This document shows positions 1 to 64,000 of a DNA stretch of 64,000 bases, one piece after another; position 1 is the stretch's first letter; each line of letters opens with the position of its first letter. Source of the stretch: an uncultured Clostridia bacterium. Lineage in GTDB: Bacteria; Bacillota; Clostridia; Christensenellales; UBA1242. The stretch is from positions 141,564 to 205,563 of the forward strand of contig CAKVOD010000002.1 of assembly GCA_934778205.1 (NCBI GenBank). Reading direction: 5' to 3'. A model generated the notes under the pieces. It saw only the letters and a program-made list of their open reading frames with translations. It did not search any database and had not been told where the DNA came from. The position numbers and the translations under genes were made by a program.

Positions 1-714
1 TATGCAAATAATCTTTTTGTTGACCTTCTTACATATTTCAATCATTTTACTAGGGTTTTTCACGGTTTCCATATAAAGTATTATGACTTCAATATTCTTT
101 TGACTGCTAAAGTATTCAATCAAGTCTGCAAAATCAACGTCACATTGATTGCCTAAACTCACGCAGTATTTCAAGCCGACTTGTGTTGCGTCAAAAATAT
201 TCATAATACCGCTCGCTAGCGCACCCGACTGGCTGATTAGTACCGCATTCCCATTATGACATTTTGATTGTGAAAAATTTGCATTCAAACCAATTTCGTT
301 GTTTACAAAACCGATAGTATTAGGGCCGACAATGCTTAGATTGTTTTCCGTCGCAAGAGTTGCAAGACTTTGCTCAATTTTTTTACCTTCCGCTCCCATT
401 TCGCCAAAGCCAGCTGAAATGATGTAAAAATTTTTTATTCCTACCTTAGCGCTTTGGACAATGTTTTCATAGACTGCAATTGCTGGAATTGCAATAATAG
501 AAAGGTCAGGGATTTTAGGTAATTCGCAAACTGATTTGTAGCATTTTTTGCCAAGAATCTCATCGTACTTTGGATTGACAGGATAAATATCTCCACTAAA
601 ATTGCTGTTTATAATATTGTTGATGAGGCAAAGCCCGACGCTGTCTGGCTTTTGAGAAGCACCCACAATAGCAATGCTTTTAGGGTTAAACATTTTTGTT
701 AAATTTTTTGTCAT
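1..714 (-). CDS. CoA-binding / ADP-forming acetate--CoA ligase family protein; N-terminal part only, 3' end cut by the window edge
   Basis: Not in the ORF track because it runs off the left edge. Reverse-strand ATG at 714..712 follows GGAG with a 5-nt spacer. Translation MTKNLTKMFNPKSIAIVGASQKPDSVG...VNPKY...IISAGFGE resembles the succinyl-CoA-synthetase-like CoA-binding domain of ADP-forming acyl-CoA synthetases. Confidence 0.6.
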   Translation of the reverse strand, partial: MTKNLTKMFNPKSIAIVGASQKPDSVGLCLINNIINSNFSGDIYPVNPKYDEILGKKCYKSVCELPKIPDLSIIAIPAIAVYENIVQSAKVGIKNFYIISAGFGEMGAEGKKIEQSLATLATENNLSIVGPNTIGFVNNEIGLNANFSQSKCHNGNAVLISQSGALASGIMNIFDATQVGLKYCVSLGNQCDVDFADLIEYFSSQKNIEVIILYMETVKNPSKMIEICKKVNKKIICI

Positions 715-811
715 AATCACTCCTAAATGGTAATAATACAAATATTATACATTATTTAAAGGTCAAATGCAAAATATTTTGGGTAGTTTCTAGTTTTTTT
801 TGGAAAAATGA

Positions 812-840
812 TTGACAATATTTAATAAATCGTATATACT
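812..840 (+). promoter_or_regulatory. sigma-70-type promoter for yceD-rpmF
   Basis: TTGACA (812-817), 17-bp spacer, TATACT (835-840), about 25 nt upstream of the yceD start. Confidence 0.45.
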
Positions 841-866
841 TTATAAGTCAAAATATGGAGAGAACT

Positions 867-1358
867 ATGTTATTGAATCTAAATTTGGCAAAAGTGCAAA
901 GTGGCAATATTCTTTCCGCTCAAGGCGAAATTGTTGTGAACAGTGACATCTTGGAAACAATGTGTGATGATTGCGACAATATTTGCAAGGTGAATGTCGA
1001 GTATTGCTACAATGGCGAATATGTCGAATGTAGAGGCGATGGTTTAATCCATTTGAAAGGCAATTGTTACCGATGTGGTGAAAAGGTGGACGTGTTGCAC
1101 GAGTTTGAATTTGAAGATAATATCTTGCCCGCAGATTCAAATGTTAGCGACGACGCGTACTACTTTAAGGGCGATATGGTCGATATAACAAAATTGGTTG
1201 AGGATAGTTTGGTTACATCCTTGCCAGTGCAGTTGCTTTGCAAAGCGGACTGCAAAGGGTTATGCCCACATTGCTATACAAATCTGAATTTTGGCGTTTG
1301 CGAATGCGCAGAAGATACTAGCAATTCTCCGTTCGCAGTGCTGAATAACATCAAATAG
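867..1358 (+). CDS. yceD: YceD/DUF177 family ribosome-maturation protein
   Basis: Sits directly upstream of rpmF, the conserved yceD-rpmF pair. Has C-terminal CxxC...CxC cysteine clusters. The ATG at 867 has GGAG 6 nt upstream; the ORF-track start at 855 is an alternative. Confidence 0.7.
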   Translation: MLLNLNLAKVQSGNILSAQGEIVVNSDILETMCDDCDNICKVNVEYCYNGEYVECRGDGLIHLKGNCYRCGEKVDVLHEFEFEDNILPADSNVSDDAYYFKGDMVDITKLVEDSLVTSLPVQLLCKADCKGLCPHCYTNLNFGVCECAEDTSNSPFAVLNNIK

Positions 1359-1370
1359 GAGGATAAAAGA

Positions 1371-1571
1371 ATGGCAGTTCCTAAACAGAAGGTATCTAAA
1401 CAAAGAAGAAATAAAAGAGTGGCATCAAGTTGGAAAATCTCAACTCCTACTTTGACTGAATGCCCTAATTGTCACGAATTGAAGGCTAATCACCAAGTTT
1501 GCAAAGCTTGTGGCTACTATGATGGCAAACAAGTCGTTGACCTTGAAAAAAACAAAACTGAAGAACAATAA
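1371..1571 (+). CDS. rpmF: 50S ribosomal protein L32
   Basis: MAVPKQKVSKQRRNKR N-terminus and CPNC...CKAC zinc ribbon; AGGAGG SD. Confidence 0.95.
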   Translation: MAVPKQKVSKQRRNKRVASSWKISTPTLTECPNCHELKANHQVCKACGYYDGKQVVDLEKNKTEEQ

Positions 1572-1599
1572 GATGCACAAGACCTGTGCGTCTTTTTTG
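1571..1599 (+). terminator. Rho-independent terminator after rpmF
   Basis: agatgcaca/tgtgcgtct stem (9 bp including one G-U), loop agacc, followed by a T-run. Confidence 0.6.
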
Positions 1600-1633
1600 T
1601 TTTATTTTGTTTGAGAAGCACTATAATTGGTTT

Positions 1634-2419
1634 TTATATTTCACTCCTACGTTTGTTTGTTAGAATGCAGAGCAAGGAGAAGATAAACATCAAACCCGAA
1701 AATATAAGATAGTATATTCGCAATGGAACAAAATAACTAGAGAATAGTAATACTATACCGCAAAAGAAGTAAGATTTTGCGCGCTTTCTTTCAAGGACAT
1801 ATTTTCTGAGTTTGGCAAATGTCATTTTTTCTTTTGTCGCCACTTCAATTTGTATTTCAGGGAAGATATGTGTTTGTTCGATTAGTTTTAAGTATATATC
1901 CTTTAAATTCATCAGCGTGTATTTAATTTTTTTATAATTTTTGGACGTTGCAAGACAATCATCACTGAAATTTGTGCAAAGTATTATGACTTCATCAATT
2001 TTGCGATTTTTATTTTCTTTATATATAGATAACAAATCTTCCAAATCAAATACATCTTTTTCAAAGTAGGGTAGAAATAAAACTTTTTGGTTGTCAGTAG
2101 TTTTTAGTAATTCACCCTTTGAATTTGGATTAATAGATAATAACTTTGCAAAATATTTGCGCAACTCAAGTTGGCTTGCGTTGTTGAGTTGTGTTTTTAT
2201 TGTTTCAATTTTTTTTATTTGTTCATTTTTAAGAAAAAGTTTTGCATCTTTTTTAAGTTTGAAGTAGAAAAGGAGAATACCTACAATTATAGTTGTAGAA
2301 CTCGCTAAAAGTAAGCAAATAGAAAAAGACAACAATGTTGCACGGTAAAAAACAAGTGAAATGAAAAAGATTAGTATAAGTTTAAAGATTTCATCAATGT
2401 AAAATGCAAGTTTGAACAT
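1634..2419 (-). CDS. hypothetical membrane protein (2 N-terminal and 2 C-terminal TM helices flanking a soluble domain)
   Basis: Long ORF with clear hydrophobic segments at both ends. I recognise no family motif. Confidence 0.5.
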   Translation of the reverse strand: MFKLAFYIDEIFKLILIFFISLVFYRATLLSFSICLLLASSTTIIVGILLFYFKLKKDAKLFLKNEQIKKIETIKTQLNNASQLELRKYFAKLLSINPNSKGELLKTTDNQKVLFLPYFEKDVFDLEDLLSIYKENKNRKIDEVIILCTNFSDDCLATSKNYKKIKYTLMNLKDIYLKLIEQTHIFPEIQIEVATKEKMTFAKLRKYVLERKRAKSYFFCGIVLLFSSYFVPLRIYYLIFSGLMFIFSLLCILTNKRRSEI

Positions 2420-2471
2420 AGTTTTTACCTCAAGAATATTATTGACAAAATAAATCAGTATTATAATTTAA

Positions 2472-2500
2472 TTGACAAAAATCATAAATTTTGTTAATAT
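2472..2500 (+). promoter_or_regulatory. sigma-70-type promoter placed for a leaderless tsaE transcript
   Basis: TTGACA (2472-2477), 17-bp spacer, TAATAT (2495-2500). The tsaE ATG at 2507 is only 6 nt past the -10 and has no SD. Confidence 0.45.
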
Positions 2501-2506
2501 ATTCGT

Positions 2507-2929
2507 ATGGAAAAATTTATATCAAATAGTGTTGAAGAAACTGAAGCGATTGCGGGAAAGATTGCAAAAACTACGCCATTAGGTACAGTTATTGAATTGA
2601 TTGGCGATTTAGGAGCGGGGAAAACTGCGTTTTCCAAAGGGTTTGCTAAGGCATTGGGAATTACGAGTACTGTTACAAGTCCAACTTTTGCGCTCTTGAA
2701 CACATATCAAGGCGATGGCGTCGAATTGAACCATTTTGATTTGTATCGCATTGAAGATGAAGAGGAACTTGACCTAATGGGCTTTCAAGAAATCTTTTAC
2801 AACAATAACGCGATACATCTTGTTGAATGGCCACAAATTGCAAAAAATATGTTGCCACAAAATAGATATGTAATTACAATAAATAAGATTGATGATAATT
2901 CTAGAGAGATAGTATTGGAGAAAAAATGA
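2507..2929 (+). CDS. tsaE: tRNA t6A37 biosynthesis ATPase TsaE
   Basis: P-loop GDLGAGKT, small size, and the conserved tsaE-tsaB-rimI order. Confidence 0.9.
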   Translation: MEKFISNSVEETEAIAGKIAKTTPLGTVIELIGDLGAGKTAFSKGFAKALGITSTVTSPTFALLNTYQGDGVELNHFDLYRIEDEEELDLMGFQEIFYNNNAIHLVEWPQIAKNMLPQNRYVITINKIDDNSREIVLEKK

Positions 2930-3561
2930 ATATTCTTAGTATAAACACTTGCTTTAAAGTTAGTGATGTTTCACTTTATAGTGATAATTGTCAGTATATA
3001 GCAAAACAAGAAAGCGCCTTACAACATTCGGTTGTTTTGATGAGGCAAATTGACGATGTGATAGAAAAGGCGAAAATAAAATGTGCCGACCTTGATTTTG
3101 TATGCGTTGCAATAGGTCCCGGTAGTTTTACGGGCATAAGAATTGGCATTGCAGTCGCAAAAGGAATATGCGACGCAAACGCAAAAAGAATTATCCCCGT
3201 TGATACATTGAGTTTGATTGCACATAATGCAGTAAATGCTCCAGATTTTGTTGTGATTAAAGGTATCGCAAACGAATATTTTGTTGGAGAATGCAGTGAT
3301 GGGAAAGTGGTAAACAAAATTTTACTCACAAAAGAGGAATTTATAAGAAGATTGAGTACACATTCTAAAGTTGCAACTATTGATGATTTGAACGATGAGG
3401 GTTTTATGTGTGTTATTGAACGCGTTGAAAAACTTGATATGAGGCAAATTGCGCTTTCGAACATTGAGAATGCCGTCGAGCCAACTTGCGTAGAACCGCT
3501 ATATTTGAGATTGAGTCAAGCCGAGATACAAAAGGGCGGTGCAAACAATGCAAATAGTTGA
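2926..3561 (+). CDS. tsaB: tRNA t6A37 biosynthesis protein TsaB
   Basis: GPGSFTGIRIGIAVAKG motif; ATGA overlap with tsaE. Confidence 0.9.
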   Translation: MNILSINTCFKVSDVSLYSDNCQYIAKQESALQHSVVLMRQIDDVIEKAKIKCADLDFVCVAIGPGSFTGIRIGIAVAKGICDANAKRIIPVDTLSLIAHNAVNAPDFVVIKGIANEYFVGECSDGKVVNKILLTKEEFIRRLSTHSKVATIDDLNDEGFMCVIERVEKLDMRQIALSNIENAVEPTCVEPLYLRLSQAEIQKGGANNANS

Positions 3562-3970
3562 TGCTGACGACGCAAGTATTCAACAAATTGCGCAGGTTGA
3601 AAAGACAAGTTTTTTAACGGAGTTTTACTCTCAATTGCAATTAATCGAAATGTTGTCAAATCCTAACTATATAATCAAGGTTGTCAAGGAGAATAACATT
3701 TTTTGTGGCTATATCATAATATACAAAAACATTGATTTTGACGAAATTTATAAGATATGCGTTCTAGAACAATTCAAGAGAAAGGGTTTTGGTAGCGCAC
3801 TTATTGAATATTCTAAAAATATTTGCCAGAACAAATTATTTTTAGAAGTACGTGCCTCAAATGAAACTGCAATTCAATTTTATTTATCAAACGGTTTTAA
3901 AATTAACGGGAAAAGAAAAGGTTATTATTCAGGGAATGAAGATGCAATTTTGATGGAGTATATTAAATGA
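3548..3970 (+). CDS. rimI: ribosomal-protein-alanine N-acetyltransferase (GNAT)
   Basis: GNAT core (RKGFGSALIE) in the conserved position after tsaB. The ATG at 3548 has a GGCGGTG SD; the ORF-track start at 3539 is GTG. Confidence 0.8.
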   Translation: MQIVDADDASIQQIAQVEKTSFLTEFYSQLQLIEMLSNPNYIIKVVKENNIFCGYIIIYKNIDFDEIYKICVLEQFKRKGFGSALIEYSKNICQNKLFLEVRASNETAIQFYLSNGFKINGKRKGYYSGNEDAILMEYIK

Positions 3971-4788
3971 TATTTCAATACGAAATTCAGGACGCGCAAA
4001 TTTTTGAAAGTCACGGCGCGGGCAACGCTGATGATGAAAATTTTGATAAAAATGAAAGAATATTAAAAAACTTACATTATGAGTATGCTAAAATTGATGT
4101 CAACGTTCCAACGATAGTGTTGTTACATGGTTGGGGTGGCAATTATCAAAGTTTTTTGCCTATTTATTCAGCATTTGATGGCTATAATATTTTGTCATTG
4201 GACTTTTGCGGTTTTGGAAAAAGCGACAAACCAAACCCTAATTTTACCATATTTTCGTATGCTGAAGTTGTTGCAAGTTTGTTAAAACATTTAAACTTAA
4301 CTAATGTGATACTAGTAGGGCATTCTTTTGGTGGACGTGTTGCATTGATATTGAGTGAAAGTAACAAGGAAATTGTGAAAAAACTAATTTTAATTGATTC
4401 TGCAGGCATCAAACCGCGTTTCAGTGTAAAAAAAACGTTGAAAATTTTTAGATACAAATTTAATAAAAAACTTGTCGAGCACAATTTGCGAAATGTTAAG
4501 TGTTTGGAAAAGTTCGGTTCAGCGGACTACAAAATGTTAAGCAATGACGAAAAAAATGTTTTTTCAAGAGTGATAAAGGAAGATTTGAGCGGTTTTGCTA
4601 AGAAAATCGAACAAGAAACCCTAATCCTTTGGGGAGAAAATGACAAGGATACGCCACTTTATATGGCAAAAAAGTTGCATAAATACATAAAAAGTAGTAA
4701 ACTATTTGTAGTTAAAAGTGCTGAGCATTTTTCGTACTTAGACAATCCACAAATCGTGATTAAAATTATAAAGGAATTTTTAGAATGA
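3967..4788 (+). CDS. alpha/beta hydrolase fold protein
   Basis: HGWGG oxyanion motif and GHSFGG nucleophile elbow. Confidence 0.75.
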   Translation: MIFQYEIQDAQIFESHGAGNADDENFDKNERILKNLHYEYAKIDVNVPTIVLLHGWGGNYQSFLPIYSAFDGYNILSLDFCGFGKSDKPNPNFTIFSYAEVVASLLKHLNLTNVILVGHSFGGRVALILSESNKEIVKKLILIDSAGIKPRFSVKKTLKIFRYKFNKKLVEHNLRNVKCLEKFGSADYKMLSNDEKNVFSRVIKEDLSGFAKKIEQETLILWGENDKDTPLYMAKKLHKYIKSSKLFVVKSAEHFSYLDNPQIVIKIIKEFLE

Positions 4789-6419
4789 ATTTTATTGATG
4801 CGACAAATATTCATATGTACGTGGCAATTGCAATTTCTGTTGTGAATGCTGTTTTAATGTGGTATGTCGGTTACAAGTTTTTCCAAATCTTGCAACTGTC
4901 TAATTATAAGACAAAGCCATATTCTAATTGGATAAAAGACACAAAAGGGAAATATATGTCACGCGTTTCAATGCTATCAATATTGTCCTTTGCATTGATG
5001 ATGGTTACAAATGTTATATTAGATGCGACAAATATTGACGCCTTTTGGTCGTATTTTGGGTTGATATTCTATTTCTATTTGGTCATTGTCTTTATTGTCA
5101 ACGCTTACAGCGCACCCAAAAAGACTCCACTAAAAATCACGAATCGAATGAGTCGACTTAAATATTTATTTATACTTATTTGTAGCGGTATAACGTTTTG
5201 TATTATTTGGTTCTTTACGCAATTTTGTGCGCCAGTTAGTTATGCAGGCGTCGCCTTAACGCCGATGTTGTTGCCACTTATGGTTGTCTTTGTCAATTGG
5301 TGTTTGGTGCCTTTTGAAAAATGCAACTATAATAGATACATTATGCAGGCAAAACATAAACTTAAAAAGTATCCTGAACTAATAAAAATTGGCATTACTG
5401 GCAGTTTTGGTAAAACAAGCACGAAATTTATATTGAGTACGATTCTTTCGGAAAAATATTCAGTATGTGCAAGTCCTCTTAGTTATAATACGCCTATGGG
5501 CATAACAAAGGCAATCATTCAGTATTTAGATTTTTCTCATCAGGTTTTAATTGCGGAAATGGGGGCGCGATACGAGGGGGACATAAAAGAACTTTGTGAT
5601 TTGGTTCAACCACAATATGGGATTTTGACAAGCGTTGGAGAACAACACTTGCAATCATTTGGAACATTAGAAAAAATCACACAAACAAAGTATGAGTTAG
5701 TAGAGAGTTTGCCAGAGAATGGAGTAATTATTTTTAATGGACAAAATGATATTTGTCAAAGACTATATAACAAAACGAACAATCTTTCAAAAATCATTTG
5801 TGGCTTTGATGAAAAATTTGATGTTTACGCAGATTCAATAAAAACAAATAAAAACGGAACGCATTTTGTTTTGCATATAGGTGATGAAAAAATTGAATGT
5901 ACAACAATGCTACTTGGCGAACACAATATTGAAAATATCCTTTGTGCCTCAGCACTTGCTAACAAACTCGGTATGACAATCGATGAAATTCGCAACGGCA
6001 TTTCAAAACTACAGCCCGTAGAACATCGTTTGCAGTTGATTAATCTACAAAATGGTTCAACTATTTTAGACGATTCGTACAACGGTAGTATAGATGGTGC
6101 AAAACGTGCGCTACAAGTTTTGAAAATGTTTGACGGGGAAAAGATTGTCGTTACACCAGGTCTTGTTGAACTTGGTTCAAAAGAAAAACAAGCAAACATC
6201 AATTTTGGAGAACAAATTGCGGAAGTCGCCAATAAAGTTATTGTTGTCAACATTTCTAATGCTGAATATCTAAAGCAAGGGCTTGAGAATAAAAACTTTA
6301 ACCCCTCAAACGTATTTCAAACAGACACACTTGAAAATGCAAAAGTACTTTTGAAAACAATTGCACCAAATCAATCTGTAATATTATTTTACAATGATTT
6401 GCCCGACAATTATTTGTGA
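4785..6419 (+). CDS. murF: Mur ligase, MurF-like (UDP-MurNAc-tripeptide--D-Ala-D-Ala ligase type), with an N-terminal ~190-aa polytopic membrane domain
   Basis: GITGSFGKTSTK P-loop at about residue 205, then EMGARYEGDI, GEHNIEN, DDSYNGS and a TPGLVELG tail, all MurF-like. The first ~190 aa are about 5 hydrophobic helices. Confidence 0.65.
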   Translation: MNFIDATNIHMYVAIAISVVNAVLMWYVGYKFFQILQLSNYKTKPYSNWIKDTKGKYMSRVSMLSILSFALMMVTNVILDATNIDAFWSYFGLIFYFYLVIVFIVNAYSAPKKTPLKITNRMSRLKYLFILICSGITFCIIWFFTQFCAPVSYAGVALTPMLLPLMVVFVNWCLVPFEKCNYNRYIMQAKHKLKKYPELIKIGITGSFGKTSTKFILSTILSEKYSVCASPLSYNTPMGITKAIIQYLDFSHQVLIAEMGARYEGDIKELCDLVQPQYGILTSVGEQHLQSFGTLEKITQTKYELVESLPENGVIIFNGQNDICQRLYNKTNNLSKIICGFDEKFDVYADSIKTNKNGTHFVLHIGDEKIECTTMLLGEHNIENILCASALANKLGMTIDEIRNGISKLQPVEHRLQLINLQNGSTILDDSYNGSIDGAKRALQVLKMFDGEKIVVTPGLVELGSKEKQANINFGEQIAEVANKVIVVNISNAEYLKQGLENKNFNPSNVFQTDTLENAKVLLKTIAPNQSVILFYNDLPDNYL

Positions 6420-6427
6420 GCAAATGC

Positions 6428-6456
6428 TTGACAATTATTTGTTTTTATGGTATTAT
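6428..6456 (+). promoter_or_regulatory. sigma-70-type promoter for rpsO
   Basis: TTGACA (6428-6433), 17-bp spacer, TATTAT (6451-6456). Confidence 0.5.
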
Positions 6457-6531
6457 AAAATTACCTTTTGCAAAGTTAGTCGAATCTCCGACGCTATTCT
6501 TTGCTTTGGGCGTATTTAATAGGAGGAGAAT
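6457..6531 (+). promoter_or_regulatory. structured rpsO 5' leader (possible S15 autoregulatory element)
   Basis: Nested helices gcaaag...ctttgc and gtcg...cgac lie between the promoter and the AGGAGG SD. S15 leaders are a known autoregulatory class, but I did not verify the fold. Confidence 0.3.
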
Positions 6532-6783
6532 ATGGATAAGAAAGAAATTATTCAAAAGTTTGGTAGAGATGAAAAGGACACAGGTTCAACCGAAGTTCAA
6601 ATCGCTTTGCTTACTGAAAGAATTAATCATTTGAATGAACATTTAAAAGTTCACCCAAAAGATAACCACACGCGTCGTGGCTTGTTAAAGCTTGTCGGTC
6701 AAAGAAAGGGTCTTTTGGCGTATCTAAAGAAGACTGATATTGAAAAATTCAGAACTCTTTCACAAGAATTGGGACTTAGATAA
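6532..6783 (+). CDS. rpsO: 30S ribosomal protein S15
   Basis: Full-length S15 signature ([35 protein letters not shown]). Confidence 0.95.
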
Positions 6784-6788
6784 TGGTC

Positions 6789-6833
6789 AAAGCCTAAAAC
6801 TTATGCGAACGCTGTGGTTTTGGGCTTTTTGTT
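6789..6833 (+). terminator. Rho-independent terminator after rpsO
   Basis: aaagcctaaaac / gttttgggcttt stem followed by a T-run. Confidence 0.6.
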
Positions 6834-6889
6834 TTGAAGTTTGTTTTTTGTATTGCAGGGCAAACAACAATATAAATATATAAAATTCA

Positions 6890-6941
6890 AATACAATATA
6901 TAGTGTATTCTATTTGTATAATACACTATATATTGTGTATT
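6890..6941 (+). promoter_or_regulatory. double-palindrome operator/promoter cassette, copy A, upstream of pnp
   Basis: AATACAATATATAGTGTATT, 10 bp, AATACACTATATATTGTGTATT. TATAAT (6917-6922) bridges the spacer and the second dyad. Near-identical architecture at 25931-25984. Confidence 0.55.
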
Positions 6942-6955
6942 ATATGGGAGTGAGT

Positions 6956-9046
6956 ATGGAAGAAAAAATATTTGAAACAACAATTGGCGGAAAAAAGGTT
7001 GAAGTTAATATTGGTAGATATGCTATGCAAGCAGACGGTTCTTGTATTGTGAGCTGTGGCGATACAATTGTTATGGTAAATGCAACTGTTGCTGAAAAGC
7101 CTCGCGACGGCGTTGACTTTTTACCTTTGTCAGTTGATTATGAAGAAAAATTGTACGCGGTTGGTAAAATCCCCGGTGGATACAAAAAACGCGAGGGGAA
7201 ACCAACGGACAAAGCTATTTTGGTATCAAGATTAATTGATAGACCATTGCGACCTCTTTTCCCAAAGGGGTTTCACAATGATATTTCAATTGTCGCAACA
7301 CCATTGTCTATTGACCCAGATGTATATCCTGAACCACTAGCAATGCTTGGCTCAAGCATTGCGCTCAGCATTTCTTCTGCACCTTTTGAAGGGCCAACGG
7401 GCGCAGTTAATGTTGGTCTTGTTGACGGAAAGTTTATTATCAATCCAACTCAGCAAGAGCGAGAAATCAGCAGACTGAACTTGACAGTTGCAGGTACTCA
7501 CGATGCTGTTTTAATGGTTGAAGCAGGCGCAAAATTTGTGGACGAAGAAACTATGTTAAAAGCCATAATGTTTGCCCACGACGAAATTAAAAAACAAGTT
7601 GAGTTTCAACTTGAAATTATGAAGCAGTTTTCTAAAGAAAAGAAGTCACTTATTGCAGAAGATGAAAGCGTCATAAAACTTGAAAGCGAAATAGAAAACT
7701 ATGTAAAACCACTGCTTGAAAAGGTGCTTGATACCTTTGTTCGCGAAGAAAGACAACATCGCAATAAAGAAATGAAGGAGCAAGTTTTGGAGCATTTTTC
7801 AAGTCTTTACCCTGGCAATGAAAATTTATCTACTTTGATTGAGCAAAAAGTTTATTCAATGACAAAGCAGAAAGTTCGCGAAAACATTGTCAAAAAAGGC
7901 ATTCGTTTAGATGGTAGAAAACTTGACGAAATTAGACCTATTTGGTGTGAGGCGGGAATTTTACCTCGTGTACACGGCTCGGGAGTTTTTACGCGTGGAC
8001 AAACGCAAGTTTTGACTACTTGCACACTTGGTATGCTCAGCGAAATGCAACATATTGAAGGACTTGAGGACATCGAGGAAGAAAAACGATATATGCACCA
8101 TTACAATATGCCACCATACAGCACAGGCGAAGCAAAAATGCTTCGTAGCCCCGGGCGTCGTGAAATTGGACACGGGGCGCTAGCAGAACGTGCGCTTGAA
8201 CCTGTTTTGCCGACTGAAGAAGAGTTTCCGTATGCTATCCGTACAGTTTCGGAAGTCCTTAGTTCAAATGGTTCAACATCTCAAGCAAGTGTGTGTGGTT
8301 CTACTCTTGCCCTTATGGATGCGGGAGTTCCTATTTCTTCGCCAGTAGCAGGAATTGCTATGGGACTTATCAAAGAAGGCGACGAAACATTTATTTTGAC
8401 CGATATTCAGGGCGAAGAAGATTTTTATGGCGATATGGACTTCAAGGTTGCAGGTACCGAAAGGGGCATTACTGCAATTCAAATGGACATTAAAATTAAG
8501 GGTATTAATGAAAATATTTTAAAAAATGCGCTTGAAAGGGCAAAAATTGGACGCTTGTTTATTATGAACAAAATGCTAGAAGTAATCTCTGAACCACGAA
8601 AATCGCTTTCTAAGTACGCACCAAAAATTATTTCATTCAATATTGACCCTGATAAGATTCGTGAAGTCATTGGAACGGGTGGCAAAAACATTAACAAAAT
8701 CATTGATGCAACGGGTGTTAAAATTGACATCGAAGATAATGGCTTTGTAACGATTGCTAGTTGCGATGGCGATATGATTGAAAAAGCAAAAAATATGATT
8801 CAAAACATTGTTCTTGACATTGAAGCGGGAATGATTCTTGTTGGCACGGTAGTCAAAATTAGTGACTTCGGCGCATTTGTTTCATTGACGCCTACGAAAG
8901 ATGGGCTTATTCACATTTCAAAACTATCTGATAAACGTGTAGAAAAAGTTGAAGATGTTGTCAAAGTTGGGGACAATGTCAAGGTTGAAGTTTTGAAAGT
9001 GGACAATCGCGGGCGAATTGATTTAAAATTAATTCAAAAAATGTAA
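6956..9046 (+). CDS. pnp: polyribonucleotide nucleotidyltransferase (PNPase)
   Basis: Two RNase PH domains plus KH and S1 tail; conserved rpsO-pnp pair. The ATG at 6956 has a GGGAG SD, whereas the ORF-track start at 6914 lies inside the promoter. Confidence 0.95.
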   Translation: MEEKIFETTIGGKKVEVNIGRYAMQADGSCIVSCGDTIVMVNATVAEKPRDGVDFLPLSVDYEEKLYAVGKIPGGYKKREGKPTDKAILVSRLIDRPLRPLFPKGFHNDISIVATPLSIDPDVYPEPLAMLGSSIALSISSAPFEGPTGAVNVGLVDGKFIINPTQQEREISRLNLTVAGTHDAVLMVEAGAKFVDEETMLKAIMFAHDEIKKQVEFQLEIMKQFSKEKKSLIAEDESVIKLESEIENYVKPLLEKVLDTFVREERQHRNKEMKEQVLEHFSSLYPGNENLSTLIEQKVYSMTKQKVRENIVKKGIRLDGRKLDEIRPIWCEAGILPRVHGSGVFTRGQTQVLTTCTLGMLSEMQHIEGLEDIEEEKRYMHHYNMPPYSTGEAKMLRSPGRREIGHGALAERALEPVLPTEEEFPYAIRTVSEVLSSNGSTSQASVCGSTLALMDAGVPISSPVAGIAMGLIKEGDETFILTDIQGEEDFYGDMDFKVAGTERGITAIQMDIKIKGINENILKNALERAKIGRLFIMNKMLEVISEPRKSLSKYAPKIISFNIDPDKIREVIGTGGKNINKIIDATGVKIDIEDNGFVTIASCDGDMIEKAKNMIQNIVLDIEAGMILVGTVVKISDFGAFVSLTPTKDGLIHISKLSDKRVEKVEDVVKVGDNVKVEVLKVDNRGRIDLKLIQKM

Positions 9047-9051
9047 ATTGG

Positions 9052-9081
9052 AAAAGATAGGCAAGTCGCCTATCTTTTTTG
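9052..9081 (+). terminator. Rho-independent terminator after pnp
   Basis: gataggc/gcctatc stem followed by TTTTTT. Confidence 0.6.
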
Positions 9082-9103
9082 CATATACATAGATAGCGGA
9101 GAT

Positions 9104-9814
9104 ATGGATACTATGAAATATAGATTGTTCTCAAACTTGTGTATTTTTGGGATGCTACTTACTCTTTTTTGTATTGCCTACGATGGCGGTATTAAAAGCG
9201 TTTTCAATCCACAAGAGATTGAGCCTTATTACTGTGGGGACGCCAATAAAAACAACATTTCGTTGATGATAAATGTTTATTGGGGAAATGAATACATTGA
9301 GCCGATGCTAAAAACATTGAAAGACAATGATGTTAAAACAACCTTTTTTGTTGGCGGTTCTTGGGCAAACAAAGAAACTGAATTATTACAAAAAATTGTT
9401 GCAGACGGACACGAAATTGGTAATCACGGTTATAACCACAAAGCGCATTCAAAATTGACTTATGAACAAAACTACAACGAAATTAATAAGTGCCACGAAA
9501 TAGTTTTGGCACATACTGGGAAAGTTATGACTTTGTTTGCGCCACCTTCTGGAGATTTTAATAAAACAACTTTAAAAGTAGCGGACGCATTGAAATATAA
9601 AACGATAATGTGGTCAAAAGATACGATTGACTGGCGCGACCATAACACCGATTTAATAGTGAAAAGGGCGACAAAAAACTTGAAAAATGGCGATTTGATT
9701 TTAATGCACCCAACTGAAAATACAATGCAAGCACTGCCTCAAATAATTGATTTTTGCAAGCGAAATAATTTCAATATTACAACAGTTACAAATTGTTTGA
9801 ATTTAATTGCTTGA
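9104..9814 (+). CDS. polysaccharide deacetylase (NodB homology domain), membrane-anchored
   Basis: N-terminal TM helix; the FFVGG...NHGYNH and LMHP blocks are typical of PdaB-like peptidoglycan deacetylases. Confidence 0.75.
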   Translation: MDTMKYRLFSNLCIFGMLLTLFCIAYDGGIKSVFNPQEIEPYYCGDANKNNISLMINVYWGNEYIEPMLKTLKDNDVKTTFFVGGSWANKETELLQKIVADGHEIGNHGYNHKAHSKLTYEQNYNEINKCHEIVLAHTGKVMTLFAPPSGDFNKTTLKVADALKYKTIMWSKDTIDWRDHNTDLIVKRATKNLKNGDLILMHPTENTMQALPQIIDFCKRNNFNITTVTNCLNLIA

Positions 9815-9938
9815 AAAAATCAATTATAATACAAAAAATCTTAAAAAAATTACAAATTTCAAGCCGATTAAGGGCATTTATCCTTGTTTTATAAAGCAAA
9901 ATATGGTATAATCAATTGCTTTATTTAAAGGAGTTAAT

Positions 9939-12650
9939 ATGAATCGTAAAATCCTGTCCAAAGAAAATACTGCGCCCTTGATTGTTTTATTTGTTTCAGT
10001 GCTATTATTGATTTGTATGATGTTTTCAATTCTGGAGTTAGTCAATCATATAATTCTGGGGTTGTTTGGCGCTACTTCATACGTTATATTGCTTTCTTTA
10101 ATTTCTCTAAGCATTACTAAAATTCTTGGACTGAGGAACAATTTGTCAAAAAGTTTTATCGTGTGTTTGTTCGTCATTGCACTTTCAATGCTATTTATTA
10201 CGCACGTTTCTATGACAAATGTTTCTTACTCAATGTCATTTAAAAGCTGTCTAGAATATTCATTTGCGAATGTGACACCTGCAGGCGTCATATTTTCCTT
10301 GATTTTGTATCCCTTAAGATTAGTTTTGCCTCTTGAAGCAGTTATTTGTTTATTTGTTATATTGATTATCGTGTTTTTGTGTATTGCCGTTGACAAACAA
10401 TATCACAACAAGCATATAAGAATATCAAACAAGGCAACTCAGCCAACGAAAGAAGACAAATTGGAAAAGACAAAAGGGACGGGGAAAGCACAAACTATGA
10501 AAGTTCCTAATGTCACAATGGAAAAAAATAAGTCTATGCCGACATTTATTTCAATGCCACTCACTTTGAATGCGCAAATGGAAAAGGAACGCAATGATAG
10601 ATTAGATGATTTGTTAACTCCGATTCAACCACGTAAAATAAGCATCAAAAATCAAGAGAGAGTTCAACCGACCAAAATCGATGCTTCAATATATTCAAAC
10701 ATAATAAATGCCGACGAATTGTCAAAAGGAGTTAAACAATCATCTAGTGATGATGATTTTATATCTCCTTTAAAACCGCAGAAAATATTGCATACTGATA
10801 CAACAGATAGTACAATTATTGGCAAACCACGCACTATTTTGCAAGAAAAAAATCTCGATGAATTTACACCGAACTTAAGTGTCGATGCCAACGATATACC
10901 AACGAATGTTGAAGTTAGTGAAACCATTGATGATGATATAGACGATATTTTAGGAGCGCCCAAAACAGATGCGGTTTCAAAATTAGGGCTTGACAAAAAA
11001 GAAGACAAAGAAATTACTGATTTGGACAAGTTTTTGCAGTGTGAGAGTTCCGTTAGTTCTCCAAAAAAGAACGAAAATGCAACTTCTCCAGCAATAAATA
11101 ATGTAGGACTTGGTTTAAAGAATAATGCAGGTGCTGTGTCATCTAATAATTTGGCTATCAATGAACAAAAAGTTGTAAAACCAAAACCAAAGAAGCCTAT
11201 GAAATACGTTTATCCGCCACTTGAATTATTGACAACACAAAGCACAATTCCTAATCTTGCGGACAATGCCTTTGAAGAAAAAGCGCATACTATTGAAGAA
11301 AAACTTGAAGAATTTAAAATTTCGGCGAAATGTATCGGAGTTACGCGCGGACCTGCGATTACTAGATATGAGTTTGAAATGCCAAGGGGTATTCCTGTAA
11401 ATAAAGTTTTACAATATTCAAACGATATTTCAATGGTCCTTGAAAGTCGAAGGGCAATAAGAATCGAAGCGCCTATACCGGGTAAAAATGCGTTTGGTAT
11501 TGAAGTGCCAAATGATAAAGTGGACACAATCGGCTTGCGCGATTTGATTGATTGCAAAGAGTTTAAGGGGGAAAAGTCGCCACTAACTTTTGCTCTTGGG
11601 AAAGACATTACAAACAAATCAATTATGGGAGATGTCGGCAAGCTTGTGCATACTCTTGTCGCGGGGTCAACAGGTAGTGGTAAGTCAGTTTGTATGAACG
11701 CAATCATTATTTCACTACTTTATAAAGCATCTCCTGCAGATGTGCGCATTATCTTAATCGACCCGAAATTTGTAGAGTTTGCAATCTATGAAAATATGCC
11801 ACATTTGTTGCTCCCTAAGATAGTGACTGAGCCAGCACAAGCAGTCAATGCGCTAAACTGGGCTTGTGAAGAAATGGAGCGAAGAAACCGCATTTTTGGC
11901 AAATTCTATGTTCGTAGTATTGATGAATATAATGAAATGCCTGAAGTTTTGAATGGAACGGAAGAAAAAATGTACAAAATCGTCATTATGGTTGATGAAC
12001 TTAACGACCTAATGATGAACGCAAGAAAAGAGGTTGAAGAAAAAATCTTGAAACTTGCGCAAAAAGCGCGCTCCTGCGGAATACACTTAATTCTTGCAAC
12101 GCAACGTCCGTCAGTTGATGTTATCACGGGGACAATTAAAGCGAACCTGCCTTCACGTATTGCGTTTTCACTCACAAACTATAGTGATAGTAAAACGATT
12201 ATTGACCAAGGGGGTGCTGAAAAGTTGCTTGGCCGTGGTGATATGTTGTATAGTCCGCGTGGGGAAGAACCTACACGTTTGCTTGGACCATTCGTTTCGC
12301 AACAAGAGGTTTCCAGTGTCGTTAAGTTCATAAAAGAACACAACCAGTGCGATTTTGACCCCGAAATTGCAAATGCAATAATGGTCAAGCGTACAAATGA
12401 GGGCGGTGCTGCAGGACCTGCCGATGCCACTAGTGATGAATATTTTGTTCAAGCACTTAGGTGGGCAATTGAATCTCAAGTATGTTCAACTTCCTCATTG
12501 CAAAGGCGTTTTGGAATAGGATATCAAAGAGCAGCACGCCTTGTAGATGCTTTTGAAGCACATCAGTACATTTCAAAAGCGGAAGGGTCAAAACCACGTC
12601 AAATTTTCATCACTATGGAAGAATTTTTGCGCTTATATGGAAATAACTAA
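9939..12650 (+). CDS. ftsK: DNA translocase FtsK/SpoIIIE
   Basis: N-terminal TM helices, a long low-complexity linker, a motor domain with AGSTGSGKSV, and a C-terminal gamma (winged-helix) domain. Confidence 0.9.
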   Translation: MNRKILSKENTAPLIVLFVSVLLLICMMFSILELVNHIILGLFGATSYVILLSLISLSITKILGLRNNLSKSFIVCLFVIALSMLFITHVSMTNVSYSMSFKSCLEYSFANVTPAGVIFSLILYPLRLVLPLEAVICLFVILIIVFLCIAVDKQYHNKHIRISNKATQPTKEDKLEKTKGTGKAQTMKVPNVTMEKNKSMPTFISMPLTLNAQMEKERNDRLDDLLTPIQPRKISIKNQERVQPTKIDASIYSNIINADELSKGVKQSSSDDDFISPLKPQKILHTDTTDSTIIGKPRTILQEKNLDEFTPNLSVDANDIPTNVEVSETIDDDIDDILGAPKTDAVSKLGLDKKEDKEITDLDKFLQCESSVSSPKKNENATSPAINNVGLGLKNNAGAVSSNNLAINEQKVVKPKPKKPMKYVYPPLELLTTQSTIPNLADNAFEEKAHTIEEKLEEFKISAKCIGVTRGPAITRYEFEMPRGIPVNKVLQYSNDISMVLESRRAIRIEAPIPGKNAFGIEVPNDKVDTIGLRDLIDCKEFKGEKSPLTFALGKDITNKSIMGDVGKLVHTLVAGSTGSGKSVCMNAIIISLLYKASPADVRIILIDPKFVEFAIYENMPHLLLPKIVTEPAQAVNALNWACEEMERRNRIFGKFYVRSIDEYNEMPEVLNGTEEKMYKIVIMVDELNDLMMNARKEVEEKILKLAQKARSCGIHLILATQRPSVDVITGTIKANLPSRIAFSLTNYSDSKTIIDQGGAEKLLGRGDMLYSPRGEEPTRLLGPFVSQQEVSSVVKFIKEHNQCDFDPEIANAIMVKRTNEGGAAGPADATSDEYFVQALRWAIESQVCSTSSLQRRFGIGYQRAARLVDAFEAHQYISKAEGSKPRQIFITMEEFLRLYGNN

Positions 12651-12671
12651 TAAATTATGGAGATAACTCAA

Positions 12672-13997
12672 ATGAACACCAATGAAAAAACCGTTGCACT
12701 TGTAAGCCTCGGTTGTGACAAAAATACTGTTGATTCAGAAAAGATTTTATTTTCAATCAAAAATGCTGGATTTAATATAACATCGAATTTAAGAGAAGCA
12801 AATATTATAATTTTGAACACGTGTGCCTTTATTTTAGATGCACAACAAGAGTCAATAGATTCAATTTTGAACGCTGAACAATACAAAAATAATGGCGTGT
12901 GCGAAAAAATTCTGGTATGTGGCTGTTTAGTTGCACGTAATGGTGCTGATTTGGTCAAAGAAATACCGAGCATAGATAGAATTGTCAATATTAATGAATA
13001 TGACAAAATTCCTGAAATAATATGCAAACTTTATGACGATGACAGTTTTAATATTTGCAAATCACAAATGGTGGGCCGAATTTTGTCGACGCCGCAACAT
13101 TATGCATATGTTAAAATTGCAGATGGTTGCGACAATTTTTGTACTTATTGTACTATACCCAAAATTCGCGGGCGCTTTAGAAGTCGTACAATTGAGGATA
13201 TTGTCGATGAATGCAAAAACCTTGTTCGTGATGGGGTTAAAGAACTTATTATAGTTGCTCAAGACGTGACACGTTATGGAATAGATTTGTACGGAGAATA
13301 TAAAATTGTTGAATTAATCAACAAACTCAGTCAAATTGAGGGCGTCAAATGGATTAGACTACATTATTGCTATCCTGAGTTGATTTCTGATGAATTAATC
13401 AATCTTGTAGCAACAAATGACAAAGTTTGCAAATACTTTGATATTCCTTTGCAACACATTGCAAACAATGTTCTCAAAAAAATGAACAGAAAAAGCACAT
13501 ATGAGTCAATTTGCAAGTTGATTGAAAAGATAAAATTGCAAAGCAAAAAAATTGCGATAAGGTCCTCATTTATTGTCGGTTTCCCGGGCGAAACTGAGCA
13601 AGATTTTGAACAACTAAAAGATTTTGTCGTTAAATTTAAACTTGATAATGTGGGCGTTTTTCAGTATTCGCGCGAAGATGGGACACCCGCATTCAGTATG
13701 CCAAACCAAGTCACGAGTAAAGTAAAAAAACAACGCCAAAAAGAAATATATCAAGTTCAACAAAATGTTGTAAAAGAACTTAATGAATCAATGGTTGGGC
13801 AAGTTATTACTGCAGTTTGTGATGACATTGAGGGAGATAAAGCAATTTTGCGCAGTGAGTACAATTCGCCAAATGTCGACACAGATATCATTTGCGAGGC
13901 GATTGACGGAATCGAGCAAGGCCAATTTTACCAAGTGGAGATTATAGGATACACTGACTATGACCTTGTGGGCGCAATTAAAGGAGAAAACGTATGA
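12672..13997 (+). CDS. rimO: ribosomal protein S12 methylthiotransferase RimO
   Basis: VSLGCDKNTVDSE N-terminus, radical-SAM CDNFCTYC, TRAM C-terminus. GGAG lies 9 nt upstream of the ATG at 12672; 12657 is an alternative start. Confidence 0.85.
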   Translation: MNTNEKTVALVSLGCDKNTVDSEKILFSIKNAGFNITSNLREANIIILNTCAFILDAQQESIDSILNAEQYKNNGVCEKILVCGCLVARNGADLVKEIPSIDRIVNINEYDKIPEIICKLYDDDSFNICKSQMVGRILSTPQHYAYVKIADGCDNFCTYCTIPKIRGRFRSRTIEDIVDECKNLVRDGVKELIIVAQDVTRYGIDLYGEYKIVELINKLSQIEGVKWIRLHYCYPELISDELINLVATNDKVCKYFDIPLQHIANNVLKKMNRKSTYESICKLIEKIKLQSKKIAIRSSFIVGFPGETEQDFEQLKDFVVKFKLDNVGVFQYSREDGTPAFSMPNQVTSKVKKQRQKEIYQVQQNVVKELNESMVGQVITAVCDDIEGDKAILRSEYNSPNVDTDIICEAIDGIEQGQFYQVEIIGYTDYDLVGAIKGENV

Positions 13998-14572
13998 ATT
14001 TACCAAACAAAATTTCAATTTCAAGAATTGTAATGGTGCCAGTCATTATGGCGCTTTATCTAATCTCAGCGATTCCTTATGGAAAACTAATAGCATTTTT
14101 CTTGTTTATTATTGCATCTGTTACAGATTTTTTGGATGGATACATAGCAAGAAAGTATAATCAAGTTACAGATACGGGCAAATTTTTGGATCCAATTGCG
14201 GACAAATTGCTTGTTATGGCAGGAGTTCTCATTATAATGGTAGATGCAATTTTGCCGTTGTATGTGTACATTATTGTGTGCGCGATGATTTTTGCTCGAG
14301 ATTACTTAGTAAATAGTTTGAGGCAAGTTGCTTCAACTAAGGGTGTCGTGATTGCTGCCGACAAGTCGGGCAAAATCAAAACTTTGTTGCTTGACATTGC
14401 ACTTTGTGGAATGATGTTGCTTGGGGCAAACTTGCAAGCAGGTTGGGTTAGTGGTACGGCTGTAGATGTTATTTCGTACATTGTGTACGCGATTTCAATT
14501 TCTGCATTATTTATGCTTGTATATTCAACTATTGATTATTTCTATAAAAATAGAAACATTTTTAAAGGGTGA
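13994..14572 (+). CDS. pgsA: CDP-diacylglycerol--glycerol-3-phosphate 3-phosphatidyltransferase
   Basis: DFLDGYIARK...DPIADK CDP-alcohol phosphatidyltransferase motif. Confidence 0.9.
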   Translation: MNLPNKISISRIVMVPVIMALYLISAIPYGKLIAFFLFIIASVTDFLDGYIARKYNQVTDTGKFLDPIADKLLVMAGVLIIMVDAILPLYVYIIVCAMIFARDYLVNSLRQVASTKGVVIAADKSGKIKTLLLDIALCGMMLLGANLQAGWVSGTAVDVISYIVYAISISALFMLVYSTIDYFYKNRNIFKG

Positions 14573-14575
14573 GGA

Positions 14576-15649
14576 ATGAAAACATCGGTTTTTGTTGTTA
14601 TGAATGAATTTAATTCAAAAATATTAATCGAAAACTACAAAATTTTACAAAAGCAGTTCTTCAAGTTGGGGCTTGACATTGCGCAATTCGCTGTTGTCGA
14701 AGATTTACTAGGTGTCGATTATAAGTCATTTGGAACAGGGCTGAAAATTTTTATTGAAGATGAAGACAAAAAAGCAAGTTCGTTGCTTGTGCCATTGAAC
14801 AAAATGGATGATTTTGGCAATGGCATTTTTGCAAGTGCCGAAAACAATATGGTTGTCATCAATAAAATAATTCTTAAGTCGTTGGAAGAATTAAAAAAAA
14901 TAGTAAACGATGTTTTGAAAATAAACTATGACAATTTTTCAATTAAATGTTTTGGCATTAACGAAGAAAATTTGTGCAACTATTTGAAGAAATTTAAGAA
15001 TAGCAACAATGTTTTTGATTATTTTACGCAAACAGAATATGGCGATAGTTTGATTGTTTTCCGTTTTATTTCAAGTGTTGCGCCAAATATCAAAGATGGA
15101 ATCGTTTCAATGTTTGTAAAAGACTTGAAAGATACATTTTATGCTTCAAAAGATGTTTCGCTTTCGCGTGCGGTATTTGAAATTTTGACATTAAGAAAGG
15201 TAAAAATAAGTACTGCAGAAAGTTTTACTTCGGGGCAGGTCGCGAATACTATAATTCGTGAAAATGCAGGCGCTAGCGCAATAATTGAAGATGCCTATGT
15301 TGTGTATTCTGACAAGATAAAGCACAATGTTTTAGGTGTTGAACAGGCAACACTTCAAAAATATACAGCAGTCAGTGCTGAAACAGCTTATGAAATGATA
15401 ACTGGACTGCTTAATAAAAGCTCTTGCGATATCGCAATTGCAACAACTGGGTATGCAAATCATACTGACCCCAAATTGTCAGGATTGTTCTTTACAGCAG
15501 TTGGTGACAAGGAAGCAGTACACGTCTATAAACACAAAATCGACGGCGATAGGGAGTTTGTTATTAGATATGGTACAAATGTTGCAATCTTTGAATTGAT
15601 AAAAAAACTTCGCCAAAATGCTTTGAATATTTCAAATTTTGCTATATAA
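14576..15649 (+). CDS. cinA: CinA family protein (PncC-like C-terminal domain, divergent N-terminal half)
   Basis: C-terminal ISTAESFTSGQVA...IATTGYA motif; conserved pgsA-cinA-recA order. Confidence 0.7.
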   Translation: MKTSVFVVMNEFNSKILIENYKILQKQFFKLGLDIAQFAVVEDLLGVDYKSFGTGLKIFIEDEDKKASSLLVPLNKMDDFGNGIFASAENNMVVINKIILKSLEELKKIVNDVLKINYDNFSIKCFGINEENLCNYLKKFKNSNNVFDYFTQTEYGDSLIVFRFISSVAPNIKDGIVSMFVKDLKDTFYASKDVSLSRAVFEILTLRKVKISTAESFTSGQVANTIIRENAGASAIIEDAYVVYSDKIKHNVLGVEQATLQKYTAVSAETAYEMITGLLNKSSCDIAIATTGYANHTDPKLSGLFFTAVGDKEAVHVYKHKIDGDREFVIRYGTNVAIFELIKKLRQNALNISNFAI

Positions 15650-15682
15650 TATATGCATATAAAATGAAAAATGGAGAAAATT

Positions 15683-16687
15683 ATGTCACAAAAAGATGAA
15701 ATCCTTGAGCAAGTTATTGCTGACCTTGAAAAACAGTACGGCAAAGGCTCTATTATGAAACTAGGGGAAAAATATTATCAAAAGGTTGATGTTATTCCAA
15801 CAGGTTGTATGACCCTTGATAACGCACTTGGAATCGGAGGATTACCAAAGGGTAGAATTATTGAAATTTACGGACCAGAGTCATCAGGTAAAACAACAGT
15901 AGCGCTACATGTAATTGCTGAAGCACAGAAAATGGGGGGTGTTGCCGCTTTTATCGATGCTGAACACGCGCTTGACCCAATTTATGCTAGTAAAATAGGT
16001 GTTGACGTTCAAAACTTGTATTTGTCACAACCTGATACTGGAGAACAAGCACTTGATATTGCTGAATCACTTGTTCGTAGTGGTGCATTTAGCATAATAG
16101 TCATAGATTCAGTTGCAGCTCTCACACCAAAGGCGGAAATTGAAGGCGAAATGGGCGATAGTTTCATCGGCTTACAAGCAAGATTGATGTCACAAGCGCT
16201 TAGAAAGTTGACTGGTATTATCAATAAATCAAACACTTGTGTTATTTTCATCAATCAATTGCGTGAAAAAGTCGGGGTTATATTTGGCTCGCCTGAAGTT
16301 ACAACTGGTGGTAAAGCCCTGAAATTCTATGCTTCTATTCGTATAGACATTAGAAAAGCCGACGTTATTAAAGTTGGAGATACTATTGTCGGGAATAAGA
16401 CAAAGGCAAAAGTTGTAAAAAACAAAATGTCGCCTCCGTTTAAAGTCGCTGAATTTGATATTATGTACGGAACAGGCATTTCTAGAGAAGGTAGCTTGCT
16501 TGATACTGCTGTTGAGAAGAATATAATTCAAAAAAGTGGCGCTTGGTTTGCGTACAATGGAGATAAAATTGGACAAGGGAAAGAGGCGGCTAAGCAGTTC
16601 CTTGCGAATAATCCTGATGTATATGAGGAAATTTATCAAAAAATTAAAGCATCATATGACGTTATTGAAGATGGTGGAATACAATAA
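15683..16687 (+). CDS. recA: recombinase RecA
   Basis: GPESSGKTT Walker A and full-length RecA similarity. GGAG lies 6 nt upstream of the ATG at 15683. Confidence 0.97.
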
Positions 16688-16694
16688 TATATCA

Positions 16695-16724
16695 AAAAAC
16701 TGTAAGAATTTTGCAGTTTTTTTG
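16695..16724 (+). terminator. Rho-independent terminator after recA
   Basis: aaaactg...cagtttt stem followed by a T-run. Confidence 0.5.
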
Positions 16725-16942
16725 TTTTTGTCCAGGGGATAAATGTTTGGACGTATGTTGATATTTTGAATTAATTTGCATTATATTTTAAAAATAACGA
16801 ATAAAAAAATGAGACTAAATTGTCAATTAACAACTATTTTGTAAATATAGCGCAAATAACTTGACAAAAACTTCAAAAAAATATAAAATTTAGATGTACA
16901 TATTTTAAAATATGTATAATATTTGTAGGAGAAATAATCGAT

Positions 16943-18535
16943 ATGTATATAGGAATGCTTTGTGGCATCAGTATCGGTGTTTTCTCATTAATTTTAATAA
17001 TAATTGGTTGTTTGGCAATTGGGGTTACTGGCGGTTATTTTCTTTATAAATTAATTGTCCAGAAAAAAATTGACAATGCTACTAAATCGGCAAAAAAAAT
17101 TATTGAAGACGCCATTAATGATGCTAAGGCTCAAAAAAAGGAACTAATCATTGAAGCAAAAGACGAAATTTTTAAATTGAAAGCGGACACAGACCTTGAA
17201 ATTAAGGAACGTCGCCAAGAAATTCAAAAAATGGAAGACCGACTTTTGCAAAGAGAGGAATTTCAAAATAAAAAAGAGCAATATCTAGATCAAAAACTTA
17301 ATCAAATAGAACAATTAAAAGAAAAACTTGATGAGCAAGAAAACTTGCTTATTGAAAAAGAAGAAAAAATTGATACAAAAGCCAACGACATAGTAACAGA
17401 ACTTGAGCGTGTTGCTGGACTTTCGCAAGAACAAGCCAAAAATAATCTAATGGATATGGTTCGAGAAGATGCAAGAAAGGCTATTGCCGTTGAAATTAGA
17501 GATATGGAAGAAGAAGCAAAAGAAAGTGCAGAAAGAAAGGCTATTGATATTGTGACACAAGCAATTCAAAGATGCGCTACTGACCATACGGCTGAAATCA
17601 CTGTTACATCAGTAAATATTCCAAATGAGGAAATGAAGGGCAGACTTATCGGTCGTGAAGGGCGAAACATTCGCGCACTTGAGGCGACAACAGGCATTGA
17701 TTTGATTATTGATGACACGCCTGAAACAATTGTGCTTTCAAGTTTTGACCCCTTGAGGCGAGAAGTTGCTAAAAGAACAATTGAAAAACTAATGATGGAT
17801 GGCAGAATACACCCAGCGAGAATAGAAGAAATGGTTGAAAAAGTCCGCAAGGATTTGGAAAACGAAATGAGACAAGTTGGGGAAGATGCTTCGTACGAGG
17901 CTAATGTACACGGATTGCATCCAGCGCTCACTATGTTGCTTGGCAGACTCAAATACAGAACAAGTTATAGTCAAAACGTTTTAATTCACTCAATTGAGGT
18001 ATCTCATTTGGCTGCTATGATGGCATCTGAACTTGGTGTTGATGTTGAAACTGCAAAGCGCGGTGGATTACTTCACGACATTGGAAAGGCAATTGACCAC
18101 GAGGTTGAAGGCACACATACTGAATTGGGCGTTCAACTTGCACGAAAATACAAAGAAAACGAGGCCGTTATTCATTGTATTGAGGCACACCATGGAGATG
18201 TCCCGTTCCATTCTATTGAGGCGATATTAGTTCAAGTTGCTGACGCAATTTCAAGTTCTCGCCCGGGTGCAAGACGCGAAAGTCTTGAAAGTTACATCAA
18301 ACGCGTGGAAAAACTTGAGGAAATTTCAAGTTCGTTTGTAGGCGTCGATAAAGCATATGCAATTCAAGCGGGACGTGAGGTCAGAGTCATAGTTAAACCA
18401 GAGGAAATCACAGATGAGCAAGCAATGTTTCTTGCACAAGATATTGCTAAAAAAATTGAGGAAGAAGTTGACTATCCAGGGCAAATCAAAGTCAATGTTA
18501 TTAGAGAATCGCGTTGCATAAATTATGCAAAATAA
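16943..18535 (+). CDS. rny: ribonuclease Y
   Basis: N-terminal TM helix, coiled coil, KH domain ([12 protein letters not shown]), HD domain (LLHDIGK). Confidence 0.95.
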
Positions 18536-18539
18536 AAAA

Positions 18540-18575
18540 ATACACACTATCTATTTCAGATGGTGTGTTTTTTTG
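18540..18575 (+). terminator. Rho-independent terminator after rny
   Basis: acacac...gtgtgt stem followed by TTTTTTT. Confidence 0.55.
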
Positions 18576-18629
18576 ATGTGAAAGAGAAATATATTCTTAT
18601 CACGCCAAATTTAATTGCAAAATGGCGCT

Positions 18630-19076
18630 CTAACAAATAGTGTTGTTTTTCAATACTTCGCCACGCGCAAGTTCGTCACAAATATTGTTGTACATATCGT
18701 CTGCGTGCCCTTTGACTTTGTGCCAAACAATTTCGTGGTAGTCGTTATATTTAATCAATTTTTGCCACAAATCTTTGTTTAAAACTTCTTTCTTGTTAGA
18801 ATTGCGCCAATTGTTCTTTTGCCACTTTGAAATCCAGTCGCTTGTGAAAGCATTATAAATATATGCTGAGTCAGTGTAGATATGCACCTTACAGCGTTCT
18901 TTCAATAAGTTCAAAGCAGACAAAACCGCTTGCAATTCCATTCTGTTGTTAGTAGTTTCAGGGACATAACCTGAAATTCTTTTTTCGACCCCTTTATATA
19001 GTAGAACTGCTCCCCAACCGCCAGGGCCAGGGTTATAAGAGCACGCGCCATCTGTGTAAATAGTTAATTCTTTCAT
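18630..19076 (-). CDS. rnhA: ribonuclease HI
   Basis: IYTDGAC...NNRMEL...TDS...HKVKGHA catalytic DEDD pattern. Confidence 0.9.
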   Translation of the reverse strand: MKELTIYTDGACSYNPGPGGWGAVLLYKGVEKRISGYVPETTNNRMELQAVLSALNLLKERCKVHIYTDSAYIYNAFTSDWISKWQKNNWRNSNKKEVLNKDLWQKLIKYNDYHEIVWHKVKGHADDMYNNICDELARGEVLKNNTIC

Positions 19077-19101
19077 AGATACATTATATCAAACAAATGC
19101 A

Positions 19102-19944
19102 TTAAATACAATTAGATTTTTGTGTTTTAACAAAATTTACAAAGTTTTTATAAAATATTTTTTCAATATCACTTTCTTTGTAGCCTGCATTTTTGAAACA
19201 TTTATATAAATTGCAAAAATCATTGTAATTTTTCAATTTATGTGGAAGGTTTGTAGTTCCATAAAAATCACTGCCAAGACCTATAGATTCGCATCCAAAC
19301 GCTTGAACAATAGCATCGATGATATAAAATATATCGACATAAGTTGTTCGTTTTTTATTAGAGAAAAATTCTTGCACAAACGTGATTCCCAAAAATCCTT
19401 TTGATTCAAAAATTGCCTTGACTTGTTCAATGTCAATATTTCGTCGGTGTTCTTTGAATGCTGATACGCAAGTGTGTGAATTAAAAATAGGGTGCTTTAT
19501 TAATTTGACCACATCCCAAAACGAACGTCTATTTAAGTGAGCAGTATCTATTAAAGTTTTATTCTCGTTTAGTACTTTGACAAGATTTTGTCCTTTTGTT
19601 GTCAACCCAGAAAAGCCAAATGCGCCCCCTGCAAATTTGTTGTCGTAGTTCCAAGTCAAGGAACACGAAAACGGGGCAAAATCAAGCAGTGGCTGAACTT
19701 TTTTTACAAAACCAATGTTTTCGAATGAAAAAATGCAACTTTTTTTTAGATATAAATTGTCATTTACTCTGTTTCTTAGTTGTTTTGCAAGGCTAAAGTT
19801 TAATGGACTTGCATCATTAGAAAAAAGAATAGCGTTGCATAAAACAACATTATTCTTTTCAAACTCATCATTAAGTTTTGGTAAATCACATTTTTCGTTT
19901 GTCAAAAAGTCATTGTGAGCATCGCTTATTGCACAACATTGCAT
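19102..19944 (-). CDS. membrane dipeptidase family (peptidase M19) protein
   Basis: DAHNDF, SLTWNYDN, DTAHL, HRRNI and GLGSDFYG blocks match the M19 metal-binding pattern. Confidence 0.7.
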   Translation of the reverse strand: MQCCAISDAHNDFLTNEKCDLPKLNDEFEKNNVVLCNAILFSNDASPLNFSLAKQLRNRVNDNLYLKKSCIFSFENIGFVKKVQPLLDFAPFSCSLTWNYDNKFAGGAFGFSGLTTKGQNLVKVLNENKTLIDTAHLNRRSFWDVVKLIKHPIFNSHTCVSAFKEHRRNIDIEQVKAIFESKGFLGITFVQEFFSNKKRTTYVDIFYIIDAIVQAFGCESIGLGSDFYGTTNLPHKLKNYNDFCNLYKCFKNAGYKESDIEKIFYKNFVNFVKTQKSNCI

Positions 19945-28664: not shown

Positions 28665-29297
28665 ATGGCAAAAAACAATTATAAGTTAAAAGAAATACTG
28701 GAGTTTATAGCTGATTATTCAAAAAATAACGCATATCCACCAAGCATCCGCGAAATTCAAGACCAATTTGGATTCAGGTCAACTTCGACTGTTTCTTACT
28801 ATTTGAAAAAGTTGGAAGCAAATGGCGATTTGGTCAACAAAGGTCGCAAGAATAGAGCGTTGTCAATTTCCGATAGATATTTAGATGCAAACCCTATGTA
28901 CAAGCCAAAATTTTTGAATACTGATTTCTCAGTTGTTCCCCTAGTTGGAAATGTTACTGCTGGTCAACCAATTTTAGCTGAAGAAAACTACGAGGATTCG
29001 TTTTATATCCCAACAAATATGTTTCACGGCGACAACCTATTTATGCTTACGGTTATTGGCGAAAGTATGATTGATGCAGGCATATATGATGGCGACAAAA
29101 TCATAGTAAGACAGCAAAATACTGCTGAAAATGGCGAAATTGTCGTTGCATTGATTGAAAATTCTGCAACAGTGAAAACATATTATAAAGAAGATGGTAG
29201 AATACGTTTGCAACCTCAAAATCCTACTATGTCGGCAATGTATTTCGACAACATTGCAATTCTCGGCAAAGTCATAGGATTGATTCGTCAATTTTAA
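28665..29297 (+). CDS. lexA: LexA repressor (S24 peptidase)
   Basis: YPPSIREI wHTH, VTAGQP cleavage site, GESM Ser and VKT Lys. The ATG at 28665 has an AAAGGAG SD; the ORF-track start at 28608 overlaps the promoter. Confidence 0.9.
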   Translation: MAKNNYKLKEILEFIADYSKNNAYPPSIREIQDQFGFRSTSTVSYYLKKLEANGDLVNKGRKNRALSISDRYLDANPMYKPKFLNTDFSVVPLVGNVTAGQPILAEENYEDSFYIPTNMFHGDNLFMLTVIGESMIDAGIYDGDKIIVRQQNTAENGEIVVALIENSATVKTYYKEDGRIRLQPQNPTMSAMYFDNIAILGKVIGLIRQF

Positions 29298-29303
29298 CAA
29301 AAA

Positions 29304-29355
29304 AACTTTATTTAGGTATAACTCAAATGAGTCGCAACCTAGATAAAGTTTTTTA
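29304..29355. terminator. bidirectional terminator between convergent lexA and miaA
   Basis: aactttatttaggt / acctagataaagtt 14-bp stem (13 of 14) with T-runs on both strands. Confidence 0.6.
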
Positions 29356-29391
29356 TTGTTTTTTTGTTTTTTTTGCCCCGCATCTGCCCTA

Positions 29392-30378
29392 TTAAGACAA
29401 TTTATTTGATTCCGTTTTTCTATATTCTGGAAATTTACGTAAAATTGTATCTAAAATATTGACATAATCTTCAGGCGTTTCATTAATGCACCATTCTATA
29501 TTTTTTGTATAGCGTTTATACCACGTAATTTGTCTTTTGGCATAATTTCTGCTGTGTTGTTTTATCTTTTCAACACATTCTTCGAGCGTTGATTGCTTGT
29601 CAAAATATGGATATAATTCTTTGTACCCAATTGCGCTAGAAACTTGTAATTTGCAGTTGTATTGATTTTCATAATCGTATAGCATTTGCGCCTCTTGCAT
29701 TAATCCATTTTCCAGCATTTTATCAACGCGGGCGTTTATGGTACTATACAAATTCTCTCTTTCTTTTATTAGAAAAATAATGTAGTAGTCAAAAATTGAA
29801 TTTTCAAAATTATGAATTTTGCAATCGTTTTGAATATTAGTATTTGTATTATTTAAAATTTCAAGTGTGCGAATGATTCTTTTTTTATTGTTCGGGTGCA
29901 ACTTATTTGCTAAATCAGCGTTTTTTAAAGCAATTTCATCAATCAATTTTTGCCCACCAAGTGATTCATATAATGAATTGTATTCTTCTCTCAATTTCGC
30001 GTTCTTTTTACAATTTTGAAATTCATAAGGAAATAGCAAACCTTCTATATACAGCCCTGTTCCCCCTACCAATATAGGCAGTTTCCCTTTTTGTGTGATT
30101 TCATCTATATAATTTAATGTTGATTTCTTAAATTCGGCAACGCTATACTCATCGTTAAAATTTACAATATTAATGTTTTTGTGTGGGAAAAGTTTTTGTT
30201 CTTCCTCTGTTATTTTTGCTGTGCCAATATCGCATTTTTTATAGATTTGCATTGAATCAGCTGAAATTAATTCACAATTTAATTTTTTACAACAATCAAT
30301 TGCAATTTTTGTTTTGCCAATACCTGTTGGTCCAGCGATTATGAACAACTTAGGCTTTATAGCACTCGTTTGAACCAT
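29392..30378 (-). CDS. miaA: tRNA dimethylallyltransferase
   Basis: IIAGPTGIGKT P-loop; conserved mutS-mutL-miaA order. Confidence 0.9.
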   Translation of the reverse strand: MVQTSAIKPKLFIIAGPTGIGKTKIAIDCCKKLNCELISADSMQIYKKCDIGTAKITEEEQKLFPHKNINIVNFNDEYSVAEFKKSTLNYIDEITQKGKLPILVGGTGLYIEGLLFPYEFQNCKKNAKLREEYNSLYESLGGQKLIDEIALKNADLANKLHPNNKKRIIRTLEILNNTNTNIQNDCKIHNFENSIFDYYIIFLIKERENLYSTINARVDKMLENGLMQEAQMLYDYENQYNCKLQVSSAIGYKELYPYFDKQSTLEECVEKIKQHSRNYAKRQITWYKRYTKNIEWCINETPEDYVNILDTILRKFPEYRKTESNKLS

Positions 30379-32627
30379 TTTTCGACGTCCTTTCTATCAA
30401 TTTTTATTGCAATTGGTCTGCCGTGCGGACAAAATAATTCCGTTTTATTTTCAATGACGGCATCTACTAAGTAACAAATTTCGGACTCACTCATATCATT
30501 TCCTGCCTTAATTGCCGCTTTGCACGCTCTTTGCATTAGATATTCATTAAATTTCAAGCTTTCCTTAACCTTTACTTCTTTGCCATATTGCCTCAAAATA
30601 TCGTCAAAAAATGTTTTGCAATCAAAATTGCCACCCAAAAGCAATGGTACGGCAGATATTTTATAGGCTTTGTCCCCAAATTCTTCAATATCAAAGCCAA
30701 GGTCCAAGAATTGTTGCAAATTTTGCTCAATAAAGTTCTTTTCTTGATAGTTCAACTCCAAAATATATGGAATTAACAATGGTTGCAACGCGCGGTCTTT
30801 TTTACCATAATAGTTTTGAAGTCTATCGTAAATTACACGTTCGTGCGCTGCGTGTTGGTCTATTAAAATAGCGGATTCTTCGTGCTCAACAAATAGGAAA
30901 GTATTAAAAAGTTTACCCACAACTTTGTATCCATTTTTTAATAATGCAGTTGTGTTTTCCTTTTTCGAAGATTTTAATTGTTGTGCAACCATATCTTCAA
31001 CTGTCGGAGTTCCGTCCGTTTTTTCAAACCTTAAATCTCCATTCAACTCGCCAAGCCCCAAACCAGTCATATTGATTGTTTTAATAATTTCGTTGGGGTC
31101 AAACATATCATCATATATTTTTATTTCTTTGACATCTACAACCTTGTCATTTTTATCATAAATTTTAATTTTGTCAATGGTATATGAACCTTGTTCGTCC
31201 GTAAAAACTTCCTTTCCATTCAAAAATTGAGGTTTTGCAGGTGTAGGTTGTAGTTCAGTCGAAGTGCTTTGTAATGTATTTGTGTTTGAAGTAGCATTTT
31301 CTTGCATAGATTCGCGTATTACGTTTCTAAAACTCTCAAAACTATCTTGTTTCTCGTCGCTTGAATTGTTCGCAACAGATTTTATTTGATTGATTATTTC
31401 AGACACATCAATATCGCTTGAATTACTTTGTTGTGATGCATTACTTGTTACTGCTTCAAAATTATTGCTATTGCTATAACTTTGTGGTTGAACATTTTGA
31501 TTTTGCTCATTTGCATTGAAAATATCGTCATATTTTTTAAACGCGTCTTGCTGTTCACCTTGTACAAGAGGCTCAAAAGATTTTTCAAGTTTATTTAGCG
31601 AATTAATCGGCTTGTCAATCATATCCATAGTAAATAAGTCCTGATTTGACAAAATTGTACCAGAAACTATGCGATAAACAAATGAGAAGATTTCGCCATT
31701 ATCTTCAAATCTAATTTCCATTTTTGTGGGGTGAACATTTACATCTACACGTTCAGGGTTGATGTCCAAAAACATAATGAAAAATGGAAACTGCCCTTTC
31801 ATCAAATGTGTTTCAAAACCTTTATTTACTGCAACCGAAATATTTGAATTTTGAACATACCTTTTGTTCACTACAAGTGTTTGATATGTTCGATTTGCCT
31901 TTGTAAAGCTAGGCTTCCCAATGTAACCATACAAATGCATATCGTTGCGTTTTTCATCAAATTTCAGCAAATTTTGTAATGTACTGATGCCGTAAATCGA
32001 AAAAATAGCATCTTCAAGATTTTTCCCAGTTGAATAATAAATTTGTTTTCCGTCAGCGATATAACGAATTGAAACACTAGGATTCGCCAAAATAAGTCTT
32101 TGCACAATTGTCGTAATTTCGTGTTCTTCTTGCTTAGGTTTTTTCAAGAATTTTTTGCGCGCAGGTACATTGAAAAATAAGTTATTGACAGAGATTTTCG
32201 TGCCAGTTGGCGCAGAACATCTTTCGCAACTTAAAACATTGCCCGCATTTAGAATAATTCTTGTAGCAAGCTCATCATCATTAGTTTTTGTGAGCATTTC
32301 GACATCAGAAACAGATGCTATAGACGCAAGCGCTTCTCCTCGAAATCCAAGAGTCAAAATTGAATTTAAGTCATCTGCTGACGTAATTTTACTTGTTGCG
32401 TGAGGCAAAAAGGCATTTTTTACGCTGTCATATTCAATGCCACAACCGTCGTCCATAACTGTCATATTCTCAATGCCACCCTCTTTTATGTCGATAACAA
32501 TGTTTTTTGCGCCAGCGTCGATACAGTTTTCAGTAAGTTCTTTAATGACGGATGCGGGGCGCTCAACAACCTCTCCTGCCGAAATCTTATTATAAATAGA
32601 AGAATCTAGTACATTAATTTTTGCCAT
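30357..32627 (-). CDS. mutL: DNA mismatch repair protein MutL
   Basis: N-terminal GHKL ATPase (ISAGEVVERPASVIKELTENCIDAG), a long low-complexity linker, and a C-terminal dimerisation/endonuclease domain (DQHAAHER). Confidence 0.95.
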   Translation of the reverse strand: MAKINVLDSSIYNKISAGEVVERPASVIKELTENCIDAGAKNIVIDIKEGGIENMTVMDDGCGIEYDSVKNAFLPHATSKITSADDLNSILTLGFRGEALASIASVSDVEMLTKTNDDELATRIILNAGNVLSCERCSAPTGTKISVNNLFFNVPARKKFLKKPKQEEHEITTIVQRLILANPSVSIRYIADGKQIYYSTGKNLEDAIFSIYGISTLQNLLKFDEKRNDMHLYGYIGKPSFTKANRTYQTLVVNKRYVQNSNISVAVNKGFETHLMKGQFPFFIMFLDINPERVDVNVHPTKMEIRFEDNGEIFSFVYRIVSGTILSNQDLFTMDMIDKPINSLNKLEKSFEPLVQGEQQDAFKKYDDIFNANEQNQNVQPQSYSNSNNFEAVTSNASQQSNSSDIDVSEIINQIKSVANNSSDEKQDSFESFRNVIRESMQENATSNTNTLQSTSTELQPTPAKPQFLNGKEVFTDEQGSYTIDKIKIYDKNDKVVDVKEIKIYDDMFDPNEIIKTINMTGLGLGELNGDLRFEKTDGTPTVEDMVAQQLKSSKKENTTALLKNGYKVVGKLFNTFLFVEHEESAILIDQHAAHERVIYDRLQNYYGKKDRALQPLLIPYILELNYQEKNFIEQNLQQFLDLGFDIEEFGDKAYKISAVPLLLGGNFDCKTFFDDILRQYGKEVKVKESLKFNEYLMQRACKAAIKAGNDMSESEICYLVDAVIENKTELFCPHGRPIAIKIDRKDVEKWFKRVL

Positions 32628-35245
32628 TATTTATCTCCTTTAGTTGATATGATTTCTTTCATAGTATTAATTGTCGTCAATGCTTCAAGCGGTGTAATTG
32701 AATCTACATTTATTTTTTTTATGAAGTTCGCTAATTTTTGCAACTCGTCGTTGTTCTCAGTTTTGGATTCAACCCCTTGCTTTTGTGGCGTGGTATGTTT
32801 GTGAGTTATCTCATTGCTATGCAATTCGTCAAGAATCTCGCGTGCCCTGCCGATTACTTTTTCAGGCAACCCTGCCATTCCTGCAACTTCAATCCCAAAA
32901 CTTCTGTTTGCACCACCACGGACAATTTTTCTAAGGAAAATTACCTCGTTATTAAATTCCTTAACGGAAATTTGATAATTCTTGACGCCCGCCAAGTCGC
33001 CTTCAAGTTCCGTAAGTTCGTGATAGTGAGTTGCAAATAAAACTTTTGCTTTTGTGTTATTAGCGAGATACTCAACGACTGCCCAAGCAATGCTCAACCC
33101 ATCGTATGTACTTGTACCTCTGCCCACTTCATCCAAAATTACAAGGCTTTTGTCTGTAACATTCGACAAAATATTGCTAACTTCAAGCATTTCGACCATA
33201 AACGTACTTTGTCCAAAAGCGAGGTCGTCACTTGCGCCAATACGCGTGAAAATACGGTCAGTTAGTGCAATATCGGCTGATTTCGCTGGAACAAACGAAC
33301 CAATATGCGCCATCAAAACAATCAAAGCAACTTGTCGCATATAAGTACTTTTACCCGCCATATTTGGACCTGTGATAACGATAATTCGATTATCTTTATC
33401 GTCAAGATGTGTGTCGTTTGGCACAAATCGATCTCCCTTCAAAGTTTGTTCAACGACACAGTGGCGCCCATCCACAATGTTTATTTCTTTGATGCTTGAG
33501 TTTATAACAGGCTTGCAAAAATCGTTTTCTAGCGCCACAAGAGAAAGTGACAGCAATGAATCAATCATTGCGAGAATTTTTGCTGTGCTGAGCAATGCAG
33601 GAATATTGTTTATTAGCATTTGTCTAATTTCTTTAAAAATTTCTTGCTCCACTTGAAGTAATATTTCTTCAGCAGACAAAATTTCTTCTTCAAGCAATTT
33701 AAGTTCATCGGTCACATACCTTTCGCAATTAGCCAAAGTTTGTTTGCGCTGATATCTTTCTTTCGGTACAAATTGCAATTGCGTTTTTGGCACTTCAATG
33801 AAGTACCCAAAAACTGAATTATAACTGATTTTTAGATTCTTGATATTTGTCTTTGCTTTTTCTTGAGCGTCCATATTCGCAAGCGCGCTTCTACCGCCAC
33901 TTGCTTTTTCTTTCAATTCGTCAAGTTCTTTTGAAAAACCTTTCTTTATAAATCCCGTTTCTTGTGTGCTTGTTGGTGCGTCATCATTGAACGCTTTGTC
34001 TAGCATTACAACAACGTCATCAAAATCGACAATCTGTTTTGTATATTGCTTAAACAATTCAGAATTTAAACCGCTAATAACTTGTTTTATTTGAGGAATT
34101 TTTGAAATGGAAAGTTTTAATTCATAACAACCGCGCGGTGTTATTGTTCCATATGAAATGCGTCCACAAATGCGCTCAATATCACTAATTTCACGCAGTG
34201 TTTGAGCAATTGTTTCGCGCGCAACTGTATTACACATCAATTCTTCAATTGCATCAAGGCGCGCATTAATCATCTGCTCGTTTTGCAATGGTTGTTCAAC
34301 CCACTGCCTTAGCATACGTGCACCCATTGATGTTTTCGTTCGATTCAAAACCCAGTACAATGAACCTTTTGTTTTCCTATCTTTCATTGATTCGACAAGT
34401 TCCAAATTGCGACGAGTGTTGACGTCTATGTGCATTATATTTTTGTCTTTTTCAACTTCTATGTGCGTAATATTCATCATAGCGCGTTTTTGCGTTTCTT
34501 CTAGATATGAAAGAAGTGCTCCGCTTGAGATGATTCCATTTTTACATTTTCCAATGTCGAATTTGTCAAGTGTCATAGCATTTAATTGCTTACAAACCTG
34601 TTTTTCTGCTTTATTTGCTACAAAAGCCCCGTCATCATATGGTGTTGCTTTTGGAGCAATGCCAACAATAAAACTTGACAAGTTTGAGTAAAAACTCAAA
34701 ACTGCTTTGTTGCAAATTACTTCACTTGGCTTGATTCTGGTCAAAATGTCATTGATTTGTTCTTCTTTTCTATCCGCATTGCCTTCGAGCGTATACATTT
34801 CGCCCGTTGTTATGTCCACGTAACTTATTCCAAAACCATTGTCGCACGAATAAATGCAAGCAATAAAGTTGTTTTTGTTTTCATCTAGCAATTCAGTTTC
34901 AATTATTGTACCGGGTGTGACGACACGTACAACATCGCGGTGTACAAGTGACGGACCTTTTGTTGGAGCAGTCAATTGCTCGCAGATTGCGACTTTGTAG
35001 CCCTGTGCCACAAGTTTTGTGAGATAGTTATCTGCTGCGTGATACGGAATACCGCACATTGGCGCTTTTTTGTTGTCGCCACAATCTCTTGCTGTTAACG
35101 TCAAGCCAAGTGCCTTAGAAACAATTAAGGCGTCGTCAAAAAACATTTCATAAAAATCGCCTAATCTATAAAGTAAAATGCAATCTTTGTATTCATCTTT
35201 TTTTAGAAGATACTGTTGCATCATCGGTGATAATTTTTTGTTCAT
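32627..35245 (-). CDS. mutS: DNA mismatch repair protein MutS
   Basis: TPMMQQY N-terminus, GPNMAGKST Walker A, DEVGRGTSTYDG. Confidence 0.97.
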   Translation of the reverse strand: MNKKLSPMMQQYLLKKDEYKDCILLYRLGDFYEMFFDDALIVSKALGLTLTARDCGDNKKAPMCGIPYHAADNYLTKLVAQGYKVAICEQLTAPTKGPSLVHRDVVRVVTPGTIIETELLDENKNNFIACIYSCDNGFGISYVDITTGEMYTLEGNADRKEEQINDILTRIKPSEVICNKAVLSFYSNLSSFIVGIAPKATPYDDGAFVANKAEKQVCKQLNAMTLDKFDIGKCKNGIISSGALLSYLEETQKRAMMNITHIEVEKDKNIMHIDVNTRRNLELVESMKDRKTKGSLYWVLNRTKTSMGARMLRQWVEQPLQNEQMINARLDAIEELMCNTVARETIAQTLREISDIERICGRISYGTITPRGCYELKLSISKIPQIKQVISGLNSELFKQYTKQIVDFDDVVVMLDKAFNDDAPTSTQETGFIKKGFSKELDELKEKASGGRSALANMDAQEKAKTNIKNLKISYNSVFGYFIEVPKTQLQFVPKERYQRKQTLANCERYVTDELKLLEEEILSAEEILLQVEQEIFKEIRQMLINNIPALLSTAKILAMIDSLLSLSLVALENDFCKPVINSSIKEINIVDGRHCVVEQTLKGDRFVPNDTHLDDKDNRIIVITGPNMAGKSTYMRQVALIVLMAHIGSFVPAKSADIALTDRIFTRIGASDDLAFGQSTFMVEMLEVSNILSNVTDKSLVILDEVGRGTSTYDGLSIAWAVVEYLANNTKAKVLFATHYHELTELEGDLAGVKNYQISVKEFNNEVIFLRKIVRGGANRSFGIEVAGMAGLPEKVIGRAREILDELHSNEITHKHTTPQKQGVESKTENNDELQKLANFIKKINVDSITPLEALTTINTMKEIISTKGDK

Positions 35246-36574
35246 CTAATCCTCCATAATCTGCCCGTAAAGTTGGTTGTTCTCTATAGAAACGATTTTT
35301 ACATCAACAAAATCTTGTAAATTTAATTTTGCGTTCTTCACAACAATTGTTTTGCCACTGTCAGTTTTTACGATATATGTATTTTCATCTAACTGTGAAT
35401 CAACAATACAATTTTCTGTTTGTCCTACCATATTTCGCGAAATCTCTTTTGAAATTTCTTTTTCCAAAGCAAGAAGTGCATTAACACGCTTGTGTTTGTC
35501 GTCATTTGTAACTTGATTTGGCATATCTGCAGCAGGCGTTCCTCTGCGTGGCGAATACATAAATACAAATAAACCATTGTATTTTACGCGCTTAACAAGT
35601 TCGCAGGTTTGATTAAACTCTTTTTCAGTTTCGCCTGGAAATCCTACAATTATATCGCTTGTCAGCGAAACATTTGGTATGAGTTCTCTAATTTTTTTGA
35701 TTGTGTTTTCATAATGTTCTACAGTATAGTTTCTATTCATTCTTTTCAAAATTTCGTCGCTACCAGATTGAATCGGCAAGTGAATCGTTTTCGATATCTT
35801 ATCATTTCGCGAAATGGTTTCAATGACATCATCAGTTAAATCTTTCGGATGAGAAGTCATAAATTTTAGTTTGAAATTATATGGCAAATCGGCAATTTTT
35901 TGCAAAAGTTCAGCAAACGTTGTGCCATCGTTCAGGTCTTTGCCATATGAATTTACATTTTGTCCCAAAAGAGTTATAATCTTGTATTGCCCTGTTTTTA
36001 AAAGCGACTCAACTTCCAAGATTATGTCTTGCTTTTTTCTGCTTTTTTCACGCCCACGAACATATGGAACAATGCAGTACGTGCAAAAATTGTTGCAACC
36101 ATACATAATATTGACCCAACCATTATAGCCACTTGTTCTTGCCATAGGCACATTTTCAACAATATCAAGCATTTCGCCGTCTATTGATACAATACGTTTT
36201 TTTGTATTATCGTAGTCATCAAGCAGTTTTCCAAACTTTCCCAAATTGTGAGTTCCAAAAATTATGCTAATAAATGGAAAGCGTTTATATAGCAACTCAG
36301 CCATACTATCTTGTTGGCTCATACACCCGCAAACTGCGACGATGAGATTTGGATTTTTCTTTTTCAAATGTTTTATTGCTCCAATGTTGCCCAAAATCTT
36401 TTCCTCTGCGGATTTTCTAATGCAACAAGTGTTGAAAACAATTATATCTGCATCTTTTACTTCTTTTGTTTCAACATAGCCCCTTTCTTCCAAAAAACCA
36501 GCAAGTTTTTCTGATTCGTGAACATTCATTTGACATCCATATGTCATAATATTGTACTTCTTTATTTTTTCCAT
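35246..36574 (-). CDS. miaB: tRNA-2-methylthio-N6-dimethylallyladenosine synthase
   Basis: TYGCQMN N-terminus, radical-SAM CNNFCTYC, TRAM domain. Confidence 0.9.
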   Translation of the reverse strand: MEKIKKYNIMTYGCQMNVHESEKLAGFLEERGYVETKEVKDADIIVFNTCCIRKSAEEKILGNIGAIKHLKKKNPNLIVAVCGCMSQQDSMAELLYKRFPFISIIFGTHNLGKFGKLLDDYDNTKKRIVSIDGEMLDIVENVPMARTSGYNGWVNIMYGCNNFCTYCIVPYVRGREKSRKKQDIILEVESLLKTGQYKIITLLGQNVNSYGKDLNDGTTFAELLQKIADLPYNFKLKFMTSHPKDLTDDVIETISRNDKISKTIHLPIQSGSDEILKRMNRNYTVEHYENTIKKIRELIPNVSLTSDIIVGFPGETEKEFNQTCELVKRVKYNGLFVFMYSPRRGTPAADMPNQVTNDDKHKRVNALLALEKEISKEISRNMVGQTENCIVDSQLDENTYIVKTDSGKTIVVKNAKLNLQDFVDVKIVSIENNQLYGQIMED

Positions 36575-36782
36575 AAAATTTCCTTTTGCTTGTTAAAAAA
36601 TATTATTATAAATTAAATTACTTTTTCAAATTTAATATGCGATAAATATTTATAAATTTTCACTAAATTATAACATTTTTACAGCATAAAATGCAAGTCG
36701 TTTGTACAATTTTGCAAGTTTTTTCTATCATAAATCGGGCAATTATGTAAATATTTTTCTACTATTTACTAATACTAAACAT

Positions 36783-39065
36783 ATGTTAACGCAGAAAGAT
36801 AAACAAGGTATTCGCACGGATAGTTGCAAAGCATATAGTTTAAAGAATAGAGCAAAGGTTCGTTTGCGAAAAATTCTCAAAATAATCTTATTTTTGATAA
36901 TGTTTACGATGTTATCAATGGCGTGTGTGTTTGGCTACTTTTATGTGAAAATTAATTCACAATATGGCAGTTTGCAATTTGACAAAGATAAATTAATAAC
37001 GGCAACTTCATATGTCCAAATTACTGATAAAAACGACGATAACATCGGGAAAGCGTCAATAAATGGGCGTGCAACTATCGAATTTAACCAACTGAAACAG
37101 CATACAGTCAACGCCTTTATCGCGATTGAGGACCAACAATTTTACAAACATAATGGTTTGAATTACAAAAGAATGATAAAATCGTTTATAACAAACTTAA
37201 AAAGTGGCTATGCCAAAGAAGGTGCTTCTACTATTTCACAACAGTTAATAAAAAATACGCACCTCAATAATGATAAAACGATTGAACGCAAGTTGAAAGA
37301 AATATTTTTGACAAAAAAATTAGAAAAAACATTTTCAAAAGACGAAATTCTAGAAATATATCTAAATGTTATATACTTTGGCAATAGTTGCTTTGGAATT
37401 GAAGAAGCAAGCAATTTTTATTTCGAAAAATCCGCAAATGATTTGAATATTGCCGAATCGGCAACACTTGCTGGAATAATTAAATCGCCCAAAATTTATA
37501 ACCCCATTTCAAATTATAACAATTGCGTTTCGCGTCGTAATCTCGTACTTGCACAAATGAAAAAATGTAACTTTATTAGTAATGATGAGTATACGAACGC
37601 AACCAACAAATCTCTTGAAGTAAAGCAAATTGTAAAGCAAAATTCAATTGAAAAACTTGTTGTTGATGACGCGTGCAAAGTATTGAATAAGTGTGAAAGA
37701 GATTTGGTTACTTCAAATTTAAAAATAAAGACTACAATAAATCCCGATTTGCAAAAATTTATTGATAGTATAGATTTGTCATTTCTAAAAATCAACGGCG
37801 AAATGCCTGATTATGCAATAATCGTAGAAAAAAATGCCGATAGCGCAATTCAAGCAATACGTTTTTCAAATATCGATATATTGAATATGAAACGCCAACC
37901 CGCTTCGTGTCTAAAGCCATTTTTAGTATATGCTCCAAATTTTGAGGACGGAAAAATTAATTTATTAACAAAAATTGATGATTCTCCGATTGATTTCGAT
38001 GGTTTTTCGCCTTCAAATGCTGACAAAAAGTACCGTGGAGAGATAAGCGTGACCGAAGCGCTAAGTAAGTCATCAAATATCTGCGCCACTAAATTATTAA
38101 ACTATTATGGAATAGATAAGGCAAAAAAATGCGCCCAAGGTTTCGGGTTTAAATTTGACAAAAAGGACAACCACCTTGCCCTCGCTCTAGGTAGTATGTA
38201 CTATGGTTGTGACTTGTTTACTTTAACAAATGCTTATGCCACACTTGCACGCAATGGCGCTTATATTCCTACCAAAATAATAGAAAATATATATTCTAAT
38301 ACCCTTCCGCTTTATAGATGCAAAAGTGAAAAAACGAAAGCAATAACGCCAGAAACTGCCTATCAACTTACACTAGCCCTACAAGAGTGTAGCAACGGTG
38401 GTACTGGCAAAAAACTACAAGATTTTTCCAAATACGTTGCCTGCAAAACAGGCACAAATGGAGTCAAAAATTCTACACAAAACACTGATGCATATAACAT
38501 AAGTTATTCAACCGATTACACAGTTTGTGTTTGGATAGGTAGCAATGAAAACAGGTTTTTGCCAGCAAATTTTAATGGTGGAAATCATCCTAGCATTGTT
38601 GCAAACACAATTTGGTCGCATTTGAATCCACAAAAAGAATTTGTAATACCTCAAAATATAGTCGAAAAAAATATAGATAAAATAACTTATGACAAAAGCG
38701 GACAAATTAAAATTGCCGATGAAAATGCGCCTGCTAGGTATATTTTGAAGGCAAAATTTAATAAAGACTTTTTGCCTACTGAAGCATCTACTTTATTCAC
38801 TACTCCACCAAACATTATTTTGAAGGCAAAGAAAGCAAATAATACAATCACATTGAGTTTTAATTGTGAAAAATACTACGAATATGCTCTTTTCAAGTGT
38901 ATTGAAAATGACGTTGTTTTACTTGAAAGCATAAAAAACAAAAATGGACAATATTATTTTGTTGACACATTCACAAATAATGATTCACTAATTACGTATT
39001 ATGTAGTTCTTTCTACCCCAAACAATAAAAAAACACTTTCAAACGAAATAAAAATTTTGACTTGA
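36783..39065 (+). CDS. class A penicillin-binding protein (glycosyltransferase + transpeptidase, PBP1A family) with a C-terminal extension
   Basis: GT51 motifs (EDQQFYKHNG, GASTISQQL), transpeptidase SCLKP, SSN and KTGT. The first ATG (36783) precedes a basic tail and a TM helix. The ORF-track start at 36702 is TTG. No clear SD for either start. Confidence 0.8.
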   Translation: MLTQKDKQGIRTDSCKAYSLKNRAKVRLRKILKIILFLIMFTMLSMACVFGYFYVKINSQYGSLQFDKDKLITATSYVQITDKNDDNIGKASINGRATIEFNQLKQHTVNAFIAIEDQQFYKHNGLNYKRMIKSFITNLKSGYAKEGASTISQQLIKNTHLNNDKTIERKLKEIFLTKKLEKTFSKDEILEIYLNVIYFGNSCFGIEEASNFYFEKSANDLNIAESATLAGIIKSPKIYNPISNYNNCVSRRNLVLAQMKKCNFISNDEYTNATNKSLEVKQIVKQNSIEKLVVDDACKVLNKCERDLVTSNLKIKTTINPDLQKFIDSIDLSFLKINGEMPDYAIIVEKNADSAIQAIRFSNIDILNMKRQPASCLKPFLVYAPNFEDGKINLLTKIDDSPIDFDGFSPSNADKKYRGEISVTEALSKSSNICATKLLNYYGIDKAKKCAQGFGFKFDKKDNHLALALGSMYYGCDLFTLTNAYATLARNGAYIPTKIIENIYSNTLPLYRCKSEKTKAITPETAYQLTLALQECSNGGTGKKLQDFSKYVACKTGTNGVKNSTQNTDAYNISYSTDYTVCVWIGSNENRFLPANFNGGNHPSIVANTIWSHLNPQKEFVIPQNIVEKNIDKITYDKSGQIKIADENAPARYILKAKFNKDFLPTEASTLFTTPPNIILKAKKANNTITLSFNCEKYYEYALFKCIENDVVLLESIKNKNGQYYFVDTFTNNDSLITYYVVLSTPNNKKTLSNEIKILT

Positions 39066-39132
39066 TTCTTTCTTATTGCAATATTAGGTTACAAATGGCG
39101 TCAAAAGCGTACGATATACGTTCAAACTCCAA

Positions 39133-39167
39133 ACAAAAAGGATTTTCCATTGGAAAATCCTTTTTGT
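39133..39167. terminator. bidirectional terminator between the PBP gene and the tRNA cluster
   Basis: aaaaaggattttcca-t-tggaaaatccttttt perfect dyad. Confidence 0.6.
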
Positions 39168-39175
39168 TGCAGACT

Positions 39176-39264
39176 TGGTGCCGAAGGCGGGACTTGAACC
39201 CGCACAGGTATTACTACCCGAAGGATTTTAAGTCCTTTGCGTCTGCCTATTCCGCCACTTCGGC
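39176..39264 (-). tRNA. tRNA-Leu (anticodon UAA), CCA encoded
   Basis: Reverse complement gives a gccgaag acceptor, long variable arm, anticodon loop cuUAAaa, T-loop GGTTCAAGTCC and 3' CCA. Confidence 0.85.
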
Positions 39265-39266
39265 TC

Positions 39267-39341
39267 TGGAGGCGCCACCCAGATTTGAACTGGGGAATGA
39301 AGGTTTTGCAGACCTGTGCCTTACCACTTGGCTATGGCGCC
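39267..39341 (-). tRNA. tRNA-Cys (anticodon GCA), CCA encoded
   Basis: Reverse complement ggcgccatagccaagtggtaaggc...cuGCAaa...GTTCAAATC...cca. Confidence 0.85.
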
Positions 39342-39365
39342 AGCATTGCATATGATATAAAAAAA

Positions 39366-39440
<75 letters not shown>

Positions 39441-39464
39441 GTTCCACAATAATAATATTGTGAT

Positions 39465-39540
39465 TGGTGGGAACTATAGGACTCGAACCTATGACCATCT
39501 GCTTGTAAGGCAGGTGCTCTACCAACTGAGCTAAGCTCCC
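39465..39540 (-). tRNA. tRNA-Val (anticodon UAC), CCA encoded
   Basis: Reverse complement gggagcttagctcagttggtagagc...cuUACaa...GGTTCGAGTCC...cca. Confidence 0.85.
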
Positions 39541-39555
39541 AATCAATGCTCCATT

Positions 39556-39584
39556 AGTATACTATAATATTTTGATAATGTCAA
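39556..39584 (-). promoter_or_regulatory. sigma-70-type promoter for the Val-Gly-Cys-Leu tRNA operon
   Basis: On the minus strand: TTGACA, 17-bp spacer, TATACT, ending about 15 nt before tRNA-Val. Confidence 0.5.
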
Positions 39585-39828
39585 CTGATTTTTCATATAT
39601 TTTTCAACTTTTTTTGAATTTCATTAATAATTTATTCAAAAAATATGTTTTTGACACAATTATAGAAATAAACTAAGCAAATTATAATGAAATTTTGAAA
39701 AAATGTCAAGTAAATTTATTCGATTTTCTTAAAATACAGTAAAATGTTGTAAAAAATTGGAATATTTAACAACTTTTCCTTTAAATAAATCATAAACTGA
39801 TACATTTCACTTATTGTCTATCTTTTAT

Positions 39829-39862
39829 AAAAAATAGCACAAAGGCTAATGCTTTGTGCTAT
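39829..39862 (-). terminator. Rho-independent terminator of the 42-aa peptide gene
   Basis: Perfect 11-bp stem atagcacaaag / ctttgtgctat with a 7-nt loop and a T6 run on the minus strand. Confidence 0.65.
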
Positions 39863-39882
39863 TAAACTGCAACTAACAAATG

Positions 39883-40011
39883 CTATTTGCTACAGTCTTT
39901 CGTGCAAGATGACTTTGAAGTACTGCGTCCTGCGCAACCTTTGCTTGAACATGCTTTCGATGTACAAGCTTTGTGCTTTGCGCATTTTTCAGTTTTACTT
40001 GTTCTAGCCAT
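39883..40011 (-). CDS. 42-aa six-cysteine, Lys/Ser/Thr-rich peptide (below the ORF-track size cut-off)
   Basis: GGAGG lies 5 nt upstream of the ATG at 40011. Translation: MARTSKTEKCAKHKACTSKACSSKGCAGRSTSKSSCTKDCSK*. Own terminator downstream; the yloV terminator upstream isolates the unit. Confidence 0.6.
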   Translation of the reverse strand: MARTSKTEKCAKHKACTSKACSSKGCAGRSTSKSSCTKDCSK

Positions 40012-40150
40012 TTCGACCTCCTGTGTGCAATGGGTAATTGCATTGTTGGCTGATGCCAACGAGTGAGAAAGTAGTTACAAACAAACTTATATGTTTATTA
40101 AGTTGTCAACTTTCTCAACATTAGTATGTCCACCTACCCTAAATTAATAC
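40012..40150 (-). promoter_or_regulatory. putative promoter (GTATT-17-CATACTA) plus ~110-nt structured 5' leader of the peptide gene
   Basis: Minus strand: GTATT (40150-40146), 17-nt spacer, CATACTA (40128-40122). Then a long imperfect hairpin closed by gagaaagt...actttctc, and hairpins gttggc-atca-gccaac and tgcaat-taccc-attgca just before the SD. Confidence 0.3.
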
Positions 40151-40243
40151 AAAAGATGATATGGTAATTTTAGCCAATTTTAAAAATTGCATTGATTGAA
40201 AAATAAATTTTTGTCGGTACAAATTGCGATAATTAAGACGCAT

Positions 40244-40293
40244 TAAAAAAATACCAACAAAAGACCAAATGTATGTTTGGTCTTTTGTTGGTA
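40244..40293 (-). terminator. Rho-independent terminator after yloV
   Basis: Perfect 18-bp stem taccaacaaaagaccaaa / tttggtcttttgttggta, followed by T7-8 on the minus strand. Confidence 0.7.
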
Positions 40294-40316
40294 CTATTAT
40301 CTACAATTAATCAATT

Positions 40317-41951
40317 TCATTCAACAGAAACAATATAATAATATACCGGTTGCCCACCATAGATTGCAGTTACTTCGCAATTTTCGTACTTTTCGGCAAT
40401 CTTTTGTTGAATGTCGTTCGCTTTATTTTCGTCGATGCCTGATCCATAGAATAGCGTGATATTAACAGATTCATCATTGACAAGATTTTCAACCAAATTG
40501 AGTAATGCCTCGTCCAAATCTTCACTTCTAGCACGAATGTGAGATTCATCTAAGCCAATAATGTCACCTTCTTTGATTTCAAAACCATCAACATTAGTAG
40601 TTCTAACAGCGTTTGTAACCGAGCCACTTCTCACCATTTTACAACTCTCATTCATAGCGCTGATATTTTCTTCTTTGTTTGAATCTGCATTGAATGCCAA
40701 TATAGCGGAAATACCTTGCGGAACAGTTGTTGTTGGAATAACGACAACTTGCTTTTGCGTAAGTGCTTTTGCTTGTTCAGCGGCAAGAATAATGTTTTTA
40801 TTATTTGGAAATACATAAACCAAGTTTGACGGAACGGCCTCAACGGCTTTTGCTATATCGTCAGCTGACGGATTCATTGTTTGACCGCCTTCAATGACAT
40901 AATCTACTCCTAAATCTTTGAATACAGCACTAATTCCGTCCCCTGCACAAACAGAAACCATACCATACGGCTTTTGATTCTTAATGGTAGCGTTTTTGCG
41001 CAATTCGCGATTTTGCTCACGCATATTTTCAATTTTTAGGTTGAAAAGTTCGCCCAATTCAAGCGCGTACCCAAGCGCTTTGTTTGGCTCATTGGTGTGA
41101 ACGTGAACTTTTACTAGTGACAAGTCACCCGTACAAATCAAAGAATCACCAATTGCAAGCAATTTTTCTCTCAACTTGTCAATGTCAGATTCGGTTGTTT
41201 TCTTGAACATATGAATTATCATAAATTCCGTGCAATAGCCAAACTCAATATCTGCGAGCGCTTCAAGATTAACGTGAAATTCTTTGATATTGTCAAGCGT
41301 TTTTGCTGTATCAACCATTTCAAATTCAAATGACTCGTCATTTATGATAATTCTATAAAAGCCTTGAAATACAACCATCAATCCACGGCCACCAGCATCA
41401 ATAACCCCTGCTTTAGCTAGTACTGGCAACAACTCAGGTGTTTTTTGCAAAATTTCTTCACCCTTGTCAATGACATATTTCATAAAATCTTCAAATTCTG
41501 GCATTTTCTTTGCTGCAATCGTTGCTTCCTCAGCCATAACCCTGATAACAGTGAGGATAGTGCCTTCTTTAGGCTTAGCAACTGCTTGATAAGCTATAGC
41601 AGCACCTTCTTTCAATGCCTTAGCAAATTGTTTAGTTGTGATTTCAGAACAAGTCTTAGTAACTCGTGCAATTCCTTTCAAAATTTGAGAAAGGATAACC
41701 CCGCTGTTTCCCCTTGCACCACGCAAAGCGCCCTTTTCAAGAGCATCGCTCAAATCTTCCAAATTGTTTGATGTGCAGTTGTTCAACTCGTTTGTTGCTG
41801 ATTTTAATGTGAGGAACATATTAGTTCCCGTATCTCCATCTGGAACTGGAAACACGTTGAGTGAATCCACATATTTTTTGTTTTGTTCCAAATTGCTACA
41901 ACCTGCAAAAATCATTTTTCTAAAGGTTGCACCATTTATTGTTTTTGTCAT
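40317..41951 (-). CDS. yloV: DAK2 domain-containing protein (YloV family)
   Basis: N-terminal DAK2 domain (PDGDTGTNM) with a C-terminal DegV-like part; conserved rpmB/asp23-yloV neighbourhood. The ATG at 41951 has a GGAGG SD. Confidence 0.8.
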   Translation of the reverse strand: MTKTINGATFRKMIFAGCSNLEQNKKYVDSLNVFPVPDGDTGTNMFLTLKSATNELNNCTSNNLEDLSDALEKGALRGARGNSGVILSQILKGIARVTKTCSEITTKQFAKALKEGAAIAYQAVAKPKEGTILTVIRVMAEEATIAAKKMPEFEDFMKYVIDKGEEILQKTPELLPVLAKAGVIDAGGRGLMVVFQGFYRIIINDESFEFEMVDTAKTLDNIKEFHVNLEALADIEFGYCTEFMIIHMFKKTTESDIDKLREKLLAIGDSLICTGDLSLVKVHVHTNEPNKALGYALELGELFNLKIENMREQNRELRKNATIKNQKPYGMVSVCAGDGISAVFKDLGVDYVIEGGQTMNPSADDIAKAVEAVPSNLVYVFPNNKNIILAAEQAKALTQKQVVVIPTTTVPQGISAILAFNADSNKEENISAMNESCKMVRSGSVTNAVRTTNVDGFEIKEGDIIGLDESHIRARSEDLDEALLNLVENLVNDESVNITLFYGSGIDENKANDIQQKIAEKYENCEVTAIYGGQPVYYYIVSVE

Positions 41952-42000
41952 TATATCCTCCGAACGCTTGCAAAACGCAAGCAAAAGAAGGCATACAAAG

Positions 42001-42351
42001 TTATACTTTGACGCCCATTATATTTACGTTGATAGACTCCACAATCATCCCCGTGAAATCTTCAACATTATATTTAACTGATTTTTTCAAACTGTCGGCA
42101 ACAGCGCTAATTGTGACACCATACTTTAAGATGACGCACAAATCAAGTGATATTTTATTATCGTGTGTTGTAACTTTCACTCCGCGCCTATAGTGCCCTT
42201 TTTTAAAAAGTTCTGCAATGTTATCGGAAAAACGTTTTGGAACCAAATCCACAACCCCGTAACACTCAAGAGCAAAATAACCTGCGACATTTGCTATCGC
42301 TTCATCAGTGATAGTAATTTTGCCGTAATTGTTTAATGTATGTACTGCCAT
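42001..42351 (-). CDS. Asp23/Gls24 family envelope stress response protein (YloU-like)
   Basis: Small protein with the ITDEAIANVAGYFALECYGVV Asp23 signature; conserved position upstream of yloV. Confidence 0.8.
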   Translation of the reverse strand: MAVHTLNNYGKITITDEAIANVAGYFALECYGVVDLVPKRFSDNIAELFKKGHYRRGVKVTTHDNKISLDLCVILKYGVTISAVADSLKKSVKYNVEDFTGMIVESINVNIMGVKV

Positions 42352-42608
42352 TTCGCAATCTCCATTTTATTCGCTGTAACTCGACTAAGCATATTTTACT
42401 ATATTTTATGTAAAAAATCAACTATATTCACGAAAAAATTAAATTGTTTTATAAAAATACTTGATTTTTTTTAATTTTTAGTGTATTATATACAAGTATT
42501 TAAAACACTTTGTTTTTCACAATGTGCTTTTGCACTTGAGATATATGTAGAACAAATGGTTTTGTAAATGAATTTATCAATTCAAAAAATGAATCGGAGG
42601 TTGAAATT

Positions 42609-42800
42609 ATGCCAAAAGTATGTAGTATTTGTGGAAAAGGCAAATTGAGTGGTAAGGCTATTGCGCACTCTCACTCTCACGTTAGTAAAAGGACTAACCG
42701 CCAATTCAAGCCAAATTTGCAAAAGGTTAAGCTTGAGGATGAAAACGGAACCGTTAGAACTGAGTGCGTTTGCACAAAATGCCTTAAAAAGGTTAACTAA
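42609..42800 (+). CDS. rpmB: 50S ribosomal protein L28
   Basis: [40 protein letters not shown]. Confidence 0.95.
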
Positions 42801-42815
42801 TTTATAGCAAAACAA

Positions 42816-42846
42816 AAACTATAGGTACGCCCTATAGTTTTTTTTG
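42816..42846 (+). terminator. Rho-independent terminator after rpmB
   Basis: aaactatagg-tacgc-cctatagttt stem followed by a T-run. Confidence 0.65.
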
Positions 42847-43099
42847 TTGTTTCATTTTTTACATATTTATTTCATAAAGAATATTTATTATGTGCATTCC
42901 CTGACCATACATTAAACTGAGATGCAACATACTGACTATTTGCACTATTTGCAAATATCATAGCATATAATAAAATAAATGAGGAATTTTTATGAGAATA
43001 ATTTGCTTTAAAGCCCCAAAGTTTTTGCGCGGAATTTTGCGAGCAATATTTAAGTGCAAAGACGAATAATGTAATACATATAAATGACTGCAATAAGTA

Positions 43100-43762
43100 T
43101 CATTTAACAATTTTATATTTTAATGAATCAATAGCAACATCGGCGTTCGTAGATTTTGCGACGTAACTGCCACTTACGAGGATATCCGCGCCCGCTTGGA
43201 TGCATTTTTGCGCGTTGTCGGCATTGATTCCACCATCTACCTCAATTTCAAAATTGAGGCTTTTTTCTTTTTTAATTTTATGGTATAATTTGATTTTTTC
43301 TAGTGCTGAAGCATCAAACTTTTGCCCACCAGCACCCGCCTTTACGCTCATTACAAGCACCAAATCAACAATATGTAGCAACGGAACGATTGCTTCCGCT
43401 GGTGTATTCAAATCTATTGCAACACCCGCTTTTATACCCATATTTTTAATTAATTCAATATTGTTGCGACACTCATTTAAATCATCAAAAACTTCGCAGT
43501 GTATTGAGATTGAATGAGTCTTTTTGCAATATTTAAAGTATTGCGCTGGTTCTACCACCATTAGGTGAACGTCTAATGGTAATTCACTTGCAGTAGCAAG
43601 ATTTTCAAGTTTATCTGGCATAAAAGTTTTATTTTCAACAAACTTGCCATCCATTATGTCACAATGCAAAAAGTCGGTGCCCGAATCTTTTAATAGTTTT
43701 GACTTTATTCTAAGTTCCTCAAAATTAAATGGTAACGTTGAAATAGCAACTTTATTTTCCAT
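43100..43762 (-). CDS. rpe: ribulose-phosphate 3-epimerase
   Basis: HCDIMDGKFV, DVHLMV and VDGGI motifs. Confidence 0.9.
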   Translation of the reverse strand: MENKVAISTLPFNFEELRIKSKLLKDSGTDFLHCDIMDGKFVENKTFMPDKLENLATASELPLDVHLMVVEPAQYFKYCKKTHSISIHCEVFDDLNECRNNIELIKNMGIKAGVAIDLNTPAEAIVPLLHIVDLVLVMSVKAGAGGQKFDASALEKIKLYHKIKKEKSLNFEIEVDGGINADNAQKCIQAGADILVSGSYVAKSTNADVAIDSLKYKIVK

Positions 43763-44642
43763 ATTTTTTGCTCCTACTCTTGTTTAATGCACTTTTGACC
43801 TTTATATATCGACTATACCTTTCTTTGTTGATTTGCCCATTGTTCAGCGCTTCAACAACCGCACACCCGTCATTATTTGGCAAGTGAGTACAATTCTTGT
43901 ATTTGCATTTGACTGCAAATTTTCTTATATCCGTATAGTAGTGCGTTAATTCTGAGTCCTCCATATCTTCAATTGCAAGCATTTTAAATCCCGGGGTATC
44001 CGCTATCATAGCGCCATAGTTTGTCACATAAAGTTCGCTGTTCTTTGTTGTGTTTTTACCGCGCGATTTCTTTTTGCCAACTTTTAATGCGATTGTATCG
44101 GTCTTTATTTTTTTTATGCCCAAAGCATTGAGCAATGACGATTTCCCAACTGCTGATTGTCCCACCAAAACCGAAATATGCCCCCTAGTTTCATCAATAA
44201 AATCATCAAGTCCTGCTCCTGTTCTTGAACTTAGCACAATGACTTTTTTAACACAATTTTCATATTGGTTCTTAATATTTTCAATAAATGCGTCATCTAC
44301 AATGTCACATTTGCTGATAATAATATATGGTATAATGCCCTCTATACCAAGGTAAACTAACATTTTATCTACCAAAAATAAATCTGCTTGCGGTTCTTTT
44401 GAAATAAAGATGAAAGCATTGTCAACATTAGAAATGTTAGGTCTATCAATATGATTGTGACGTTCGCAAATTTTCTGCACTACAAAAGTATTGTTGACTT
44501 CATCCAGCGAATATTCTACTACATCGCCAGCACAAAGCCCTTGCATTTTCAACTTCTTTAAAACAAGTGCGCTGACTTTTTTGTCGCCATCAAGAAGATT
44601 TGCATCTGCGCCAACAACTCTCAAAACTATCGCTTTATTCAT
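43752..44642 (-). CDS. rsgA: ribosome small-subunit-dependent GTPase A
   Basis: GQSAVGKSSLLNAL P-loop (circularly permuted GTPase) and a C-terminal CKYKNCTH...C zinc motif. Confidence 0.9.
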   Translation of the reverse strand: MNKAIVLRVVGADANLLDGDKKVSALVLKKLKMQGLCAGDVVEYSLDEVNNTFVVQKICERHNHIDRPNISNVDNAFIFISKEPQADLFLVDKMLVYLGIEGIIPYIIISKCDIVDDAFIENIKNQYENCVKKVIVLSSRTGAGLDDFIDETRGHISVLVGQSAVGKSSLLNALGIKKIKTDTIALKVGKKKSRGKNTTKNSELYVTNYGAMIADTPGFKMLAIEDMEDSELTHYYTDIRKFAVKCKYKNCTHLPNNDGCAVVEALNNGQINKERYSRYIKVKSALNKSRSKKYGK

Positions 44643-45669
44643 CTTTATGCTCCTTCAAAACTTTTCTACGCAACTGCCCACAAGCGCCGTCAATGTCACT
44701 GCCCAATGAGTTCCTAACTGTTACACTCATTCCCATACTTTCAAGTTGTTGTTTGAAATTTTCAATATTGTTTGAAGTTTTTAAATCGCGTTCTTTGACA
44801 TAATTTAGTGGAATCAAATTTATGTGGCAAATAAGTCCTTTTGTAATCATTCGCAGTTGTTGAGCGTCCATTAGCGAATCATTTACACCATCTATGAGGG
44901 TATACTCAAACACTGCTCTACGCCCCGTCTTTTCAACGTAATTTCGCACGCTTTGCATAAGCTTGTCGAGGCTGTACGCTTTTGCAATCGGCATAATTTC
45001 TTGTCGTTTTTCTTGAAACGGCGTATGTAGAGAAATCGTCAAAACTATTCCTGGGAAATCATCTGCCAAACGATTGATTTTATCGACGATACCACACGTC
45101 GAAAGCGATATGTTGCGTTTTGAAACATTAAAGCCGTTTTCATCAGTCACGAGATTCAGAAACTTTATAACATTGTCATAGTTATCAAGTGGTTCTCCAC
45201 TCCCCATTAGGACAATATTAGTAATTTTTCTATCTTTCAAAGTGCCACCCAAGTATTTGTTTACCGCGACAAATTGTCCCAAAATTTCACCCGCCGACAA
45301 ATTGCGAATCAATCCATCAAGCGTTGAGGCGCAAAACTTACATCCCATTCGACAGCCCACTTGTGTGGAAACGCATAAAGTATTGCCATAATTATGGTAC
45401 ATCAAAATACCTTCAATTATGTTCCCATCATATAATTCATAAAGAAATTTGACCGCGTTTTTGCCTTTAATGTCGCGATATATCTTTATTGGTTGACATA
45501 CATAATCAAAAAGTTTCGCTTTTAAGCTTGCTGGCAAAGTTGTACTTTCTTCAGGTTGATTGCCTAAAAGCAAACAATTTAAAACTTGTTTTGCCCTAAA
45601 TTTTGGTTCACCAAGACCGACTACAAATTGCTCCATTTCTTGCAAGTTTTTGTCTAATAAAATTTCCAC
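44635..45669 (-). CDS. rlmN: 23S rRNA/tRNA (adenine-C2)-methyltransferase RlmN
   Basis: Radical-SAM CRMGCKFCAS and a C-terminal GSDIDGACGQL. Confidence 0.92.
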   Translation of the reverse strand: MEILLDKNLQEMEQFVVGLGEPKFRAKQVLNCLLLGNQPEESTTLPASLKAKLFDYVCQPIKIYRDIKGKNAVKFLYELYDGNIIEGILMYHNYGNTLCVSTQVGCRMGCKFCASTLDGLIRNLSAGEILGQFVAVNKYLGGTLKDRKITNIVLMGSGEPLDNYDNVIKFLNLVTDENGFNVSKRNISLSTCGIVDKINRLADDFPGIVLTISLHTPFQEKRQEIMPIAKAYSLDKLMQSVRNYVEKTGRRAVFEYTLIDGVNDSLMDAQQLRMITKGLICHINLIPLNYVKERDLKTSNNIENFKQQLESMGMSVTVRNSLGSDIDGACGQLRRKVLKEHKDE

Positions 45670-45678
45670 AATATCTCC

Positions 45679-47874
45679 TCAACTTAAGTTTTGTTGATTT
45701 ATTTCAACGAATAGCGATACGCGCGCATCTTTATTTTCATCTACAAGATGGTAAATTTTTTGTATTAATTCTTCGTGTAATTCATCTTTATAACGCATCA
45801 AAATTTGATATCTAAACTTGCTTTGAATGCGCTTTACAGGTGAATTCATCGCTTCTACAAAGTAAATGTCACTGCCATATGGTTTCAAAATTTCTTTCAG
45901 TTTGAAATAGATTTTAGCGAGATATTCCTTAACGCGAAGTTCATCTCCACCAACAAACAATAGTCGTACAATCTTTGAAAATGGCGGAAAATTTGTTGTT
46001 TGACGCAAATTAATTTCATTGCTGTAAAATGCGTCATAATTATTCTCGATTGCTTTTTTATAAACAAAATGTTTTGGCGAAAATGTTTGTAAAACAACAG
46101 TCCCTTCCTTTTGTGCCCTGCCACAACGTCCTGCGACTTGCGTAATCAATTGAAAAGTTCGCTCATTGCTTCTAAAATCGGAAAAATGCAAGCTCAAATC
46201 AGCGTCAATAATACCAACAAATGAAACGTCACTAAAATCGTGCCCCTTTGCAACCATTTGTGTTCCAACTAAAATTGCAGGCTTGCACTCGCCAAATTTT
46301 TTCAATATCTCCATATGTGCATTTTTTGTTTTTGTTGTGTCATTGTCCATTCTAAAAATAGGAACATTTGGAAAAGCCTTGTGAAGTTCCTCCACAACCC
46401 TTTGCGTGCCAATTGCGCCTTGTTTTATCTTTTCACTGCCACACGTTGGACATCGCGTCAAAACTTTGAAGCGCTTTCCGCAAAAATGACACTTCAATTG
46501 ATTGTCCTCTTTATGTAGAACAAGTGAAACATCACAATCCGTGCATTTTGCAACGTAACCACAATCAACACATCTCATAAATGACGAGTATCCTCGACGG
46601 TTGATAAATACAATCGCTTGATTGCCATCAGCAATACATCTCTGCAATTCTTCTTGAAATTTGTATGAAAAGAAAGAAGAATTGCCACGGGATAACTCAG
46701 CGCACATATCTACTATGTGAATTTTGGGTAATGCTTTGTTGTTGGCTCTGTTTTTCATTGTCAAAAGTGTTAATTCGCCTTTTTGTGCTCTATAAAATGT
46801 ATCTATGCTTGGCGTCGCGCTACCTAAAACAAAACTGCAATCGTTGTAATTTGCGCGAAACTCTGCCACCTCGTGTGTATTATATCGTGGATTGCTTTCG
46901 CTCACATAACTGTTGTCGTGTTCCTCATCAATGATTATTGCGCCTATGTTTTCAACTGGAGCAAAAATTGCCGAACGAACACCTACCACAATGTTTGCTT
47001 TTTTTGAAAAAATTCTTTGCCATTCATCGTATCTTTCGCCACTTGACAAGCCACTGTGCAAAATTGCTACATTATCCCCAAATCTATTAGTGAAATTCGA
47101 TAAAACTTGCCCCGTTAGAGATATTTCAGGCACAAGCATAATTGCAGTTTTTCCTCTCGCAATGCAATCTTCAATAATACGCATATATATTTCAGTTTTT
47201 CCGCTTCCTGTAACACCGTGTACAAGAAATTTGCCATTTTTATTGCTCAAAATTGCGTTCAAAGTTTGTTGTTGCTCAGTAGTTAAATTGATAGTTTTCT
47301 CCTTAATATCATAAACCCTTGGACGCCTATCTACAACTTGTTCACAAATTTTTAGTACACCCTTTTCTTCTAGTGCAATAACTGCCCCTCGCGAAAAAGT
47401 ATCACAAACTTTTGTATAGTCTGCAACTTGGTTGGCACGCAAATAACAAAGCAAGTTGTGTTGCTGATGTGCATTTTTGCGAATATCAACTTTTTTTTCT
47501 GCATCTTTGTATTCATCATTCAAAATGACAAAATTTTTGATTTTTTCACGAACTCTACCCCCACGCATTTCAGAAGGCAAAAAAAGACGTAAAATGTCAA
47601 CCATACGCAAATGATATTCTTTTTTCATAAAATCAGCAAGCGCAAACATCTCTTCCTTGATGACAGGTTCATTCCTCAAAATACTATTTACTGCTTTTAA
47701 TTTTCCTTCAGGAACATCTGTATGTTCCTTTATGTTGACAACAAAACCTTCAATTTGTTTATTGCCAAAAGGGACTAACACTAATTGCCCCCGTTGCAGT
47801 CCCTCTATGCTTTTATAATCAAAGATTTTATCAATAGATTCTGATGATAAATCTACAATGACTTCGGCAATCAT
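45679..47874 (-). CDS. priA: primosomal replication protein N' (PriA helicase)
   Basis: GVTGSGKTE Walker A, DEEHD, and Cys4 zinc fingers (CxxC...CxxC). Confidence 0.92.
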   Translation of the reverse strand: MIAEVIVDLSSESIDKIFDYKSIEGLQRGQLVLVPFGNKQIEGFVVNIKEHTDVPEGKLKAVNSILRNEPVIKEEMFALADFMKKEYHLRMVDILRLFLPSEMRGGRVREKIKNFVILNDEYKDAEKKVDIRKNAHQQHNLLCYLRANQVADYTKVCDTFSRGAVIALEEKGVLKICEQVVDRRPRVYDIKEKTINLTTEQQQTLNAILSNKNGKFLVHGVTGSGKTEIYMRIIEDCIARGKTAIMLVPEISLTGQVLSNFTNRFGDNVAILHSGLSSGERYDEWQRIFSKKANIVVGVRSAIFAPVENIGAIIIDEEHDNSYVSESNPRYNTHEVAEFRANYNDCSFVLGSATPSIDTFYRAQKGELTLLTMKNRANNKALPKIHIVDMCAELSRGNSSFFSYKFQEELQRCIADGNQAIVFINRRGYSSFMRCVDCGYVAKCTDCDVSLVLHKEDNQLKCHFCGKRFKVLTRCPTCGSEKIKQGAIGTQRVVEELHKAFPNVPIFRMDNDTTKTKNAHMEILKKFGECKPAILVGTQMVAKGHDFSDVSFVGIIDADLSLHFSDFRSNERTFQLITQVAGRCGRAQKEGTVVLQTFSPKHFVYKKAIENNYDAFYSNEINLRQTTNFPPFSKIVRLLFVGGDELRVKEYLAKIYFKLKEILKPYGSDIYFVEAMNSPVKRIQSKFRYQILMRYKDELHEELIQKIYHLVDENKDARVSLFVEINQQNLS

Positions 47875-47876
47875 TT

Positions 47877-48080
47877 CTAATCCTCATTCATTGTTATTTT
47901 CTTTTCAACTATCTCTTCAAGTGCTTGAGAAATTTCTTTCTTTTCAACAGGTTTTGCTGAAGCACCTTCATAATAGATTTTGTTAGCAATTTCCTTTGCT
48001 CTCTTTTCAGCCAAAATGCAAAGTTTATATTTATTGTTATCAGTGCATTTGAGCAATGCCTCGATTGATGGTTCAATCAT
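47877..48080 (-). CDS. rpoZ: DNA-directed RNA polymerase subunit omega
   Basis: 67 aa, with PSIEALL...NKYKLCILAEKRAKEI typical of omega; sits upstream of priA. Confidence 0.85.
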   Translation of the reverse strand: MIEPSIEALLKCTDNNKYKLCILAEKRAKEIANKIYYEGASAKPVEKKEISQALEEIVEKKITMNED

Positions 48081-48091
48081 TTTAAAATCTC

Positions 48092-49525
48092 CTATTTATC
48101 TAAAATTTCTTTAATTATTTTACTAGCAATTTGTGCATTCGCTTTACCACCAGTACGTTTCATAAGTTGTCCTACGAAAAACGATAATGCTTTGGCGTTG
48201 CCGTTTTTATAATCGGCAACAGATTGTGGAAATTCAGCGATTACTGCTTCAACAAGTGCTTTCAATTCTCCCTCATCGTTGTTTTGTTTCAAGCCACGCT
48301 CATCTACTAATGCCACGCAATCGGCATTTGTAGACCAAATCTCATCAAACAATTCCCTGCAAGTTGCTTGACTAATTTCGTTAGTTTCGTACATTTTCAT
48401 AAGGTTTGCAAAATTCTTAGCGTCTACAGGAATACACAAGTCTTCCTCATCGCTTTCTTTGACTTTTTTCAATAATGTTGTCAAAATGAAGTTGCATACA
48501 AATTTTGGCGAGTTATAAAAACTAATAACTTTTTCAAAATATTTTACCAAATTTAAGTCTGTTGTCAAAACTTTTGCATCGTATTCACTAAGTCCAAGTT
48601 CTTTGACATAATCAGCAATTTTTTCTTCTCTCAATTTTGGCATTGATTCGCGGATTTCTTCTACCAAACTTCTCTCAATTTTGAATGGTAACAAATCTGG
48701 GTCTGGGAAATACCTATAATCTTGAGCATCTTCTTTTCTACGCATTGAGAAACTGCGGTTGCGCGCATCGTCCCAACGGCGCGTTTCTTGAACAACTTGC
48801 TCTCCTTCATCAAGCAATCGCGACTGACGTTTGTATTCATACTCGATTGCTCTAGCGACTGAACGGAATGAGTTGAGGTTCTTCATTTCTGCCCTTACGC
48901 CTAATTCTTTAGCGCCCTTCGGCTTTAGTGAAACATTTACGTCACAGCGCAATGAGCCTTGCTCCATTTTACAATCTGAAACTTCGATATATTGTAAAAT
49001 ACTCTTAAGTTTTGCTAAGTATGCGACTGCTTCTTCAGCACTGCTCATATCTGCTTCGCTGACAATTTCAATCAATGGCACACCACCACGGTTGTAGTCT
49101 ATTTGTGTTCCACCAAGTTTTGAATTGTGAATCAATTTACCTGCATCTTCTTCAAGATGAATACGATTCAATCTAATAAATTTCTTTTCGCCGTTTTCTT
49201 TTTCAATTTCAACTCCTCCGCCAATACAAATTGGACGAACTGCTTGTGAAATTTGATATGCTTTAGCAAGGTCAGGATAAAAATAGTTCTTTCTCTCAAA
49301 AATTGCAATATCGTTGATTTCACAGCCAACTGCAAGACCTGCTTTGATACACATTTTGACCGCTTCTTTGTTAGGTATTGGTAACGCCCCCGGCAATCCT
49401 ATGCAAACTGGACAACAATTTGTGTTAGGTTCGCCACCAAATTCATTTTTGCAACTACAAAAAACTTTCGATTTGGTTTTTAGTTCTGAGTGAACCTCAA
49501 GCCCAATGACAATATCATAATCCAT
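48092..49525 (-). CDS. gatB: Asp/Glu-tRNA(Asn/Gln) amidotransferase subunit B
   Basis: IGLEVHSEL...KVFCSC N-terminus and a full-length GatB pattern. Confidence 0.95.
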   Translation of the reverse strand: MDYDIVIGLEVHSELKTKSKVFCSCKNEFGGEPNTNCCPVCIGLPGALPIPNKEAVKMCIKAGLAVGCEINDIAIFERKNYFYPDLAKAYQISQAVRPICIGGGVEIEKENGEKKFIRLNRIHLEEDAGKLIHNSKLGGTQIDYNRGGVPLIEIVSEADMSSAEEAVAYLAKLKSILQYIEVSDCKMEQGSLRCDVNVSLKPKGAKELGVRAEMKNLNSFRSVARAIEYEYKRQSRLLDEGEQVVQETRRWDDARNRSFSMRRKEDAQDYRYFPDPDLLPFKIERSLVEEIRESMPKLREEKIADYVKELGLSEYDAKVLTTDLNLVKYFEKVISFYNSPKFVCNFILTTLLKKVKESDEEDLCIPVDAKNFANLMKMYETNEISQATCRELFDEIWSTNADCVALVDERGLKQNNDEGELKALVEAVIAEFPQSVADYKNGNAKALSFFVGQLMKRTGGKANAQIASKIIKEILDK

Positions 49526-50979
49526 TATTTGACCTCTCTAATTGAAAAATAATTTTTCTCAAAGCAATCCCCTGCATTGAACAATGTTTTTTCATTGAAT
49601 TTGTTGCCGATTAATTGCATACCGAGTGGCAAGCCCGATTTACTAATTCCGCAAGGAATAGAGATAGCAGGCAATGTTGCAATGTTTACAGGAACAGTAT
49701 AAATATCATTCAAATACATTTCCAAAGGATTGTCGACTTTTTCCCCGATTTTGAACGCTGGGCTTGGTGTTGTTGGCGAAATTATTATATCACAAGCGCT
49801 AAATGCTTTTTCAAACTCATTAATAATGATATTTTGAACTGCCTTTGCTTTGTTGTAATAAGCGTCAAAATATCCGCTAGAAAGCACAAAGTTTCCGAGC
49901 ATAATTCTGCGCTTGACTTCCTTGCCAAAACCCTTTGTGCGCGATTGAACGTAAAAATCAACCAAATCTTTATATTCATCAGTTGGAACGCCATACTTTA
50001 TTCCGTCAAAACGTGCAAGGTTCGACGCTGCCTCAGCGCTTGACAAAACATAATATACCGCCAATGCATCTTTGATATGTGGCAAGTTTATCTCAACTTT
50101 TTCAGCCCCTTGAGCGATAAAAAAGTCAATTGCCTTTTCAATCGATTCCTTTACTTCAATGTTAGTAAGTGACTCAAAAAATTCTTTTGCAATGCCAATT
50201 TTTAAGCCTTTTACTGAACCTTTAAATGAATCAGCATAATAATTTTCTTTTGCGTGTTTTTCGCTTGTAAATTCATTATCGTCGTGTCCAGCGATTGCGT
50301 CAAGCATAATGCTACTATCGCGCACGCTCTTAGTAATTGGACCGACTTGGTCGAGTGAAGATGCGAATGCTACGACGCCAAAGCGCGAAACGAGTCCATA
50401 TGTAGGTTTAAGCCCCACAACACCACAAAATGATGAAGGTTGCCTAATTGACCCCCCCGTGTCAGTCCCAAGGGACGCAAAGCATTGGTCGCTTGCAACA
50501 GACGCTGCCGAGCCACCAGATGACCCACCTGGGACACATTCCCTATTCCACGGGTTGTGAACTGCACCAAAGGCGCAATTTTCCGAACTACTACCCATTG
50601 CAAATTCGTCCATATTTGCTTTCCCGATAATGATTGCTCCATTTTCAATGAGCTTATCAACAACTGTAGCATTATATGGGGATTTATAGTCTGCCAAAAA
50701 TCGAGAAGAACAAGTCGTAAATGTGTCAATTTTTGATATATTGTCCTTGATGACAATTGGAATCCCTGCTAATTTTGGCAAATTTTCACCATTTGCTCTT
50801 TTCTCATCAATTTTTTTAGCACTTTCGAGCGCTTTTTCTTCGCAAACCTCGTGTAAAATATTCAAATCTTTAGTTCTGTCAATTTTTGCCAAACTTAGTT
50901 TTGTGAGTTCAACTGCGCTGATTTCTTTCGCCTCTAGTTTTGCGCTAATTTCTTCAATTGTTTCATTCATAATTTCCAT
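49525..50979 (-). CDS. gatA: Asp/Glu-tRNA(Asn/Gln) amidotransferase subunit A
   Basis: Amidase signature GGSSGGSAASVA...GTDTGGSIRQP. Confidence 0.95.
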   Translation of the reverse strand: MEIMNETIEEISAKLEAKEISAVELTKLSLAKIDRTKDLNILHEVCEEKALESAKKIDEKRANGENLPKLAGIPIVIKDNISKIDTFTTCSSRFLADYKSPYNATVVDKLIENGAIIIGKANMDEFAMGSSSENCAFGAVHNPWNRECVPGGSSGGSAASVASDQCFASLGTDTGGSIRQPSSFCGVVGLKPTYGLVSRFGVVAFASSLDQVGPITKSVRDSSIMLDAIAGHDDNEFTSEKHAKENYYADSFKGSVKGLKIGIAKEFFESLTNIEVKESIEKAIDFFIAQGAEKVEINLPHIKDALAVYYVLSSAEAASNLARFDGIKYGVPTDEYKDLVDFYVQSRTKGFGKEVKRRIMLGNFVLSSGYFDAYYNKAKAVQNIIINEFEKAFSACDIIISPTTPSPAFKIGEKVDNPLEMYLNDIYTVPVNIATLPAISIPCGISKSGLPLGMQLIGNKFNEKTLFNAGDCFEKNYFSIREVK

Positions 50980-51263
50980 TATTCCACCACCGTTGGCGCT
51001 ACAAAGTAGCCGTCATATTTTTTTGGCGCATTTTCAATGATTTTTTCGTTTGGAAGTGATGGTTTAACAACATCATCTCGCAATTCCTCAAACTCACGAA
51101 CAGGCGTCTTGTCCTCAACGTTTGTTGTATCGACTTTTTGAAGTTGGTTGACATAATCAATTATTGAAGCGAATTCACTAGAAAATTTTTCAATTTCATC
51201 ATCGCTAAACTCAAGCCTTGACAATGAAGCCAAGTGTTTTATATCTTTTTCGGTTATTTCCAT
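50979..51263 (-). CDS. gatC: Asp/Glu-tRNA(Asn/Gln) amidotransferase subunit C
   Basis: 94 aa, LASLSRLEFSDDEIEKF; first gene of gatCAB. Confidence 0.9.
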   Translation of the reverse strand: MEITEKDIKHLASLSRLEFSDDEIEKFSSEFASIIDYVNQLQKVDTTNVEDKTPVREFEELRDDVVKPSLPNEKIIENAPKKYDGYFVAPTVVE

Positions 51264-51361
51264 ACATAATCTCCAATTTTGAATTATAACACATATTTCC
51301 TAATTTTTCAAGCAAAAACGGCAAATTGTAGCATTTTGTTCAATACAAGGTTGTCATTTAG

Positions 51362-53320
51362 TCATTTTTTTTTGTTGACAAGCTCGACAAAGTCTTGTTC
51401 GCTCAAAATTTGCACACCAAGTGCCTGCGCCTTTTGAAGTTTTGAACCGGGGTCTACACCTAGCAAAACATATGTTGTATTTCTTGAAACAGATGACGAA
51501 ACGTTTCCGCCAAGACTTTCAATTAAGTGCGTTGCCTCGTCGCGCGTGTATTTTTCTAATGTCCCCGTTAAAACAAAAGTACAATTTGAAAACACTCCCT
51601 CTTTTTTTGATTCACTCTCTTTGGGTTTAATGCCACGTGCAAACAGTTCATTTATAATTTTTAGATTGTTATTGTCCGCAAAATAATCTACAATTCCTTG
51701 CGCAGTGATTTCAGCAATGTCAGGAATAGAATCAAGTTCTTCTAGAGAGGCGGACATAAATTTTTCAAATGTGTTAAAATGTTTTGCTAAATCGCGCGCC
51801 GTTTTTTTGCCGATATTCTTAATACCCAGCGCATAAATAAACTTGTCTAGCGTTGGCGATTTTGAACTTTGAATGTTCTCATATACATTTGTAGATTTTT
51901 TGTCTTTAAATTTTTGTAATGATTTCAAACTATCTTTGTTCAAATCATACAATTCGAATGGATATCGAACATTAAATTCATCATAAAACGCACCTATTGT
52001 TTTATCCGATATTCCCTCAATATTCATTGCGTCTTTGCTACAAAAATGTACAATCCTTTTCTTAATTTGGTCAGGACATCCCCAAGTATTTGGACAGAAA
52101 GTTTCTATATCTCCTTGTTCAAGTTCTGTCCCGCAACACGGACACGTGGTGGGCAAAACCACCTCACAACTTTCGTCGGTGTCGTGCGCAAGCCCCATAA
52201 TTTCGGGTATAACCTCATTACTGCGACGGACATAAACATAAGAACCGATTTTTATGTGCTTTCTTTTTATATCGCTATAGTTGTTCAAGGTCGCGCGCTG
52301 AATTGTGGCGCCAGCCAAAAATATGGGTTCTATTATTGCTAATGGCGTGATTTTACCCGTTCTCCCAACTTGAAATTTAACATCAAGTACTTTACTTGTC
52401 AACTCTTGTGGAGCAAATTTATATGCCATTGCAAATTTTGGAAAGCGCATTGTATATCCAAGTTCGTGGCTGGTTTTGAAGTCGTTTATCTTCAAAACTA
52501 CCCCATCAATCAAAAAATCAAGATTATCTTTTTCTTTGTCAACCTTATCAATCAACGCGGAAATCTCGTCAAAAGTTTTGACTTCAGTATTAAAACTGCT
52601 TACTTTGAATCGGTTTTCTTTTAAAAACGCAAAAGCTTCCATTTGAGAACAAATTTTGCGACCTTCAATATACGGAACAGCATAAAAGTACATATCAAGA
52701 TTGCGTTCCTTTGTTACTTGTGGGTTTAAGTTACGAATCGCGCCAGCAGCAGCGTTGCGTTCATTCTTTAGAGGCTCATCGGCGCGCTCATTGTATTTTT
52801 TCAACTCTGATTTTGGCATTATTGCTTCGCCTTGAACAATGACAGTTCCTTTGTATGGTATAGACAACGGAACACTACTAATTGTTTTAACTTGATTCGT
52901 GACAATTTCGCCAAGAACACCACTACCACGCGTCATTGCTTTGCTGAATAAGCCGTTTTCATATGTTATTGCAATTGTTAGTCCATCAAACTTATATTCA
53001 AAAGAAAATGTTGTATTTGGATATTTTTGCAACACATCGTCGTACCACGCTTTGAGTTCCTCTTTTGATTGGCATTTGTTCAAACTATAAAGCGGTACTT
53101 TATGCTTTTCTTTTTCAAAACTCGAAGTAACATCAGCACCGACGCGTTGACTAGGCGAGTCGGGAAAAATGAAATCGTGTTTTTTTTCAAGTGCCATAAG
53201 TTCGTCGAGTAATTTATCATACTCAGCGTCACTAATCGTCGGCTCATCAAGAATATAATAGTTGTAGTTGTGGATATTGATTTCATCAATCAATTGTCTC
53301 ATTCTTTGTTTATAATCCAT
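51362..53320 (-). CDS. ligA: NAD-dependent DNA ligase
   Basis: Adenylation motif EYKFDG, Cys4 zinc finger, HhH repeats, and a BRCT tail. Confidence 0.95.
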   Translation of the reverse strand: MDYKQRMRQLIDEINIHNYNYYILDEPTISDAEYDKLLDELMALEKKHDFIFPDSPSQRVGADVTSSFEKEKHKVPLYSLNKCQSKEELKAWYDDVLQKYPNTTFSFEYKFDGLTIAITYENGLFSKAMTRGSGVLGEIVTNQVKTISSVPLSIPYKGTVIVQGEAIMPKSELKKYNERADEPLKNERNAAAGAIRNLNPQVTKERNLDMYFYAVPYIEGRKICSQMEAFAFLKENRFKVSSFNTEVKTFDEISALIDKVDKEKDNLDFLIDGVVLKINDFKTSHELGYTMRFPKFAMAYKFAPQELTSKVLDVKFQVGRTGKITPLAIIEPIFLAGATIQRATLNNYSDIKRKHIKIGSYVYVRRSNEVIPEIMGLAHDTDESCEVVLPTTCPCCGTELEQGDIETFCPNTWGCPDQIKKRIVHFCSKDAMNIEGISDKTIGAFYDEFNVRYPFELYDLNKDSLKSLQKFKDKKSTNVYENIQSSKSPTLDKFIYALGIKNIGKKTARDLAKHFNTFEKFMSASLEELDSIPDIAEITAQGIVDYFADNNNLKIINELFARGIKPKESESKKEGVFSNCTFVLTGTLEKYTRDEATHLIESLGGNVSSSVSRNTTYVLLGVDPGSKLQKAQALGVQILSEQDFVELVNKKK

Positions 53321-53376
53321 AGAAAATCCTGCCCTAAAAGTAATATTACGAAAGTATTATTGCCCAAATTGGTAAA

Positions 53377-55662
53377 TCAAAGCAATGTTAGTGGCGAAAC
53401 ATCAAATGTTAGATTTTTGATTCCCATATCTTCAAAATTTATGGTTATAACATTTTCAGTGGCAAGGCGCGACGTATCCACAATTTCGCCTACTCCAAAT
53501 CGCGGGTGCTCGACCTTTGCGCCAACAACAAAGCCGTCCGCCTGCTTTTCTTGCGCGGTGTCAAACAAGTATGAATTGTTCGATGCCGTTTGTGATTTAA
53601 TATTCAAACTATCTTGTGTTGCATAAATTGTTTCAATCTTTCTATAACCGCCGTCGTTATGATTGTATGAATTATTGCGCGCATAGCTACCACCATATCC
53701 GCTACCATTATATCTGCTTAACCCGCCGTCGAGTGTGCTTTTATTGAAACTGGAAATCTTTATGTTGGTCATCCCGTTGAGTTCATCCAAAAAGCGAGAT
53801 TGAGCAAAATGCTTTTGTTCGCCATATTTATATCTATTTTGACAACGTGAAAGGAATAGCCTTTCTTTTGCACGCGTAACTGCAACATAGAACAATCGCC
53901 TTTCTTCCTCTATGTCGTCCTCATTGCCATCTCTAATAATTGGAAAGTTCTCATCCTCAAGTCCGACAACAAATACGGCTCTATACTCAAGCCCTTTGAC
54001 GGCATGTATTGTAGCAAGCGTGACGGCATTAGTCGTATCATCTTGTTCATCGGCGTCACTTAATAGCGTTACCGACTGTAGATACTCAGACAAAGAGTCA
54101 TCAGGATAAATTTTTGAATATGAGTCTACAGAAGATAACAAGTCGTCTATATTTTTAATTCTGTTTTCATTTTCAGTATCTTTCTTTTCGCTATATGCCT
54201 CTATTATCTTTGTCTGCTCTATAACCCTTTTGACTACCTCAAGTAGCGTGCCTTGACCTTGCATTTCAGTAAGTGATATAAGTAGTTCTCTAAAGCCCTG
54301 CAGTTTCTTTTGTAGTTGAGTTGGTAATTCATTAAAATAGTTTCTCAAGTATTCCGCTATTGGAACATCTTTAGCGGAAGCAAATTCAATCAGTTGCTTT
54401 TCAGTTGTCGAACCTATGCCACGTCGCGGAAAATTTAATATCCTTAACAGACTAGCATTGTCACTATTGTTGACCATTAACCTTAAGTATGCAAGAACAT
54501 TCTTTATTTCAACGCGGTCATAAAATTTCATTCCGCCTATCATTTTGTATGGAATATTGCTACTAAGTAATCCCTCCTCTATAGAACGGCTTAGTGCGTT
54601 ATATCTCATTAGCACGGCTATCTCGCTATATTTATAACCTAGACTTACAAGTTCCTTTATTCTTCTAGCAACAAAGTTAGATTCTTCTACGTCGCGATAA
54701 CCTATAAATAGTTCGATTGGTTCGCCTATATTATTTTCAGTATACAAAACTTTGTCAAGTCGTTGGGTGTTATTCTTTATTACGCGGTTGGCAAGTTCTA
54801 TAATATTTTTTGTACACCTATAATTTTGCTCTAGTTTAAATATATGGACATCGGGAAAGTCATTTTTAAATTCTAATATGTTTTCAATATTTGCACCGCG
54901 CCAGCCATATATGCACTGGTCCTCATCACCAACGACCATTATGTTTCCGTGCTTTCCCGCAAGAATTTTCGCTATGTCATACTGTACAGTGTTTGTATCC
55001 TGAAACTCGTCAATATGAATGTAATGAAATCTCTCTTGATATTTATTGCGCGCTTCCTCATTGTTTTTCAACAGTGCATATGTTTTTATCAAAAGGTCAT
55101 CAAAGTCAAACGCGTTGTTCTTGAGCAATTGTACTTGGTATTCTTTATACACCTTGACAATGCTTTCAATTTCTCTAACAAATCCAAATTCCTTTTGATA
55201 TTCGTCGCAAGAAAGATTGAGATTTTTTGCATTACTGATGTGATATATGCAAGGCTTTTTGAGTTCTTCATCAAGTTGTGCATCAGCAAGAATTTGCTTT
55301 ATCAAAGTTTCTTTTTCTTGCTCTCCATAAATTGAGAAGTTTTTTGTATATCCTAGTGTATCCGCATACGAACGTAGGATTCGCACACACATTGAGTGAA
55401 AAGTACTCACCCACATTTGACTACAATCAAATGTTATGCGTTCAACTCTTTCGCGCATTTCCGACGCCGCTTTGTTTGTAAAAGTAATTGCAAGAATGTT
55501 ATAAGGGTCAACACCTTTTTCAATCAAGTATGCAATTCGGTGAGTCAAAACACGCGTTTTCCCGCTACCTGCGCCAGCTGTAACAAGAACAGCACCCTCA
55601 GTTTGCAATACGGGTGCTTTTTGTTCGTCATTCAATGAATTAATCAAGTCAATATTTTCCAT
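53377..55662 (-). CDS. pcrA: ATP-dependent DNA helicase PcrA (UvrD family)
   Basis: AGAGSGKT, DEFQDTN and VTRAKERL motifs; conserved pcrA-ligA order. The first ATG is at 55662; the ORF-track start at 55680 is TTG. Confidence 0.92.
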   Translation of the reverse strand: MENIDLINSLNDEQKAPVLQTEGAVLVTAGAGSGKTRVLTHRIAYLIEKGVDPYNILAITFTNKAASEMRERVERITFDCSQMWVSTFHSMCVRILRSYADTLGYTKNFSIYGEQEKETLIKQILADAQLDEELKKPCIYHISNAKNLNLSCDEYQKEFGFVREIESIVKVYKEYQVQLLKNNAFDFDDLLIKTYALLKNNEEARNKYQERFHYIHIDEFQDTNTVQYDIAKILAGKHGNIMVVGDEDQCIYGWRGANIENILEFKNDFPDVHIFKLEQNYRCTKNIIELANRVIKNNTQRLDKVLYTENNIGEPIELFIGYRDVEESNFVARRIKELVSLGYKYSEIAVLMRYNALSRSIEEGLLSSNIPYKMIGGMKFYDRVEIKNVLAYLRLMVNNSDNASLLRILNFPRRGIGSTTEKQLIEFASAKDVPIAEYLRNYFNELPTQLQKKLQGFRELLISLTEMQGQGTLLEVVKRVIEQTKIIEAYSEKKDTENENRIKNIDDLLSSVDSYSKIYPDDSLSEYLQSVTLLSDADEQDDTTNAVTLATIHAVKGLEYRAVFVVGLEDENFPIIRDGNEDDIEEERRLFYVAVTRAKERLFLSRCQNRYKYGEQKHFAQSRFLDELNGMTNIKISSFNKSTLDGGLSRYNGSGYGGSYARNNSYNHNDGGYRKIETIYATQDSLNIKSQTASNNSYLFDTAQEKQADGFVVGAKVEHPRFGVGEIVDTSRLATENVITINFEDMGIKNLTFDVSPLTLL

Positions 55663-55803
55663 AGCGATATTATAACACAATTTTCATTCAAGGCAAAATG
55701 ATTTTACCCACTAATAAAAAATAGCGACAGATTTTGCCACTATTTCATTGTATTTAGCGTCTAACAAATCAAAACTTTTGTATGTCAAATGCGCAAATTA
55801 TAA

Positions 55804-56220
55804 CTAAAACGCAAGTTCGAATGAACGCGGATGCTCCTCCGCATAGCGCTGTTTCATTTGCACAAATCTATCTGATAGTTTCAGTATGTAGTTTTGCTTA
55901 TCACGTTCGCTCAAGTTGTCATAAATCTCATGGTCTATTAGTTTCGCAAGCGGGCTCATCAACAAATCTGTCGATTCAAGCACTTTACAAACTTTCTCAT
56001 AAAAAGCTTCGTCATCTAAAATTTGCTGTTCGTCCTCTTTAGCACAAATTACACACTGAATTTTGCGCTTAAACTGCGCTTCCACGGCTTCTATACTCTG
56101 CCCATTCTCTAAGGCAACCAAAATCGCTTGCTCTTTCTCTTCTCGCATTTTTTGCCAAAACCCGCTTTTCATCCGCTTGCGCGCTTCACGTGCATACTCC
56201 CTAAGTGTTTTCCCTTCCAT
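55804..56220 (-). CDS. hypothetical protein (charged, helical, 138 aa)
   Basis: Clean ORF. The ATG at 56220 has a GGAGGTG SD 6 nt upstream. No family recognised. Confidence 0.5.
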   Translation of the reverse strand: MEGKTLREYAREARKRMKSGFWQKMREEKEQAILVALENGQSIEAVEAQFKRKIQCVICAKEDEQQILDDEAFYEKVCKVLESTDLLMSPLAKLIDHEIYDNLSERDKQNYILKLSDRFVQMKQRYAEEHPRSFELAF

Positions 56221-56451
56221 TTCTTGCACCTCCATTTCAGGTAATGCTAGTCTAACACATTATTGTACAATATTCAAAGCGATTTTGATAAAAAAATAAT
56301 AAAAATTGAAAAATAGTAATAATTCGACAATATTTCATCATATTTTTGTGCTTTTCTTTAATTTTGAAATATAATTGAAAAAACGGAACAGAAAAAATCT
56401 ATAAAAATATTGAAAAAAGACAACATAAATGCTGTCTTTCCTCATATCAAA

Positions 56452-56631
56452 TTACGACTTTTTGATTCTTTTTCTTGCCGCTTCTTCTTTCTTTTTGCGT
56501 TGTACGCTTGGCTTTTCATACGCTTCCTTTCTGCGAATGTCACCAATGATACCATCTTTTTGGCATTTACGTTTAAAACGTTTCAATGCGCTGTCCAAAG
56601 ACTCATTAGCACCAACTTTAACGGATGTCAT
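56452..56631 (-). CDS. rpsU: 30S ribosomal protein S21 (below the ORF-track size cut-off)
   Basis: Reverse-strand translation [59 protein letters not shown], with a GGTGGTGAG SD. Confidence 0.9.
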
Positions 56632-56664
56632 CTAATTCTCACCACCTATTTTTTAAGATAATGG

Positions 56665-56693
56665 AGTATATCATATATACTATGCTTTGTCAA
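56665..56693 (-). promoter_or_regulatory. sigma-70-type promoter for rpsU
   Basis: Minus strand: TTGACA, 17-bp spacer, TATACT. Confidence 0.5.
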
Positions 56694-56866
56694 GCGATTA
56701 TGCACACATTTTTTTATGTCACATTCTTTTCAACACTTAAAACAAGATTCCTATTACTACTCATTTTTGAGAATTTGTGAATCATAAATTTTGAGCGGTA
56801 ACCATTTTTAACAATACATTTTCATATAATAAAGAAAAAGCACCTATACTGGTGCAATTTCATAAA

Positions 56867-57205
56867 TCACGCTGGGTTCCAATTCATTTTTTGCCCACCA
56901 AGAATATGAATGTGCAAGTGTGGAACTGTTTGTCCTGCGTTGTCGCCTTGATTGATAACGAGTCGGTATCCGCCTTCAATTTTCAGCACATCTTCAGCAA
57001 TTTCAGCAATTTTTGCAAATATTTTACCAAAATTCGCGATATCGTCCGCGTCCATTTCGCTGAGATACTTGAAGTGCTTGCGCGGAATCGCTAAGTAGTG
57101 GTAACTTGCCATAGGTCTAATGTCATTGACAATAAAAAATAAGTCATCTTCATAGACTTTGTGCTGAACCCCATCTTTGATTGTACAAAATAAACAATCT
57201 TCCAT
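56867..57205 (-). CDS. HIT family (histidine triad) nucleotide-binding protein
   Basis: HLHIHILGG histidine triad. Confidence 0.88.
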   Translation of the reverse strand: MEDCLFCTIKDGVQHKVYEDDLFFIVNDIRPMASYHYLAIPRKHFKYLSEMDADDIANFGKIFAKIAEIAEDVLKIEGGYRLVINQGDNAGQTVPHLHIHILGGQKMNWNPA

Positions 57206-57306
57206 TTTTTATTCCTCCAATGTATTTTGTTTGGCAACTGGCGACTACATAATAGATACAACCCGTTGCCAAGCCAATACTAAATATATTAATCAAAATG
57301 TTTGTT

Positions 57307-58572
57307 CTATTCAATTAATTTGCCAAGCATTGCGTCTCCTGAAATTTCAATAAGTTCTACGTCAACCGTTTGTGAGCATTCAACTGAATTCTTTGGTAGC
57401 AACACTTTAATATACTCTTTTGTGTAACCAACAAGAAAATTACCTTTGATATTTTCAGTCAACATAGATGCCGTTTTACCAATATGCGCAACTAAAAACG
57501 CATTATGAAGTTCTTTTTTCAATGCAAGCATTTTTGCTTTACGCTCTTTCAAAACTTTGCTATCAAGTGGTTTTTTTAGTTTAGAAATTGCTGTACCTGA
57601 GCGCTCTGAATAAGCAAATGCGTGAATATCACTAAAGTTTGCTGTTTTAATTGTTTGCAGTGTTTCTTCAAAATCGGCATCCGTTTCAGTTGGAAAACCA
57701 ACAATAACATCGGTTGTAACAGCGCAATCAGGGAAATATTCTCTTATTAAATTGACCTTTTCTAAAAATTGCGCGGTGTTGTAGTGGCGGTTCATATCTT
57801 TGAGTGTTTGATTTGCGCCACTTTGCAATGGTAGATGAAAATGTGGACAAAAGTTTTTACATTTTTGCAATTCAGCGAGTAATTCGCGCGAAATCACATT
57901 ACATTCAATCGAACTTATACGCAAGCGAATGTCAATCGTTTGAATCGCCTTTATTAAGTCAACAAAAGTTTCTCCGCGGTCAGTGTGGTAATCGGAAACA
58001 TTTATTCCAGTCAAAACAACCTCTTTGGACTCTTTTTGCGCCTGTTTTATTTCTTCAACAACCTCATTGAGTTTACGCGAGCGAGAACGTCCACGCACAT
58101 ATGGAATCAAGCAATATGAGCAAAAATTATTGCAACCGTCTTGAATCTTCACAAAATGGCGTGTTTTATCCATTTGAGGGTTGGTGTAGTCTTCGTACGT
58201 TTCACTGATATAGCACTTTGGCTCAAATTGACACTCATTTTGCATATTTTGGACGAAAGAAACAATGTCGAGTTTGTTCATACCAAACACTGCAACAACG
58301 TTTTCTTTGCGTTCGTATTGCAAAGGATTATTTTGTGACGAACATCCGCAAATGATTATTTTTATGTTGGGGTTTTTACTTGTTATGCTACCAACCATTT
58401 GACGCGACTTTGCCTCAGCTTCGTTCGTTACTGCACAAGTAACCACTATTGCTATGTCGGCTTCTTCGGGCGTAGCGACTTCAATGTGTCCGTATTCTTT
58501 TAGCGATGTCATTAGGCTTGACGCCTCATACTCGTTGACTTTACAACCCATTTTTTTGATGTATATATTCAT
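57307..58572 (-). CDS. mtaB: tRNA (t6A37) methylthiotransferase MtaB
   Basis: MGCKVNEYE N-terminus, radical-SAM CNNFCSYC; conserved rsmE-mtaB order (B. subtilis yqeU-yqeV). Confidence 0.85.
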   Translation of the reverse strand: MNIYIKKMGCKVNEYEASSLMTSLKEYGHIEVATPEEADIAIVVTCAVTNEAEAKSRQMVGSITSKNPNIKIIICGCSSQNNPLQYERKENVVAVFGMNKLDIVSFVQNMQNECQFEPKCYISETYEDYTNPQMDKTRHFVKIQDGCNNFCSYCLIPYVRGRSRSRKLNEVVEEIKQAQKESKEVVLTGINVSDYHTDRGETFVDLIKAIQTIDIRLRISSIECNVISRELLAELQKCKNFCPHFHLPLQSGANQTLKDMNRHYNTAQFLEKVNLIREYFPDCAVTTDVIVGFPTETDADFEETLQTIKTANFSDIHAFAYSERSGTAISKLKKPLDSKVLKERKAKMLALKKELHNAFLVAHIGKTASMLTENIKGNFLVGYTKEYIKVLLPKNSVECSQTVDVELIEISGDAMLGKLIE

Positions 58573-58596
58573 TTTTTTCTCTCAATTATCATTTTA

Positions 58597-59328
58597 TCAA
58601 TTTGTTTCAAATTTTTCCATAACAAGCGCACAACTCACGATTGATGCTGTTTCAGCGCGCAAAATACGTTTACCGAGCGTAACGCAATGAACATTTTTCA
58701 AAGCGCAAAGCATTTTGCATTCATTTTGCGAAAAACCACCCTCACTGCCAACAATTATAGCAATGTTTTTGTACTCTCCGCATATTTGACTAATTTTTTC
58801 TTGATTTGCGTTTTCATAAGCAAAAATTACCAAATCGTATGTCTGCAACTCCCTGACAACCGCATCAAAGTCTTTACTATTCTCAATTTCTAGTGGCTTT
58901 GAGCGCCCGCATTGCTTTGCAGATTCAACTGCTATCTTGTTCAGCCTTTCAATTTTTTGCGCACTCAAATCTGCTTGCACGACACAAAATTCACTTGTAA
59001 ATGGAACAATCTTTGTTGCTCCTATCTCGCTAATTTTTTGTGTGATTAATTCAAATTTATCCGCTTTGACTTGTGCTTGATAAAGCGTAACTGAAACTTT
59101 CGGGTCACATACATTTTTCGCACAAGAAAGAACTTTACAAATAAGATTATCCTTGTTTACTTGGCAAATTTCGCAAGCATAATCGAAACCATCACCACAA
59201 CAAATAATCATTTGGTCACTTTCTTTTAAACGCATAACATTTTTTGCGTGCGTAAATTCTTGCCCTAGCAAGGTGAAAAATCCGTCGTTGGGGTTTTCAT
59301 TTGCGTAAAACCTTTTCAATTTGTTCAT
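58597..59328 (-). CDS. rsmE: 16S rRNA (uracil1498-N3)-methyltransferase
   Basis: RsmE architecture (PUA-like N-terminus, SPOUT C-terminus with GSEGGF...LGKRILRAETA). Confidence 0.85.
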   Translation of the reverse strand: MNKLKRFYANENPNDGFFTLLGQEFTHAKNVMRLKESDQMIICCGDGFDYACEICQVNKDNLICKVLSCAKNVCDPKVSVTLYQAQVKADKFELITQKISEIGATKIVPFTSEFCVVQADLSAQKIERLNKIAVESAKQCGRSKPLEIENSKDFDAVVRELQTYDLVIFAYENANQEKISQICGEYKNIAIIVGSEGGFSQNECKMLCALKNVHCVTLGKRILRAETASIVSCALVMEKFETN

Positions 59329-59505
59329 AAATAAAATTTTACTTATTTTTCAACATTTTGTCAAGTTTTTGCAACAACAATTGTTTTTTTATAAAGCATT
59401 GAATTAAAATTTCATATAAAAACAACTCTACGCAAAAAAAAAAATTAACACAATGACGCATTTATAAATATTATGTATTAGGGTATTCCCTATTTTAGGT
59501 GAACT

Positions 59506-60387
59506 ATGAGATTTAACAAGAAATGCTGTTGCCCTTATTGTTGCGAAGGCACAGTAAAACCAAAAACAATTATGCGTACAGTCTATACGGGTATAACGGG
59601 TCCAACTGGCGCAACTGGAGCTACGGGTCCAACTGGCGCGACAGGTGCCACGGGTGCAGTTGGCAACACAGGGCTTGCTGAAACAATAACACTCGGCAAT
59701 GTCTATATGGTCGAACCAAACTCACGCGCACGTGTCGTTGACAATCATCAAAACTTGAATCATACTTTCGATTTCTTCTTACCGCGCGGAGCAGATGGTT
59801 TTAACGGTCGTGACGGCAACGACGGACGCAATGGCGTCGACGGCAAAACTGGTGCAACAGGACCAACTGGTCCAACTGGCGCGACAGGACCTGAGAAAAT
59901 CCCTGTTGTTTATTTTATTTCAACGAGTAAACAATATCCTGAGTATGGACTGCAAATCGGCTCAAAAAGGCGACTGCCACTTGAGCGCAAGGAATTCGAC
60001 AACACAAACATTTGTGTACTAGATGCCGATGAAAACACCATTCAGTTTAATAAAACTGGTTCGTACAAAGTCGAGTTTGTCGTAAACGCTTACACACCAT
60101 ATTCGGGCTCGATTTTTAATCCTGGTACTGATTTTATATCCGTTGGCTTTAGACGCGTCGGAACGGAGATAGTTTTTGCAGGTCAAAGCAGTTTTAATTA
60201 CGACCAACAACCTATTCAACTCAGCGCACACGGAGTAATCATCGTAAATAGCATTGCCGAGCCATTTGAACTCGTGAACCTTTCGTCACAAAGCATATTT
60301 TTGAAATGTCCAAAACAAGAAAACACTGCGACAATCTCGCACTTTGTTTGCCCGAGTGTCACAGTGGTAATCACATATTTAGGATAA
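59506..60387 (+). CDS. collagen-like triple-helix repeat protein with a Cys-rich N-terminus and a globular C-terminal domain
   Basis: Two GXY tracts (10 triplets at 59590-59679, 12 triplets at 59788-59895; GPT/GAT-rich). N-terminal [12 protein letters not shown] ~160-aa beta-rich C-terminal domain. Confidence 0.8.
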
Positions 60388-60410
60388 AAGTGGCAAATGC
60401 CACTTTTTTA
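60387..60410 (+). terminator. Rho-independent terminator after the collagen-like gene
   Basis: aagtggc-aaat-gccactt stem followed by TTTTT. Confidence 0.6.
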
Positions 60411-60501
60411 TATATTAGTTTTGTTCATTGCTTAAATTTTTAACTATCATAGTAAAATTAAAGTCTATTTCGATGTCAACAAATTATCTTTGTAAATATT
60501 G

Positions 60502-61254
60502 CTAACTATTCTTTTCTGCTTCTGCAATTGCGTTGAGCGCAAATTCAAGTTGTTGTTCCGTTTCACAAACAATAATTGTTCCATCATTTAGTGTTTTGCA
60601 AATTTTACCAGCATTTTTGCACGCACAAAGCCCAGCACAATAGTCCCACATCAATTTTTCATTGCAAAATATTGCATTCGCTCCTCTCAAAAGCGCCAAC
60701 GAAAAAGACACGGATGAAGCACCATAATTTCTTACACCAAGAACTTGGGGGGATAAAATATCAGCAACTTGCCATTTTTTCCTCGCCCCTTCTAATAACC
60801 AAAACGAATGCTTGATGTCCGCACAATACCCTTTGTGTATTTTTTCCCCATTTATAAATGTTCCCTTATCTTTTGAAGATACGACTTGAATTTTTAATTT
60901 GGGCAAGTACACAACGCTTGCAACTGGGTCGGTTTTATTTATAACGTAAGCGATTTGAAAACCCCAAGTTGGCAATCCATAAACAAAATTTTTTGTTCCA
61001 TCAATCGGGTCAAGAAAAAATGCGTCATTTTCGACAACAGTGTTTGGGAGTGTTTCTTCACTAACTATGGGAATATTTGGATACTTTTGTTTGATAACAC
61101 CTATGCAATGTTGTTCGACTAATCTGTCCACATCTGTGACGATATCAAATTCTCCCTTATCAAACACTTCATATTGTTTGTTGTTGTTTATAATTGTTTC
61201 AGCGTCTGATGCTAATCCTTTCATCATTAGAATAATATCATCAAGATTTTCCAT
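60502..61254 (-). CDS. inositol monophosphatase family protein
   Basis: VSEE...LDPIDGTKNF...WDYCAG motifs. Confidence 0.85.
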   Translation of the reverse strand: MENLDDIILMMKGLASDAETIINNNKQYEVFDKGEFDIVTDVDRLVEQHCIGVIKQKYPNIPIVSEETLPNTVVENDAFFLDPIDGTKNFVYGLPTWGFQIAYVINKTDPVASVVYLPKLKIQVVSSKDKGTFINGEKIHKGYCADIKHSFWLLEGARKKWQVADILSPQVLGVRNYGASSVSFSLALLRGANAIFCNEKLMWDYCAGLCACKNAGKICKTLNDGTIIVCETEQQLEFALNAIAEAEKNS

Positions 61255-61375
61255 TTATTTTTTCATAACCCCTTTCTAAATACTATTTATTAGTTTATCA
61301 TAAAAAAACGAAATTTTACTCATATTTAATAAAAAATTATTAGAATCTATATTTATTCCAAAATGTCCACTACAA

Positions 61376-61410
61376 AAAATCCGAACTCACTTTTACAATG
61401 GTTCGGATTA
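61376..61410 (-). terminator. Rho-independent terminator of the 7-tRNA operon
   Basis: aatccgaac...gttcggatt stem with a T-run on the minus strand. Confidence 0.55.
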
Positions 61411-61418
61411 TTCTTGAA

Positions 61419-61503
61419 TGGTGCGCATAGAGGGACTTGAACCCCCACGTCGTAAAACACTAGATCCTAAGTCTAGCGCGTCTGCCAATTCCGCCATATG
61501 CGC
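61419..61503 (-). tRNA. tRNA-Leu (anticodon UAG), CCA encoded
   Basis: Reverse complement gcgcatatggcggaattggcagacgc...cuUAGga..., long variable arm, GGTTCAAGTCC, cca. Confidence 0.85.
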
Positions 61504-61507
61504 ATAC

Positions 61508-61582
61508 TGGCTGGGGTGGCTGGATTCGAACCAACGCATGTGAGGGTCAGAGTCTCATGCCTTACCGCTTGGCGACACCCCA
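61508..61582 (-). tRNA. tRNA-Gln (anticodon CUG), CCA encoded
   Basis: Reverse complement tggggtgtcgccaagcggtaaggc...cuCUGac...GGTTCGAATCC...cca. Confidence 0.8.
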
Positions 61583-61620
61583 GTGCTCGGCAAATCTTTG
61601 CCAGCCGTTCATAAAAAAAA

Positions 61621-61696
61621 TGGTGACCCATCCGAGGCTCGAACTCGGGACAACTTGATTAAAAGTCAAGTGCTCTACCTACTGAGCTAATGAGTC
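61621..61696 (-). tRNA. tRNA-Lys (anticodon UUU), CCA encoded
   Basis: Reverse complement gactcattagctcagtaggtagagc...cuUUUaa...GTTCGAGCC...cca. Confidence 0.85.
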
Positions 61697-61720
61697 ATTC
61701 ACTCTTGCTTTCGCAAGAAT

Positions 61721-61795
61721 TGGCTGGGGTGGCTGGATTCGAACCAACGCATGCGAGAGTCAAAGTCTCGTGCCTTACCGCTTGGCGACACCCCA
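61721..61795 (-). tRNA. tRNA-Gln (anticodon UUG), CCA encoded
   Basis: Same acceptor, D and T arms as the 61508-61582 copy; anticodon loop cuUUGac. Confidence 0.85.
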
Positions 61796-61828
61796 ATATT
61801 AAAAAATAAAAAGAAATAATAAATTATG

Positions 61829-61906
61829 TGGGGTGGGTGATGAGTCTCGAACTCACGACCTCTAGAGTCACAGTCTAGCGCTCTAACCAACTGAGCTACA
61901 CCCACC
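61829..61906 (-). tRNA. tRNA-His (anticodon GUG) with encoded G-1 and CCA
   Basis: Reverse complement g-gtgggtgtagctcagttggttagagc...cuGUGac...GTTCGAGAC...cacccac-c-cca. The extra 5' G opposite C73 is the His identity element. Confidence 0.85.
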
Positions 61907-61910
61907 AAAA

Positions 61911-61986
61911 TGGTACGCCTGAAGGGATTCGAACCCCTGACCCACGCCTTAGAAGGGCGTTGCTCTTCCAGCTGAGCTACAGACGC
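61911..61986 (-). tRNA. tRNA-Arg (anticodon UCU), CCA encoded
   Basis: Reverse complement gcgtctgtagctcagctggaagagc...cuUCUaa...GGTTCGAATCC...cca. Confidence 0.85.
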
Positions 61987-62007
61987 TTGCTGAAACATAA
62001 TTTATAG

Positions 62008-62081
62008 TGGAGCGGGTGATGGGAATCGGACCCACGCGACCAGCTTGGAAGGCTGGGGCTCTACCATTGAGCTACACCCGC
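62008..62081 (-). tRNA. tRNA-Gly (anticodon UCC), CCA encoded
   Basis: Reverse complement gcgggtgtagctcaatggtagagc...cuUCCaa...GGTCCGATTCC...cca. Confidence 0.85.
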
Positions 62082-62107
62082 ATTTCCCTTACGGTCAACG
62101 CTTTCAT

Positions 62108-62136
62108 ATGATAGCACAAATATTTTTTATTGTCAA
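62108..62136 (-). promoter_or_regulatory. sigma-70-type promoter for the 7-tRNA operon
   Basis: Minus strand: TTGACA, 17-bp spacer, TATCAT, about 25 nt upstream of tRNA-Gly. Confidence 0.45.
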
Positions 62137-62340
62137 CAATTTTTCTACTATTTTTTACTCTTTTTTCAAATTTTTTGTAGTTTTTACCCTTTTATTTTTG
62201 CAAATTAGGATATTTTTTGTGCGTTTTGACGTATTTCCCCCCACTTTTTATAAACGCTTATGCAAAAAATTCATTTTTTTAAAATTGTTTTATATCAAAT
62301 GCAAGCATTTATCATTTATATATTCAAAAAGCAATTTAAA

Positions 62341-62814
62341 TCAAATAACTTGAAAAATTTTTGTCGTAACAACATCATCTTCAATGAAAATCATACCAAA
62401 TGTATTGTTTTTTAAAGCGCCCTTGCCAAGACTCCCCGGATTGAGAACTATGATTCCATTTTCAAGACGCGTTTGAAAAGGTATGTGCGTATGCCCAAAA
62501 ACGACTATATTAGCACCCATTTCAGTTGCTTTTTCAAATAGTTTTCCCATTCCCATTTTGACCCCATAGCAATGTCCGTGCGTCATAAAAATCTTTTTGC
62601 CAGCCATTTCAAGCAACAAATCGTCGTCAAAATTAATGTCGCCGTCACAATTCCCTTTGACAATAAATAATTTGTCTTTGATTTTTTTACTAAAGTTCAA
62701 AATATCTGCAACATAGTCGCCCAAAAACAAAACAAAGTCATATTCGACCTCATTGAGTATTTTCTTCAAATTAAGTAGATTCTTATGAGAATCAGACAAA
62801 ACTAAAATCTTCAT
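62341..62814 (-). CDS. YfcE/MJ0936-type metallophosphoesterase
   Basis: LSDSH, GDY, GNCD, HGH and GHTH metal-binding blocks. Confidence 0.85.
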   Translation of the reverse strand: MKILVLSDSHKNLLNLKKILNEVEYDFVLFLGDYVADILNFSKKIKDKLFIVKGNCDGDINFDDDLLLEMAGKKIFMTHGHCYGVKMGMGKLFEKATEMGANIVVFGHTHIPFQTRLENGIIVLNPGSLGKGALKNNTFGMIFIEDDVVTTKIFQVI

Positions 62815-63052
62815 ACTTTTATTATATCATATTCTGTTAGCAATTCAAAGTATTTTTTAAAATTAAATTAATCATATTTATAGATGTTAATTCCCAAAGT
62901 AAATTTCATAGTGAATAAAAGCGCAAATTAACTTCGTAAGTTTAAAACTTTCATACTACTTTCACATAGAAATTGAAAAAAATCTATTAAGCAAACGACC
63001 GCAACCGACTAATGTATTTTGAAAACAAAAAAAGGCCACAACCTGTAGCCTT

Positions 63053-63289
63053 TTACCAATAGTATACATAGAATACGCAAACTCCTATGCACAATAAAAA
63101 GAGTAAAAACATTCCTGTTTTAAATGGGAAAAGTTTTTTATCTTTTAGCACAATTGCTTTTGCAAAGCACCACATTCCAATTGCAAAGCACGCAAGACAA
63201 ATAAGCGCTTTCCAAAAGTCTGGAACTTGGCGCACGACGGTGTTGACAAAGGTATTATATGTGTCCAAAAGCGTTGCCAAACAAAACAT
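63053..63289 (-). CDS. small hypothetical membrane protein (2 TM helices, 78 aa)
   Basis: AAGGAG SD 5 nt upstream of the ATG, two hydrophobic helices, terminator hairpin just after the stop. Confidence 0.55.
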   Translation of the reverse strand: MFCLATLLDTYNTFVNTVVRQVPDFWKALICLACFAIGMWCFAKAIVLKDKKLFPFKTGMFLLFLLCIGVCVFYVYYW

Positions 63290-63341
63290 AACTTTCTCCT
63301 TTTGTTATATTATACTACAAAAAGCGCCTGTTGTCAAGGTT

Positions 63342-64000
63342 TCAAGCCTTATCTATCATACTTTCGCTTGTCATCTCCTTTGGCTTTTTGATTTGCATCA
63401 ATTCTAGTATTGTTGGAGCAATGTTTGCAAGCGCAAAATTCCCTGTTTTGAGTTTTATATTTTTATCGCACACAATGAACGGTACTAGACTCAATGTATG
63501 TGAAGTAATGATTTTGCCGTTTTCATCAACCATCAATTCAGCATTGCCGTGGTCTGCGGTTATAATCAAGATATAATCTTTTGCGTTTTTGTAGATTGTT
63601 TTCAAACCTTTGTCAACTGCTTTGATTGCTTGTATCGTGGCTTTTAAATTCCCTGTATGTCCCACCATATCGCCATTTGCAAAATTGAGAACAATCAAAT
63701 CATACGCACCACTTTTTGAGGCGTCCGCAACGCTTTTTGCTATTTTCCTCGCTTGCATTTTAGGCGCTAAATCAAACGTTGCAACATTGTCAGATGGATG
63801 CAAAATGCGCTGTTCATTTTTGTACGGAGTTTCTCTTAGTCCATTCAAAAAATACGTCACGTGCGCATATTTCGTTGTTTCGGCAACCTTTAAAACCTTG
63901 CAACCCGCTTTTGAAACAACTTCAGTCAAGTTGTTTTTGATTTGTTGTTGTTTGAACACGCACTCAATGCCACATTTGTCTGCACGGTCACCATAACTCG
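63342..64000 (-). CDS. gpmI: 2,3-bisphosphoglycerate-independent phosphoglycerate mutase; C-terminal part, 5' end beyond the window
   Basis: NGDMVGHTG and TADHGNAE motifs. The reading frame stays open to the right window edge. Confidence 0.85.
   Translation of the reverse strand, partial: SYGDRADKCGIECVFKQQQIKNNLTEVVSKAGCKVLKVAETTKYAHVTYFLNGLRETPYKNEQRILHPSDNVATFDLAPKMQARKIAKSVADASKSGAYDLIVLNFANGDMVGHTGNLKATIQAIKAVDKGLKTIYKNAKDYILIITADHGNAELMVDENGKIITSHTLSLVPFIVCDKNIKLKTGNFALANIAPTILELMQIKKPKEMTSESMIDKA

Follow-up and report, generated by a model that had tools for sequence, protein, structure and literature searches.

Two ~50-bp sequences stand just upstream of the polynucleotide phosphorylase gene pnp and of a gene for a YgjP-like zinc metallohydrolase in a low-GC Clostridia lineage, the neighbours of which carry the labels Christensenellales or Christensenellaceae in the public collection. 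Each is made of two palindromic dyads around a TATAAT box, which raises the question of what binds these two cassettes (A and B) and how they came to lie before these two genes. In this study, we read the cassettes in the whole stretch of DNA analysed, 64,000 nucleotides in length (the window), and in related loci, and compared them with known operators and repeats. The reading that we prefer, with a probability of about 0.5, is that they belong to a lineage-specific REPIN-like palindromic element whose arms would form a working NrdR operator, with pnp and the ygjP-like gene under the control of the dNTP pool.

Results

Paired dyads before pnp and a ygjP-like gene

Cassettes A (6891-6938) and B (25934-25981) are each ~50 bp long and contain two 16-bp dyads exactly 16 bp apart (Table 1). 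Counted as 22-mers of the form AATACAC-N8-GTGTATT, the dyads are separated by a 10-bp spacer in A and B alike, and the second dyad of A is identical to the first dyad of B at 21 of 22 positions. TATAAT forms the last six bases of the linker in both cassettes, with the ATG of pnp (6956) 34 nt and the ATG of the ygjP-like gene (26018) 53 nt downstream; no canonical -35 element accompanies it in either. A preliminary description of this DNA had reported these ~22-bp dyads, spacers, distances and identities, and reading of the sequence confirmed them. The form that it gave for the dyads was right overall, but dyad A1 is imperfect in register, and its 22-mer, CAAATACAATATATAGTGTATT, is not a 20-mer. 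Its identification of the genes as pnp, ygjP-like and a PadR-domain neighbour was borne out by profile matches, which also identified rpsO. A count from the sequences gives 10 differences in 48 positions between cassettes A and B and the same number between B and its ortholog in the related locus L084, and concerted evolution of A and B was dropped on that equality.

Table 1. Coordinates of the cassettes and neighbouring features in the window
Feature	Positions	Strand	Description
rpsO terminator	6791-6835	+	Hairpin and T-run, read from the sequence; immediately upstream of cassette A
Cassette A box 1	6891-6906	none	ATACAATATATAGTGT; NrdR-type, 6/6 conserved NrdR-box positions; 18.2 bits (published-box matrix)
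Cassette A linker	6907-6922	+	attctatttgtataat; 16 bp; TATAAT at 6916-6921, pointing to pnp
Cassette A box 2	6923-6938	none	ACACTATATATTGTGT; NrdR-type; 19.5 bits, top site of the window
pnp (polynucleotide phosphorylase)	6956-9046	+	NCBIfam NF008805, E = 5.5e-296
PadR-domain gene (divergent), 640 aa	23861-25783	-	N-terminal PadR winged helix, long low-complexity linker, hydrophobic C-terminal tail
Cassette B box 1	25934-25949	none	ACACTATATATGGTGT; NrdR-type; 18.6 bits
Cassette B linker	25950-25965	+	attctaactatataat; 16 bp; TATAAT at 25959-25964, pointing to the ygjP-like gene
Cassette B box 2	25966-25981	none	ACACCATATATAGTAT; NrdR-type; 17.3 bits
YgjP-like zinc metallohydrolase gene	26018-26704	+	HELAH motif; Pfam PF01863, E = 4.9e-55; weak PDB match to proabylysin
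lexA/miaA spacer terminator	29300-29354	none	Ordinary bidirectional hairpin in the window; five related species have the cassette there

The dyads agree with published NrdR boxes

An NrdR site is defined as two partially palindromic 16-bp boxes with C4, A6, A8, T9, T11 and G13 conserved and a separation of 15-16 bp, and separations of 14-17 bp are tolerated (PMC13584703; PMC12051234). The results showed that all six positions are present in all four boxes of the window and that both linkers measure 16 bp. Between box A2 and the first box of E. coli nrdEF, TTGCTATATATTGTGT, there is no mismatch over positions 4-16 (13 contiguous). We scored the window with a weight matrix built solely from 10 boxes of E. 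coli and S. coelicolor for which NrdR affinities have been measured. The four cassette boxes ranked 1-4 among 63,985 window positions at 17.3-19.5 bits; the source boxes of the matrix scored 11.5-18.5 bits, and the next best site of the window 11.9. Scored as pairs, the cassettes reached 36-38, and no site elsewhere in the window exceeded 17. By every published sequence criterion, the dyad pairs of A and B match a tandem NrdR-box operator, and from this match we infer binding by NrdR. The preliminary description had called this an operator for which no described regulator was known. That view was wrong, because all four dyads fit the published NrdR boxes in core positions, spacing and matrix score.

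Conservation among relatives follows the same pattern. Over 30 boxes (the first 15 copies tabulated), the six NrdR positions were conserved at 93% on average, and the column profile read A1 C2 A3 C4 n A6 T7 A8 T9 A10 T11 n G13 T14 G15 T16. Only positions 5 and 12 varied freely, matching the published NrdR logo. The linker was 16 bp in 19 of 19 distinct copies (five loci, up to seven species). Its ends, ATT...AAT, were invariant or nearly so in all copies and its central 4-8 nt free; the published statement is that the NrdR linker is constrained in length only, with free sequence. Conservation also runs past the 16-bp box (TAKAAT-ACAC...GTGT-ATTMTA), and this extension, which NrdR is not known to require, counts against the NrdR reading.

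The likeness to the tandem boxes of the nrdAB, nrdHIEF, nrdDG and nrdJ promoters has two sides. Shared are the 16-bp partial palindromes, the six core positions and the separation of 15-16 bp with three helical turns between centres. Published NrdR sites overlap the promoter and the transcription start site (PMC9110341); cassettes A and B would lie over a putative -10 box and a predicted start site, but the lack of a canonical -35 element counts against the NrdR reading. Unlike those boxes, the cassettes lie before pnp and a PF01863 gene and not before a ribonucleotide reductase (RNR) operon or nrdR, and more copies lie in convergent 3' spacers. Further differences are the extended palindrome (TAKAAT...ATTMTA), the conserved linker ends and the mirroring of the arms beyond the consensus. 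Current literature confines NrdR to RNR genes, which counts against the NrdR reading: the latest genome-wide searches of E. coli and P. aeruginosa located box pairs solely at RNR operons, with single boxes at most at non-RNR genes (bioRxiv 10.1101/2025.03.28.645925). In lactic acid bacteria, peripheral, lineage-specific members of the NrdR regulon have been predicted. In the literature, we found no report tying NrdR to pnp. Neither the window (64 kb) nor the related loci (~0.8 Mb) contain a ribonucleotide-reductase gene or nrdR, and the window has no ATP-cone protein; tblastn for NrdR over the window and related loci returned nothing. This absence, too, counts against the NrdR reading.

We also assessed how often such pairs arise by chance. 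The strict paired pattern C.A.AT.T.G-N20-23-C.A.AT.T.G occurred three times in the window versus 0.028 expected, and none of 500 Markov shuffles reached two. The third of these pairs (849-888, at the yceD start) was set aside as a chance match; it lacks the ACA/TGT flanks, and neither weight matrix gives it a score. A 22-nt matrix gave the four boxes 25-33 bits and the next best site in the 64 kb 10 bits. The published loose NrdR regular expression was uninformative in this AT-rich DNA, giving 14 pairs, at the level of the shuffles (28 hits when both strands are counted; the shuffle mean, counted likewise, is 16.6). A metagenome scan for GTGTATTCTANNNNTATAATACAC gave a single match, in L081, which lay inside a coding region, lacked the box core and was attributed to chance. 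Viral contigs gave no match to the double dyad, and Rfam reported only tRNAs in the window. The public collection contained no exact match to the PNPase of the window. At its right end the window has a truncated phosphoglycerate-mutase fragment, and a search for homologs of this fragment yielded fragments only, with no usable relatives.

The cassette upstream of pnp is restricted to close relatives

Cassette A sits between the rpsO terminator and the pnp ribosome-binding site (RBS; GGGAGTG at 6946-6952, 8 nt after box 2). The preliminary description had proposed conservation before pnp in relatives as a check, and the outcome was divided. The cassette is present upstream of pnp in the window, in L001 (95% PNPase identity), in L002 and L095 (85%) and in L092, but it was found in none of 78 more distant pnp loci from other Christensenellales-like genomes, all at ≤70% PNPase identity. 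The rpsO terminator is kept in L001 and L002, and in the nearest cassette-free pnp loci that we read, it is followed directly by the pnp RBS. An apparent tandem duplication of the cassette in L002 was rejected as a scaffolding artefact around an N-run, and L095 has a single copy. Because the closest relatives alone carry it and the 78 other pnp loci do not, the pnp copy is, on this distribution, a recent gain by insertion.

In E. coli, the rpsO-pnp leader contains an RNase III hairpin that serves the autoregulation of PNPase. Cassette A resembles that leader in its long, near-perfect predicted stem-loop (~20 bp, -21 kcal/mol) between the rpsO terminator and the pnp RBS. Unlike the E. coli leader, the cassette occurs at four other loci (ygjP and three 3' spacers), holds a -10 box in its loop region and is missing from pnp leaders at ≤70% PNPase identity. 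On this comparison, the cassette is not a pnp-specific leader of the E. coli type.

The cassette upstream of ygjP is present in seven species and is separate from the padR promoter

Seven species, with YgjP identities of 59-89%, have the cassette before ygjP, in the divergent padR/ygjP spacer in every case, and the spacer around it was otherwise poorly conserved. Box 2 extends over the RBS or the start codon of ygjP in the more distantly related of them. In several of these species the overlapping box 2 pairs poorly with box 1 (10-12 of 16 positions) and keeps the NrdR core. E. coli YgjP is named UTP pyrophosphatase in databases.

The constant company of padR bears on another reading, in which a different lineage-specific protein binds the cassette. 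This would be either the membrane-anchored PadR-domain neighbour, whose N-terminal domain the preliminary description had suggested for binding tests, or a protein of terminus-associated sites (Ter/RTP-like or matS-like). The position of cassette B between padR and ygjP in 7/7 species fits the first form. For the second form, the window spans the GC-skew maximum (~26-30 kb), beside an XerS-like recombinase, with all five cassette loci within ~35 kb of that maximum, and in B. subtilis, Ter sites cluster at the terminus beside the gene of a winged-helix protein. The predicted promoter of padR (TTGACA-17-TAAAAT at 25873-25901, sigma-70 type), however, lies outside cassette B as a separate block, invariant in the seven species and ~30 bp away. 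In the outgroup L090 (42% YgjP identity) the padR/ygjP pair is kept but the cassette is absent, and a different dyad pair (TATGTTAGACATAA, twice) is found. Four of the five cassette loci have no padR neighbour. PadR operators of the type ATGT-N8-ACAT are unlike the core of the cassette. Taken from the sequence, the cassette is not a PadR-type operator that travels with padR and overlaps its promoter, and the neighbour is a poor candidate in view of its own conserved promoter outside the cassette and the cassette-free outgroup pair. As for the terminus, the copies show no consistent polarity around the skew switch. A rough scan around the XerS-like gene for a dif-like core gave nothing convincing. 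Either form of this reading would also need the NrdR match to be a coincidence, and we consider it very improbable.

The cassette recurs in convergent 3' spacers

Five cassette loci were found in ~75 kb of this species group, two at 5' ends and three at 3' ends, and the three additional loci all lie in convergent 3' spacers. In the lexA/miaA spacer, five species carry the cassette right after the lexA stop codon, followed by a T-run, and L084, like the window, has an ordinary hairpin terminator there. In the spacer between a TPR gene and murG, three species carry it, with identical box 1, nearly unchanged boxes and differing linker centres that are always part of a 16-bp linker. In the spacer between an 89-aa gene and an acetyl-CoA-synthetase gene it is present in L092, and L095 and L097 have ordinary GC-rich terminators. 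An ordinary terminator thus replaces the cassette in some species at two of the three convergent spacers (lexA/miaA and acetyl-CoA-synthetase). The cassette appears to be gained and lost at individual spacers, in a turnover that resembles that of REP/REPIN-type elements. Hexamers like a -10 box (TATAAT or TAGAAT) flank the boxes on both strands, the lexA site included, and the 3'-spacer copies have no conserved room for a downstream gene. Only paired boxes, and no single units, were found in the scan of the window and related loci.

These positions modify the repressor-type arrangement proposed in the preliminary description. Two helically phased dyads do lie on either side of a -10 box shortly before the starts of two + strand genes, but the same element is also present in 3' spacers. 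That description had named a dispersed intergenic repeat with dozens of copies unrelated to promoters as evidence against its own proposal. In part this is what was found: the cassette is dispersed over five loci in ~75 kb, three of them in convergent 3' spacers and unrelated to promoters. The location of three of the five loci away from promoters counts against the NrdR reading, as does the clustering of five loci within ~75 kb beside the replication terminus, which would be odd for a small regulon.

The two arms are predicted to pair with each other

The RNA of the cassette is predicted to form a single long stem by pairing of box 1 with box 2 (-19 to -33 kcal/mol, z-scores -3.3 to -9), and the predicted stem of the 3'-spacer copies is 20-28 bp. 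In many copies, 14-16 of the 16 positions of box 2 agree with the reverse complement of box 1, non-consensus positions included; in cassette B, 15 of 16 do. Locus-specific variants in one arm are mirrored in the other (TAAATAT/ATATTTA at the TPR/murG spacer, GGGGT/ACCCC at the acetyl-CoA-synthetase spacer), and in copies whose arms mirror each other, the individual boxes are poorer palindromes.

We compared the pairing of the arms with shuffles. In the first 15 copies, arm pairing was 82.4% versus 81.6% in shuffles, a level for which column composition accounts fully. In 19 copies (five loci), arm covariation was 0.139 versus 0.098 +/- 0.014 in shuffles (reached by 1 of 500), a value that relatedness among the copies can inflate. 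Changes on both sides numbered 29 versus 19.7 in shuffles (reached by 4 of 500), and relatedness can inflate this count likewise. Within boxes, the pairs changed on both sides in more than one sequence were 2/15, 5/12 and 7/10 only, and no compensated change was found at the six NrdR-critical pairs in the 19 copies. The results suggest two simultaneous constraints, an NrdR-type protein site and complementarity of the arms, because the arms co-vary solely at positions that NrdR does not need.

The pairing of the arms is what a REP/REPIN-like repeat without NrdR would lead one to expect. In that case the element would matter solely for the hairpin that it forms as RNA (or single-stranded DNA). 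In the 3' spacers it would terminate transcription in both directions or stabilise 3' ends, at pnp it would be a leader hairpin cleaved by RNase III for PNPase autoregulation, and its likeness to NrdR boxes would be coincidental. The stability of the predicted hairpins, the covariation, the T-runs after the lexA-site copies, the convergent position of three of five loci with ordinary terminators in relatives at two, and the appearance and disappearance of copies between related species all agree with it, and REPINs, too, are doublets of REPs, with compensatory changes and a spacer of fixed length. Several observations do not. A chance match to the six positions, the ACA/TGT flanks and the 16-bp spacing together is very unlikely (≤1e-3, a rough estimate). 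A plain hairpin has no need of arms that are themselves dyads, as both are here, and the linker, which contains the loop, never varies in length in 19 copies, whereas RNA loops usually tolerate such change. The absence of compensated changes at the NrdR-critical pairs, the poorly pairing ygjP box 2 that nevertheless retains the NrdR core in several species, and the occurrence of boxes only in pairs also argue against it. We regard a repeat of this kind, in either of its hairpin roles, as an unlikely but serious alternative.

At the other extreme, the regulon of NrdR may simply have been enlarged. All copies would then be operators, those in 3' spacers controlling unannotated or antisense transcripts, and the hairpin would be a by-product of near-consensus palindromes. 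This draws on the same NrdR match as our preferred reading, and the explanation of pairing by column composition in the first 15 copies, the -10-like hexamers on both strands around the boxes (also at the lexA site) and the peripheral regulon members predicted in lactic acid bacteria are consistent with it. The covariation beyond shuffles with 19 copies and the exact mirroring of locus-specific variants in the other arm are not, and neither are the lack of conserved gene room downstream of the 3'-spacer copies and the ordinary terminators of relatives at two of the three 3' spacers. Overall, a plain enlargement of the regulon seems improbable.

Discussion

The element family that we propose would consist of ~50-60-bp palindromic intergenic units, each with two 16-bp NrdR boxes and an invariant 16-bp linker. 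NrdR is a Zn-ribbon/ATP-cone repressor that senses dATP and ATP. In published structures, the tetramer loaded with dATP and ATP occupies two boxes with three helical turns between them; the DNA is sharply bent and RNA polymerase is blocked, whereas with ATP only NrdR forms oligomers that do not bind DNA (PMC9110341). At cassettes A and B, plentiful dATP would place the dATP/ATP-loaded tetramer on both boxes, three helical turns apart, and bend the DNA. The promoter, with its -10 box (TATAAT) in the linker and its start site in box 2, would thereby be occluded. pnp and the ygjP-like gene would be repressed alongside ribonucleotide reductase and freed when dNTPs fall. Control of pnp would tie the phosphorolytic release of NDPs from RNA, which are reductase substrates, to the demand for DNA precursors. 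According to Danchin 1997, as cited in PMC10221552, PNPase largely exists to supply CDP for deoxyribonucleotide synthesis. Co-regulation of pnp with the reductase would make physiological sense, because PNPase releases NDPs and so offers the route to CDP proposed there. In the 3'-spacer copies, the transcript would fold into the hairpin, and these copies most likely act as terminators.

A broader form of the proposal is that the REPIN-like element spreads a working NrdR operator, along with a -10 box, to new places in the chromosome and has so put new genes, pnp among them, under the control of the dNTP pool, with NrdR acting at multiple sites that include terminators. We put this forward tentatively and consider it possible but doubtful.

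REP/REPIN elements are dispersed and extragenic, with tens to hundreds of copies per genome. The cassette is like REP, REPIN and BIME elements in that two palindromic units make one long predicted hairpin with a fixed spacer and compensatory changes in the arms, and in its extragenic position, often at 3' ends, with gain and loss between relatives. In its inverted-pair hairpin and compensatory arm changes, it resembles REP/REPIN elements; five loci were seen in ~75 kb. It is unlike those elements in its length of ~50 bp, much shorter than typical REPINs. Other differences are that some cassettes stand at orthologous sites across species with ~60% protein identity and that the arms match a transcription-factor site. 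No RAYT (IS200/IS605-like) transposase is annotated in the 64-kb window.

The DNA-uptake sequences of Neisseria and Haemophilus offer another comparison, since inverted pairs of them form terminators. There, as is proposed for the cassette, a motif recognised by a protein stands as an inverted pair in 3' spacers and also serves as a terminator hairpin. The two differ in motif, in recognising protein and in purpose, and no uptake role is suggested for the cassette.

If NrdR does not bind these arms, the finding would be an ordinary one, a new family of REP-like repeats in a lineage of uncultured gut Clostridia. If our preferred reading is true, the paired NrdR boxes before pnp and the YgjP-like hydrolase gene would be the first clear NrdR operators outside RNR genes, and the 3'-spacer copies would add to them. 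NrdR would not be strictly RNR-specific, and the link to pnp would offer a testable handle on the CDP proposal of Danchin 1997. The family would also exemplify the spread of a transcription-factor site as a small palindromic repeat, a route by which regulons may be rewired.

Probable replication terminus and flanking genes

The cumulative GC skew over the whole window reached its maximum at ~26–30 kb, with skew positive on the left side (+0.10 to +0.19) and negative on the right side (−0.05 to −0.18), and a switch in gene orientation coincided with the peak. Because both changes occur at the same place, the sequence composition and gene layout indicate that the window probably spans the replication terminus. 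All five loci carrying the cassette (two NrdR-type boxes and their linker) lie within ~35 kb of the peak, four to its left and the lexA/miaA site at the peak itself. Many repair genes were also found near the peak, namely recA, lexA, mutS, mutL, priA, ligA, and pcrA.

A dif-type site is expected near an xerS-like gene; crude pattern searches around the XerS-like recombinase gene found none. The AT-rich gap between this gene and the ygjP-like gene is 810 nt long (0.4–1.4 kb in relatives); none of its ORFs exceeds 41 aa, and Rfam gave no match there.

Among the other genes of the window, three paralogous UPF0004/radical-SAM (MiaB/RimO-type) methylthiotransferase genes lie within 46 kb, and a 293-aa ORF matching the collagen-like triple-helix repeat (PF01391) is unusual amid the surrounding housekeeping genes.

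Table. Positions of features in the window and in loci of relatives
Feature	Sequence	Position	Remark
FtsK gene	window	9939-12650	near GC-skew peak
XerS-like recombinase gene	window	27515-28585	near GC-skew peak
ygjP-like/XerS-like gap	window	26705-27514	
Methylthiotransferase genes	window	12657-13997, 35246-36574, 57307-58572	
Collagen-like ORF	window	59506-60387	
tRNA gene cluster	window	39179-39540	4 genes, all minus strand
tRNA gene cluster	window	61422-62081	7 genes, all minus strand
PadR-domain gene	window	23861-25783	minus strand
Third NrdR-like box	window	25906-25921	
Different dyad, padR/ygjP spacer	L090	4681-4868 (spacer)	2 copies
N-run with cassette copies	L002	2827-2926	
Ordinary hairpin terminator	window	29300-29354	in place of cassette
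Ordinary hairpin terminator	L095	7673-7725	in place of cassette
Ordinary hairpin terminator	L097	~7660-7700	in place of cassette

PadR-domain protein and the padR/ygjP spacer

The 640-aa PadR-domain protein begins with a PadR winged helix (residues 1–90), followed by ~400 low-complexity residues rich in N, S, D, and E and a hydrophobic C-terminal tail resembling ~4 membrane helices; this predicted architecture suggests a PadR-type factor anchored in the membrane. In relatives its length ranged from 438 to 667 aa, and the gene was divergent from ygjP in every case. The padR/ygjP spacer of the outgroup L090, which is without the cassette, carries a different dyad, TATGTTAGACATAA, in two copies ~34 bp apart, which could plausibly be the operator of the PadR-domain protein itself.

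Between the ygjP cassette and the padR −35 element there is a third NrdR-like box, TTACAACATATTTTAT, which scores weakly (10.6 bits) and is located 14 bp upstream of the first box of that cassette. It is partially conserved in two relatives (L084 and L083) and is reminiscent of "box 0", a non-functional box present in some nrd promoters.

Cassettes and terminators in convergent spacers

In one relative (L002), identical cassette copies flank an N-run. This apparent duplication is a scaffolding artefact of the public MAG and was rejected as a real one; a single copy is present in L095, which belongs to the same species group.

Comparison of the same convergent spacers showed the NrdR-box palindrome in some species and an unrelated ordinary hairpin terminator in others. 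At these spacers, the palindrome and the ordinary terminator appear to be functionally interchangeable.

Follow-up and report, generated by a model that had tools for sequence, protein, structure and literature searches.

The locus considered here raises the question of whether a short open reading frame (ORF) on the minus strand of the 64,000-nucleotide stretch of DNA that was analyzed (the window) is a gene and, if so, what kind of product it encodes. The ORF has yloV/fakA, asp23, tRNA genes, and a PBP gene as neighbors, and it was not called by gene callers on contigs of the same species. A preliminary description of this DNA had treated it as an unannotated stand-alone gene and had named SCIFF-type peptides, small metal-binding proteins, and small spore proteins as possible relatives of its product.

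Coding capacity and conservation of the ORF

The coding sequence of 42 codons plus stop (39883..40011, minus strand) is translated as MARTSKTEKCAKHKACTSKACSSKGCAGRSTSKSSCTKDCSK. The coordinates previously assigned to it, the residue counts (6 Cys, 9 Lys, 9 Ser, and 5 Thr in 42 residues), and the Cys spacing of the window's copy (x5, x4, x4, x9, x3) were all reproduced. The 4.3-kDa peptide is hydrophilic and strongly basic, with a net charge of about +9 and a Cys content of 12-14%; it contains no aromatic residues, and its only hydrophobic residues are Met1 and Ala. It is apparently unstructured, and the model obtained with AlphaFold2 from a two-sequence alignment was uninformative (pLDDT 55), so that no fold search was made from it. 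The Shine-Dalgarno (SD) sequence GGAGG lies 5 nt before the ATG, as had been reported (40017..40021, minus strand), with GGAGGTCGAAATGGCTAG invariant in four lineages.

These four lineages belong to one narrow clade of uncultured gut Clostridia, and in all of them the gene is kept at 42 codons with the same stop position. Conservation in relatives, on whose absence the proposal was to have been abandoned, was thus found together with constraint at the protein level. The dN/dS was 0.05-0.35 in the ORF's own frame versus about 0.8 to more than 2 in the other frames, and substitutions were biased to third codon positions. Cys10, Cys16, Cys21, Cys36, and Cys40 are invariant in the four lineages, whereas Cys26 is not conserved and is replaced by Ser in the L003/L008 lineage. 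The name of six-cysteine peptide therefore suits the window's copy, but only five Cys are invariant. TGC/TGT wobble occurs at four of the five invariant Cys codons, and the Cys36 codon never wobbles. The reading frame of a TTG-extended 58-aa form is closed in the L003 lineage. The substitution pattern shows purifying selection on the protein encoded by the 42-codon ORF.

It could also be argued that this is a chance ORF in a conserved noncoding region where no gene exists. Two other frames, a same-strand 56-aa ORF and an antisense 52-aa ORF, are also stop-free in all lineages, and the fact that gene callers passed over the ORF in the window's species would fit this explanation. However, the substitution pattern is compatible with frame 0 only, and most of the codons changed between close lineages are synonymous (5/7, 4/7, and 5/6, with the stop codon excluded). 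The conservation of the ATG, the SD sequence, and the stop argues in the same direction. Furthermore, the four lineages share the ORF together with its promoter, leader, and terminator, while the DNA just upstream of 40181 is unalignable, which is more than chance would produce. We consider a chance ORF extremely unlikely. The region is an independent, real protein-coding transcription unit that usually goes unannotated, in agreement with the preliminary description.

Promoter, leader, and terminators

The sequence GTATT-17 nt-CATACTA, which had been likened to the sigmaG consensus, is present at 40150..40122 on the minus strand. It can be read as a forespore-type (sigmaF/sigmaG-like) promoter with a -35 element GTATT (40150..40146), a 14-nt spacer, and an extended -10 element GGACATACTA (40131..40122). 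Scored with a matrix built from 44 mapped sigmaF/sigmaG promoters of C. difficile, the promoter reached 13.7, the median of the training set being 11.7. This is rank 2 on both strands of the 64-kb window and the best intergenic site, and the score is equaled by only 0.5% of random 250-nt chunks. In each of the four lineages the site recurs at this position with a score of 13.7-14.1, while only about half of the spacer is conserved. The elements are arranged exactly as in the spoIIR, CD1354, and CD2809 promoters of C. difficile (Table S6, PMC3789822). The last base of the -35 element deviates from the usual G(T/A)ATA, and the combination of a G upstream of the -10 element, typical of sigmaF, with an A downstream, typical of sigmaG, has been reported for C. 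difficile spoVT. By these comparisons, the promoter matches forespore (sigmaF/sigmaG) promoters well, and the match is conserved.

Further upstream lies a conserved block, AAAATTGGCTAAAATTACCATA (40160..40181, minus strand; about -45 to -66 from the predicted start), in which 20 of 22 positions are invariant in the four lineages; an UP-like element and a regulator site are both possible readings of it. Compared by eye with consensus sequences, the conserved positions of the promoter and the block fit none of the sigmaA, sigmaB, sigmaH, sigma54, sigmaE, and sigmaK readings. The adjoining tRNA genes have perfect sigmaA promoters, quite unlike that of the peptide gene. That the gene is functionally linked to the tRNA-Cys operon downstream was rejected on the grounds that these tRNAs have such promoters of their own and that the L003/L008 lineage keeps the peptide gene while the downstream genes differ.

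Given the distance of 6-8 nt between the -10 element and the start in C. difficile promoters, transcription is predicted to start at 40116-40114, and the self-contained transcription unit would comprise about 287 nt (from about 40115 to 39829, minus strand). The leader had been folded on paper into one long and two short hairpins, and our folding agrees with this. The long hairpin, P1 (40064..40117, minus strand), has a 9-bp outer stem and an inner stem, in which 100% and 97% of cells are paired and an A-U to G-U change keeps the pair; the predicted start would place it at the extreme 5' end of the mRNA. The short hairpins, P2 (GTTGGC-ATCA-GCCAAC, 40045..40060, minus strand) and P3 (TGCAAT-TACCC-ATTGCA, 40026..40042, minus strand), each show two compensatory pairs in the L003 lineage (GC to AU and CG to UA in P2; UA to CG and GC to AU in P3). 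Over the 105-nt leader with its three hairpins, 98.3% of cells are paired across lineages, compared with 32-46% in slid controls; the four compensatory pairs, which rest essentially on one divergent lineage, were reached by 2 of 500 shuffles. Judged from this alignment, the leader structure is real. A cmscan of 38900..40500 against Rfam (E<=10) returned four tRNAs and noise but nothing credible over 40012..40125, and the match to a known noncoding RNA that had been named as a ground for refutation was not encountered. A covariance model of the leader detected no second copy in 160 kb of sequence.

The leader contains no attenuator, and its hairpins do not sequester the SD sequence. For these reasons, and because no Rfam family matches, a 5'-terminal mRNA stabilizer is a simpler reading of the leader than the cis-regulatory role suggested before. 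Stabilizers of Firmicutes mRNAs are 5'-terminal stem-loops, such as those of the aprE and ermC leaders. The leader of the peptide gene resembles these in that a stable hairpin starts 0-2 nt from its predicted 5' end and the strong SD sequence behind it is accessible; unlike them, it has the additional conserved hairpins P2 and P3, and its start is only predicted.

Terminators are found on both sides of the gene. Its own intrinsic terminator (39829..39863, minus strand), a 12-bp stem followed by a T-run, is present in all lineages with loop changes and one compensatory pair. The intrinsic terminator of yloV/fakA (40250..40295, minus strand), a 20-pair hairpin with a T-run that also follows yloV in the L003 and L006 lineages, insulates the gene from the upstream operon, as the preliminary description had held. 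Ten terminator-like sites were found in the region, against 2.2 expected. Another hairpin is predicted by RNAalifold over the last codons, the stop, and the 3' UTR (39864..39898, minus strand); its 10 pairs include 2 compensatory ones, and it survives a 7-nt deletion in the L003 lineage.

The locus might instead serve two functions or act mainly at the RNA level, its transcript being a regulatory RNA or a translationally masked, stored mRNA and the peptide a by-product of lesser importance. The whole 297-nt unit folds with a z score of -5.4 versus shuffles, the leader hairpins covary, and in the RNAalifold prediction the start-codon region (40017..40006) is paired with codons 33-37 (39914..39902). 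A 19-nt stretch there is invariant even at synonymous sites, Cys36 has the one conserved Cys codon without wobble, and variable columns are fewer in the paired part of the coding sequence (9/63 versus 23/63). However, the covariation in the coding domain is not significant, being reached by 86 of 500 shuffles, and the depletion test is circular, since the structure was chosen on the same sequences; restricted to third codon positions, it gives p = 0.13. In addition, no Rfam family matches, no target is known, and the constraint at the protein level is strong (dN/dS of 0.05-0.35). A dual-function RNA with a small peptide is represented by SR1/SR1P of B. subtilis, which is likewise a short (about 200-290 nt), structured, monocistronic transcript with a Cys-containing peptide of about 40 residues. 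Unlike SR1/SR1P, the peptide gene has no Rfam or sequence similarity and no known pairing target, and its promoter is of a different type. A dual or mainly RNA-level function seems to us decidedly improbable.

Nature of the product

[quoted passage not shown] Of the two alternatives to a SCIFF-type peptide offered by the preliminary description, the small spore protein is favored, and the other, a metal-binding protein, is compatible with it. Transcription would take place inside the spore as it develops and would depend on RNA polymerase with a forespore sigma factor. The 5'-terminal hairpin and the two hairpins behind it may shield the short mRNA from 5'-end-dependent decay, so that the message would persist, and the strong, unpaired SD sequence would allow high translation. 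The spore would then accumulate the product, a small spore protein specific to this lineage, whose five conserved thiols, set among Lys, Ser, and Thr, would, speculatively, serve most plausibly in metal-ion binding or in redox/disulfide chemistry.

Bacillus SASPs are, to our knowledge, essentially free of Cys, and we know of no SASPs that are cysteine-rich. In other respects the likeness to the minor SASPs of the Bacillaceae (SspJ, K, L, M, N, O, P, and similar proteins) is considerable: these are proteins of 34-50 residues that are hydrophilic, of low complexity, and often basic, encoded by monocistronic genes with a strong ribosome-binding site, their own terminator, and sigmaG promoters (the promoter of the peptide gene being predicted). 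The small hydrophilic monocistronic product expected of a minor SASP gene is also what is found here (42 aa, terminators on both sides). Minor SASPs are sigmaG dependent, narrow and patchy in distribution, fast evolving, and frequently missed by annotation (PMC3533761). The peptide differs from them in showing no sequence similarity to any, in its five conserved Cys, in its long structured leader, and in its host, which belongs to a gut Clostridia lineage. [quoted passage not shown] Whether the host sporulates was addressed by scanning all larger ORFs of the window and of two 10-kb extensions (about 84 kb of the genome), which gave hints only. An M50 protease after minD-minE matches B. subtilis SpoIVFB with E = 7e-19, and a deacetylase after pnp is best matched by the ylxY/PdaB sporulation models; these matches are below the family cutoff or nonspecific. 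A second forespore-type site with a high score (14.8) is located immediately before a divergent HU paralogue, in a gap of 50 nt.

A bolder form of the spore reading would make the product a new forespore-specific thiol-rich protein, such as a spore mini-metallothionein or a redox/cysteine reserve, translated from a conserved, almost fully base-paired mRNA that has the 5'-terminal hairpin, the two other leader hairpins, and a start codon paired to codons 33-37 and that is stored, or has its translation gated, while spores form or germinate. If this were true, the structure of the leader and coding sequence would constitute a new cis-acting RNA element beyond a mere stabilizer. We regard this version as improbable.

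Leaving sporulation aside, the peptide might be a vegetative metallothionein-like or thiol-buffering protein whose gene responds to metal, redox, or other stress by way of an alternative sigma factor or of an activator that binds the upstream block. Its composition is metallothionein-like, being made up of Cys, Lys, Ser, Thr, Ala, and Gly with no aromatic and almost no hydrophobic residues, and five of its Cys are invariant; the block at 40181..40160 offers a possible regulator site, the promoter is clearly not sigmaA-like, and sporulation of the host is only hinted at in the roughly 84 kb covered. Thiol metal binding is plausible, and the peptide is, like SmtA/BmtA and MymT, a small, Cys-containing protein rich in Lys, Ser, Thr, Gly, and Ala without aromatics. 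However, the peptide has about half their Cys density, no conserved His, and none of the CxC, CC, or CxxC clusters typical of metallothioneins. Membership in the bacterial metallothioneins is not supported by the sequence, as no Pfam or NCBIfam metallothionein model matches, the Cys content is below about 20%, and the spacings are x5, x4, x14 (or x4 and x9), and x3; the truly Cys-rich peptides recovered by pattern scanning look quite different. Moreover, no metal transporter or regulator is adjacent, and the fit to the forespore matrix is better than that of 99.5% of random 250-nt segments. We consider a vegetative role of this kind unlikely, though still worth keeping in mind.

The comparison with SCIFF peptides fared worse. 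The window's peptide does resemble these ranthipeptides (TIGR03973, with maturase TIGR03974) in its length of about 45 residues, its six Cys, the Lys, Thr, Ser, and Ala between them, and its Clostridia host, but an NCBIfam scan at E<=10 gave no TIGR03973 match for it or for any of the four homologues. Its Cys spacing is different, five rather than six Cys are conserved, and the N-terminal region is very short, only nine residues preceding the first Cys, without a hydrophobic leader motif. A radical-SAM-modified RiPP precursor of another sort, ranthipeptide, SCIFF-like, or CefA-like, could have its maturase elsewhere in the genome. The Cys are flanked by Thr, Ser, and Asp, as at ranthipeptide acceptor sites (PMC8326336), and Cys16, 21, 26, and 36 share a period of five, reminiscent of the Cys-every-fifth RiPP peptide CefA (NF038108), which gave the only NCBIfam match. 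This match (16.3 bits, E = 0.0066) is under the 30-bit cutoff, and the CefA model matched three of the four homologues weakly and the L003-lineage copy, where Cys26 is Ser, not at all; the period hangs on this nonconserved residue. RiPP precursors normally adjoin their maturase, as in the definition of SCIFF, whereas no SPASM-type maturase, protease, or exporter was found within 84 kb (the window with L009 and L010, the two 10-kb extensions). The radical-SAM genes there are RimO-like, MiaB, RlmN, and MtaB-like tRNA/rRNA modifiers and a widespread Radical_SAM_N2/DUF2344 (TIGR03960-like) pair; both the lack of an adjoining maturase and the housekeeping nature of the window's radical-SAM genes had been correctly noted. 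On this evidence, the peptide is not a SCIFF-type modified peptide, membership in the CefA family was likewise rejected, and any radical-SAM-modified precursor is very unlikely.

Distribution and significance

A collection of about 15 billion predicted proteins does not contain the exact peptide and has a single cluster of its homologues. An exhaustive phmmer search of 1.84 billion representatives gave one true homologue (P0002) and one spurious repeat protein, and a word-index search returned no candidates, the index being seemingly blind to a short low-complexity query. There was no match to the peptide in Pfam, to its profile among PDB sequences (E<=10), to two 8-residue patterns in JGI metagenomes, or in IMG/VR. 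A degenerate Cys-spacing DNA pattern found 83 metagenome stretches, among which were six in-frame peptides of 34-52 residues, all of them unrelated hyper-Cys sequences. Neither tblastn nor a composition scan of the window and related loci detected paralogues. As far as these searches reach, the family is very narrow and is confined to a narrow group of uncultured gut Clostridia.

The peptide gene does not overturn current understanding, as the family is very narrow and its function is predicted only. Proteins of fewer than 50 residues are systematically missed in metagenome-assembled genomes, and here a gene under purifying selection was skipped by gene callers. If it is expressed in the forespore, lineage-specific small spore proteins, which have been cataloged almost only in the Bacillaceae, would extend to uncultured gut Clostridia, and the added cysteine-rich type would hint that metal or redox chemistry takes place in the spore. 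Many gut anaerobes pass from host to host as spores. The conserved promoter and leader may serve as a compact marker for predicted forespore-type transcription in the uncultured clade.

In homologue searches made to extend the contig, a 122-aa fragment had no match, and a 609-aa query had an exact-match cluster that was traced to no contig. A 69%-identical relative lies in a nonsyntenic context.

A conserved small-protein gene behind yloV

The minus-strand ORF 40011..39883 encodes MARTSKTEKCAKHKACTSKACSSKGCAGRSTSKSSCTKDCSK, a peptide with 6 Cys, 9 Lys, 9 Ser and 5 Thr. The Shine-Dalgarno sequence (SD) GGAGG stands 5 nt before its ATG, a terminator with a 12-bp stem and a T-run (39863..39829, minus strand) follows the gene, and a 20-pair hairpin with a T-run (40295..40250, minus strand) ends the upstream gene, yloV/fakA. 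These elements, the composition and a promoter-like motif, GTATT-17 nt-CATACTA (40150..40122, minus strand), had been read correctly throughout in the preliminary description. The neighbors are housekeeping genes, in the minus-strand order rlmN, rsgA, rpe, asp23, yloV/fakA, the peptide gene and tRNA Val-Gly-Cys-Leu, with rpmB between rpe and asp23 on the plus strand; beyond the tRNA cluster lie PBP1A on the other strand and then miaB, mutS, mutL and miaA.

The ORF was left uncalled by gene callers on same-species contigs, and the exact peptide was not found among ~15 billion proteins. An exhaustive phmmer search returned one homologue, P0002 (42 aa, 64% identical), whose gene likewise follows yloV on its contigs. 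Representative genomes of GTDB yielded the P0002 lineage and two more (95% and 93% identical), all carriers being MAGs labeled uncultured Clostridia or Lachnospiraceae. The four lineages form one narrow clade, with neighboring proteins 62-99% identical (YloV, 92-99%).

In all four the ORF has 42 codons and stops at the same position. Every pair gives a Nei-Gojobori dN/dS of 0.05-0.35 in the ORF frame, against ~0.8 to >2 in the two other frames, where some values are undefined for want of synonymous changes. Third positions account for 6/8, 5/8, 5/6 and 16/30 of the differences. Cys10, 16, 21, 36 and 40 are invariant, four of these five codons switching between TGC and TGT, and the divergent lineage has Ser in place of Cys26. 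In that lineage a TTG-extended reading of 58 aa is not open. The frame-specific dN/dS, the third-position bias, the wobble at Cys codons and the closure of the 58-aa form therefore identify the ORF as a protein-coding gene under purifying selection, and the notion of a chance ORF, which the silence of gene callers might invite, can practically be dismissed.

Searches of JGI metagenomes with 8-residue patterns gave nothing related, and a degenerate Cys-spacing pattern yielded in-frame peptides that were all unrelated hyper-Cys sequences. Nothing was found in IMG/VR, no Pfam family or PDB sequence matched the peptide, and no paralogue occurs in 160 kb of related sequence; the AlphaFold2 model reached a pLDDT of 55. 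In the collections searched, the family does not extend beyond a single genus-level group of gut Clostridia. It is a newly recognized, real small-protein family of very narrow distribution.

The tRNA Val-Gly-Cys-Leu cluster (39556-39709 and 39176-39540, minus strand) lies directly downstream of the peptide gene. That a tRNA-Cys sits near a Cys-rich ORF looks like coincidence, since the divergent lineage, L003/L008, lacks the linkage. Synteny with that lineage breaks exactly past the peptide terminator (L008:10130-16300 against window 39829 downwards): the gene is followed there by suhB-like, rsmE, mtaB, HIT and metallophosphatase genes, with no tRNA cluster, and the window's species has the same genes 17-23 kb away. 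At 61419-62081 (minus strand) the window holds another tRNA cluster, with seven genes (Gly, Arg, His, Gln, Lys, Gln, Leu).

Promoter and leader

Promoter, leader and terminator are conserved together with the ORF. In the alignment of the four lineages, conservation starts abruptly at 40181 with the 22-nt block AAAATTGGCTAAAATTACCATA (40160-40181, minus strand; 20/22 positions kept in all four), followed by an invariant GTATT, a drifting spacer and an invariant G-GG-CATA-TAAT. The predicted start lies ~45-66 nt downstream of the block, and none of the sigma-factor consensus readings checked by eye fits it.

The promoter was scored with a two-block weight matrix derived from the 44 mapped C. difficile promoters of sigmaF and sigmaG (Table S6, PMC3789822). 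The site at 40150..40122 scored 13.7 against a training median of 11.7, second over both strands of the whole window and first among intergenic sites. At this position each of the four lineages scored 13.7-14.1, and a score of 13.7 was reached by just 0.5% of random 250-nt window pieces. The C. difficile spoIIR, CD1354 and CD2809 promoters share its geometry, GTATT-N14-GGACATACTA-A. The site combines an upstream G, described for sigmaF promoters, with a downstream A, described for sigmaG promoters, both of which have been noted in C. difficile spoVT (PMC3789822). The adjacent tRNA operon carries two tandem perfect or near-perfect sigmaA promoters (TTGACA-17-TATAAT and TTGACA-17-TATACT), so the organism's own housekeeping promoters bear little resemblance to this site. 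From these sequence motifs we infer a promoter of the forespore type, a convincing one by its sequence. Another site found with this matrix (2437-2466, minus strand; score, 12.3) immediately precedes a 261-aa ORF (2419..1634) that is divergent from tsaE and matches no Pfam or NCBIfam family.

Transcripts in the C. difficile set begin 6-8 nt past the extended -10; the same distance would place the start at 40116-40114, at the very beginning of hairpin P1 (40117..40064). P1, P2 (40060..40045) and P3 (40042..40026), all on the minus strand, leave the SD and ATG unoccupied. The proposed folding of the conserved leader into hairpins was supported by pairing in 98.3% of cells over four sequences and by compensatory double changes in two pairs each of P2 and P3, four in all, with G-U keeping three more paired. 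Only 2 of 500 column shuffles matched this covariation, and slid controls paired at 32-46%; resting on one divergent lineage, it is suggestive but falls short of strong statistics. No Rfam family matched the leader, and its covariance model found no further copy in the related sequence searched. With no hairpin preceding a U-run or masking the SD, the leader is unlikely to be an attenuator or a classical riboswitch. Hairpins of this kind at the 5' terminus stabilize Firmicute mRNAs, and the simplest function of the leader would be that of a 5'-terminal protective stem-loop.

RNAalifold on the whole transcript pairs the start-codon region (40006-40017) with codons 33-37 (39902-39914, minus strand), and the 19-nt stretch CTTCAAAGTCATCTTGCAC shows no variation, synonymous sites included (dS elsewhere, ~0.8). 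This pairing is a lead: the domain has one compensatory pair only, and its covariation is not significant. A dual-function or translationally masked RNA, to which such pairing might point, is quite improbable.

Known families and the putative forespore role

The best-supported model is a monocistronic gene that would be expressed in the forespore and whose product would be a lineage-specific small spore protein. [quoted passage not shown] The peptide gene is most like them in architecture and evolutionary behavior, although it is homologous to none and differs in its five conserved thiols. A role of the product in binding metal or nucleic acid, or in redox chemistry, is speculative.

The cysteines also bring other readings to mind. 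A vegetative metallothionein-like stress protein is unlikely, given the promoter's fit to the forespore matrix; no metallothionein model matched, and CxC or CxxC clusters are absent. The likeness to SCIFF, a radical-SAM-modified peptide, drawn in the preliminary description did not hold, as there is no HMM match, the Cys spacing differs and only five Cys are conserved. No maturase adjoins the gene, and the radical-SAM genes of the window (RimO-like, MiaB, RlmN and MtaB-like) are housekeeping, both as described before. The only NCBIfam match, to the Cys-every-fifth RiPP peptide CefA, scored 16.3 bits against a cut-off of 30 and is lost in the lineage without Cys26, and CefA membership was rejected on both counts. 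A RiPP precursor with a distant maturase has very little probability.

The ~84 kb formed by the window and its same-species extensions L009 and L010 yielded no sigma-factor or ssp gene. They do hold hints of sporulation, none of which is proof. A 283-aa M50 protease matches B. subtilis SpoIVFB (PDB 8vjl) at E = 7e-19 and an archaeal site-2 protease equally well; it comes right after minD-minE (L009:800-2226, upstream of the window start), where Bacillus has spoIVFB. Its gene overlaps a 195-aa ORF without family match, an arrangement resembling spoIVFA-spoIVFB. The best models for a deacetylase after pnp are the sporulation ylxY and PdaB, under their cut-offs. About 9 kb past the high-coordinate end of the window, a MurJ/SpoVB-like gene is followed by a 50-nt gap and a divergent HU-like paralogue (L010:374-693; ATG at 421, 90 aa, SD GGAGGAG). 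The gap contains GTATA-N14-GGCAAAACTT, the best forespore-matrix site of the locus (score, 14.8), and the paralogue may be a forespore-specific nucleoid protein; a second HU gene (L010:2935-3207) has an extended sigmaA-type -10. The last hint is a 293-aa collagen-triple-helix repeat protein (59506-60387, plus strand).

Elsewhere, the window encodes an unusually long PadR-domain protein of 640 aa (23861-25783, minus strand) and a tyrosine recombinase whose gene immediately precedes lexA (27515-29297, plus strand).
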